Virus record (IMG/VR): IMGVR_UViG_3300006639_000017
Coordinates: 1 to 32,456 of that record
Direction: 5' to 3' (one strand)
Length of the DNA: 32,456 nucleotides
Source of the DNA: a virus
Lineage: Duplodnaviria > Caudoviricetes
In this document: piece after piece, positions 1 to 32,456 of the stretch
Position numbering within the stretch: the stretch's first letter is position 1
Layout: each line of letters starts with the position of its first letter
Made by a program: the position numbers and the translations under genes
The notes under the pieces: generated by a model
The model's database searches: none
What the model saw: the letters and a program-made list of their open reading frames with translations, nothing else
What the model was told of the DNA's origin: nothing

Positions 1-136
1 GTAGTAGGGTAGTGGGTAAGTGGACTCTTTAAGCCTCTTAATGTCTGGCTATATAAAGTACCGCAAAAAAGGATACACTTGTGCCCGACTACCCAACAAC
101 TACGCTACCATGCGCATCTCCAGCGACCCACTATGC

Positions 137-168
137 GTCCAAAGGTGCTGAAACACCGGACTTTTTTT
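137..168 (+). terminator. Possible intrinsic terminator upstream of first gene
   Basis: GTCC-aaa-GGTG-ctgaaa-CACC-GGAC bulged stem followed directly by T7 (162-168). Confidence 0.45.
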
Positions 169-224
169 AACAGAGGTGGACTAACTTACAGTCTTTAAAA
201 CCATTACCAAACAGGAGAGTCATC

Positions 225-875
225 ATGAACGAACAAGCATGCTCACGCTGCGGGCAGTTCAAGCCCCGCGAATCCTTCCGAGTGAAGGCAACCCCAGCGC
301 AGAAGAAGCGCTGGAACAAGGACTGGGTAACCTCCAGTGTTTGCGACACGTGTCGCAAACCACCAGCCCCCAAACCCACGCTAGGCCCGGTCGGGCTATT
401 CAAGAAGCTAACCACCGCAGGCTTGCCTGCGCCCATCATCGAGATGCGCGTGGCGCAACGCGCTCACATAAACAAGGAGCGACGCATCGCTGGCCTGCGC
501 AAGACATGGAGGGAGAAGAACAAAGACACGACAGGAACATGCTTGCTCGCGCTCGATAAGGAAGCCACACAGAACAGGAACCGGATCACTTACGCGCTGC
601 GCGTGGGCATGGCTGCACCGATCAACGCAGCACTCATCGCATACAACGAAGTTCTAATTGCGGCACGCGCCGCAATCAAGGAGGACACAAACGCAGGCAG
701 AACACCGCCTACCCCATGGCACAACGCCATCTCAAAGGAGGTAAAACTAGAACTAATAAGGGTATTTCACTCTGCTATGCAGAGCATCGAAGACTCGTAC
801 ATGCGGGGCTACTTAGGCCGCGCTCAACCCTCATGGTGGAGCGAGTTCGTGATGAGTCAAACAAAAGGAGAGTAA
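225..875 (+). CDS. Hypothetical phage protein with N-terminal CxxC...CxxC (putative Zn ribbon)
   Basis: 216-aa ORF, SD AGGAG upstream, CSRC and CDTC motifs. Confidence 0.8.
   Translation: MNEQACSRCGQFKPRESFRVKATPAQKKRWNKDWVTSSVCDTCRKPPAPKPTLGPVGLFKKLTTAGLPAPIIEMRVAQRAHINKERRIAGLRKTWREKNKDTTGTCLLALDKEATQNRNRITYALRVGMAAPINAALIAYNEVLIAARAAIKEDTNAGRTPPTPWHNAISKEVKLELIRVFHSAMQSIEDSYMRGYLGRAQPSWWSEFVMSQTKGE
339..360. promoter_or_regulatory. 22-bp perfect palindrome, copy 1 (putative operator/binding site)
   Basis: GTTTGCGACACGTGTCGCAAAC is its own reverse complement; recurs at 943 and 2988. Confidence 0.6.
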
Positions 876-877
876 AC

Positions 878-1228
878 ATGAAAATCAAGATCAACCCACT
901 GGACGAGATCAAAGGCGAGGAATACTTTTTGTTTCAGAAACTGTTTGCGACACATGTCGCAAACGCTCGCCCCATCAAGACAATCATTCACGTTAACCAA
1001 CACGCTGTTAAGCGTAACGCCAAGACAGGCGGCGATGAGCCTGTCCTCACAGTCAAGACATACAAGAGCAACACCTACGCGCACAGCGTAGCCATCGACG
1101 GCCCGTCGCGTGTCATCTACAGCCCGGACAAACCCCTGTCATGCGGCGCTAAGGTGTGGATCGAGACGCACGCACACGTAACCATTGACCCACACGTAAC
1201 CATTTACACCAAAGGAGAGCAAGCATGA
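878..1228 (+). CDS. Conserved hypothetical phage protein
   Basis: ATG 878 after AAGGAG (start preferred over 716); IHVNQH...VLTVKTYKSN...YSPDKPLSCGAKVWIET is a motif I recognise from phage hypotheticals. Confidence 0.8.
   Translation: MKIKINPLDEIKGEEYFLFQKLFATHVANARPIKTIIHVNQHAVKRNAKTGGDEPVLTVKTYKSNTYAHSVAIDGPSRVIYSPDKPLSCGAKVWIETHAHVTIDPHVTIYTKGEQA
943..964. promoter_or_regulatory. 22-bp palindrome, copy 2
   Basis: GTTTGCGACACATGTCGCAAAC, 1 mismatch to copy 1. Confidence 0.6.
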
Positions 1229-1434
1229 AACTGAATGTGAACGGCTGGTCAATTGTCCCCACTGCCGACGGCAAGGGGCTTTCCCTCAAACCCGACGACG
1301 CTAGCGCCAACCAGTACGAGGTATGCGTAGCCCTGCGCCCCCTGCGCGGCGGCGTGTTGCACTTGGCTATTCACGAGGACGGTGTGGACGCCCCCGTGTT
1401 TGAGATCGACCAAACCCTTACAGAAGGAGAGTAA
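1225..1434 (+). CDS. Hypothetical protein
   Basis: 69 aa, AAGGAG SD, ATGA overlap with upstream stop. Confidence 0.75.
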   Translation: MKLNVNGWSIVPTADGKGLSLKPDDASANQYEVCVALRPLRGGVLHLAIHEDGVDAPVFEIDQTLTEGE

Positions 1435-1436
1435 CC

Positions 1437-1700
1437 ATGAGCGGTGGAAGCATGAACTATGTCTACTCTAGGGTAGAAACCGCAGCGAGCGACATTCGCT
1501 GCAACGAGCACAAGACTGTGCTCCGCTTGAAGTTCGCGGAGTTGCTGGACGTTGTTGCCCAAGCGCTGCACGACATCGAGTGGGTTGACTCATCCGACTA
1601 CGGACCCGGCGACGAGAACGAAGCCATCCGGCGTGTGTATGAGATCGCAAAGCAGACCGAGATCACTCTCGGTGATGAAACTGTTATCGAAGGAGAATAA
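1437..1700 (+). CDS. Hypothetical phage protein
   Basis: 87 aa, AAGGAG SD, tightly packed with neighbours. Confidence 0.8.
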   Translation: MSGGSMNYVYSRVETAASDIRCNEHKTVLRLKFAELLDVVAQALHDIEWVDSSDYGPGDENEAIRRVYEIAKQTEITLGDETVIEGE

Positions 1701-1702
1701 AA

Positions 1703-1918
1703 ATGCACGAACACTATCTGCAAGAAGTGGGCACCCGTGACCCACGTACAAATACCGTACGGTTCAGCCGCACATACGTGCCGGCGCATGCGACCGATAT
1801 CCGCATCACATTCGCCAGAGTCAAAGCGCAGAAGCAACTCGATGCGCTGCGTATGGCGTTGCAGATCGAAGAGTGGATGAAAGAAGAATCCTGCGTAGCA
1901 GGACTGAAGTCAGAGTAA
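1703..1918 (+). CDS. Hypothetical protein
   Basis: 71 aa, AAGGAG SD. Confidence 0.7.
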   Translation: MHEHYLQEVGTRDPRTNTVRFSRTYVPAHATDIRITFARVKAQKQLDALRMALQIEEWMKEESCVAGLKSE

Positions 1919-1947
1919 CAACTAACAAACAACCAAGGAGAATCACC

Positions 1948-2949
1948 ATGTCATTCGGCAACAGAGCAGATAAGTGCAAGACCATCCGCAACTACAGCCA
2001 AGCGCTCATGTTCTTCACGCGCTACCCCAAGCCGCGCTCATCCAAGTGGTCAGACAACGAGCGCCCCATCTACATTGACGGCGGCAAGCCCAGCACACGC
2101 ATGTATCAGTACAGAATGGCTGCTGGCCCCACCGACACAACCACCAGTACCCCAGCGTACTTCGACCTCGTTCTGCACAGCACAAGCGTCATCCGTTACA
2201 TGGCCCCGACCGAGGACAACAAGCGTGTCGTCTACCTTACGTATGGTGGGTGGACTAGCACGCTCACACGCGCATTCATGTGGCAGCACGGCTGGCACTG
2301 CGGACAGGAGTTCAACACGACGGACGGCACACGCGTAGCTGTGCCACTGAACTACTGCGCTAAGAGTGAGCACTGGTGGCTAGCCAAGCTGACGTTCAAC
2401 GAGGACGACAGGCTCATCGTGCCCGAGAGCGATCACATGATCGTGTACAAAAGGAAGTCCTCTACAGAAGACAAGTCGGTGCGCGCAGACATGCGCCGTA
2501 AGATGGACCTCATGCACGACATGCTGTGGTTCAGTATCGAGGGCATGCTGGAGGCACTGGTGGACGGGATAGCCAAGCAGTCGATGAGTCCCTACTGGCT
2601 CAAGCGTGAGTTCGGTCCGTTCACTACTGCGCTGGACAAGCTGTCTCGTGAGAACAGCGAGCAGATCATTAACTCCAAGTCCGAGTTCCTGCACGCCGAC
2701 GTTGACTTCACGCCCGATACCATCGAGGCAATGCGCGCTCTATATATGTGCGCCTTCCGGCATCTGTATGGCAAGAACTTGGCGGACGGTACGGAGACAC
2801 TACCCACGCAAGACGCGGTGAAGCGGTCAGTCACCACCTACCTGATGTCGATGTTCCGCATCAAGGACGGCAAGGAGTTCGTGCCGCTGCCCAAGTTCAT
2901 GCTGGTCGAGGACTACCCGGCACGCTCACACTTCCTGCGCCCACGCTGA
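1948..2949 (+). CDS. Hypothetical phage protein (~333 aa)
   Basis: ATG 1948 follows AAGGAG; long open frame. Confidence 0.8.
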   Translation: MSFGNRADKCKTIRNYSQALMFFTRYPKPRSSKWSDNERPIYIDGGKPSTRMYQYRMAAGPTDTTTSTPAYFDLVLHSTSVIRYMAPTEDNKRVVYLTYGGWTSTLTRAFMWQHGWHCGQEFNTTDGTRVAVPLNYCAKSEHWWLAKLTFNEDDRLIVPESDHMIVYKRKSSTEDKSVRADMRRKMDLMHDMLWFSIEGMLEALVDGIAKQSMSPYWLKREFGPFTTALDKLSRENSEQIINSKSEFLHADVDFTPDTIEAMRALYMCAFRHLYGKNLADGTETLPTQDAVKRSVTTYLMSMFRIKDGKEFVPLPKFMLVEDYPARSHFLRPR

Positions 2950-2956
2950 TCGCTCG

Positions 2957-2988
2957 TTTCACTTATTTCACTTATTTCACTTATTTCA
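2957..2988. repeat. Tandem 9-bp repeat (TTTCACTTA)x3.5
   Basis: Directly visible in the intergenic region. Confidence 0.85.
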
Positions 2989-3009
2989 TTTGCTACACGT
3001 GTCGCAAAC
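2988..3009. promoter_or_regulatory. 22-bp palindrome, copy 3 (intergenic)
   Basis: ATTTGCTACACGTGTCGCAAAC, 2 mismatches to copy 1, 30 bp upstream of a -35 box. Confidence 0.55.
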
Positions 3010-3039
3010 ACGTTTGCAGTACCCCATGAGGGTCGGGGA

Positions 3040-3068
3040 TTGACCCTCACAACCATTGCAGCTACTAT
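3040..3068 (+). promoter_or_regulatory. Sigma70-like promoter for the AAA/vWA operon
   Basis: TTGACC (3040-3045), 17 bp spacer, TACTAT (3063-3068). Confidence 0.7.
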
Positions 3069-3108
3069 ATGGCTGTAGTATTTGAAATCAAAACAAGGAG
3101 TAACACAC

Positions 3109-4242
3109 ATGATCGCTTACACCAACTTCCTGTCGCACGCCGAAGTCGCCGCCTCTATCGTCGCAGACGGGCACGTTCTCACCACTCACATCTTGGGTGA
3201 GACGGGCATCGGCAAGACGGCTGTCGGCAAGCTGGTAGCCAAGGCGCTGCCCACCCACAGATTCAGCATCATCGACGCAACTCAGGTGTCGGACGGCAGC
3301 ATCACGCTGCCTGTGCTCGATGTTGAGCGTGGTATCTCAGATGAGTTACCAAATGTGCGGTTCGGTGTCAGCCGCACCAGTCAGCGTGGTGTCGATGGTA
3401 GCCAGCCCATCATCGTGTTCATTGACGAGTACAACAAGGCGTCCAAGTACGCCAAGAATGCACTGGCTCCGGTGATCTACGAGCGCAGGCTGGGTCACTT
3501 CTACCTGCCCGACAGTAGTGTCGTCATCCTTGCATCCAACCTTGGCGTAGAGGGCTACGGCGATACGTCGCAGATGTTCCTCAAGACTCGGGAAGCCACG
3601 CTGTACATGCGCAAGCCCACGTGCGAGGAGTTGGTGGCGCACGCCACTGAGCAGGGCTGGGAGGCAGAGGTGATCGGGTTCATTCATGAGCATCCGCAAG
3701 TGTGCGACTCATTCATGGACTACTCCAAGGAGTACGGCGGCAAGTACGCGGGTCGGGATCAGACCAAGGAGAATCAGATGATCCTCAATCCGTACGTGGA
3801 GCAAGACAAGATCACCTCACCGCGTACCCTTGAGTTCTCATCGCACGTGATGCGCGGGGCCAAGGCGCACAAGTTATCGCTCAATGTAGTGCGTGCCAAG
3901 CTGATCGGTACAGTTGGCGAAGCGTGCGCGCTGCTCATGATGGCGTACTTCCAGTCAGGCCAAGAGGCTGAGACTTTCGAGAACGTAGTCGCTGATCCCA
4001 TGGGCGCGCGTCTGAGTAACAACCCCACGGTGCAGTTGATCCAGTTGTTCAAGTTCCTCACACGTGTCTCTGATCGCACTGAGGCGCAGGCAGTGACCAA
4101 GTACATGTCTCGCTGCCGTGAGGAGATGCAGATCCTGTTCTGCAAGCGCGTGTCTAACACAGCCACGCTGATGTCGCTGTTCGTTACCGTCGCTGAGTTC
4201 GGTGCGATGCTGCGCAATAACCGTGACCTGTTCAAGCTGTAA
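3109..4242 (+). CDS. AAA+ ATPase (MoxR/dynein-related type)
   Basis: Walker A GETGIGKT, Walker B IVFIDE, sensor ILASN, SPRT motif; ATG 3109 after AAGGAG. Confidence 0.88.
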   Translation: MIAYTNFLSHAEVAASIVADGHVLTTHILGETGIGKTAVGKLVAKALPTHRFSIIDATQVSDGSITLPVLDVERGISDELPNVRFGVSRTSQRGVDGSQPIIVFIDEYNKASKYAKNALAPVIYERRLGHFYLPDSSVVILASNLGVEGYGDTSQMFLKTREATLYMRKPTCEELVAHATEQGWEAEVIGFIHEHPQVCDSFMDYSKEYGGKYAGRDQTKENQMILNPYVEQDKITSPRTLEFSSHVMRGAKAHKLSLNVVRAKLIGTVGEACALLMMAYFQSGQEAETFENVVADPMGARLSNNPTVQLIQLFKFLTRVSDRTEAQAVTKYMSRCREEMQILFCKRVSNTATLMSLFVTVAEFGAMLRNNRDLFKL

Positions 4243-4269
4243 ACCAACTACTAACAAGGAGTAACACAC

Positions 4270-5568
4270 ATGACTCTCACTACGCATTGGGATCGTCTGA
4301 CGCCTGAGCAGCGCGTCGCTGCGGCTGGCGTGGACTGCATGGGTAGCCCTATGTTTTCGTTCCTCACGGGCTTCTACGTGATGGGCACCGTGTCATTCGA
4401 TGACAAGTGGCAGACCGCTGCCACTAACGGACGCGACGAGTTCTACTCTCCCGAGTTTGTTGCCAAGCAGAACCGCAAGCAGATGCGCTACCTGCGCACC
4501 CACGAGGTGATGCACAAGGCGCTCAAGCACTGCTCGGACTACAAGGAGATCAACAGCAAGTATCCGCTACTGTCCAACATCGCGCAGGATCATGTCATCA
4601 ACCTCATGATTGAGTCGCTAGACCCGACGTTCAGTTTCGTTGAGCGTCCTGCTGGTGTGTCTATCTGTTGCGATGCGCAGTACACCGACATGAGTTGGCT
4701 CGATGTGCTGCGCCTGCTGATTAAAGATCAGCCACCACCGGATAGCCCCAAGCCCAAGAAAGATGGTAGCGGTGGTAAGGCTAGTGCACCGCAGGATGGT
4801 GCGCAGCCGGGGCGTGGTGCGGATGAGCCGCATGATGGTGTGGGTGAGCCGGGTATGCCGCTCGATACGCATCTGCCCCTGCCCGACGATGTTGACGCTG
4901 ACAAGCACAACGAGCAGGTCGATGTCATGGTGCGTCAAGGCAAGTTCATCGCTGACAAGCTGGCTGGTCGCAAGGGTAGCGGTGGCCCGCTTGATGCGCT
5001 TGCACAGACACGTAGCACTGACTGGGCTAGCGCCATGCGTGAGTTCATCGACACGGTGTGCGAGGGCGACGAGTATTCCACGTTCAGCCCGCCCAACAAG
5101 CGCCTGCAGCACCTCAACAACATCGTGCTGCCGTCTAGGTTCGATGAGCGTGCGGGTGAGCTAATCATTAACTGCGATACGTCAGGGTCTATGGGTAGCG
5201 TATATCCCACAGTGTTCGGTGAGATCGCGCGCATCGTGCAGGTTGCCAACCCCGAGGCAGTGCGCGTTATCTGGTGGGACACACGTGTGGCAGGCGAGCA
5301 GTTATTCACGCCTGCTCAGTACGCCAACATCGCCAAGCTGTTCAAGCCCAAGGGTGGCGGTGGTACCTCACCCGGTGCAGTGGTCGAGTACGTACGTGCT
5401 AAGAAGTACAAGCCTGTCGCTGCGATATGGCTCACTGATGGCTACCTCGATGGCTCCGAGGGGCAAGCGCGTGGACTCGACATCCCTCAGTTGTGGGGTG
5501 TCGTTGATAACACATCGTTTCGCGCACCTGTCGGCAAGGTTGTGCGTATCAACAGCATGACCCTGTGA
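4270..5568 (+). CDS. HExxH metallopeptidase-like + vWA domain protein (DUF2201-like)
   Basis: TAATNG, HEVMH, MIDAS DTSGSM, GGGGT and LTDGY motifs; follows the AAA ATPase. Confidence 0.88.
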   Translation: MTLTTHWDRLTPEQRVAAAGVDCMGSPMFSFLTGFYVMGTVSFDDKWQTAATNGRDEFYSPEFVAKQNRKQMRYLRTHEVMHKALKHCSDYKEINSKYPLLSNIAQDHVINLMIESLDPTFSFVERPAGVSICCDAQYTDMSWLDVLRLLIKDQPPPDSPKPKKDGSGGKASAPQDGAQPGRGADEPHDGVGEPGMPLDTHLPLPDDVDADKHNEQVDVMVRQGKFIADKLAGRKGSGGPLDALAQTRSTDWASAMREFIDTVCEGDEYSTFSPPNKRLQHLNNIVLPSRFDERAGELIINCDTSGSMGSVYPTVFGEIARIVQVANPEAVRVIWWDTRVAGEQLFTPAQYANIAKLFKPKGGGGTSPGAVVEYVRAKKYKPVAAIWLTDGYLDGSEGQARGLDIPQLWGVVDNTSFRAPVGKVVRINSMTL

Positions 5569-5834
5569 ACACTGCACCGACAGTAACTATCTGTATCCCG
5601 GAGGGGTGCGACTACGTAACACATGCACAGGTTGAGAAAGCCAATGTGCAGGTGAAGCCTACTCGATACCCCGTGCCGGGTAATAACTACTACGTTACGT
5701 TAACCATGGCATACCGGCGTGACTACCCAGCGGAGAACACGCTTGCGTACGCATTCACTGACACTAAGGAGGAAGCTGACATGATCGCGTCCAGTATTAA
5801 AGACCTGATCTACCTGCGCCTGAAGGTGCGCTGA
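5565..5834 (+). CDS. Hypothetical protein
   Basis: 89 aa, GTGA overlap with upstream stop. Confidence 0.6.
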   Translation: MNTAPTVTICIPEGCDYVTHAQVEKANVQVKPTRYPVPGNNYYVTLTMAYRRDYPAENTLAYAFTDTKEEADMIASSIKDLIYLRLKVR

Positions 5835-6103
5835 TGAGCATCAACATCACAGGCATCGCCTACATACCTGCGTACAACACTGGCGTCTACCGCACAGAGG
5901 CGAAAGAAGTAGGATCGACAGACCTGTACTCAGTCAGCGTGTATTCCGCGTGTGACATACACACGGCAGGCATACCAGAGATGCTGATCGCGTGGGGTTT
6001 TGCGTCCAAAGAAGCAGAGATATCACCACTCATCGAAACAATTGTCGCTGCTTGCGAACTTATTCATATCACCAACAAGGAGAGTCAACATGCAAACGTC
6101 TAA
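5834..6103 (+). CDS. Hypothetical protein
   Basis: 89 aa, TGATG coupling to upstream ORF. Confidence 0.6.
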   Translation: MSINITGIAYIPAYNTGVYRTEAKEVGSTDLYSVSVYSACDIHTAGIPEMLIAWGFASKEAEISPLIETIVAACELIHITNKESQHANV

Positions 6104-6986
6104 CACTATCGTTCCCCGTTACAACGTCGATACCTGCGCCACCATCGTTGAGTTCAACGTCTCGGAGTGGACTGCCCGCAAGCTGGACCGTGGCGTGTCC
6201 GAGGAGATCGTCGCTGCTAAGAGTGCGCAGTCCAAGGACTCAGCACGTGTTAATAAGAACCTCATGGCTGGCCGCTGTGAGTTGGATAACATTCACAAGT
6301 TCGTTGCTGCGACCCGTGTGTACGTCTACGGTGCGACGCTGCCTTGGTCTGACAACGGCCAGCGCCTGCTGCCCGCTGCGCAGTTCGCTGCCTTCGATGA
6401 CGCTATGAAAAAGCGCGAAGAGCAATTCGTCAGCATGGTGTCTGAGTTCATTACGCTGTATCCGTCGCTCATTACCGGACAGGCGCTTGTGCTGGCTGGG
6501 ATGTTCGACCGCAACGACTACCCGTCTCCGTCTGCTATCGCTAGTAAGTTTTCATGGACGCTGGACTACAGCCCTGTGCCTGCTACGGGTCACTTCATCA
6601 TCGACGTAGGCAACGCAGCGCAGGCTGAGCTTCAGCGCAAGCTGGCAGAGCGATCTGACAAACGCGTTGAGCAAGCCATCGAGTCGCTGTTCGGTAGCGT
6701 CAAGGATCACCTTGAGCGTATGGCTAAGCAGTTAACAGTAGAGGTCGGGCCTGATGGCAAGGAGCGTAAAGGCAAGCTTTACGACTCGCTTCTCGACAGC
6801 GGCATCGAGATTTGCGATAGGATTAAGGCCCTTAACATTATCAACGACCCGAAGCTGGAGTCGATGCGCCACGATATGCTGGGCTTGCTCAACACCGTGG
6901 ACATGGACGATCTGCGCAAAGCAGAAGGAGCGCGGCAAGAAGTTAAAGCTAAGGTTAATGATCTGCTTGACAAGTTTTCCTTTTAA
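6090..6986 (+). CDS. Conserved phage protein, DUF3150-like
   Basis: ATG 6090 after AAGGAG; TLPWSDNGQRLLP and FDRNDYP motifs; typical neighbour of AAA+vWA pairs (family call from memory). Confidence 0.7.
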   Translation: MQTSNTIVPRYNVDTCATIVEFNVSEWTARKLDRGVSEEIVAAKSAQSKDSARVNKNLMAGRCELDNIHKFVAATRVYVYGATLPWSDNGQRLLPAAQFAAFDDAMKKREEQFVSMVSEFITLYPSLITGQALVLAGMFDRNDYPSPSAIASKFSWTLDYSPVPATGHFIIDVGNAAQAELQRKLAERSDKRVEQAIESLFGSVKDHLERMAKQLTVEVGPDGKERKGKLYDSLLDSGIEICDRIKALNIINDPKLESMRHDMLGLLNTVDMDDLRKAEGARQEVKAKVNDLLDKFSF

Positions 6987-6998
6987 GGACTAAAGCAA

Positions 6999-7334
6999 GT
7001 GGGCTTTCGCACACCACTGGAACTCAAGAAGTTCCAAGAAACACACGGCACCAACGACGTAGTAGATAACATGCTGACGCTGTTGGCTGATGGGTATGAG
7101 CGCCCCACTCTGCGCTTCATTAGCGAGTGCATGACAGCCAACGTCGCATCGCCCGGTACTGCGCACAAGTATCTGCAGGAGTTGCGCAGTAAAGGGTATG
7201 TGAATGAGATAACGACCAAGGATGCGCGTATGCGCTTGGTGTCTTTGTCTCCTGCTGGTCGCGCATACCTGAACGCTTGGATTAACGGGGCTACTAACGA
7301 TGTAGGAGACGCCGATGATGACGCCAGAGAGTAA
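6999..7334 (+). CDS. Winged-helix (MarR-like) DNA-binding protein
   Basis: SPGTAHKYLQELRSKGYV...DARMRLVSLSPAG pattern. Confidence 0.7.
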   Translation: MGFRTPLELKKFQETHGTNDVVDNMLTLLADGYERPTLRFISECMTANVASPGTAHKYLQELRSKGYVNEITTKDARMRLVSLSPAGRAYLNAWINGATNDVGDADDDARE

Positions 7335-7608
7335 AGTTAAAAAGAAGGTGACTGATCTGCTGAAGTCACTCGGTGCGTATTACTTCTACCCAGTAACAGG
7401 AGGGTTCGGGCGCAGCGGTGTGCCCGATATTGTCTGCTGCCTGCGTGGGAACTTCATAGGCATCGAGTGCAAGGCTGGCACTAACAAACCCACACCACTG
7501 CAAAGCAAGAACCTTGAGGATATTCAGGCAGCGGGTGGGTTCGCATTCATCGTCAACGAGGACAACATCGACGCTCTTGAGCGTTTACTGAAGGTGATGA
7601 GTGAGTAG
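7315..7608 (+). CDS. VRR-NUC domain nuclease (Holliday junction resolvase-like)
   Basis: PESKVK, GVPDIV, IECKAG, TPLQ: PD-(D/E)XK VRR-NUC motifs. Confidence 0.88.
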   Translation: MMTPESKVKKKVTDLLKSLGAYYFYPVTGGFGRSGVPDIVCCLRGNFIGIECKAGTNKPTPLQSKNLEDIQAAGGFAFIVNEDNIDALERLLKVMSE

Positions 7609-7831
7609 CGACGGTGATGAGAAACTATTCCGCAAAATGTTGGAGCGGTACTTAGCCGGTGAGTTTGAACTTAGCGGCGTTGTAGTTCTTGTAAACGAAG
7701 AAGAGCAGCGGATAGAGATGCTTACGCTCAACGCATCGAGTTCGCAAGCGTTCATTCTCATGTTGCACGGACTTCAGACGCTACACGACAAAGCCTTGAG
7801 CACGACTAAATTCAACAAGACGGTTCATTGA
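7601..7831 (+). CDS. Hypothetical protein
   Basis: 76 aa, overlaps neighbouring genes in operon fashion. Confidence 0.65.
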   Translation: MSSDGDEKLFRKMLERYLAGEFELSGVVVLVNEEEQRIEMLTLNASSSQAFILMLHGLQTLHDKALSTTKFNKTVH

Positions 7832-7983
7832 TGCTTAACTCAAAGGTGTACAAGCAGTGCAGTAAGAAGTGCGGCAAGTGTCCATCGTGCAAGGCGTTCG
7901 CTAAGGTGCTGCGCGAGATTGATCTGACGAAGGTTAGCAAGCATGAGATCGAAACAAAAAACAGGAGGTTAATGAATGACTAA
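7831..7983 (+). CDS. Small Cys-rich protein (50 aa, absent from ORF track)
   Basis: MLNSKVYKQCSKKCGKCPSCKAFAKVLREIDLTKVSKHEIETKNRRLMND; TGATG coupling, fills the gap exactly. Confidence 0.6.
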   Translation: MLNSKVYKQCSKKCGKCPSCKAFAKVLREIDLTKVSKHEIETKNRRLMND

Positions 7984-8374
7984 AAAATTTATAGCCATGA
8001 TATTAGTGCTCGTAGTGTGGGCTGCAATTTTTATCGCAGTAATCTTTGCTTTGTTTTTTACGTCGAAAGTTTTAGCCGCGCCCCCACCCACTAACCCAGT
8101 GCTCGCGTCGCACTACGGAGTGGGCGATGGGTTTCACGGCAGACGTACTGCTAGTGGTGAGGTGTTTAACGCTCATGCGCTTACCGCTGCGCACAAGACG
8201 CTGCGCTTCGGCACCCAGCTACGCGTGACCAATGTTCGTACTGGCAAGAGCGTAGTGGTACGCATCAATGACCGTGGCCCTTATACACATGGCAGAGGGC
8301 TTGATCTGTCATACGCTGCGGCCCGAGCAATCGGCCTGCGTGGTGTCGGCTACGTTGTGGTGGAGAAAGTATGA
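7976..8374 (+). CDS. rlpA: RlpA-like lytic transglycosylase (DPBB domain) with N-terminal TM/signal
   Basis: ASHYG..FHGRRTASGE.FN...LTAAHKTL.FGT.LRVTN...VVVRINDRGPY..GR.LDLS; hydrophobic N-terminus; AGGAGG SD. Confidence 0.9.
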   Translation: MTKKFIAMILVLVVWAAIFIAVIFALFFTSKVLAAPPPTNPVLASHYGVGDGFHGRRTASGEVFNAHALTAAHKTLRFGTQLRVTNVRTGKSVVVRINDRGPYTHGRGLDLSYAAARAIGLRGVGYVVVEKV

Positions 8375-8577
8375 AGAACCCAGCCCCCGGCATGTGGGTC
8401 ACGCACTACGGACGCCCCGGTGTCATTGAGGTGATAGGCGTTGCGGGCTACGCAGTGGTCCGCTTTCCGTCATCCGATGGGTTTCCCTTCCCTGATCGGC
8501 AGGTTGTCCGAGTATCGGAGCTTAAGAAGTGCAAGGTAGATACCAAGCAGCCTGACTATGAGCCAGCCCCCTTCTAG
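8371..8577 (+). CDS. Hypothetical protein
   Basis: 68 aa, GGAG SD, ATGA overlap. Confidence 0.65.
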   Translation: MKNPAPGMWVTHYGRPGVIEVIGVAGYAVVRFPSSDGFPFPDRQVVRVSELKKCKVDTKQPDYEPAPF

Positions 8578-8770
8578 GCTGCACCCGACCAAGATCCTGA
8601 TCCTTCGCTTCCTTGAAAAGAACGGACCACAAACCATTCGACAAGTAAGCGAAGAGATCGGGGTGGGTTACACACATACAGGCACCTTGTTGAGGCGGCT
8701 ATACGATATGGGCCTGCTTACTGAAAGTTTCGCAGCAAACAAATCTTATTGGAGGATACGCAGCAGATGA
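8558..8770 (+). CDS. Winged HTH DNA-binding protein
   Basis: ILRFLEKNGPQTIRQVSEEIGVGYTHTGTLLRRLYDMGLL. Confidence 0.72.
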   Translation: MSQPPSRLHPTKILILRFLEKNGPQTIRQVSEEIGVGYTHTGTLLRRLYDMGLLTESFAANKSYWRIRSR

Positions 8771-8970
8771 CTAAAGAAGACATCATCCGCATGGCGCGGG
8801 AGCAAGGACTTCCAGAGACTGAAGTCGAAGGTGTGTTCAGGGTTAATTCTGACGACCTTGGCCGATTGCTTGCTGCCGAGCGTGAGGCGTGTGCGAAGGT
8901 GTGTGATGGATGGCCCGACTACGATGTGCAGGGATTAGCTGAAGCAATCCGCGCAAGGGGGGAGGAATGA
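8767..8970 (+). CDS. Conserved small phage protein
   Basis: MTKEDIIRMARE...AAEREACAKVC...AEAIRARG pattern; GGAGG SD. Confidence 0.75.
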   Translation: MTKEDIIRMAREQGLPETEVEGVFRVNSDDLGRLLAAEREACAKVCDGWPDYDVQGLAEAIRARGEE

Positions 8971-9161
8971 CTAATAATAGAAAGATGAGATGGAATAGAG
9001 AAGACGAACATCCACCGGTACATACTATCCCCGCAGATAAACAGCATGAACCCGCACCACCACAAGTAGTTATCCACGCCAAAAACTGTTGGTCATGGGG
9101 GCCAGCTCATTACGAGTGTGCGTGTAATGAAATATCTAAACTTAGAGGATGGAAGAAATGA
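8967..9161 (+). CDS. Hypothetical protein
   Basis: 64 aa, GGAGG SD, H..NCWSWGPAHYECA motif. Confidence 0.6.
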   Translation: MTNNRKMRWNREDEHPPVHTIPADKQHEPAPPQVVIHAKNCWSWGPAHYECACNEISKLRGWKK

Positions 9162-9757
9162 CAATGCAAACTGCTGTAATTAGTGTCAAGGGTATCGCTC
9201 CCTTGTTAACAAACAATCCCCAAACTGTAGACCGTTTCAATCATTACGCCCGAAAGATGAAGGCGATCAATGACAAAAAGACTCGGCGCACAGACGATGA
9301 CTATCTTGAACTGCGCCAGCTTGAAATGGCGGCTAAGGTTTATTTTGACGACAGTCTCGGTGCATACGTTCCTTCTACATGGATGAGTGAGGGACTAGCG
9401 GGTTCCGCTTTTGCAACAGTCAAACTATCGCGGGACAAACTGCGGGGTGGACTATTCGTGACGGAATCGAAACTGAAACTAAACTACAAGGACTCCGACA
9501 AAGTTAGAGAGTCTTCTGATCTAGTTGGTAATCCCACGTTCCGCCACACTATTGCGCTACCGCAGGGGCAAGTCCGTGTGGTCAAAGTGTTCCCGATCTT
9601 CCATGAATGGTCGTTTAGCGCAAATGTCGAGTATGACGATGCGATCATGGACTTCGGAATGCTAGATCGTATTGCTAAATACGCTGGGAAATACGTTGGG
9701 TTTGGTGATCTTCGTCCGACATTTGGCCGCGCACTTGTGGAGGTAAAAAGTGAGTAA
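9158..9757 (+). CDS. Stand-alone RAMP / Cas7-like RNA-binding protein, putative effector of the adjacent pentamer-repeat array
   Basis: N-terminal strand ISVKGIAPLL, YVPS motif, PIFHEWSF strand, and C-terminal glycine-rich loop AGKYVGFGDLRPTFGRALV, the arrangement typical of RAMP RRM folds; start 9158 by ATGA coupling (alternatives 9149, 9164). Confidence 0.75.
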   Translation: MTMQTAVISVKGIAPLLTNNPQTVDRFNHYARKMKAINDKKTRRTDDDYLELRQLEMAAKVYFDDSLGAYVPSTWMSEGLAGSAFATVKLSRDKLRGGLFVTESKLKLNYKDSDKVRESSDLVGNPTFRHTIALPQGQVRVVKVFPIFHEWSFSANVEYDDAIMDFGMLDRIAKYAGKYVGFGDLRPTFGRALVEVKSE

Positions 9758-10187
9758 CGTATATCGTGACTTATTTGATGAGTTATTCGATTCTCGATTG
9801 CTTGAGTATGGGTCTATCATCTTGAGGGAAGATATTCATAAACTTTTAGATATTAAAGTGCCCGATGTTGGAACTAAAGCTGAGTTTGATCGGATTACTT
9901 TGATCGAATTATCTGCGATTGGTTATGTTCGCGGAGAGCTACTTAAGATGGGGCGTTACTTAGCTGGTACGCCCTCCGGTTATCGTGTTCTTTTGCCGAG
10001 TGAGAACGCTAAACAAGTTGAGCTTTACATAAACGCTGCATCTAAAAAATTGAAGCGGGCACAAACTCTAAGTAGTAACACACCTAAAGAGTACAAAGCC
10101 GACTTGGACCGTTCGGAAGCTCGGTCCGTGATGATGCAAGATGGAATGCGTTCAAGGTTTTCTTTCGCTGGGATTAATGTGCAGTGA
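9750..10187 (+). CDS. Hypothetical accessory protein between the RAMP gene and the array
   Basis: 145 aa, GGAGG SD, overlaps RAMP stop by 8 bp, shares AT-rich composition; C-terminal helical region. Confidence 0.75.
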   Translation: MSNVYRDLFDELFDSRLLEYGSIILREDIHKLLDIKVPDVGTKAEFDRITLIELSAIGYVRGELLKMGRYLAGTPSGYRVLLPSENAKQVELYINAASKKLKRAQTLSSNTPKEYKADLDRSEARSVMMQDGMRSRFSFAGINVQ

Positions 10188-10243
10188 TGGGTACTGCGGG
10201 GCGAAGAAGAGTACCGTAAAGTAGGGCATTACAGGGAATCGCA

Positions 10244-10304
10244 AAGCAACGCGGGGAGTTGGTCGGCAACGGCCGGTTCTCCGAGTCGTTTTGACTCAGA
10301 AGCA
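10244..10304 (+). repeat. Array structured repeat 1
   Basis: AAGCAACGC + 13-bp stem with GCAA tetraloop (10253-10282) + GAGTC-gtttt-GACTC + AGAAGCA. Confidence 0.85.
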
Positions 10305-10370
10305 AAGTAGTGTAGGGCAACAAATAGAACCGCTCGGCGGCGTATTGAACGTCACCGCACCGTATTGAAG

Positions 10371-10430
10371 AGTAACGCGGTCAGTTCATTTAGGTGAATT
10401 GATCGAGTCACTTTCAGGGACTCAGAAGCA
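10371..10430 (+). repeat. Array structured repeat 2
   Basis: AGTAACGC + GGTCAGTTCAT-ttag-GTGAATTGATC stem + GAGTC-actttcagg-GACTC + AGAAGCA. Confidence 0.85.
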
Positions 10431-10480
10431 GAGCAAGACAAGGAAACGTATTGTAAGTTAGTGCAAGGTACGGTACCGAA

Positions 10481-10538
10481 AAGCAACGCGGTCAGTTCAT
10501 CTAGGTGAATTGATCGAGTCGTTTTTGACTCAAACGCA
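10481..10538 (+). repeat. Array structured repeat 3
   Basis: AAGCAACGC + GGTCAGTTCAT-ctag-GTGAATTGATC + GAGTC-gttttt-GACTC + AAACGCA. Confidence 0.85.
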
Positions 10539-10608
10539 ACGGACTGTAGAGCAGTTTGTAGCAACACAAAGCACCACAAATCAATGTACGGCAAAGAAAC
10601 GTATGGTA

Positions 10609-10656
10609 AAGCAACGCGGGGAGTTGGTTGATAACAGCCGAGCCTGCAAGGTAGGC
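10609..10656 (+). repeat. Array terminal (divergent) repeat 4
   Basis: AAGCAACGCGGGGAGTTGGT shared with repeat 1; stem TTGGTTG-ataa-CAGCCGA, then GCCTGC-aag-GTAGGC. Confidence 0.75.
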
Positions 10657-10703
10657 GACGCGAGTAAAGGGGTTGTGTTTAAGGATTACGAGGTGGTTGC
10701 AGC

Positions 10704-10895
10704 ATGAAAGACACTAAAGCCCGAAGGACTTGCAAAAAGTGTAACAGCACATATGGCGCTTCAGCGTTTGCTACCCGCACGGGATTCATTTGCAAATGGT
10801 GTAAAGGAGGGGGACAAATTGTCCCTACCCCAAAGCAATTATCCCCGCAGCATAAACTTACTAAACTCCCTAAACTCCCTACACATGCCCAATAA
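10704..10895 (+). CDS. Small Zn-finger-like protein
   Basis: CKKC...CKWC; GAGG SD. Confidence 0.6.
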   Translation: MKDTKARRTCKKCNSTYGASAFATRTGFICKWCKGGGQIVPTPKQLSPQHKLTKLPKLPTHAQ

Positions 10896-11244
10896 GATAA
10901 AAGTTAACGCGATGTCGTTCGCGTTGTTACTCAAAGAAATGCTTCCCGGCGAATACACATGCGAGGAGTTGGCAGAACGGACAGGGTTGCACTACGTCAC
11001 AGTCCTGCGGTACACACGGGAGATGCACAGGGCGGGGTCCGCTTATATCCGTGCGTGGAGAATGAACCACCGCAAGCAGTACGTTCTTAAAGTCTACGGG
11101 ATCGGAGATCGAGAGGATGTGGATAAACCCCGCACTGCGATGACCCCAGCGCAGCGTCAACTGAAGTACAGAGCCAAACTTAGAAGGAGAGAAGAGTATG
11201 CAAAGCAACATCAACGACAGAATCAACCCCCAGCATTACCGTAA
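10885..11244 (+). CDS. HTH DNA-binding protein
   Basis: TCEELAERTGLHYVTVLRYTREMHRAG HTH; start uncertain (10885 or 10912). Confidence 0.7.
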   Translation: MPNKIKVNAMSFALLLKEMLPGEYTCEELAERTGLHYVTVLRYTREMHRAGSAYIRAWRMNHRKQYVLKVYGIGDREDVDKPRTAMTPAQRQLKYRAKLRRREEYAKQHQRQNQPPALP

Positions 11245-11437
11245 CGGCGAGGTTGAATGTATCGACGCCCTTGCCGCCGCCACCGTCAACAAACCGGGTA
11301 TACAAGCTATCTGTGTTGCGAACGTAATTAAATATCTTTGGCGTTACGAATCTAAAAACCGTCTTGAAGATGTACGCAAGGCGCAGTGGTACCTTGAAAA
11401 ACTTATTGAGGAGTTGGAAAAAAATGACAGACACTAA
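11198..11437 (+). CDS. DUF3310 family protein (T7 gp1.7-like nucleotide kinase domain)
   Basis: INPQHY...ECIDA...NVIKYLWRY..KN..EDVRKAQWYL. Confidence 0.88.
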   Translation: MQSNINDRINPQHYRNGEVECIDALAAATVNKPGIQAICVANVIKYLWRYESKNRLEDVRKAQWYLEKLIEELEKNDRH

Positions 11438-11609
11438 CGATCTTCCTATGCCTGACTTTGGAAGTTGGCGGCACGAAAGCCTAGTACGCTTTGCTGAAGC
11501 GGTATGGGCGGATAACAAAATAGTTCGGGCCGAGCGCGATACTTATAGAGACGCGTGGCGGCAGTTGCTGAAAGAACTTGGGGAAGTAGATGGCAAAACC
11601 GTTCGATAG
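11424..11609 (+). CDS. Hypothetical protein
   Basis: ATG 11424 after GAGGAG; PDFGSW.HESLVRFA motif. Confidence 0.65.
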   Translation: MTDTNDLPMPDFGSWRHESLVRFAEAVWADNKIVRAERDTYRDAWRQLLKELGEVDGKTVR

Positions 11610-13566
11610 AATCTTGCTAGTGGACGCAGAGACGCGCTGGTCTAAGAAGGACTACACACTCAGCAAGGTAACGACCGAGGAGTATGTTCGTGACCCGCGC
11701 TTCAAGGCATTCGGGTTCTGCTTCAAGTGGTACGGCGAGGACAACGAAACGCAGTGGGTTCCGCACAGCAAGCTGCGTTTGTTCCTCAATACAGTCGACT
11801 GGTCTAGAACTGCAGTAATGGCGCACAACGCCATGTTCGACGTAGCCATACTAGCTTGGCACTACGGCGTGTATCCCGCGTTCATTATGGATACGCTGAG
11901 CATGGCGCGGGCGCTGCGTGGCAATGAGGGCAACGGGTTGGCTAAGCTGGCAGAAGAGTTCGGTCTGCCGCCCAAAGGACACGCTGTACACAGTACCGAT
12001 GGGCTTGAAGAGTTAACGCCAGAGATCGAAGAAGAGCTTGCCGCGTACTGTGCGCATGATGTGTTCCTCCTTGAGAAAGTATTCGACCGGCTAAACGAGA
12101 TGGCTGGACCGGCGGGGTACCCGACCAAGGAGTTGCGCCTCATCGACATGGTGATTCGGATGTATATCAACCCGCAGCTTGAGCTTGACGGGGAGATGCT
12201 GAAGCAAGCCATCGTTGAAGAAGAAACGAAGCGTACGGACTTGCTCAACAAGCTGAGCGTTGCAGAGAAGGACTTGGCGAGCAACGAGAAGTTTGCTGAG
12301 CTACTGACTCTGCTCGGTGTAAACCCGCCAGTTAAGACGAGCAAGACGACGGGCAAGGAAGCCTACGCGTTTGCCAAGAACGACGCCCACTTCCAAGCAC
12401 TGCTCAACCATGACGACGAGAACGTGGCGCTGCTGTGCGAAGCACGCATAGCAGTTAAGTCAACGCAGGCTAGGACACGAGCGCAACGGTTCTTCGACAT
12501 CAGTGAGCGCGGCACGCTTCCAGTACCGCTGCACTACTACGCAGCGCACACCGGACGCATGCAGGCGTCGCGCGGGCAAGGGCTGAACCTTCAGAACCTC
12601 AAGCGTGGCTCGTTCTTGCGCAACGCCATCATGGCACCGCTTGGCTACAGCATCGTTGTCTGTGACTTGTCTCAGATTGAGCCGCGCGTGCTGGCTTGGT
12701 TGGCTGACTACGAGTACCTGCTCAACGTGTTCAAGGCAGGCGAAGATCCGTACTCAATGTTCGGTGCGCAGATGTTCGGCATACCGGGGCTTAACAAGGA
12801 GGATCACCCTGACTTGCGCCAGTCTGCCAAGTCAGCACTGCTCGGTGCAGGCTACGGGCTGGGCTGGTGGTCCTTTGCTGCACAGTTGTTAGTAGGATTC
12901 CTCGGTGCTCCACCTGTACGGTACGACAAGAAGTTCGCTAAGCAGATGGGCCTCGATGGTCAGTCTGTTGCTGACTTTATTAGCTGGGAGGTTAATCATG
13001 AGAAGGCGCTGACCATACCGCGTACGTGTACGGATGAAGAAGTAATCGTTCATGCCGTGTGCGCAAAGAACATCATCGAGCGCTATAGGAAAGCAGCGTG
13101 GCCTGTGCGTAGCCTGTGGGAGTTATGCGATAGCCTGATTGAGACTAGCCTGCACGGCGGCAAGCCGTATGACTTCAAGTACCTGCGCTTTGAGAAGGAG
13201 AAGATAGTCCTTCCATCGGGTATGGCTTTGCGGTATCCTAAGCTTACATTTGAGCTTGACGAAAAAAGCAGGAAGCAGTGGTTTTACGGCCCGGATAAAA
13301 CAAAGTTATACGGGGCGAAGTTGGTTGAAAACATTGTGCAAGCAGTCGCACGGTGTGTCATGACAGACGGAATGTTGCGGATACAGAATAGGTATCCGTG
13401 CGTACTGACCGTGCATGACGAGGCAGTTGTATTGGTACCAACGAAGGAAGTTGTAGAGGCTGAACCGTGGGTACTGGCGCAGATGGTGAAGCAGCCATCG
13501 TATATGCCAGATATCCCACTAGCAGCAGAGACAGGCTCCGGCGCTAGGTACGGGCAAGCGAAGTAA
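11590..13566 (+). CDS. polA: DNA polymerase family A with 3'-5' exonuclease
   Basis: Exo DAET / HNAMFD / YCAHD; motif A DLSQIEPR, motif B RQSAKSALLGAGYG, motif C TVHDE. Confidence 0.95.
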   Translation: MAKPFDRILLVDAETRWSKKDYTLSKVTTEEYVRDPRFKAFGFCFKWYGEDNETQWVPHSKLRLFLNTVDWSRTAVMAHNAMFDVAILAWHYGVYPAFIMDTLSMARALRGNEGNGLAKLAEEFGLPPKGHAVHSTDGLEELTPEIEEELAAYCAHDVFLLEKVFDRLNEMAGPAGYPTKELRLIDMVIRMYINPQLELDGEMLKQAIVEEETKRTDLLNKLSVAEKDLASNEKFAELLTLLGVNPPVKTSKTTGKEAYAFAKNDAHFQALLNHDDENVALLCEARIAVKSTQARTRAQRFFDISERGTLPVPLHYYAAHTGRMQASRGQGLNLQNLKRGSFLRNAIMAPLGYSIVVCDLSQIEPRVLAWLADYEYLLNVFKAGEDPYSMFGAQMFGIPGLNKEDHPDLRQSAKSALLGAGYGLGWWSFAAQLLVGFLGAPPVRYDKKFAKQMGLDGQSVADFISWEVNHEKALTIPRTCTDEEVIVHAVCAKNIIERYRKAAWPVRSLWELCDSLIETSLHGGKPYDFKYLRFEKEKIVLPSGMALRYPKLTFELDEKSRKQWFYGPDKTKLYGAKLVENIVQAVARCVMTDGMLRIQNRYPCVLTVHDEAVVLVPTKEVVEAEPWVLAQMVKQPSYMPDIPLAAETGSGARYGQAK

Positions 13567-13593
13567 AGATGTACACACAACAGGAGAGAACAC

Positions 13594-13884
13594 ATGAAGA
13601 TACCTACAAGTTTCAGAATCAAGCGTAAAAAATATACTGTTAAAGGAGGCCAGCCGCGTTCATACCTGCGCGGGCAAACGCATCACGATAAACGCATCAT
13701 TCACGTGTACGAGGACGACAGGCTAGGCATACCGTTCTCCGAGCACGAGCGTGGTGAGACTTTTATTCATGAGCTTACGCATGCGGTTCTCTACGACATG
13801 AAGCATCCGTTGTGGTCCGACGAACGATTCGTCACGCGCTTTGCTGAGCTTTTCTACGAAGCAATCAGAACATCCAAACTATGA
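13594..13884 (+). CDS. Small HExxH zinc metallopeptidase-like protein
   Basis: ETFIHELTHAVL followed by downstream DERFV; AGGAG SD. Confidence 0.75.
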   Translation: MKIPTSFRIKRKKYTVKGGQPRSYLRGQTHHDKRIIHVYEDDRLGIPFSEHERGETFIHELTHAVLYDMKHPLWSDERFVTRFAELFYEAIRTSKL

Positions 13885-14546
13885 GCAAAATCGTCTGGTC
13901 TTACAGTGCATTGAAAGATTACGAGGGCTGCGCGCGGCGCTATCACAGGGTGCGCGTACTCAAAGAAGTTAAACAAGCTAAGACTGAGCAGATCCTGTAC
14001 GGTGAACAGCTACACAAAGCGTGTGAGGACTACACGAATGAGGGCAAGCCACTGCCGGAACAGTTTGCGTTCGTTAAACCTGTTTTATATTCACTGCACG
14101 CTAAGGCTGGGCGAAAGTTTGCAGAGTTCAAGATGGGCGTCCGAGAGGACGGCAGCGCGTGCGACTTCTTTGCGAAGGACGTATGGGTACGCGGTGTAGC
14201 TGACTTGCTAATCATTGACGAAGAGAACCTGACCGCTTGGTGCTTCGACTATAAGACTGGCAATGATCGTTACCCTGATACAGATCAGCTTGAACTTATG
14301 GCCCTGATGACTTTTGCCCATTTTCCACAAGTGCGAAAAGTTAACAGCGCCCTTCTCTTTGTAGTAAAGAACAGCATCGTTAAGTCCAAACTACATAGCA
14401 GCGAAGCTGAAGCAACGTGGTGGAAGTACCGTGAGCGCGTGGCTAGGCTTGCAGCGAGCTACGCCAATGATGTGTGGAATCCGACTCAAACGCCTTTGTG
14501 CGGCTGGTGCCCGGTCAGATCATGCGAGCTAAACCCAAAACATTAG
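13881..14546 (+). CDS. PD-(D/E)XK exonuclease (RecB/Cas4-like phage family)
   Basis: WSYS...C, GEQLH, RGVADL, DYKTG, QLELMA, C-terminal LCGWCPVRSC. Confidence 0.88.
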   Translation: MSKIVWSYSALKDYEGCARRYHRVRVLKEVKQAKTEQILYGEQLHKACEDYTNEGKPLPEQFAFVKPVLYSLHAKAGRKFAEFKMGVREDGSACDFFAKDVWVRGVADLLIIDEENLTAWCFDYKTGNDRYPDTDQLELMALMTFAHFPQVRKVNSALLFVVKNSIVKSKLHSSEAEATWWKYRERVARLAASYANDVWNPTQTPLCGWCPVRSCELNPKH

Positions 14547-14557
14547 GAGAGTACATA

Positions 14558-14782
14558 GTGGAGATACAAACTAGAGAGAGCGTGCTAAGCGCGGATGTGG
14601 GGTTGTTGCTCGACGCTTGGCGGCTACGCTTTGGAACGCGCTGGGTAACTACGGAGGAGACTGAAGCTGATGGCTTCTTCAAAGAAGTTACCGCCCGACT
14701 AGCGTCAACCCCCCATCTTGAATGGCACATAACGGTCGGCACGGGGGCAACCCCGATCTGCCGCCTTGTAGAGAGGTGGTGA
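14558..14782 (+). CDS. Hypothetical protein
   Basis: GTG 14558 after AGGAG; fills the gap. Confidence 0.6.
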   Translation: MEIQTRESVLSADVGLLLDAWRLRFGTRWVTTEETEADGFFKEVTARLASTPHLEWHITVGTGATPICRLVERW

Positions 14783-14783
14783 T

Positions 14784-16349
14784 GTGCAGATAGTTGATAA
14801 CAAAGCAATCGTTTTACGAACACGTAGTCCCTCCAAGTACAGCGTCATACCCCGCAGCAAAGTAGTACGAGAAGTTTCCCCCGGTCTGCACGAAGTAGCA
14901 ATTTACTTCGGGCTGGACGAAGCGCGGGTGCTGCGCAATCTAGGTGTTAGGGATGTGCCGTCGCCCATCACAGTGCGCTACAACTGGCCGGGGAGGTATA
15001 AACCGTTTGAGCACCAGAAGGATACGGCGTCATTCCTCACGCTGTACCGCCGCGCGTTTGTGTTCAGCGAACCCGGTACTGGTAAGACGTTATCAGCACT
15101 GTGGGCGGCTGATTACTTGATGAAGCGCAAGGAGGTCAGGCGCGTGCTGATCCTGTGCCCGCTGTCGATCATGCAGAGTGCGTGGATGCGCGATATCGGC
15201 AACTCAGTCATACACCGCACCGCTGTCGTAGCCCACCACAGCAAGGCGTCGCGCAGGATAGAGATGGTGCAGAACGACTACGAGTTCGTCATCGTCAACT
15301 ACGACGGACTGAACCTCATCACAGACGAGATCAACGCTGACGGTAGGTTCGATCTAATCATTGTGGATGAGGCGAACCACTACAAGAACGTCAGCACGCA
15401 GCGCTGGAAGTCGCTCAACAAAATTCTCAAGCCGACGACGTTCCTGTGGATGATGACGGGTACCCCCGCTGCGCAGTCACCGCTCGACGCCTACGGGCTA
15501 GCCAAGTTGGTTAATCCGTCTGCTGTTCCAAAGTTCTATACAGCATGGCGGGACAAGGTGATGCAAAAGCTCACGCACTTTAAGTGGGGAGCGAAGGAGA
15601 CGGCGCATGCCGACGTATTCACCGCGCTACAACCAGCCATACGCTACACAAAAGCAGAGTGCCTTGATCTGCCGCCCGTCATCACAGTCACGCGTGAGGT
15701 AGCACTGACTGCGCAGCAGATGAAGTATTACAAGCTGCTCAAGGAGCGCATGCTAATCGACGCAGCAGGCGAGACGATTACAGCGGTTAACGCCGCAGCC
15801 GGTGTGAACAAGCTACTACAGATAAGCGCTGGTGCTGCGTACACCGACACTAAAGAAGTAGTGGAGTTCGACTGTGGCCCGCGCCTGTCTGTGCTCATGG
15901 AGGTGCTTAATGAAACGGATCGCAAGGTCATCGTGTTCGTGCCGTATCGCCATAGCATCGACACAATCAGCACTCATCTCACAACCAGCGGTGTCACAAA
16001 CGAGCAGATACACGGCGACATATCAGCAACAAAGCGCGGACAAATATTCAAACGGTTCCAAGAAACACCAGACCCTCGCGTACTCGTGATCCAGCCGCAG
16101 GCTGCAGCGCATGGCGTGACGCTAACCGCAGCCGACACGGTTGTGTTTTGGGGGCCAGTGATGTCCGTTGATACGTATCTACAGTGCTGCGCCCGCGCTG
16201 ACCGGGTTGGGCAGGATAGTACAAAGGTGTTGGTAGTACACATTCAAGGCAGCGAGATCGAGCGCAAGATGTTCAACAAGCTACAGGGCCGCGTCGAGGA
16301 GCACAGCCTGTTGGTAGATTTATACAAGGAGGAGCTTGACGTAAAGTAA
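14784..16349 (+). CDS. SNF2-family (SF2) helicase
   Basis: EPGTGKT, IIVDEA, MTGTP, HGVTLTAAD, QCCARADRVGQ. Confidence 0.93.
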   Translation: MQIVDNKAIVLRTRSPSKYSVIPRSKVVREVSPGLHEVAIYFGLDEARVLRNLGVRDVPSPITVRYNWPGRYKPFEHQKDTASFLTLYRRAFVFSEPGTGKTLSALWAADYLMKRKEVRRVLILCPLSIMQSAWMRDIGNSVIHRTAVVAHHSKASRRIEMVQNDYEFVIVNYDGLNLITDEINADGRFDLIIVDEANHYKNVSTQRWKSLNKILKPTTFLWMMTGTPAAQSPLDAYGLAKLVNPSAVPKFYTAWRDKVMQKLTHFKWGAKETAHADVFTALQPAIRYTKAECLDLPPVITVTREVALTAQQMKYYKLLKERMLIDAAGETITAVNAAAGVNKLLQISAGAAYTDTKEVVEFDCGPRLSVLMEVLNETDRKVIVFVPYRHSIDTISTHLTTSGVTNEQIHGDISATKRGQIFKRFQETPDPRVLVIQPQAAAHGVTLTAADTVVFWGPVMSVDTYLQCCARADRVGQDSTKVLVVHIQGSEIERKMFNKLQGRVEEHSLLVDLYKEELDVK

Positions 16350-16364
16350 AAAGATTGACATACT
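16336..16364 (+). promoter_or_regulatory. Possible sigma70 promoter upstream of 16401
   Basis: TTGACG, 17 bp spacer, CATACT with extended TGn. Confidence 0.45.
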
Positions 16365-16400
16365 GGTTTTCGCAGCACCAACAACAAGAGAGGTAACACA

Positions 16401-16808
16401 GTGGACGAACCGACGATTCCGCTTGAGCGGTTGGCGAAGATTTACGTAAAGATTCGCACGGCCATTCAAGAGATCAACAAAGAGTACGAGGGCAAGATCG
16501 AAGAGTTGAAGTCTCAGCAAGAACTTGTCTCTAACGCCATGAAGGATCAGATGATGGCGCAGGGGATGAAGACTGCTAGGACTAACGGCGGCACGATCAT
16601 CCTCGGTCAGAAGCAGCGCTTCTTCACGCAGGACTGGGACGCGTTCAAAAGCTTTGTCGTTGAGCATGACGCCCTTGACCTGTTTGAGAAGCGCATCCAT
16701 CAAACAAACATGCAGCAATTTCTTGAGTCAAACCCTGCCTTAGTGCCGCCCGGTCTTAACGCTGAGACTGAGTACACCGTGTCCGTACGCAAACCTACTG
16801 CCAATTAA
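16401..16808 (+). CDS. Conserved phage replication-module protein (coiled-coil N-terminus)
   Basis: 135 aa, GAGG SD; DWDAF..FV......DLFEKRI...PPGLN motif. Confidence 0.8.
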   Translation: MDEPTIPLERLAKIYVKIRTAIQEINKEYEGKIEELKSQQELVSNAMKDQMMAQGMKTARTNGGTIILGQKQRFFTQDWDAFKSFVVEHDALDLFEKRIHQTNMQQFLESNPALVPPGLNAETEYTVSVRKPTAN

Positions 16809-16818
16809 GGAGCTATCC

Positions 16819-17721
16819 ATGGCTAACGAACTCACATTCAACCCCGCACAAGTCCCCGCCTTCGCTCGCAGCGCGCAGTCGGCTATCTCCAAAGCTCTTG
16901 CTGGCAACGCTGGCAACAGCACCAAGCGCATTAGCATCGAGGGCGGCGTTTTCCGCTTGATCGCATCTGGCAAAGAAGTCGCTGCGATCCCTGATCGGCA
17001 TCTCGATGTTGTCATCGTCGCAGCAGCGCCCGGTGTCGGTCGTACGTTCTACGCAGGCACCTACGTTAAAGGGCAGGCAAGCGGTCCGGATTGCTGGTCT
17101 GCGGACGGTGAGCGGCCCGATGCGTCCATCACTAGCCCGCAGTCTGATCGCTGCGTTAACTGCGACAAGAACGCTAAGGGTTCGGGGCAGGGCGACTCGC
17201 GTGCTTGCCGTTTCAGTCAGCGCTTGGCTGTGGTGCTGGCGAACGATGTCAAGGGCGACGTTCTGCAGATCACTGCGCCCGCTACGTCGATCTTCGGCAA
17301 AGAAGAAGGCGGCAACCGTCCGCTGCAGGCGTACGCTCGCTGGCTCGGCGCTCAGTCAATTGCGCCCGAGGCGCTGGTCACCCGCATGAAGTTCGACCTG
17401 AAGGCCACTGCGCCCAAGTTGCACTTTGAAGCATCCCGCTGGCTTACGGATGACGAGTACGCAGTGTGCCAAGAGAAGGGACAGTCCGACGCAGCCAAGC
17501 AGGCGATCACCATGTCGTTTGCGCAGACTGATAAAGTAGCAGCCCCCGCGCCGTTGGCGCTCCCCGGCAAGCCGCCCAAAGCAGCGAAGGCAGAACCCGC
17601 TGCAGAGGAAGAAGCACCCGAGGAACCGACCAAGCGTAAGGAGGCAGCACCCGCTACTGCTCCTAAGAAGGCGGCGAACATTTCGTCTGTCATCGACAAC
17701 TGGGAAGCTGACGACGAGTAA
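16819..17721 (+). CDS. Putative ssDNA-binding / annealing protein
   Basis: 300 aa, AAGGAG SD; CWS.DG..P...C..C..N..GS......ACR motif, Ala/Pro/Glu linker and acidic C-terminus WEADDE; lies between helicase and primase. Confidence 0.65.
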   Translation: MANELTFNPAQVPAFARSAQSAISKALAGNAGNSTKRISIEGGVFRLIASGKEVAAIPDRHLDVVIVAAAPGVGRTFYAGTYVKGQASGPDCWSADGERPDASITSPQSDRCVNCDKNAKGSGQGDSRACRFSQRLAVVLANDVKGDVLQITAPATSIFGKEEGGNRPLQAYARWLGAQSIAPEALVTRMKFDLKATAPKLHFEASRWLTDDEYAVCQEKGQSDAAKQAITMSFAQTDKVAAPAPLALPGKPPKAAKAEPAAEEEAPEEPTKRKEAAPATAPKKAANISSVIDNWEADDE

Positions 17722-17739
17722 GCCTTCAACTCACAAAGG

Positions 17740-17763
17740 GCAGGGGCTTCGGCCCCTGTTTTT
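17740..17763 (+). terminator. Rho-independent terminator
   Basis: CAGGGGC-TTCG-GCCCCTG followed by TTTTT. Confidence 0.85.
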
Positions 17764-17767
17764 ATCT

Positions 17768-18046
17768 ATGCCTTATTCGCAAAAGATTCGTACCTCCATT
17801 GACCTAGCGCCTAAAACGATGGGCAGCAAGCTGGGCAAGTGGGCGGTAGTGTTGGACTTCTCGGTGTCACGCGTATCTATAGCAACTGGTGCTACGCGGC
17901 AGACTGTTTACAACTGGTTTTCCGGTGGAGAGGTAACGCCAGCTTATAGGGAGCGCGTACAGACGCTCATCGACCTTATGGCTAGTAGCTCTACCGCAGA
18001 TGAAGCATGGAGAAAAGTATGTCAGCACTTCAACCTCGTAGCTTGA
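17768..18046 (+). CDS. Cro/XRE-like HTH protein
   Basis: VSRVSIATGATRQTVYNWFSG. Confidence 0.78.
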   Translation: MPYSQKIRTSIDLAPKTMGSKLGKWAVVLDFSVSRVSIATGATRQTVYNWFSGGEVTPAYRERVQTLIDLMASSSTADEAWRKVCQHFNLVA

Positions 18047-18192
18047 CCGACGATGAACTTCTGCGTCATGCAGAAGATAAGTTGATAACAGCAGGACTAG
18101 ACAGGAACACATTCGGCCTTCCGCTGGAGTGGCAGGATGAGATCGTCAAACGCCTGCGCAAACTGCTCGACCTTGCCGATGACATGAAATAA
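18019..18192 (+). CDS. Hypothetical protein
   Basis: GGAG SD; QPRSLTDDELLR motif. Confidence 0.6.
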   Translation: MSALQPRSLTDDELLRHAEDKLITAGLDRNTFGLPLEWQDEIVKRLRKLLDLADDMK

Positions 18193-18207
18193 CACTGGAC
18201 AGACACG

Positions 18208-21096
18208 ATGAGCGCACGGGAGTTTCTGTCCGCCGTGCTGCCTTCTTCGGGCCATTACTGCACTTGTGAACTGACCAAGAAGAAAGAGCACGTATTCGTA
18301 CAATCTATTGAGGAGATACTGACAAACGTAGAACGATGGACTGCGAAGCAGTGCGATATTTACTTTGCGCTCGCTTCATTCAAAGAACCCGGCAAGCGTG
18401 AGGCAGCGAACGCGCAGTATCTGCGCTCGTTCTTCATGGACTTCGATGTGTCCGAAACCCCAACGGCTAAGAAGGTCGGCAAGGTTTATGAGTCACGCGA
18501 AGACGCACTGGCTTCGCTCGACACCTTTCTCACTGAGAGCGGGTTGGGTGATCTTGGTAAGCCGTGGGTAGTATCGTCAGGCGGCGGGTTCCACGTGTAC
18601 TGGCCGCTGGATGCTGACGTACCGGTGGCGATGTGGAAGCCTGCAGCAGAAGCGCTCAAGCGGCTGGCCCACAAGCACAAGATGGCGATTGACTACTCCG
18701 TGCCTGCTGACGCAGCGCGGGTGCTGCGCATCCCCGGCACAAGCAACTACAAGTTCACGCCGCCCGCGACCGTCACGCTGATGACTGAGGGGGATCGTTT
18801 CTCCTTTGAGGACATCAAGACGCTCATCAGCAGCAAGCTGGGAAGCGTGGAGTCCTACGCCCCGGCACCAGTCAACATCCCCGGCAAGCGCCCGACTAGC
18901 ATGTCCCCGGCAAGCGTCAAGCTGATTGAGAACAGCGAGACGCGGTTCAAGGACATACTGGTCAAGACTAAGAATGGCGTGGGCTGCGGGCAGTTGCAGC
19001 ACTACGTGGACAACGCCGCTGAAGAAGGGATGGAGCCGCTGTGGCGTGGCTGGCTGTCGATTGCGCAAAAGTGCAGCGACGGTACGAAAGCTGCGAAGTG
19101 GCTGAGCGATCTGCACCCGTACGCTGAAGAGCGTATGCACAGAAAGCTGTCGGAGATCAAAGGTCCGTACCCGTGCGTTAAATTCGACTCTGAGAATCCC
19201 GGCGTGTGCGAGTCCTGTCCTCACTGGGGCAAGATCACCAACCCGCTGATGCTGGGGCGTGTGATCCTCACCGACAACACGGCGAAGGAAGTGCCGATTG
19301 TTGAAGCAGTCGTAGCGCCGCCTCCGGTGGCAGCGCCTACCTTGATGCGCCCGACACCTCCGCGCGGGTTCAGCTACGGTAAGAACGGCGGCATATTTAA
19401 GGATGTCGAGAAGCAAGATGAGAACAAGCAGAACGTAACCGTGCAGGTGCTGGTGCTGCCGTATGATTTGTTTGTTGTTGATATCCTGCAGAACCCCAGC
19501 GGCGAGCACGTAGTACACATGGTGGCGCAGCGTCCGACCGGGACAGTGCAAGTGACCATACCGCAGCGCGCGGTAGTGTCGAAGGACGATACCTGCAAGA
19601 CACTGGCTGAGCAGAACATCGTTGCGGCAATCGGCGCAGGCAACGACGCCAACTTATTTGCGTACGTGCGTGCTTGCGTGGAGGAAGCGTCTGTCAACAG
19701 GCAGGCTATTAAGGTGCCATCGAGCTACGGCTGGCAACCGGACAGCACGTTCGTGCATAACGAACGTATATACGCGCCCAGTATGCCCGCGCGTCGCGTG
19801 CCGATGGTAGAACTCAGCAACATCAACAAGAGCACGCAGCCAGAAGGTTCGCTCGATGCTTGGCGTGCGTTTAACAGACTGCTAATAAAGCGGGGGATGC
19901 ACGACATTCTGGCTATGGGTATGGTGGGTTTCGGTTCCCCACTGATGCGCTTTACCGGGTTCTACGGTATGACGTTTCATATCGGTAGTACGGAGTCCGG
20001 TACGGGCAAATCGCTCGCGCTCGATCTTGCAGCTAGCGTATGGGGTCACCCAGTGCATTACCGTGTTGGTAAGAAGACCAGCGACGTAGCCATGCAGCAA
20101 CGCCTTGGCATGCTAAACAGCCTCCCACTTATCTGCGACGAAATTACTGACAAGAACCGAAAAGATTTCGAGTGGTTTCCGTCCTTCCTGTTTGATATGA
20201 CAGAAGGGCGCGGTAAAGAGCGCATGGAATCGGGGGCTAACAAGGAACGGCTCAACCTGTCTATATGGCAGGCGCTGTGCCTGATGTCATCTAACACGCA
20301 CACCGTTGACTACCTGACCGGTGCGCGCAAACACTCGTCAGAAGGCGAGCTTCGGCGTTTGCTTGAGATGCAGATGACTGTCGAGCTTCAGTGGGAGCCG
20401 CACGAGATAGACATTATTAAATCGCTTCACTCCAACTACGGTGTGGCCGGTCCGGTCTATGCGCAGTTCTTGGTGGATAACGAAGAAGTAGTACGCGAAG
20501 TAGTCGAGGCTACGCAGAAGTGGCTGTACAAGGAGTACAAGGCTACGAACGATGAGCGGTTCTGGCTCGCTGGCGCTACTTGCCTAGTGGCTGGTGCGAT
20601 TCTGTGTGGCAAGCAGTACGCCAACATCATGGACTACCCGGTCCGCGCTATCGTTGATGTTATCGGTAAGCTCATTGAGGATGCACGGCGTAATGTTCGG
20701 TCGAATGTTCGCAGCGCAGAAGATATACTCAATGCGTTTACGCGTGATAACTACGGTAAGTTTGTGGTGGTTCGCGCGATCAACGGATCTCTGGCAGCAA
20801 CGATTGGCGATAATGGCGTTGTTGATGAGAGCATTACCCGCAGTCAGATATTCGGGCGTGTGGAGCATGGGATACAGCCGGGGTATTTGGTGTATGTCAT
20901 TGAGGAGCAGTTACTCAAGGCACACTGCTCAGCCATGAGCTTTGGCTATGCCGATTTCCGTACGCAGGTTGGGAAGTTGTACAAGGTTGCGTATGGCAAA
21001 CGGGATCTGATGGCTAAAACAAAAGGCCCGCAGATGCGCGTCAACTGTATCGCTATTACTCGGGTGATCGAGGATGAAACGCCCGACCAGAGTTAA
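18208..21096 (+). CDS. Primase-helicase (AEP-like primase + Cys-rich domain + DUF927-like/P-loop helicase)
   Basis: FMDFD, SSGGGFHVYW, ARVLRIPGT primase motifs; Cys cluster PCVKF..CESCPH; YGWQ; STESGTGKS Walker A, LICDE Walker B. Confidence 0.9.
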   Translation: MSAREFLSAVLPSSGHYCTCELTKKKEHVFVQSIEEILTNVERWTAKQCDIYFALASFKEPGKREAANAQYLRSFFMDFDVSETPTAKKVGKVYESREDALASLDTFLTESGLGDLGKPWVVSSGGGFHVYWPLDADVPVAMWKPAAEALKRLAHKHKMAIDYSVPADAARVLRIPGTSNYKFTPPATVTLMTEGDRFSFEDIKTLISSKLGSVESYAPAPVNIPGKRPTSMSPASVKLIENSETRFKDILVKTKNGVGCGQLQHYVDNAAEEGMEPLWRGWLSIAQKCSDGTKAAKWLSDLHPYAEERMHRKLSEIKGPYPCVKFDSENPGVCESCPHWGKITNPLMLGRVILTDNTAKEVPIVEAVVAPPPVAAPTLMRPTPPRGFSYGKNGGIFKDVEKQDENKQNVTVQVLVLPYDLFVVDILQNPSGEHVVHMVAQRPTGTVQVTIPQRAVVSKDDTCKTLAEQNIVAAIGAGNDANLFAYVRACVEEASVNRQAIKVPSSYGWQPDSTFVHNERIYAPSMPARRVPMVELSNINKSTQPEGSLDAWRAFNRLLIKRGMHDILAMGMVGFGSPLMRFTGFYGMTFHIGSTESGTGKSLALDLAASVWGHPVHYRVGKKTSDVAMQQRLGMLNSLPLICDEITDKNRKDFEWFPSFLFDMTEGRGKERMESGANKERLNLSIWQALCLMSSNTHTVDYLTGARKHSSEGELRRLLEMQMTVELQWEPHEIDIIKSLHSNYGVAGPVYAQFLVDNEEVVREVVEATQKWLYKEYKATNDERFWLAGATCLVAGAILCGKQYANIMDYPVRAIVDVIGKLIEDARRNVRSNVRSAEDILNAFTRDNYGKFVVVRAINGSLAATIGDNGVVDESITRSQIFGRVEHGIQPGYLVYVIEEQLLKAHCSAMSFGYADFRTQVGKLYKVAYGKRDLMAKTKGPQMRVNCIAITRVIEDETPDQS

Positions 21097-21292
21097 GTAT
21101 CCTTGGGAAGGGATCAAGCGCGGGCAGTGGTTCTTTGTACCCGCGCTTGATCTTGAAGCTACCCGTGAACTGGGACTGCGCTACGCCATACTGCACAGGG
21201 CGCGTGCTAAGGCACACCCCGGTATATTAAATGGTCGTCTTGGCGTTTTGTTTGTTTGCTCCGGGCCACCGCTCGGTGAAAAGATTAGGTAG
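21074..21292 (+). CDS. Small conserved phage protein
   Basis: KYPW.....GQWFFVP motif; GAGG SD. Confidence 0.65.
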   Translation: MKRPTRVKYPWEGIKRGQWFFVPALDLEATRELGLRYAILHRARAKAHPGILNGRLGVLFVCSGPPLGEKIR

Positions 21293-21297
21293 CTAAC

Positions 21298-21813
21298 ATG
21301 CGCTCAAATGGCGGTAAGCTCCGCGCCGCTAAGGTAATCAGTAAGCAGGAAGCGGTAGCAGCAGGACTATCGTATTACTTCACGGGCATCCCGTGCAGGA
21401 AAGGACACATAGCCGCTAGGCATGTAAGAAACCGAGCCTGTAGAACGTGCAGGCAGGAATGGCATGCCGATCACCCCGATGTACACCGAAAGGTCGCTAG
21501 GGATTGGAAGAAGAATAATGCCGGGAAGGCGCTTGCAATAAACGCCCGTAGGCGAGCAGAAAAGAAAAAGCGCACCCCGCCTTGGCTGACCAAAGAGCAT
21601 ATACACGCAATGACTGCGCTATATAATCAAGCGGCTTGGCTTACGAGGATCACCGGGGTGCCGTGGCATGTTGACCACATCGTCCCCCTTAGCGGCAAGA
21701 ACGTATCCGGCCTGCATATACCCAACAACCTTCAAGTTATCCCAGCACGGGAGAACCTAAAGAAGGGTAATAAGCTAGCTAGCCTCAAACAGACCGCTAG
21801 ACTTAAGAAGTGA
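21298..21813 (+). CDS. HNH endonuclease (free-standing)
   Basis: YFTG.PC..GH...R......C..C N-terminus; HVDHIVPL.GK.VSGLH...NLQVI...ENL.KGN. Confidence 0.88.
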   Translation: MRSNGGKLRAAKVISKQEAVAAGLSYYFTGIPCRKGHIAARHVRNRACRTCRQEWHADHPDVHRKVARDWKKNNAGKALAINARRRAEKKKRTPPWLTKEHIHAMTALYNQAAWLTRITGVPWHVDHIVPLSGKNVSGLHIPNNLQVIPARENLKKGNKLASLKQTARLKK

Positions 21814-22077
21814 GATGGTCTTAACCATCGAGGCAGGGATCTCAGTGACATGGGCATGCGCCCCGTCCGTCAGCGTTGTTACTAGCTGAACCCACTCATC
21901 ATCTTGATGGACAAGGAACCCAATACTTGCACATAGGTGCAGCCCCTTCTTTTTAGGCGGGGCGGGCTTGTCTCCATCTTGCCAGTGCGAAGTTGTACTA
22001 AACGCGGCGTCCACCCAAGTAACGATTACCATCGGGATGTCTTTGCTTTTTCGCTTGGTAACCATAGTCAGGCTCAT
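21775..22077 (-). CDS. Conserved hypothetical phage protein
   Basis: VIVTWVDA...C.SIGFLV...IPASMV; ATGA coupling to the large virion gene. Confidence 0.75.
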   Translation of the reverse strand: MSLTMVTKRKSKDIPMVIVTWVDAAFSTTSHWQDGDKPAPPKKKGLHLCASIGFLVHQDDEWVQLVTTLTDGAHAHVTEIPASMVKTISLLKSSGLFEAS

Positions 22078-25000
22078 TGCGCCGCAAAACGAGATTCTAC
22101 TTGCCGGTTTACTGCCACAGTTTGACGGGCCAGTGCAAGTTCTATCTGCCGCAACCGGTCAAGCGTCTCGCGTTTCTGCTCCGAACTCATGTTAGGCGCT
22201 GCGCGGACGGCGGCTTCGGCAGCGTTAATTTCCCCAATATTCTGGCGCAGGCTCCCCGCCATGGACGCTATTGCAATTTGCCCAACGTACTGCGTCAGGA
22301 AAGCGCGCGCTCTGGCGGGATCAGCTTCTGCCAGCGCTTTGAACGTAGCCATCGCTTGCTCGTTAGCCTTAGCTTCTTGGAACGCTAGCTGCAAAATGCC
22401 GCCTGCGTCTTTAGGCTGGAACAGCCCGCCGATGATCGGGTAGTCGCTAACACGCGCAGTCGGCTGCGGCACCGCTGTGCCACCAAAAACAAAGTCAGGC
22501 AAGCGCAGCAAGCTGATGCCCAACGTAGCGAAGTAGCCATTGACGAGGTGGTCAACCTGTTTGGGCGACACGCCAACCGTCTCACCAAGGAACTTGGCAA
22601 GGCTAGAAGTTCTTTCATCAAACTGCATCTCGGGGGTCATACGCGCTAGCTTGTCGCTGACAATCGGCTGGCCCGTAAAGATGCTCTTGTTGAGCGCCAC
22701 CTCAAGCGCTGGCTTGATAGCCTGCGGCAAGTAATAAGACGACAGCCCCGGCACCGAGTTAGCGGCAAGGCTCTTCAAACCAGCAACAGCTTGCTTGGAC
22801 TTGGGGTCGTCCTTAGACATATGGTACAGAGCTTCGGGCAGCGCCTTGAACGCGAACCCGATTTCAAACGGGATCGGCACGCGAAGCGGCTCGGCAATAC
22901 CCGGCAGACGGACGAACCAATTACCGTAGCGCTGTTGCGGGGTGGCGTTCTCGTACGCCTCATCGTCGCCCATCATCCCGGCGTAGGCTATCGTCATGCC
23001 AGCCATAACAAACCCGCGCGTAATCAGCTTTTGCTTGACGCGCAGCTTCTCCTGCATAGTGGCTTTGCCAGTCAGCGCCTTGTACAGAACATCAAGGCCG
23101 ACGATCTGTGCGTTGAAGAACGGGATCAGCGTGTTCAGCATGTACATGCTGGGCGATACGCCGCGCTTGCTAAAGTTCATCGACTCAAGCGTAGCAAGGG
23201 TAGCCTCGCGCTCACTCAGACCTTGTTTCAGGAACGAGTTGTACATATTGACGCGGGTCGCCGCGTCGCCAGCCATAGCAACTGAATCCAGCTTCGCCAT
23301 GGCGTAGGACCAGCCCTTCTTGCCGCTGGCAATCTGCTGCATGATCTTCTGCATATCGTCTGGCATGCCAGAGATAACCTGCCCGCCGATCACACCGCGA
23401 CTCTGAAGGACGTTTGCGCTGGTGCTCTTTCCGCTGGCGATCTTGCTCATCTCGCCAAGCGCAGACACAACAGGCTTATAGTCAGCGCCAGAAGTAAACA
23501 ACCCGGTCAGTGAATCGCGTACAACCTGCCGCACCGCATAGCGCGGGTCGCGCGTCACGAACTTGCGCAGAATGTTAGACGGGATGCCAAGCAGCCTGAG
23601 TCCGGCAGGGAACGTAGTGACAATACCTTCCATCCCCTTAACAACAAGCTCGGGCGGGATGTCACCAAACAGTTCTTCCATGGCGGCGGTATCGACGCGC
23701 CACGATTGTTCTTCGCCGTCAACCTTGGCGCTGATGATGTCTTTGCCTTTTACGCCGGAACCGACCCGCACAGCGATACCAAGGTCTTTAAGCGTGAACG
23801 CCACATTGCGCGTGGCAAGGTTGCGCAACGACAGATCCGTCAGCATCGCCGTGTTCTGCAAAGACGATGTGAAGAAGTCGAGCACAGCCTCATCGCCACC
23901 CACAAGGCTTTGAAGATCAGGCTGCTCTTTGATGCTGCCAATCCGAATCGGCGTCTCACCGCCAATGTACAACCCAACGATGCCGTCTTTGCCGACACGG
24001 TAGTAAGGAACGTAGTCGCCCTTCGTGTACGCCGCAGCCACCTGCTTGCTGATAGCGCCGGTCTGAACAGCAAAGTCAATCAGTCCGTTATTGTACTCAC
24101 GGTAAATACCGCGCGCGGTCTGGAACGCTTCGTTGCCACGCCCAAACTCAAGCGCGGCCTTAAGCTCGGTTGGATCGAAGTCTTTGCTGTAGTTCAGCTT
24201 GTCGATCCCAACGCCGTCCTTACCCAGCGCACGCTCAGCCAACAGGTATTTGGTAAACAGAATGTTTGTAGCTTCTGGGTTTCCTACCTTGGCCTTGCTC
24301 AACGCTTCGGACACTTGCTTCAGACTAGCGCCGCGCTTGGACTCAACTATGACTTCGCCTTTGTCGTTCTTGACAAGTTGCAGCGTGCCATTGGTAGCCG
24401 ACTCAGCAACAAAGCTGTTGCGCTGATCGTGCATGCGGATGAAAAACGTCAGGTCCATCGCCTTGACGGGATCAAGTAGTCCTTCTGCAAGCCCGCGTCG
24501 AGCAATCTCTTCATGTACAGCAGCACGGTCAATGAACTGCGTACGGAACTCAAGACCGCGCACATTAGCTTTTACTCGCTCCCAGCCACGTTTCTTTTGG
24601 CTGACCAGCGTGCTGTCTTTAGCCGTCAGAATAGCCGGTACGTCACTGGCGTAGCGCGCACCTTGTCCAAGCCGGAAAGAAATAGCGCCATCGCTGTCAC
24701 GTGCTGCTAGCGGCTTACCCTCATTAAAGTTAGCGCGGGACTGGCGCATCAGGTAGTACAGGTCCGATGTCGTCATCTTAGACGCATCGACCAGCCCCAT
24801 CTTCTTAAGCGCAACGCGCAACGCGCCGACCATCTCCTTAATGAACGTTCCAGCCTTTTGCATCAGGCCAGCGTCTACACGAGCTTCCTCAGTGTAGGCA
24901 ACGATCTCTTTAAGAAGCTGCAAATCACCAGCGCGTTTGTCAGTTTGGCTAATGCCCGCCTGCGGGATGCCAAGCTTCTCAGCCATGTTGCGAACGTCAG

Positions 25001-28000
25001 GGATCTTGTCGAGAAGAGCGTTCATGCCCTTCTCACCAACAAAACCTTCAAAGCCAACGTGACCGACAAGCTCGTGGGTGATGGTCTTTTCAAGGTCAAC
25101 CATATCCGTATGGTTTTCCCCAACAACAAACACCGTTCCGTCAGGCAGAACACCCCCGCGTACGGTGTCGATGTCCACACCCTGCGCTTCGATCCCGTCC
25201 AGTATGGCCTTGGGCAGCGCTGCCTTAGTTGCAAAGTATTGGAACTTAACGCCTTCCGGAGCTTTCAGCTTATCGGCGCGAGCTTGTGCATCAGCGAGGT
25301 TAATGCCGCCGCCTTTCTCACCGACGCGGAACTCAATCGGATTGCTGAAATCAATATCGCCTTCAACGTCGAATTCGGCTTTGTCGATACGCGCCGCTTC
25401 GTTCTCTTCCCGGCGTGCGTTTTGCACAGCGGCGATAGCTTTTGCTGACCCACGAAGTGCTTTAGCCTTTGTTGTGCGCTCTGCTGCTTCTTTCTTTTCT
25501 GGAGAAGTCGCGGCGCGTAGCGCGGGTGGTGTGCTTCCCTTCGACTCATAGCCTTGCATCGCCATACGCGAAACACGGCGGTCAACGTCCGACACGCGTT
25601 TGCCGGGGGTACCGGGCAAAACAACACGCTCACGAGCTTCTTCAACAAGCCGCTTTTTCTTTTCGGCAGGCGTTTCAAAGTAGTCTGAAACTTTTGAAGA
25701 AGTAACGCTAGGCCGGTCAATAACTTTCTTGCGCTGATAAAGCGTGTCGTAAGCGCCGTCTATGTCGAGAACGCCCTGTCCTGCTTTAGCGGTTTCCGAA
25801 GCTTTGTCAGTAGGAAGGATTACCTCGTTAACAACAATCGTCTGGCGCACAACGGGTACGCCAATCTTCTGCGCATCAAAAATTGCCTGCTGCTCTTTAA
25901 GGTTGGCTTCGTTAATGCTGCGCTCTTGGTTGCTACTGAGCTTTTGCAAATCGGCAATAAGCTGCGCCTTGGCTGCGGCAGCTTGTTTTGCAGCCCGTTC
26001 AGCCAGCCTAGTATCTACATCAACTGCGTTGAGCTTTGTGATTAAGTCGTCTTGCGCAACCGACAAAGCCTCTAAGCCCTGCGTTGCTTTGATAAGCGGG
26101 CGCATTACCGCCGCTTTGTGCATCTCGTACGACTGCATTACGCCGTCAGTAAAATTCTCAAGGCGCGTGCGCCCCTGCGTAACGTACTGTTGAAACGCGT
26201 TGAACTCATCAAGCGAAACGATGTTTGTAGAGATAGCCTCGTCTATTCTTGACGGCAGCGCTGCCTGAAGCGTAAGGAAGTCGTCCGCAATAGCCTTGCT
26301 CATGCGGTCAACAGCAACAGCACGGTCAGTCAACAGCTTCGACACCGACTTCATTCTGGCGCGCAAAGCATTTTGTTGGGATGAGCGCCGTCCTTGCGCT
26401 TGCTCTTCAGTTTCCTGAAGCTCCGCAGGGAACTGCTCTTTTACGGCTTGTACAATTTTGCCTTCGCTTTCAACCAACGCATTCGTCGTTCGTTCTACTT
26501 CTCTGTAGTGATCGACAAGCCGCTGCCGGTTGTACGCAAAGTTCGCAAAGTACACCTGCATATCAGCGTTAAACTGGCGCGCATCAAAAGCAGCAACAGT
26601 CACGCGCAGCTTGTTGGCTAGTGCCTCTGCTTGAGGAAGGCTGTTCAACTGCTGAATCAGCTTATTGCGCTTAGTTCTGTTTGCCGCCGAAAGCGGTTTA
26701 GTACGTGCGGCTTCGCGCTTGCTAACTGTCTCTTCAATCCTCTTTGCAAGCTCAAGCAAATTTTTGTACTTGTAACCAGCAATAACCGTTTTTGGAATCG
26801 CGAGGTCTTCAAGCGGCGTTTGTTTTTTGTGCGCAGCGCGCAGCTTAGCCGCTACCGAAAGCAAAAACTTATCTGCGTCGAACTCGCTCTTTAGCTCCGC
26901 CAGCCTGCCCTGCAACTTAACCGCGCGGGTATAGAGAGAATCTCTAGCAGCAGCAAGTTGTTCATTTGCTGATTTCCTAAACTCGGCGTCCATGTTTTTA
27001 GCGCCGGTCTTAAGCTCTTCTAACTGTTCGGTAAGGATGTTGAGCTTAGTAGCGTTAGCGTCGATCAAACGCTGCAACCGCCGCTTAAGTGTCTCCGCAC
27101 GCTTTTCTGCTTTAGTCTGAATAACCGTTGGGCGCAAGACTGTCTTTGGCCCGATGTCGCTATCGCTAGGAGCTTGCTCAAGGCGCACGTTGCTGGTACT
27201 GGGCGTTGTGTAGGAAAACTTCAACGCTTCCTGAGCTTTGGCGCTTGCGTCTGCAAGCTGATTAGCATACGTAAGCTGCGCAACGTAAGGCGTGTTCTCG
27301 CTGGAGACAAGAGCATTATTAAGCGCGATCTTGACGTTAAGCTCGTTTATTTTTCCTTCGACGCTAGCAATCCTGTTAAGGATAGCCTCACGTTTATTCT
27401 TGTAACCCTGCGTCGCCGCTTCTTCAGCACCTAAATCCTCAAGCATCTGCTTAGCGGACTCAACGTCGCCCGGAAGTTCAAAATTCCAGTCGCTGTTAAT
27501 AGCTTTAAGTAGCTTAGCCCTGTCGCTTTCTTGTTTGCTGTTTAGCGTGTCGAGAGACTGCTGATGCACTTCCTGCTCGCGCTTGAGCACCTCGATTTCT
27601 TTTTCAAACTTCTCGTTTTCCTTGATTAAGGGAGCCGCTTCTTTCTTCACGCGGTCCCGCTCAACGTCAAGCTGCTCCTTAGTGCTAGGAATAAGCTCAG
27701 AGAACATATCGCGCGTAGCGGTATCAGGCTCTTTGCCAGCCTCGGCTTCCTGCTTTTCTTGCTCTTCAGCCGCGCGCCTACGCTCTTCCATGCGCGCAAC
27801 CTCTGCCTTGGTCTGGCCTTTAAGCTCAAACTCAGGTTCAACGCGCTGGAACCGCTGCTTATATTCCTCGTTGGCAGCAGCAATCCTCTCTGCTACAGAC
27901 GGGCCTGTAGTGGTCGCCACAGCCTGTGCTTTCTTAGGCAGTCTGAGGATCTTGCGCTCTTTACCGACAACGCCTTCAACGCCTTCCATTGCCTTCGTTT

Positions 28001-31000
28001 CGGCTTCGATTGTTGCTTTTTGCAACTGCTCGGCGTAGACAGCAATTTGTTTAGCGTAAGGGCGGTACTCTTCAAAAGCCTTCTCCAGCGCGGCATCACG
28101 CTGCGTGTCACCACGAAACTTGGACGTAAGCTTTTTGTTTTTTGTCTCAACCAAAGAACGGATTCGGTCGCCGAGCGGTCCTTTGGCGTTGAACAAACTC
28201 TCAATAAACGCCGCCTGCATAGAAGAATCCAGATCGGCAAAGCGAACTGCTGGATCTTCCATTTCTGTTTGCAGCGCAAGATCGCCTTTGCCGGTCCTTG
28301 CCAGCGGACGCTCAGAAAGCGGACGGTCTTCTTTTAGGTCGCCTTTGTTGTATATGGTGGACGGCGTAGCTACAGCGCGTGTGGTCAACTCGTCAATGAC
28401 ACGAATGACCGGACGCAGGACTGCGTACTTAGACGCTGCTGGGAGAGGCTTACCGCCTTCTTGTACTCGCTGAAGGCTAAGCTCGCGGTACAACGTGTCG
28501 ATGTAATCTTTGCCAAGCTTCTTGAGCAGATCCGATTTCTCTTTAAGCTCTCTGCGCCTAGCGTTGTTGATATCGGTGCGCCGCTTTTTCTCGGCAGCAC
28601 TCATTGTTTTGCTAATAGGCAACCGACGGAACAAGTCGCTAGTACGCACTTCCCACGCAGCGCGAACAATGTCGTCAAAAATTTGCTCACGCTTTAGGTA
28701 CAGGTCGTTCTCTGTACCTTTGTACTCCGCGCGCGTTTGTTCAGCCGGTTTAGCCTGCGCAGCTTCTGCTTTCTTCTTACCGGCGGTGGTGAACTTTTCA
28801 AGCTCAGGCTGGGCAAGCGCGTCTTGCAAGACGGCAATTCTGTCGTTTACGCTTTGAAGTCGCTGTTCGGCTACAGCGCGTTGCTCTGGGGAAAGCTTAA
28901 GCCCTTCCGCCTCTGTACGTTCTCCACGTGGGCGAAGCGCACTAATGGTAGACAGTGACTTCTCAAGCTCACGCCTTTCCTGCTCAAGCCCAGCGATCTT
29001 GCTTTCTGCCGCCTCAACACCAAGACCGGCAGTAATAGGACGGGCTTCCGGGTTTCTGTATTTAGCAAGGTTTTCGCGGGACAGGTTTTGCTGGGTACTG
29101 GCAACTTCAACGGCACTAGCCAACCGGTTAAGCGCGGCGGAGATCGCAGCTTGCTCACCAGTTTGTTGCTCGGGGGCGGGCGCAAGCAGCCCAGCAATCT
29201 TATCGACAGTAGTATCGACAGCCCGCGCGTCAGACACAGCCTTTTCAGACCGCATACGAAGATCGCGCAGCACGTTAAGCTGAGCGTTCTTCTCCATGAG
29301 CGCGCGCCCATAGTCGTTTAGATACCCGTTTTCGTCAGCGACATCTTTTGCGTTCTTAGCCGCTTTATCCAGTTCGGTTTGTAGCTGCTCAATTCTGGAG
29401 GTTGCTTTCTCAAGCAAGCGCCTAGCTGCCTCCGGGTCATTGAGGTCAGAGTCCACACCGCGCAGATTAAGACCAAGCTTGGACGAGAGATCGCTCGAAA
29501 CTACGTTACGGTCAAGGTTTTCCTTAACCTGCTGACGATATGCTTCAGCCTTATCGCGCTCTTCTTTCTCCAACCTGCGGGCTTCGGCCAGTGCCGCGCC
29601 TTTATCTTCTTGCGCTTTAGCACGGGCAACGGCAAGCCGTTCGTTAATCCGCGCTTCCGGATCGGGCAAAAGAAGTTTGAGCGGATTATCCAGCGCTGCC
29701 TCAACCACATCCGCAGAACGCGACGCAGCCGCAAACTGATCGCGCTGTTGCTTACGCTGCTCGGCCTCTTGGAACAAACGCTCTTGATCGCGCTGTTTAC
29801 GCGCAAACTCATCCGAAAGAGTTAGCTGTTCTTGCTGAGCGTTGCTTACGCCAGTAGACGCAGCTTGCGCTTCGCGCAGTGCATTTTCTACCGTACTTAA
29901 AGAAGCGCCCGGCTTGGTAGCCCGCGCAAGTGCGGATTGAAGATTGCCAGCGGCAGTAGCTCCGCGATCCAACGGGATAGCTTCGCCAAACAAACCCATG
30001 GTCTGCCCTGCGGGTACAACTTCTTCTTCAGCAAACAAGCTGCCTTGGGGAGCAGCGCCCATCTGAGAACCAATACGCTCAGCGTCCGCAAGCGCACTTT
30101 CCATTTGCTGCTGGCGGCGAATGTTTTGCTGCAAAAGCTCCAGTTTCTGCGCTTCCGGCAAATTCTGTCGGCCAATAGCTACTCGCTGCTGCTTAAGCGT
30201 TTCGATCTCGTTCATCAAAACCCGGCGTTCGCGGTCTATAGCAGCGAAGTCTTGCGGAGCCTGAGCGCCTTCCGGACGAGCCGCAGCCTGTGCTTCGCCT
30301 TGTCTAACAATGTCTTGCAGACGAGCAACTTCATCCCAGTTACCGTCGCGCTGTGCTTGAACCATTGCAGAACGCGCAGCGTTAATCTGCTGCGGGCTAA
30401 CCTGTAGCGCGCTAGCAGCGCCAAACATATCCGGCTGAGCGGACGCCCTGCCCATCGGAGACTCAATCGGCATGAACTTAGCCGCAGCCTCCATGCCTGC
30501 TGCTCGCTCTTCTGCGGCATCTTTTTCTTGTTGAACTAGCTTAGCCTGCGCCCGCTCAGCGGTGCGCTGTTCGATCTGTTTTTGCTCGACTTGTTCTTGC
30601 GCACCACTTCTTTGAGAGTAGCGACCAGCGGCACCAAGCGGGGCAAGAAGCGACGCACCATACGCATTCTCAGCGTACTCTTTCATGGCGTCGTCAGTAG
30701 TAAGCGGCAACCCGGCTTGCAGCCGCTCAATCATTGCCTGCCCGACTTCAGTCGGAACTTCAGCAAGTACGCTAGTCCCAGCGCCCTTAGCCAACGTGGT
30801 GCGCAGCCGCTCTTCAGCCAGCTTGACGACCTGTGCTTCGCTGCGTCTGACCAGTTGCTGTTCGGGGACGCCAAGAATCTTAGCGATCATCCCACGCCCA
30901 AGCGGGATAGCCTGCGCAGCTACATCAAGCGCAGCCGCAGGAGCGGCAGCAGCAAACGCCTTACCGGCAGAAACATCGACAGGAGCGCCACGTTCCTGCT

Positions 31001-31517
31001 GCTCTCGGGCTTGTCGTTCTGCAAACGTACCACCCATTTCGAGCATGGACGGCGCAAACGCACCAAGCGCACCGCCAACCACCGCGCCTGCCGGTCCAAA
31101 CGGAGAACCAGCCATAGCGCCAAGTCGAGCGCCAGCGGCGGTAGCACCAATACGAGGAAGCTGTTCAGCAATAGCAAGCGGGATTTGTCGCCCAACTTCC
31201 CCGGCAGCGCCAAGCACGCCTCGTTGTTCATAAGCCTGCTTAAGCAGGTCAAGACCAGTCTGATTAGCGAAACGCTGGTTAATGTCTTTCTGTCGTTCCA
31301 ACCCAGCAAGCGCGGCTTGATTGGCATCCGTAAACAACCCAAACCCGGTACGCGTACCGGAGGCAAGCTGCTCGATGCCTTTACCTGCCGCAGCTAAATA
31401 CCCAGTCTTGGGTTTGTTTTGAAGAGCGTAAGCCTGCGCCCATTGCCACGCCGTACGTGAATCCGGCGCTTCTACTTCGTAAGTCTTACCGCCAAAATCA
31501 ACGTCGTACTTAGGCAT
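22074..31517 (-). CDS. Giant internal virion/ejection polyvalent protein with HExxxH peptidase-like segment and C-terminal LPD38-like domain
   Basis: 3147 aa; Gly/Ala-rich hydrophobic N-terminus, long coiled coils, THELVGHVG (~25059-25076), C-terminal NWFVRLPG..LRVPIPFEIG..FKALPE..KPALEVALNKSIFTGQPIV..SPKQVDHLVNGYF. Confidence 0.85.
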   Translation of the reverse strand: MPKYDVDFGGKTYEVEAPDSRTAWQWAQAYALQNKPKTGYLAAAGKGIEQLASGTRTGFGLFTDANQAALAGLERQKDINQRFANQTGLDLLKQAYEQRGVLGAAGEVGRQIPLAIAEQLPRIGATAAGARLGAMAGSPFGPAGAVVGGALGAFAPSMLEMGGTFAERQAREQQERGAPVDVSAGKAFAAAAPAAALDVAAQAIPLGRGMIAKILGVPEQQLVRRSEAQVVKLAEERLRTTLAKGAGTSVLAEVPTEVGQAMIERLQAGLPLTTDDAMKEYAENAYGASLLAPLGAAGRYSQRSGAQEQVEQKQIEQRTAERAQAKLVQQEKDAAEERAAGMEAAAKFMPIESPMGRASAQPDMFGAASALQVSPQQINAARSAMVQAQRDGNWDEVARLQDIVRQGEAQAAARPEGAQAPQDFAAIDRERRVLMNEIETLKQQRVAIGRQNLPEAQKLELLQQNIRRQQQMESALADAERIGSQMGAAPQGSLFAEEEVVPAGQTMGLFGEAIPLDRGATAAGNLQSALARATKPGASLSTVENALREAQAASTGVSNAQQEQLTLSDEFARKQRDQERLFQEAEQRKQQRDQFAAASRSADVVEAALDNPLKLLLPDPEARINERLAVARAKAQEDKGAALAEARRLEKEERDKAEAYRQQVKENLDRNVVSSDLSSKLGLNLRGVDSDLNDPEAARRLLEKATSRIEQLQTELDKAAKNAKDVADENGYLNDYGRALMEKNAQLNVLRDLRMRSEKAVSDARAVDTTVDKIAGLLAPAPEQQTGEQAAISAALNRLASAVEVASTQQNLSRENLAKYRNPEARPITAGLGVEAAESKIAGLEQERRELEKSLSTISALRPRGERTEAEGLKLSPEQRAVAEQRLQSVNDRIAVLQDALAQPELEKFTTAGKKKAEAAQAKPAEQTRAEYKGTENDLYLKREQIFDDIVRAAWEVRTSDLFRRLPISKTMSAAEKKRRTDINNARRRELKEKSDLLKKLGKDYIDTLYRELSLQRVQEGGKPLPAASKYAVLRPVIRVIDELTTRAVATPSTIYNKGDLKEDRPLSERPLARTGKGDLALQTEMEDPAVRFADLDSSMQAAFIESLFNAKGPLGDRIRSLVETKNKKLTSKFRGDTQRDAALEKAFEEYRPYAKQIAVYAEQLQKATIEAETKAMEGVEGVVGKERKILRLPKKAQAVATTTGPSVAERIAAANEEYKQRFQRVEPEFELKGQTKAEVARMEERRRAAEEQEKQEAEAGKEPDTATRDMFSELIPSTKEQLDVERDRVKKEAAPLIKENEKFEKEIEVLKREQEVHQQSLDTLNSKQESDRAKLLKAINSDWNFELPGDVESAKQMLEDLGAEEAATQGYKNKREAILNRIASVEGKINELNVKIALNNALVSSENTPYVAQLTYANQLADASAKAQEALKFSYTTPSTSNVRLEQAPSDSDIGPKTVLRPTVIQTKAEKRAETLKRRLQRLIDANATKLNILTEQLEELKTGAKNMDAEFRKSANEQLAAARDSLYTRAVKLQGRLAELKSEFDADKFLLSVAAKLRAAHKKQTPLEDLAIPKTVIAGYKYKNLLELAKRIEETVSKREAARTKPLSAANRTKRNKLIQQLNSLPQAEALANKLRVTVAAFDARQFNADMQVYFANFAYNRQRLVDHYREVERTTNALVESEGKIVQAVKEQFPAELQETEEQAQGRRSSQQNALRARMKSVSKLLTDRAVAVDRMSKAIADDFLTLQAALPSRIDEAISTNIVSLDEFNAFQQYVTQGRTRLENFTDGVMQSYEMHKAAVMRPLIKATQGLEALSVAQDDLITKLNAVDVDTRLAERAAKQAAAAKAQLIADLQKLSSNQERSINEANLKEQQAIFDAQKIGVPVVRQTIVVNEVILPTDKASETAKAGQGVLDIDGAYDTLYQRKKVIDRPSVTSSKVSDYFETPAEKKKRLVEEARERVVLPGTPGKRVSDVDRRVSRMAMQGYESKGSTPPALRAATSPEKKEAAERTTKAKALRGSAKAIAAVQNARREENEAARIDKAEFDVEGDIDFSNPIEFRVGEKGGGINLADAQARADKLKAPEGVKFQYFATKAALPKAILDGIEAQGVDIDTVRGGVLPDGTVFVVGENHTDMVDLEKTITHELVGHVGFEGFVGEKGMNALLDKIPDVRNMAEKLGIPQAGISQTDKRAGDLQLLKEIVAYTEEARVDAGLMQKAGTFIKEMVGALRVALKKMGLVDASKMTTSDLYYLMRQSRANFNEGKPLAARDSDGAISFRLGQGARYASDVPAILTAKDSTLVSQKKRGWERVKANVRGLEFRTQFIDRAAVHEEIARRGLAEGLLDPVKAMDLTFFIRMHDQRNSFVAESATNGTLQLVKNDKGEVIVESKRGASLKQVSEALSKAKVGNPEATNILFTKYLLAERALGKDGVGIDKLNYSKDFDPTELKAALEFGRGNEAFQTARGIYREYNNGLIDFAVQTGAISKQVAAAYTKGDYVPYYRVGKDGIVGLYIGGETPIRIGSIKEQPDLQSLVGGDEAVLDFFTSSLQNTAMLTDLSLRNLATRNVAFTLKDLGIAVRVGSGVKGKDIISAKVDGEEQSWRVDTAAMEELFGDIPPELVVKGMEGIVTTFPAGLRLLGIPSNILRKFVTRDPRYAVRQVVRDSLTGLFTSGADYKPVVSALGEMSKIASGKSTSANVLQSRGVIGGQVISGMPDDMQKIMQQIASGKKGWSYAMAKLDSVAMAGDAATRVNMYNSFLKQGLSEREATLATLESMNFSKRGVSPSMYMLNTLIPFFNAQIVGLDVLYKALTGKATMQEKLRVKQKLITRGFVMAGMTIAYAGMMGDDEAYENATPQQRYGNWFVRLPGIAEPLRVPIPFEIGFAFKALPEALYHMSKDDPKSKQAVAGLKSLAANSVPGLSSYYLPQAIKPALEVALNKSIFTGQPIVSDKLARMTPEMQFDERTSSLAKFLGETVGVSPKQVDHLVNGYFATLGISLLRLPDFVFGGTAVPQPTARVSDYPIIGGLFQPKDAGGILQLAFQEAKANEQAMATFKALAEADPARARAFLTQYVGQIAIASMAGSLRQNIGEINAAEAAVRAAPNMSSEQKRETLDRLRQIELALARQTVAVNRQVESRFAAQ

Positions 31518-32456
31518 TACTTACCCTTTTCGCGTACTGCACCCGGAGGAGCGTTACCACCAACAGCGCTCAACAGCGCAGCAGGTCCGGTTTCTGGTCT
31601 CTTAATGCCCATAACGAGCGCGTACGCTTTTTCTTTCGACATTCCGCCAGCAACAGCTTCTCTATACACTTCCATTTCTATAGAAGTACGCTCTCCACGT
31701 GCTGCTGCCGCTGCTGCCGCAATTCTAGCCGATTGCAGTCTAGCCGCAATCTCATCACGGCTGATTTGCAGCGCCTGCGCCAGTTTTCTAAGTTCAAGTT
31801 CAGCCTGAACACCGGCTTGACCCCGCGCAATGTCGGATTGCGTTTGTACTCTAAGTCCTTCCATGCCCAGATTGGCCTGCTGTTCCTGCCTACGGGCTGT
31901 CATCTCGTCTAGCCTGAACTGAGCATCATTGCGGTTTTTCGTCGCGGATTCTAGCTGCGCGATGCCAGTCTTTACGTGCCCAGCTTTAATCTCATTCTGC
32001 GCGATCTTGATAGCCTGCAGTGCCTCGTCGCGCTTATCTTTCTGCGCTTCAAATTCTTTATCGCTGGCAAGCTTTCGCTCAACGCCTCGATAAAGCCCTG
32101 CGCTAATAGCTTGGGCCGCACGCCTTGGATCGCCAGCTATTTGCGCGCCGATCTGGATCATGTTGAAAGCGTCGGCTCTGTTTCGCTCATCGCCTGCGGC
32201 AGCTTGTTTGCCCCTAAGTGCAGCTTCGCGTTCTGCGTAAGGGTTTTCCTCAACGCCAAACTGTTTAAGAAGCTCTTTGTTCTGGGCAATGTATTCAGCC
32301 GCAGTTTTTGGCTTTTCGTACGGATTTGTGGCCGTTAAAGCCCCAAGGTCCGGGACGTTACCCACCGGACGGAAATACTTATCCACATTAACAGGCGCAG
32401 CAGGAGCAGCCGCTGCTGGTGCAGACGCAGCAGCCCGACCACCACCCCCACCACCC
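31517..32456 (-). CDS. Putative internal virion protein, 5'-truncated by window edge
   Basis: Frame stays open from 32386 to the window end (GGGGGRAAASAPAAAAPAAPVNVDKY...); Ala/Gln-rich helical; TAATG coupling to the giant gene. Confidence 0.75.
   Translation of the reverse strand, partial: GGGGGGRAAASAPAAAAPAAPVNVDKYFRPVGNVPDLGALTATNPYEKPKTAAEYIAQNKELLKQFGVEENPYAEREAALRGKQAAAGDERNRADAFNMIQIGAQIAGDPRRAAQAISAGLYRGVERKLASDKEFEAQKDKRDEALQAIKIAQNEIKAGHVKTGIAQLESATKNRNDAQFRLDEMTARRQEQQANLGMEGLRVQTQSDIARGQAGVQAELELRKLAQALQISRDEIAARLQSARIAAAAAAARGERTSIEMEVYREAVAGGMSKEKAYALVMGIKRPETGPAALLSAVGGNAPPGAVREKGK

Follow-up and report, generated by a model that had tools for sequence, protein, structure and literature searches.

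A GCA-scaffold VIPR-type locus in an environmental phage and its predicted targeting of large serine recombinase genes

The vipr–vap locus and its periodic array

The window analyzed here, 32,456 nt in length, is the whole of an IMG/VR virus record with an estimated completeness of 50%. The gene vipr (9158–9757, plus strand) encodes a 199-aa single-RRM RAMP of a GCA-reading clade (PHROG 4652). It is overlapped by vap (9750–10187, plus strand), which encodes a putative Vap1-like accessory protein of 145 aa and has a GTG start after GGAGG. Four guide RNA (vrRNA) units follow on the same strand: unit 1 (10181–10297) with 12 variable pentamers (10181–10240) and a pseudoknotted tail, unit 2 (10302–10423) with 13 (10302–10366) and a tail, unit 3 (10423–10531) with 11 (10423–10477, the first being junction sequence) and a tail, and unit 4 (10536–10656) with 14 (10536–10605) and a tail that is non-standard after 10641. 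Each guide comprises 11–14 variable pentamers and two tail units, followed by a structured tail, in keeping with VIPR guides, which have about 9–16 tandem pentamers ahead of such a tail.

The 5-nt periodicity lay in four tracts (about 10181–10250, 10302–10376, 10423–10487, and 10536–10615), and no other GCA-type tract was found on either strand of the window. The combined lag-5 and lag-10 identity over 10190–10660 was 0.746, compared with 0.518 ± 0.028 (maximum, 0.626) in 2000 mononucleotide shuffles and with a maximum of 0.591 in 309 other windows of the contig. These data confirmed the initial annotation, which had described a 199-aa ORF with RAMP motifs, an overlapping 145-aa ORF, and four periodic units downstream. 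Its statement that the window lacks cas1, cas2, cas3, cas10, and a canonical CRISPR also agreed with our scans. No CRISPR array was present among the 20 largest of the 24 direct-repeat families of the window, and scans of the larger ORFs (18 against Pfam and 15 against NCBIfam) yielded no Cas family above its cut-off, the sole Cas signal being a sub-threshold Cas3' match on the SNF2 helicase in NCBIfam. The locus therefore shows the VIPR layout of vipr and vap without a CRISPR array or cas genes in a phage (record about 50% complete), and not the repeat-spacer array and cas operon of class 1 CRISPR–Cas. No sigma-70-like promoter was found in 8900–10950, no Rfam match was obtained, and Pfam, PADLOC, and NCBIfam held no model for Vipr or Vap.

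The record also encodes a DNA polymerase A, the SNF2 helicase, a DUF927 primase, a MoxR-like AAA and vWA/metallopeptidase (DUF2201) pair (3082–5568), and a 3147-aa protein (22074–31517) ending in LPD38 (Pfam). The DNA polymerase matched known sequences at 33% at best, from which no host could be inferred. In the early region, a 23-nt palindrome (TGTTTGCGACAC.TGTCGCAAAC) occurs in four copies (338–360, 655–677, 942–964, and 2987–3009), which are probably operators or phage promoters.

Among sequences of solved structures, Escherichia phage SUSP1 Vipr (PDB ID: 36pp) was the sole match to the window Vipr at E ≤ 1 (phmmer, E = 1.2e-15, residues 7–199). The two proteins shared 27–29% identity over their full length, and hhalign aligned the window protein to the described Vipr with a probability of 99.6%. 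The structure model (pLDDT 92), compared with an April 2026 structure library, matched type VII Cas7 and Csm/Cmr subunits (best Z, 11.6; rmsd, 2.8; 136 aligned). The protein is a stand-alone single-RRM RAMP with a thumb and a G-loop, homologous to the described Vipr; both the Cas7-like fold, for which a structure comparison had been proposed, and the kinship to VIPR that had been suggested from the letters of the sequence were borne out. Homologues at E ≤ 0.001 numbered 663 among 926 candidates, and 2411 clusters at 50% reached E ≤ 0.001, 37 of them 1e-30. Members of the GCA clade borne by cultured phages or isolates included Vibrio phage 1.266.O (L038), phiHSIC (L039), and an Azonexus prophage (L168); the phiHSIC annotation places hypothetical ORFs over the arrays, on the opposite strand.

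A vap homologue was present in 39 of 41 vipr loci. The predicted Vap architecture combined a winged-helix-like N-terminal domain with long helices (best winged-helix Z, 7.4, a middling value), and hhalign linked Vap to a Felixounavirus gene that occupies the vap1 position (probability, 81.9; E = 1.1e-5), so that, judged by profile comparison, Vap is a Vap1-like protein distantly related to that gene. With regard to type II, a vap1-like partner (hhalign probability of 81.9%, middling fold match) speaks for an assignment, but the GCA clade branches apart from SUSP1 and five other phage Viprs.

Every unit ended in a long variable hairpin and a short GAGTC/GACTC stem, and the tail stems of units 1–3 were perfectly paired. 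Bases in the loop of this short stem pair with the final pentamers, which lie 5' of the hairpin, crossing the stem itself and forming a pseudoknot of five pairs, four of which changed on both sides (89% of cells paired in 23 tails). Over the whole tail structure, 93% of cells paired, compared with 74% in shuffled and 30–49% in slid controls, counts that are inflated by kinship among the sequences and that come from 23 selected tails (the window and 10 loci), from whose alignment the structure itself had been drawn. Each unit had been described earlier as a periodic tract with a double hairpin; the tract stood, and the tail proved to be a hairpin with a pseudoknot. The last two pentamers were nearly constant, and the target match of guide 3 ends before them because they pair in the pseudoknot. 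The tails of SUSP1 guides likewise form a pseudoknot (10.64898/2026.04.26.720920). The tail of unit 4 broke off at 10641, and a near-identical cassette in run X3 continued with a complete standard tail.

A related phage lacks the accessory cassette, as a run X4 contig joined 9161 directly to 10837 and skipped 1675 nt; by this empty site, the cassette is judged to extend over 9162–10836. In run X3, 9146–10641 had other neighbors on either side; guide 1 differed there at an N position (10210) and at 10212, where GCA stood for GTA, and the unit 4 tail was complete. The empty site and the other flanks together indicated that the cassette is an accessory module. Both ORFs were intact and nearly identical across runs of 2017–2024 from three studies. 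An imperfect direct repeat (TATCCCCGCAG.ATAAAC; 9027–9043 and 10840–10857) lies close to the 9161/10837 joint. A run X16 contig covering 10448–10600 was considered as a sign of expression and set aside as no evidence, the RNA nature of that run being only a guess.

Scaffold triplet and pocket residues

The constant triplet of the window array was GHA in 42 of 58 pentamers (GCA, 17; GTA, 17; GAA, 8) and GGY in none of the 58. The canonical GGY feature of VIPR is therefore absent; because the VIPR preprints allow "a related consensus", this bars the canonical form only (10.64898/2026.04.26.720920; 10.64898/2026.10.21.760802, accessible portion). Periodic tracts adjoined vipr in 28 of 30 non-redundant homologous loci, from which near-duplicates (L001–L003, L012, L013, L023, L024, L035, L037, and L040, the last being the window itself) had been left out. 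Over 1093 pentamers, the clade consensus was G (0.93), C (0.83), and A (0.88) with near-flat positions 4–5; the pentamer detector was seeded on GCA, and an unseeded periodicity scan showed the same tracts. A motif-agnostic count returned GCA as the sole top triplet in 23 of the 30 loci. Among more distant phage Viprs, six of seven, including SUSP1, adjoined strict GGY runs, and the seventh had a looser GGY-type tract. The initial annotation had read the array as a constant GHA triplet with variable NN, had suggested that homologues be searched for adjacent periodic arrays, and had raised the possibility of a distinct subtype; the clade reads GCA on a branch separate from SUSP1, and neither the fold nor the neighborhood of the homologues turned out in the way that would have refuted the annotation.

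In the SUSP1 complex, as described in the accessible part of 10.64898/2026.04.26.720927, each triplet is gripped by two adjacent protomers with one protomer per repeat. An earlier proposal that each protomer grips one triplet over a 5-nt footprint consequently holds for the footprint and not for the grip. The same source reports that D177 reads G1, R138 reads G2, and the M72 pocket excludes purines at position 3. The D177 equivalent was Asp in all 31 GCA-clade rows of the alignment, and the R138 equivalent was Arg in 0/31 of these rows and in 7/7 other rows. The M72 equivalent was Trp in 31/31, and the H17 equivalent was Asn in 28, Ser in two, and Lys in one. Among the 120 closest Vipr homologues, N19 was found in 117 and W75 in 119. 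At the level of the alignment, these pocket changes fit a recognition that preserves G1, loosens G2, and replaces Y3 by A. A single branch with 100/100 support sets the 31 GCA rows apart from the others, and pocket and triplet covary on this branch only, which makes them one evolutionary event and not many. Two Vipr representatives, P0128 and P0142, have a mixed pocket (W at 75 and R at 145) and are possible sequence intermediates between GGY and GCA readers.

Several further features of the arrays were observed. The commonest clade pentamer was GCAAG (84/1062), a hint that the GCA code originated as a GGC-AA repeat read one base over. One phage carried both codes: a canonical GGY/NN tract of about 13 units (L020:4184–4248) directly followed a five-unit GCA array, and may be a solo or captured GGY guide or a transition state. 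Guides of 22–29 pentamers, about twice the published range, occurred at L032:3082–3216 and 3273–3417 and at L020:3676–3785. Internal duplications in several clade guides suggest diversification by slippage or unit shuffling. The window triplets were more degenerate than those of the clade, GTA being as common as GCA, and this, together with the altered unit 4 tail, may mean that some units are decaying.

Predicted targets of the guides

We decoded the guides by the published one-base-skip rule (10.64898/2026.04.26.720920). Guide 3 decoded to the antisense of GRLTLNVLLSF, a motif of large serine recombinases. Its seed (the last eight units) had at least 122 viral matches, and the best 40 of the 122 listed all fell in the same gene family, antisense of NTT(T/S)SMGRLTLNVLLSFAQFERE. 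At the six out-of-seed bases, 93 of the 122 listed matches agreed at all six, 25 at five, and four at three or four; two of these bases belong to the constant junction sequence, so that four constitute a fair test. The full 22-base pattern had at least 121 exact 22/22 sites in viral contigs, located in large serine recombinase genes, and, among 101 bacterial genomes of the order to which the Azonexus host belongs, seven sites in six (reversed control, 0). The encoded proteins contain Resolvase, Recombinase, and Zn ribbon domains. Across the matched sites, the NN columns were conserved at 0.78–1.00 and the 10 internal skipped columns at 0.40–0.66, the skipped base being the codon wobble position. 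Since all matches belong to one gene family, they count as one event. A use against competing phages or host genes had been proposed as an example, and these predicted sites lend substance to a use against competing elements.

We then examined the neighbors of the target genes in 86 clustered loci, consisting of 79 of the 120 viral loci (those with flanks) and seven genomic ones. DUF2924 was found in 78, a terminase RNaseH domain in 47, a DNA methylase in 43, and DUF5681 and DUF3489 in 34 each. The loci look like compact integrated elements, presumably satellites or prophages. No solo GCA guide was found in the target loci.

When the 91 clade guides were compared with the 120 recombinase loci, one further match appeared under a one-base skip and none under skips of 0 or 2 (E < 0.01), and the reversed controls gave 1, 0, and 1; of the two guides in 91 at this threshold, one was the guide used to fetch the loci. 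The other, the guide at L011:1922–1991, matched the catalytic motif VYKIDRL of the same recombinase genes on the sense strand at 22/24, with 68 sites at 20/24 or better, compared with 16–17 under other skips and at most 20 in 300 shuffles. Of 81 genomes searched with a third guide, L004:3948–4022, one contained a 23/26 match, in a P4-type tyrosine integrase (control, 0); before the search, we had taken the peptide decoded from this guide to be the arm domain of a P4-type integrase. The peptides decoded from L006:3557–3641, L008:2204–2258, and L010:2235–2289 may resemble recombinase zinc-ribbon or N-terminal motifs. The one-base skip on the codon wobble position, on either strand, was thus recovered computationally for the guide 3, L011, and L004 guides, and the occurrence of matches on both strands (guide 3 antisense, L011 sense) argues for DNA and not mRNA as the target.

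No target was found for guides 1, 2, and 4. Guide 1 had 47 viral seed matches, none of which extended beyond chance; its 21/24 sites in 2 of 151 genomes, in what we take to be a polysaccharide-deacetylase-like gene (antisense) and a transporter-like gene, were at chance level and were not accepted. Guide 2 had 6 and 26 viral seed matches without full extension (best, L500, with nine contiguous variable units), none in metagenome contigs, and none in 151 genomes (control, 1). Guide 4 had at least 120 viral seed matches, the best of those listed agreeing at 7 of 18 out-of-seed bases, and none in 301 genomes or in metagenome contigs; the start of its decoded peptide, TTL[DE]VYT, may resemble the tyrosine recombinase catalytic motif. 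The Azonexus guide had no match in its own genome, and a comparison of all guides with the vipr loci and the window under skips of 0–2 yielded nothing under one skip. Within the 32-kb fragment, the best one-skip self-matches of guides 1–4 were 15/24, 17/26, 15/22, and 17/28, and no self-target was apparent, as in VIPR. A match of L167:277–351 (20/22, E = 2e-4) was rejected, the reversed control having reached 6e-4. The guide at L005:2139–2198 matched its own contig (about 292–330) at 19/20 under a two-base skip (E = 1e-4, uncorrected for high GC or for 240 tests), probably by chance.

Proposed function and comparison with known systems

We consider it very probable that the locus encodes a GCA-scaffold VIPR that binds double-stranded DNA by gapped pairing, silences recombinase genes, and keeps rival elements from leaving the chromosome. 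The present analysis provides the homology, fold, code, pocket changes, tail covariation, and target matches, and filament geometry, silencing, and the block of excision are carried over from the SUSP1 papers. The layout resembles type II, with vipr, a putative vap1-like gene, and a tailed guide array in which a GCA/GHA scaffold replaces GGY. The array would be transcribed into four RNAs of about 110–120 nt. By analogy, Vipr would polymerize on each RNA with one protomer per pentamer, flipping out the three constant bases and presenting the NN pairs, and the 3' pseudoknot would cap the filament. The filament would then bind double-stranded DNA, reading two bases and skipping one, such that the skipped base falls on the codon wobble position, and would block transcription without cutting, as modeled on SUSP1. 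In the case of guide 3, this should silence the large serine recombinase of integrated terminase-bearing elements, whether satellites or prophages, and could thereby keep them in the chromosome during infection. We infer the expression and activity of the system, its host, and that such elements parasitize this phage.

A reading that retains the VIPR chemistry, which we regard as rather unlikely, is that this copy is partly decayed or that its other guides address non-mobile targets, such as host genes, non-coding sites, or other VIPR loci, the recombinase guide being a legacy of an earlier carrier phage. The cassette is indeed an indel found in different flanks, its unit 4 tail is altered, its triplets are degenerate, and searches of viral sequences, genomes, and metagenome contigs returned no target for guides 1, 2, and 4. 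However, those databases were sampled thinly and mostly by exact match, and decay fits poorly with two ORFs preserved across the runs of 2017–2024, with perfectly paired tail stems in units 1–3, and with a guide 3 that still matches its target family exactly.

That the system acts on RNA, by mRNA binding or by cleavage as in Csm3 or type VII Cas7, is far less probable. The best fold matches are type VII Cas7 and Csm/Cmr subunits, and guide 3 is complementary to recombinase mRNA, but the L011 guide, from another member of the clade, has the sequence of the coding strand, which rules out pairing with mRNA, the cassette has no nuclease gene, and the closest solved relative by sequence, SUSP1 Vipr, requires a DNA third strand for the full filament (10.64898/2026.04.26.720927, accessible part).

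It is scarcely credible, and largely refuted by the out-of-seed extension of guide 3 and the L011 shuffle test, that a degenerate microsatellite or some other non-coding repeat underlies the tract and that the match to recombinases arose by chance: many relatives do have low-complexity guides with internal duplications, and a 16-base seed search can be saturated by conserved gene families, as the at least 120 seed matches of guide 4 illustrate, but tracts are linked to vipr in 28 of 30 loci, the tails covary, the out-of-seed extension exists for guide 3 and not for the chance families matched by guides 1, 2, and 4, and two further guides reach recombinase or integrase motifs only under a one-base skip.

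Beyond the reading of the locus as a recombinase-silencing GCA-scaffold VIPR, we tentatively suggest, at somewhat less than even confidence, that the GCA clade represents a second VIPR alphabet, orthogonal to the first, which originated when the register shifted by one base (GGC-AA and GCA-AG being one repeat in adjacent frames) and the G2 and Y3 pockets were rebuilt. Its members would not load GGY guides, so that the GGY decoys with which satellites counter SUSP1 (10.64898/2026.10.15.759431, accessible part) would leave them unaffected, and their guides would serve as family-wide anti-integrase reagents. If so, one 11-codon guide would cover a whole family of large serine recombinases, with sister phages converging on other recombinase and integrase motifs, and the clade would provide a second, independent DNA binder that is programmable and weighs about 22 kDa, and with it a natural pair in which to study how the scaffold code depends on the pocket of a RAMP. 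The natural targets indicate that the two-read-one-skip code holds with GCA replacing GGY, and thus that the scaffold can change independently of the targeting geometry. Orthogonality is directly testable, as positions 19, 75, 145, 180, and 185 are the likely determinants of the triplet, and L038, L039, and L168 offer convenient experimental material. The strategy by which a phage turns on the recombinase of a satellite, described for a single E. coli pair, would extend to a clade that is widespread in the environment (663 homologues at E ≤ 0.001) and takes in phiHSIC, Vibrio 1.266.O, and an Azonexus prophage.

VIPR was defined with seven types and, in the methods of the discovery preprint, alternative YNNNG, NNNGG, and NNNNG repeats; perturbation of GGY abolishes silencing by SUSP1 Vipr (10.64898/2026.04.26.720920). 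The window system resembles type II VIPR (SUSP1 and a P. fulva prophage) in its homologous Vipr, its predicted vap1-like downstream gene, its four tailed pseudoknot guides, its 5-nt repeat, its one-base skip on the wobble position, and its lack of Cas genes. It differs in its GCA/GHA scaffold, in having F145, N19, and W75 at the equivalents of R138, H17, and M72, in a tail of unrelated sequence whose pseudoknot uses the last pentamers, in having all four guides abutting one another downstream of vap, and in its carrier, a freshwater/subsurface podovirus-like phage.

The accessible part of 10.64898/2026.10.15.759431 reports experimentally that SUSP1 VIPR blocks satellite excision via the satellite recombinase. 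Like SUSP1 vrRNA4 against the F5 satellite recombinase described there, guide 3 reads codon positions 1–2 of a conserved large recombinase motif and, as a prediction for the window, should likewise prevent excision of the integrated element. Unlike SUSP1 vrRNA4 as it appears in that text, guide 3 has a footprint of 11 codons instead of six, a GCA scaffold, and a target in another recombinase family and element, a DUF2924–recombinase cassette beside terminase and methylase genes; no literature describing such cassettes was found among work on DUF2924 elements.

The accessible text of 10.64898/2026.10.21.760802 lists 21 non-canonical clusters, e.g., GAC/NN, CAC/NN, WGT/NN, and TGH/NN, and the window shares with these a Vipr-like protein next to 5-mer repeats whose triplet is not GGY. 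Because CANNG is compatible with YNNNG, and TGH reads as DCA on the other strand, the GCA clade may already lie, unnamed, within the YNNNG or TGH/NN data sets. A named GCA type, decoded non-GGY targets, or a link between triplet and pocket residues was not found in the running text of the available preprints. The RRM/RAMP fold with a G-rich loop is shared with the Cas7/Csm3/Cmr backbone RAMPs of class 1 CRISPR (types III and VII), whereas the window has no CRISPR array or cas genes, and its guides pair with gaps along a 5-nt scaffold, unlike a contiguous spacer. The accessible preprint texts already contain VIPR, the targeting of recombinases, and triplets other than GGY. The window system is not a new class; broadly defined, the VIPR family includes it, and it departs from that family in the canonical GGY feature only.

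Follow-up and report, generated by a model that had tools for sequence, protein, structure and literature searches.

A phage cassette of GHA-NN guide tracts beside a Vipr homolog, with guides likely directed at genes of competing mobile elements

Four tracts of a 5-nt unit, in which a GHA triplet recurs and two bases vary (GHA-NN), lie in a phage genome, and they raise the question of whether the variable dinucleotides are a code, which protein reads it and against what it is directed. Taking the whole explanation jointly, we consider it very likely that the region is a phage VIPR cassette of a GHA-scaffold clade, with guides that likely silence genes of competing mobile elements. VIPR was published in 2026 as a system of the protein Vipr and guides of 9-16 GGY/NN units, which read their targets with a 1-nt skip falling mostly on wobble positions and bring about repression; alternative repeats, NNNGG, YNNNG and NNNNG, are described as well (10.64898/2026.04.26.720920). 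Since the skip code is already published as VIPR, the new part here is the GHA scaffold, the matching changes in the protein and the targets.

Composition of the cassette and its guide tracts

The window, that is, the whole stretch of 32,456 nucleotides analysed, is a complete virus record and encodes DNA polymerase A, an SNF2 helicase and a primase-helicase. Elsewhere in it we observed an AAA ATPase gene paired with a DUF2201 metallopeptidase/VWA gene (3082-5568), a DPBB_1 lytic-transglycolase-like gene (7976-8374) and, on the minus strand (22074-31517), a gene for a protein of 3147 aa, the sole match of which is the unnamed phrog_9854 at its end. The features of the region with the tracts are as follows.

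9149..9757, plus strand: vipr, by homology the gene of a RAMP-like protein that would bind guide RNA; the product has 202 aa when counted from the first ATG and 199 aa as called in the database
9750..10187, plus strand: accessory gene, distantly vap1-like by profile similarity, 145 aa
10181-10250, plus strand: guide tract 1, 14 GHA-NN units, 12 informative
10251..10297, plus strand: tail 1, long hairpin, then GAGTC/GACTC stem; fold z -4.1
10302-10376, plus strand: guide tract 2, 15 units, 13 informative
10377..10422, plus strand: tail 2; fold z -3.9
10428-10487 (10426-10487 with the preceding dinucleotide), plus strand: guide tract 3, 12 units
10488..10530, plus strand: tail 3, near copy of tail 2; fold z -4.0
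10536-10615, plus strand: guide tract 4, 16 units, 14 informative
10616..10641, plus strand: tail 4, shortened to the first hairpin, without the final stem; fold z -1.4

The product of vipr matched SUSP1 Vipr (PDB 36pp_D) with an E-value of 1.3e-15 as a single sequence, the only significant match, and of 9.3e-26 by a 30-sequence profile, whose 30 rows were drawn from the 120 listed of 297 homologs. It also matched phrog_4652 (E 7e-51) and is ~29% identical to the Felixounavirus Vipr. The accessory protein resembled the product of the gene that follows vipr in Felixounavirus by profile comparison (probability 77, E 2e-5), and BLASTP gave no alignment between the two; phrog_5926 was matched weakly (E 0.019), and an atlas search returned only unnamed, mostly viral clusters. 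Of 51 GHA loci, 50 have a homolog of this protein next to Vipr; of 22 GGY loci, 2 have a weak one. Pfam assigned no domain, nuclease domains included, to either gene.

As the tracts lie downstream of a Vipr homolog and a vap1-like gene, the region is read as a phage VIPR locus. It resembles VIPR type II (SUSP1, Pseudomonas fulva) in its homologous Vipr and phage-borne setting, in its pentamer tracts with structured 3′ tails, NN code and 1-nt skip on wobble positions and, more weakly, in its putatively vap1-like neighbour. Unlike in type II with GGY, the triplet here is GHA (mostly GCA across the clade), Arg138 and His17 are replaced, and a Trp stands at the third-base pocket. The tracts, with 12-16 units, fall within the published VIPR range, and the paper allows a related consensus. 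The locus is minimal, with vipr and the accessory gene and without a cas operon. It is like Class 1 CRISPR RAMPs (Cas5/6/7) in having a RAMP-type protein with a C-terminal glycine-rich loop (10.64898/2026.04.26.720920), but a Pfam scan of 17 ORFs found no Cas family, and the pairing would be gapped and non-contiguous.

In runs X4 and X5, contigs of related phages bridge 9161-10837 and 9125-10641, and the cassette therefore looks like an accessory insert. Contigs of these runs at higher depth are without the cassette or have different DNA in its place (window 9125-10837). At its right edge the cassette ends in tail 4; the window is rejoined at 10641 by a contig of a related phage (run X5), and one run X3 contig goes on from tail 4 with a tail-like end. 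In a single contig, of run X3, tract 1 shows two differences, one in NN and one at position 2. A search for a sigma-70-type promoter gave no match (0 versus 2.6 in shuffles).

The initial annotation had counted 57 pentamers with G at position 1 in 48, A at position 3 in 51 and G at position 2 in one, in tracts that keep phase without indels and differ by whole pentamers (14, 15, 12 and 16), and our recount gave exactly these figures. Position 1 was G48/A5/T4, position 2 C27/T19/A10/G1 and position 3 A51/G4/T2, with entropies of 0.79, 1.58, 0.58, 1.90 and 1.98 bits for positions 1 to 5; no GGY tract was called in the window, in line with G at position 2 in 1 of 57 units. Successive tracts are separated by 51, 51 and 48 nt. 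When 12-unit windows were scanned, 48 on the plus strand held at least 6 G[ACT]A triplets (best 10 of 12), all of them at 10166-10596, compared with a maximum of 4 on the minus strand and of 6 in 200 base shuffles.

Such a period could in principle stem from the decay of a pentamer microsatellite, or from a repeat at the DNA level without a guide role. Apart from the 5-nt period nothing favours this origin, and we regard it as practically untenable in view of the neighbouring Vipr gene, the conserved tails, the exact codon-phased target described below and the unequal decay of the columns. Equal decay across the five columns was rejected (p 6e-14), which rules out microsatellite decay, as the initial annotation had argued. 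Its reading that the information sits in NN is supported, and its statement that positions 4-5 vary freely holds outside the last two units of each tract. In the tract bodies these positions do vary freely, and both the target of tract 3 and the entropies in homologs (1.92 and 1.98 bits at positions 4 and 5 of 146 homologous tracts) place information in NN; in the last two units of all four tracts, however, positions 4-5 are AA or GA and then AC, mostly the same in relatives, and these units are tail structure and no part of the guide. Since tract 1 runs over the stop codon of the gene before it, the position of its 5′ end is uncertain. Tract 1 also has an inverted repeat in its NN string (GA-CC-AA, GG, TT-GG-TC; window 10206-10240), so that its target would be a gapped palindrome, possibly by chance.

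The last two units of every tract are near-constant, and beyond them come first a long hairpin, then a short stem. In tail 1 a pseudoknot is predicted between the short-stem loop (10288-10292) and AAAGC (10243-10247), and in tail 2 a C-G pair of the predicted pseudoknot becomes T-A, with the change on both sides (AGAGT with ACTTT). Among 172 tracts, 60 distinct tails had a recognisable short stem, and in these its loop paired best with five bases across the last two units, in 238 of 300 cells; permutation gave 212 +/- 5 cells, and 0 of 1000 permutations reached 238, in a count that ignores kinship and in which an alternative register (-3, five bases on) scores nearly as well. The predicted pseudoknot would explain why the last two NN of tract 3 fail to match its target. 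Rfam gave 0 matches up to E 1.

The GHA clade and the triplet-reading residues of Vipr

A sample of 72 viral loci, 6 annotated phages and the window, with two partial ORFs left out, yielded 66 distinct Vipr proteins, of which 43 were GHA, 20 GGY, 1 GGA and 2 unlabelled (one set by hand). In a quick tree, the 43 GHA proteins and one unlabelled protein formed a single branch (SH-aLRT 100, length 1.4), which includes the cultured phages phiHSIC (YP_224250) and Vibrio 1.266.O (AUR99493). In 146 distinct GHA tracts (1854 units), position 1 was G in 92%, position 2 was C, A, T and G in 76, 13, 6 and 4%, and position 3 was A in 93%, the tract caller having selected on positions 1 and 3 and left positions 2, 4 and 5 unselected. 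Locus L040 has a GHA-clade Vipr and an accessory gene, with no tract within the scanned region. The GCA array of Vibrio 1.266.O is at L075:2840-3810 and that of phiHSIC at L076:3636-3900, where the annotated ORF21 overlies it on the opposite strand and is probably a false gene call. Both phages are tractable test systems for GCA arrays.

According to passages of 10.64898/2026.04.26.720927, SUSP1 Vipr reads G1 by H17 and D177 and G2 by R138 and W178, holds Y3 in a pocket of E71, M72, R179, C173 and T175 from which purines are excluded, and loses silencing when R138 is replaced (R138A). We mapped residues to SUSP1 numbering by alignment via a Felixounavirus Vipr. Both Arg138 and His17 were present in 0 of 43 GHA and 20 of 20 GGY proteins, Arg138 being kept also in the single GGA protein; Trp occupied site 72 in 43 of 43 GHA versus 0 of 20 GGY proteins, and F or Y occupied site 175 in 42 of 43 versus 1 of 20. 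D177 and R179 were invariant in both groups, and the counts at the pocket sites were identical in four MAFFT modes. In the window's Vipr, the equivalents of R138, W178 and H17 are F148, L188 and N22, E71/M72 corresponds to T77/W78, and D187 and R189 are kept; HMMER puts Trp78 at site 71 instead of 72.

Judged from the sequences, the pocket changes fit the change of triplet: loss of Arg138 would relax position 2, and Trp78 and Phe185 would accept A at position 3. The changes are confined to one clade and therefore count as one evolutionary event, and they may be passengers. Were they passengers, GHA could be tolerated drift within a VIPR cassette, and GGY and GHA guides would be interchangeable. 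We find this unlikely, since the SUSP1 pocket excludes purines at position 3 and R138A abolishes silencing, as stated in passages of 10.64898/2026.04.26.720927, since the 1854 units have A3 in 93% (partly caller-selected) and G2 in 4%, and since the GGA locus L053 keeps Arg138 together with G2; what speaks for drift is the single clade and event, the loose position 2 of the window (C27/T19/A10) and the relaxed consensus repeats already in 10.64898/2026.04.26.720920. Locus L053 itself carries pure GGA-NN tracts (L053:9699-9880, 10567-10700) beside a Vipr with both Arg138 and His17, and it is a possible intermediate or third scaffold.

Besides the GGY systems, passages of 10.64898/2026.10.21.760802 report 21 non-canonical clusters, with GAC, CAC, WGT and TGH as examples. 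These VIPR-like clusters are like the GHA clade in having non-GGY triplets beside Vipr-like folds; unlike for the GHA clade, the passages on them give no targets or pocket residues. TGH becomes (A/G/T)CA when the other strand is read, and GHA-NN falls under NNNNG if the register is shifted, so the GHA clade may be among these published clusters and repeats. GCA was absent from the searched portions of the text of the VIPR papers and of the supplement of 10.64898/2026.04.26.720920, figures aside, and GHA, GYA, GMA, GNA and TGC were absent from those of 10.64898/2026.10.21.760802, figures aside; the GHA motif may already be present in a published figure (S10, S17).

Candidate target of tract 3, searches with the other tracts, and guides of relatives

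Units 1-10 of tract 3, joined by one wildcard (20 specified bases), matched at least 121 viral and at least 120 genome stretches. As background, genome matches numbered 12 and 11 for the 18-base patterns of tracts 1 and 4, and viral matches 0 for tract 2 at 20 bases. Translated, the 243 matches of tract 3 (in 241 loci) give GRLTLNVLLS, the skipped base being the third of its codon, and 235 of the 243 sites lie in frames open for at least 150 aa. The dinucleotide before unit 1 also fits, matching the next codon of the target at 241 of 243 sites. Two target genes that were tested contain Resolvase and Recombinase domains and have DUF2924 and DUF3489 as neighbours. Among flanked target loci (80 viral and 80 genome), 160 of 160 match the recombinase protein, 148 have DUF2924 (75 viral, 73 genome), and a terminase-like gene is found in 32 of 80 viral and 4 of 80 genome loci.

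The initial annotation had proposed reading with a 1-nt gap that falls on wobble positions, and tract 3 matches the serine-recombinase gene, in a stretch that encodes a helix, exactly under skip 1 only. When up to 2 mismatches were allowed in 201 genomes, all of one class, skip 1 gave 43 sites in 29 genomes, 12 of them exact, compared with no sites for skip 0, 12 for skip 2 and 9 for skip 3 (0 exact in both), and 4 for the reversed pattern; exact sites in the search over skips 0-3 thus came from skip 1 alone, and the 12 and 9 sites under wrong skips, at 1-2 mismatches, are near-matches of a kind that conserved genes yield. Excluding G001, the centre genome chosen for its match, and G045, an unpublished genome on which 2 sites rest, skip 1 retained 40 sites in 27 genomes, 10 of them exact. 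Tract 3 spells a conserved stretch of the recombinase and, by analogy with the published system, would likely silence its gene. Many target loci (L081-L160) are viral contigs of 4-10 kb with DUF3489 and DUF2924, and these short contigs may be small parasitic elements. A literature search on DUF2924 and DUF3489 yielded Wolbachia papers only. For the clade guides L012:396 (14/16) and L034:794 (17/20), weak matches at background level lie in a different conserved stretch of this recombinase family.

SUSP1 VIPR silences a satellite recombinase, according to passages of 10.64898/2026.10.15.759431. The case here is like that of SUSP1 and the F5 satellites described there, in that the guide reads codon positions 1-2 of a mobile-element recombinase; unlike it, the target gene is of the Resolvase+Recombinase kind, has DUF2924/DUF3489 as neighbours and occurs in short viral contigs as well as in many proteobacterial genomes, in elements that are at most candidate satellites of this phage.

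For tracts 1, 2 and 4, we used exact-match seeds and few scans, and none of the three showed a target above background in these. Tract 1 gave 12 genome matches (9 units) and 2 viral matches, at background, and its best extension, 22/24 in locus L332, is about what chance would give with 12 matches. Viral searches with tract 2 gave 0 matches at 10 units and 11 at 8 units, and a metagenome search gave 25 at 9 units, none of which extends; in 301 genomes of one family, with up to 3 mismatches, 0 of 301 matched. Tract 4 had 5 viral and 11 genome matches, at background and none extending, so a tyrosine integrase as its target is unsupported. A self-target in the phage's own genome was not apparent, with best skip-1 scores of 17/24, 17/26, 14/20 and 17/28 for the four tracts. 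The cassette might be partly decayed, with tract 3 alone live and tracts 1, 2 and 4 stale, as the three tracts for which no target was found, the shortened tail 4 and a non-C base at position 2 that is commoner than in most relatives would suggest. We hold this to be somewhat unlikely: tails 1-3 fold well (z about -4), both genes are intact, the searches were of the limited kind given above, and in the published surveys, too, some guides were left without a target (10.64898/2026.04.26.720920).

Guides of relatives bear on the skip code of the GHA clade as well. Those of L003 and of L057/L022 were singled out by eye after 125 clade guides had been read in both directions. The guide L003:11448 had at least 120 genome matches in Arm-DNA-bind_3 integrases, with a best score of 23/24 and one unit that matches in only 1 of 120. 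The guide L057:11069 had 105 exact viral matches in an AAA_24 ATPase; along 10 units it and L022:789 are reverse complements, and the two match one AAA_24 ATPase site from opposite strands. Guides that had played no part in retrieving these loci matched the same ATPase module under skip 1 only (L028, 19/20; L004, 18/18; L018, 15/16), and L005:4094 (21/30) and L022:900 (15/22) gave no match where expected. In pooled target loci, at 90% or more, skip 1 accounted for 8 of 125 guides, four or five of them by construction, compared with 0, 0, 1 and 2 guides for skips 0, 2 and 3 and shuffles. Before target retrieval, 125-128 clade guides showed no skip-1 excess against Vipr-bearing loci (17 vs 11-14 at 85%; 10 vs 3-8). 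The guides L057:11069, L022:789, L028:9350, L004:6379 and L018:9731, from five phage contigs, converge on the AAA_24 ATPase and the next gene (L474:2251-3821), a widespread phage module.

Proposed mode of action and its meaning

In the mechanism that we propose, the cassette would consist of vipr, the vap1-like gene and four guide units, and, as modelled on the SUSP1 system, it would be transcribed and processed to ~110-nt RNAs that assemble into filaments. Vipr likely coats each RNA with one subunit per pentamer, hiding the GHA triplet, and the NN bases would pair with double-stranded DNA, every third base being skipped. Silencing is likely directed at genes of competing mobile elements; by analogy with SUSP1, it would take the form of repression instead of cutting and would block excision of the element.

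SUSP1 Vipr also pairs with RNA in vitro, as reported in passages of 10.64898/2026.04.26.720927, and the guides might act on RNA or direct cutting, not block transcription on DNA. Tract 3 is antisense to the recombinase message, but the L057 and L022 guides share their site from opposite strands, and neither gene of the cassette has a Pfam nuclease domain, so we consider such action very unlikely. Beyond repression at DNA, we put forward tentatively, as possible though doubtful, the joint proposal that the GHA clade is orthogonal, its protein pocket and RNA scaffold having changed in concert, so that it neither reads GGY guides nor is redirected by GGY decoys, and that its natural guides single out the widespread DUF3489-DUF2924-serine-recombinase elements as an unrecognised family of phage parasites.

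With the GHA cassette, the VIPR skip code reaches a scaffold which, by the published structure, SUSP1 Vipr should reject (A3, no G2), and the changed residues, being named, give a direct test of RNA reading by Vipr. For programmable gene silencing, a second scaffold could also serve as an independent channel. The guides indicate who the opponents of these phages may be, namely serine-recombinase elements, integrases and a prophage ATPase module, and different phages converge on the same conserved codons.

What the first reader, a model, noticed from the sequence alone, without database searches (positions are those of the whole stretch)
10244..10656. Array repeats conserve structure, not sequence: double hairpins with G-U pairs and covariation
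Hairpin 1 has two unrelated sequence versions at the same position. Repeats 1 and 4 use GGGGAGTTGGTYG; repeat 1 forms a 13-bp stem with 5 G-U pairs and a GCAA GNRA loop. Repeats 2 and 3 use GGTCAGTTCAT/GTGAATTGATC, 11 bp with 3 G-U pairs. Repeat 1 versus 4 shows a compensatory C-G to U-A change (TGGTCG/CGGCCG vs TGGTTG/CAGCCG). Hairpin 2 is GAGTC/GACTC with variable loops in repeats 1-3 and is replaced by GCCTGC/GTAGGC in the last unit. The G-U pairs work only on the + strand, which supports a + strand RNA co-oriented with the RAMP gene. Inference: these are processing or capping handles that release ~110-130-nt guides (unit spacing 126, 111, 128 bp).
Basis: partly seen in the sequence, partly recalled or inferred. 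Interest (0 to 1): 0.75.

Follow-up and report, generated by a model that had tools for sequence, protein, structure and literature searches.

The report
Double-hairpin boundaries of GCA-code VIPR guides
The hairpins are real, evolutionarily conserved RNA structures that sit between four guide-like repeats beside a phage VIPR gene; they likely mark where a long transcript is cut into guide RNAs predicted to silence rival mobile elements, using a repeat code (GCA/GYA) different from the published GGY one.

Summary
This is a phage VIPR locus. ORF 9149-9757 matches SUSP1 Vipr (E 1e-15) and ORF 9750-10187 is a Vap1 homologue. The 'spacers' are period-5 GYA/NN tracts of 13, 15, 12 and 16 units, each followed by a double hairpin. 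In 95 selected homologous tails, 89.8% of cells pair (shuffled 61.7%) and 13 of 14 pairs show two-sided changes. The + strand folds better in 141 of 148 tails. Two corrections: the two hairpin-1 versions share GG..AGTT; and the last 'GCCTGC/GTAGGC' hairpin is phage backbone beyond the cassette edge at 10641, since a relative lacks 9126-10640. Not named in the texts searched: a GCA/GYA-scaffold clade whose Vipr has lost the G2-reading arginine; hairpin 2 and the junction G kept mainly between units; the last guide base covarying with hairpin 2. In a cultured Azonexus prophage of this clade, both guides decode by the 1-nt-skip rule onto one co-resident satellite-like element. No target was found for the window's own guides, and no RNA ends could be measured. 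Verdict: new variant of a known kind.

The parts
9149..9757 (+). vipr gene (Cas7-like RAMP, about 199-202 aa; real start may be 9158 or 9164)
   Evidence: phmmer to SUSP1 Vipr PDB 36pp_D E 1.2e-15; BLASTP 27% identity, E 8e-22; same PHROG 4652 as SUSP1 Vipr
9750..10187 (+). vap1-like accessory gene (145 aa)
   Evidence: hhalign of 82 homologues to SUSP1 Vap1: probability 91%, E 1.1e-6; 34 of 82 hit SUSP1 Vap1's PHROG 5926; plain BLASTP found nothing
10186..10250 (+). guide tract 1: 13 GYA/NN pentamers, starting at the vap stop codon
10251..10297 (+). tail 1: GC link, hairpin 1 (10253-10282, 13 bp), hairpin 2 (10283-10297)
10302..10376 (+). guide tract 2: 15 pentamers
10377..10423 (+). tail 2: hairpin 1 (10379-10404, 11 bp), hairpin 2 (10405-10423)
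10428..10487 (+). guide tract 3: 12 pentamers
10488..10531 (+). tail 3: hairpin 1 (10490-10515, 11 bp), hairpin 2 (10516-10531)
10536..10615 (+). guide tract 4: 16 pentamers
10616..10641 (+). tail 4, truncated at the cassette edge: only the 7-bp upper stem of hairpin 1 remains
9126..10640 (+). whole VIPR cassette, absent in one piece from a related phage contig
   Evidence: joint 9125 to 10641 in run X5 (one contig, 39 letters on the short side, letters between not known); different flanks at 9146 and 10641 in run X3

Best explanation
The double hairpins are conserved + strand RNA structures that separate four GYA/NN guide tracts in a phage vipr-vap1 locus; hairpin 1 likely caps the 3' end of each guide RNA, hairpin 2 with the invariant C-G junction likely marks where the precursor is cut and protects the next guide's 5' end, and Vipr is predicted to coat each tract and use the NN pairs with a one-base skip to bind and silence DNA of competing mobile elements. 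SHOWN: Vipr and Vap1 homology; the periodic tracts; covarying hairpins; + strand bias; in a clade member, both guides decode onto one co-resident satellite-like element. INFERRED: transcription and cutting, the cut position, the nuclease (probably a host RNase or trimming, since the locus encodes none), and silencing rather than cleavage (from SUSP1 experiments in print).
For: Vipr and Vap1 homology. G-N-A/NN tracts with 62 nt of downstream sequence in 117 of 159 fetched loci, redundant records included; GCA is 70% of 3228 units in 262 guides. A double-hairpin template scores >=12 in 100 of 148 unique internal tails versus 21 of 740 shuffles; + strand is more stable in 141 of 148. On a sequence-only MAFFT alignment of 95 selected tails, 89.8% of cells pair versus 61.7% shuffled and 31-56% slid, with two-sided changes at 13 of 14 pairs; RNAalifold predicts the same two helices. 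Division of labour: terminal tails keep hairpin 1 (63 of 66) but keep hairpin 2 less often (40 of 63, versus 99 of 108 internal) and the junction G less often (39 of 63 versus 100 of 108, p 1e-6). In L157 a lone hairpin 2 sits between a TTGACA-17-TACACT promoter match and the first guide; in L001 and L002 a double hairpin lies between the vipr stop and the first downstream guide. Code: the Azonexus prophage (L164/G001; Vipr 55%, Vap 42% identical). Guide 1 matches 22 of 24 in its own host genome, expected about 4e-5 per genome. Guide 2 matches 19 of 22, 3.4 kb away, its only hit in that genome. Both sites lie in a ~10-kb element at tRNA-Met with integrase, replication initiator, DnaB-like helicase and HU. 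The skip falls on codon position 3, with one guide on each strand. Skip 0 and skip 2 for guide 1 gave no hit. The SUSP1 residue that reads G2 (R138) is R in 29 of 29 GGY-scaffold proteins and replaced in the GNA clade (commonest F 47, A 23, V 12 of 93; window F148), while the G1 reader D177 is kept in 91 of 93.
Against: No RNA ends measured. No target found for the window's four guides. The natural-target evidence comes from one homologue with two guides, and guide 2's 19 of 22 match lies in an HU gene end, a conserved family. The 95 aligned tails were chosen partly for having hairpin 2, so hairpin-2 pairing is partly circular. A hairpin just before first guides was seen in only 52 of 98 (shuffles 32%), in a set contaminated by missed tracts, and the window's own first guide has none. 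SUSP1 K82, a non-target-strand clamp reported as essential, aligns to F in 79 of 93 clade members. The scaffold class changes only twice on the tree, so the residue-scaffold link is about two events, not 122 independent ones. The window's tracts are more degenerate than the clade's (42 of 56 G-N-A) and tail 4 is truncated, so this copy may be partly decayed.
Confidence: 0.7

Rival explanations
1. Both hairpins belong to the 3' tail of the upstream guide as one cap, like the SUSP1 pseudoknot. Mature ends arise by exonuclease trimming up to the Vipr footprint and the double stem, with the cut after hairpin 2 and no dedicated junction signal.
For: In SUSP1 the ~40-nt structured tail stays on the mature vrRNA and caps the filament. 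The two stems here abut with no linker and could stack coaxially. 40 of 63 terminal tails still keep hairpin 2.
Against: Hairpin 2 and the junction G are lost more often in terminal tails. A lone hairpin 2 follows a promoter match in L157, and double hairpins precede first guides in L001 and L002.
Confidence: 0.3
2. The tail is a two-state switch. The last guide dinucleotide and the linker C pair with the 5' arm of hairpin 2 (an extended hairpin 1) until Vipr loads, or after hairpin 2 is cut, so that protein loading is coupled to processing.
For: The last guide base and hairpin-2 base 3 pair in 86 of 95 tails (C-G 54, A-U 28, U-A 4). They go the same way in 5.5 of 6 independent pairs on the Vipr tree (p 0.03-0.06) and swap within single arrays in L033 and L137. 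The two folds are within 2 kcal/mol in 28 of 80 tails.
Against: The double hairpin is better by more than 2 kcal/mol in 50 of 80 tails, and by 2.1-3.3 in the window. The neighbouring pair holds in only 60 of 95. The second independent-pairs test had 4 pairs, p 0.25. A base triple would give the same signal, and tails move between phages as alleles.
Confidence: 0.25
3. The hairpins are leaky intrinsic terminators or pause sites that make a ladder of 3' ends without nuclease cutting.
For: Tails 1 and 3 score as terminator-like. In run X3 the last tail ends in hairpin 1 plus a U-tract.
Against: The U-run is tied up as the loop of a covarying hairpin 2. Runs of 5 or more U occur in 9 of 108 internal tails and 1 of 63 terminal tails. 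No sigma-70-like promoter match lies in 8900-10900, so internal guides would have no 5' ends.
Confidence: 0.08
4. The inverted repeats act as DNA, as recombination or guide-swapping sites, and not as RNA.
For: Near-identical tails recur across phages (for example the repeat 2/3 hairpin in L003), and the cassette is mobile.
Against: 372 of 2439 predicted pairs are G-U and the + strand folds better in 141 of 148 tails. G-C to G-U exchanges are common (36 one-sided changes at one pair).
Confidence: 0.04

Closest known systems
Type II VIPR of Escherichia phage SUSP1 and the Pseudomonas fulva prophage (bioRxiv 10.64898/2026.04.26.720920; structures 10.64898/2026.04.26.720927)
   Same: vipr plus vap1 gene pair; array of four ~100-nt units, each a pentamer tract followed by a structured tail; phage-borne; 1-nt-skip code on codon position 3 and targets on either strand (found here in a clade member).
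   Different: Scaffold GCA/GYA, not GGY. Tail is two abutting hairpins, not a pseudoknot. R138 is lost, H17 becomes N, M72 becomes W and K82 aligns to F. Vipr is only 27% identical.
SUSP1 VIPR versus F5 satellites (bioRxiv 10.64898/2026.10.15.759431)
   Same: A phage VIPR aimed at an integrated satellite-like element. In Azonexus G001 both guides hit a ~10-kb tRNA-integrated element with no capsid gene among the ORFs scanned.
   Different: The predicted sites are a small ORF upstream of the replication genes and the end of an HU gene, not the recombinase. The VIPR carrier is a temperate prophage in the same chromosome.
Non-canonical VIPR scaffolds (YNNNG, NNNGG, NNNNG in 10.64898/2026.04.26.720920; GAC, CAC, WGT, TGH in 10.64898/2026.10.21.760802)
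   Same: Period-5 fixed-trinucleotide/NN arrays beside Vipr-like proteins. GYA/NN read in another register (YANNG) fits the published YNNNG class.
   Different: GCA/GYA is not named in the texts searched, and no double-hairpin tail, target or residue correlate is described there. Their logos and tables (Fig. S17, S10, data S4) could not be seen and may include this clade.
CRISPR type I/III repeats cut by Cas6 (recalled, no call)
   Same: Structured repeats between guides beside a RAMP gene; the last repeat is degenerate.
   Different: No cas1, cas6 or contiguous spacers; repeat sequence is not conserved; targeting information is gapped.

Membership tests
VIPR | Vipr (RAMP with G-loop and thumb) gene | tested here: met
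   PDB 36pp_D E 1.2e-15; PHROG 4652 shared; G-loop D and R kept in 91 of 93. The structure prediction did not finish.
VIPR | Tandem pentamers with a fixed trinucleotide and variable NN (GGY or a related consensus) | tested here: met
   GYA/NN, 42 of 56 units G-N-A in the window; GCA 70% of 3228 units in the clade. Related consensuses are allowed by the paper.
VIPR | Canonical GGY scaffold | tested here: not met
   No GGY period-5 tract in the array: best whole-window score 4 of 10, elsewhere. This makes it a non-canonical variant.
VIPR | Conserved structured 3' tail after each tract | tested here: met
   a double hairpin rather than a pseudoknot
VIPR | Targets by the 1-nt-skip rule | tested here: inconclusive
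   Met for both guides of homologue L164; no target found for the window's guides.
VIPR | Discrete ~100-nt RNAs bound by Vipr; DNA binding and repression | not testable with these tools
   needs small-RNA sequencing, pull-down and reporter assays
VIPR type II | vap1 accessory gene and tail-punctuated array | tested here: met
   hhalign 91%, E 1.1e-6 to SUSP1 Vap1; 34 of 82 hit PHROG 5926
VIPR type II | Placement in the published type II Vipr clade | not testable with these tools
   The authors' tree and data S4 are not held.
CRISPR-Cas | Sequence-conserved repeats, contiguous spacers, cas1/cas6 and other cas genes | tested here: not met
   No Pfam cas family among the 19 ORFs scanned; no Rfam match at E<=1; spacers are periodic.

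The most novel reading that the evidence does not exclude
A large, unnamed GCA-code VIPR lineage in which protein and RNA co-evolved (loss of the G2-reading arginine, a remodelled third-base pocket) and whose double-hairpin boundary is a Vipr-gated RNA switch: the last guide base pairs into hairpin 2 and so couples filament loading to release of each guide. It would supply both the missing processing mechanism for VIPR arrays and a VIPR orthogonal to the GGY type, testable in a cultured Azonexus strain that carries both the prophage and its predicted satellite target.
Probability: 0.2. Interest if true: 0.75.

Novelty: new variant of a known kind. Interest (0 to 1): 0.52.

Why it matters
The VIPR texts I read show mature guide RNAs but, apart from ribozyme-interspersed arrays, do not say how tail-punctuated arrays are cut. 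This clade gives about 150 natural tail variants with heavy covariation and a clear internal-versus-terminal contrast, which narrows the cut to a testable junction. The GCA scaffold with matching Vipr substitutions predicts an orthogonal programmable repressor and tests the published structural code. The Azonexus isolate offers a natural prophage-versus-satellite pair in one chromosome. The system itself was described in 2026, so this extends a known kind rather than opening a new one.

Tried and rejected
Target searches for the window's guides by the 1-nt-skip rule. Guide 2 in viral contigs: 1 exact 9-pair hit that does not extend, chance; 26 exact 8-pair hits, best 8 of 14 at the remaining positions. 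Guide 3: 0. Guide 2 with mismatches: 0 of 44 related records and 0 of 301 genomes of G001's order. Guide 1 was not searched in any collection. Local search of 262 clade guides in 660 kb of fetched loci: skip 1 no better than skip 0 or 2 (69, 64, 62 at >=80%); skip 3 only self-matches. The G077 hit (3 mismatches, in a pentapeptide-repeat gene) was taken as chance; the G141 hit (2 mismatches) was not followed up. Idea that window L188 explains its high GTA use: rejected, the other 4 L-bearing proteins have GTA fractions of 0-0.06. My early note that R138 is kept was an alignment slip, corrected. 'Hairpin before every first guide': inconclusive. No RNA holder listed. One 155-nt contig from a run guessed to be RNA covers 10448-10600 only and is not used as evidence. 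Rfam: nothing. The single-protein search of viral contigs found nothing; the alignment query did. The AlphaFold job never finished, so no fold search was run.

Full report
SETTING. The window is a whole 32.5-kb virus record with a family A polymerase, an SNF2 helicase and a PD-(D/E)XK nuclease. The array follows two genes. ORF 9149-9757 has one match among solved structures, SUSP1 Vipr (E 1.2e-15; 27% identity; PHROG 4652); 499 proteins match it at E<=0.001. ORF 9750-10187 has no Pfam, PHROG or BLASTP match itself. A profile of 82 homologues aligns to SUSP1 Vap1 at 91% probability, E 1.1e-6, and 34 of the 82 hit Vap1's PHROG.

THE OBSERVATION. The stems, G-U counts, GNRA loop, C-G/U-A change and spacings are as described. 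Shuffle z-scores are -3.0, -3.0, -2.1 and -1.4, and the + strand folds better in all four repeats. Two claims fail. The two hairpin-1 versions share GG..AGTT. The last 'replacement hairpin' lies outside the cassette: one contig in run X5 joins 9125 to 10641, one in X11 starts matching at 10641 with other DNA upstream, and in X3 the cassette runs on past 10641 to complete the 13-bp stem and a U-tract. Tail 4 was therefore most likely clipped when the cassette was inserted or exchanged (inference). The 40 best positions of a whole-window scan all fall in 10181-10586. Each tract precedes its hairpins.

HOMOLOGUES. Alignment-based scans gave 77 viral and 80 metagenome loci (each kept only its best 80, the sets overlap, and L124 is the window itself), plus 2 cultured phages. 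In 117 of these 159 loci, 339 G-N-A tracts had 62 nt of downstream sequence, giving 148 unique internal tails. Distant Vipr relatives carry GGY tracts instead. A double-hairpin template scores >=12 in 100 of 148 tails versus 21 of 740 dinucleotide shuffles; 139 of 148 have z<-2; the + strand is more stable in 141 of 148; 372 of 2439 pairs are G-U. For covariation I kept the 108 tails with a one-base link. 98 of them could be anchored by hairpin 2 alone, and there hairpin 1 paired in 541 of 686 cells versus 233-339 when slid. I gave 95 of the 98 to MAFFT (dropped L022:2278, L038:2310, L038:3620; three rows are the window's own). On that alignment 89.8% of cells pair (shuffled 61.7%, slid 31-56%), and 13 of 14 pairs change on both sides. 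RNAalifold predicts the same two helices, leaving a variable internal loop at pairs 4-5. Hairpin-2 counts there are partly circular. Anchored by hairpin 1 only, hairpin 2 is present in 99 of 108 internal tails. Only the link C, the first G and the junction C are near-invariant inside the tail.

WHICH HAIRPIN DOES WHAT (inferred). Terminal tails keep hairpin 1 (63 of 66), but keep hairpin 2 in only 40 of 63 and the junction G in 39 of 63, against 100 of 108 internal (p 1e-6). The terminal class includes missed internal units, and its window row is mis-anchored. In L157 a lone hairpin 2 lies between a promoter match and the first guide. In L001 and L002 a double hairpin lies between the vipr stop and the first downstream guide. 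This fits hairpin 1 as the 3' cap, and hairpin 2 plus the junction as the boundary signal or 5' guard of the next guide. The general test was inconclusive (52 of 98 versus 32% shuffled), and the window's first guide has no such hairpin. Separately, the last guide base pairs with hairpin-2 base 3 in 86 of 95 tails with three pair types, in 5.5 of 6 independent pairs on the protein tree, and within two single arrays. The extended fold is within 2 kcal/mol in 28 of 80 tails but worse by more than 2 in 50. It may be a switch, a post-cut fold or a base triple.

THE CODE. NN usage over 2704 positions correlates with antisense codon positions 1-2 (r 0.63, p 0.008; sense r 0.26; other frames -0.20 to 0.36), and guides lean both ways (94 strongly antisense, 45 strongly sense, of 262). 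A genome scan gave 16 loci, one in the complete chromosome of Azonexus sp. IMCC34839. It lies in a prophage with integrase, terminase, portal and capsid genes and has the same gene pair, scaffold and tail. With a one-base skip, guide 1 hits 2 of 251 family genomes. The better hit (22 of 24) is in its own host, 2.6 Mb from the prophage; the reversed control hit none; the expected count is about 4e-5 per genome. Skip 0 and skip 2 gave none; skip 3 was not run there. Guide 2 has no hit in G001 at <=2 mismatches and one at 3 mismatches, 3.4 kb from the first site (about 1e-5 expected in 10 kb). Both sites lie in a low-GC element of about 10 kb at tRNA-Met with integrase, replication initiator, DnaB-like helicase and HU; no capsid gene was found among the 23-29 ORFs scanned. 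The skipped base is codon position 3 in both (a small unannotated ORF and the HU gene), and the guides face opposite strands, which points to a DNA target. For the window's own guides 2-4 no target was found, guide 1 was searched only locally, and the host is unknown.

PROTEIN. The structure preprint names R138 and W178 for G2, H17 and D177 for G1, and a narrow pocket for the third base. Among 122 proteins with a called scaffold, R138 is R in 29 of 29 GGY proteins and replaced in the GNA clade (commonest F 47, A 23, V 12 of 93). H17 is N in 84 of 93, M72 is W in 92 of 93, and D177 and R179 are kept in 91 of 93. This fits a scaffold that keeps G1 and changes positions 2 and 3, but the class changes only twice on the tree. 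K82 aligns to F in 79 of 93, which is unexplained. No structural model was obtained.

LITERATURE. 10.64898/2026.04.26.720920: whole text with methods and legends read, supplement PDF searched by terms only, figures and data tables not seen. 10.64898/2026.04.26.720927: parts 1-2 of 6 and passages. 10.64898/2026.10.15.759431: parts 1-2 of 8 and passages. 10.64898/2026.10.21.760802: passages only. Searches listed no other VIPR paper. 'GCA' has no occurrence in three of the main texts or in the one supplement searched; I did not search the structure preprint for it. The discovery paper does list YNNNG repeats, which GYA/NN fits, and homologues exist in GenBank phages, so the clade may sit in unseen figures or tables. 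That the cassette needs a host nuclease rests on the absence of a nuclease gene in it; the RNase III/E candidates are recalled knowledge. Earlier scan notes on other genomes reached similar VIPR-tail readings; they are leads only.

VERDICT. A real, covarying RNA boundary element of a type II-like VIPR with a non-canonical scaffold. Probability that it is a VIPR array: about 0.95. Probability that the clade uses the 1-nt-skip code: about 0.85. Probability that hairpin 1 is the 3' cap with a cut at or near the junction: about 0.6. New variant of a known kind; interest 0.52.

Noticed in passing
window 9126-10640: The VIPR cassette is present or absent as one block among close relatives (joint 9125 to 10641 in X5; different flanks in X3 and X11); the flanking region 8750-8970 is highly mosaic.
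   Followed up: partly
window 10210, 10212: Strain in run X3 differs in guide 1 at one NN base and one scaffold middle base (GTA to GCA).
   Followed up: no
window 10645-10670: Backbone just past the cassette has a weak period-5 A pattern (GCA, GTA, CGA, CGA, AAA) that could be chance or a decayed tract.
   Followed up: no
window 10186-10615: GTA is as frequent as GCA (17 each) in this array, versus 5% and 70% in the clade; the highest GTA share among loci scored.
   Followed up: partly
G001:C1:3001400-3011500 (L182, L183): Satellite-like element at tRNA-Met carrying its own HU gene, integrase, replication initiator and DnaB-like helicase; predicted target of both prophage guides.
   Followed up: yes
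L019:2242-2286, L041:3104-3148, L052:4184-4233: GGY-scoring tracts in GCA-clade loci. In L019 and L041 they overlap GCA tracts shifted by one base; in L052 it follows the last tail and may be a foreign or orphan guide.
   Followed up: no
L049:2189-3201: A second, distant Vipr (32% identity) with a G-N-A-scoring (GGA-like) scaffold and a different tail, probably a separate scaffold variant.
   Followed up: no
L045, L046, L055, L058, L061: Very long tracts (23-59 pentamers) without internal tails.
   Followed up: no
L001, L002 (Vibrio phage 1.266.O, Listonella phage phiHSIC): Cultured marine phages with GCA-type arrays; in phiHSIC the array is annotated as hypothetical ORF21 on the opposite strand.
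   Followed up: partly
window 22074-31517 (-): 3147-aa protein with only a C-terminal PHROG 9854 match of unknown function.
   Followed up: no
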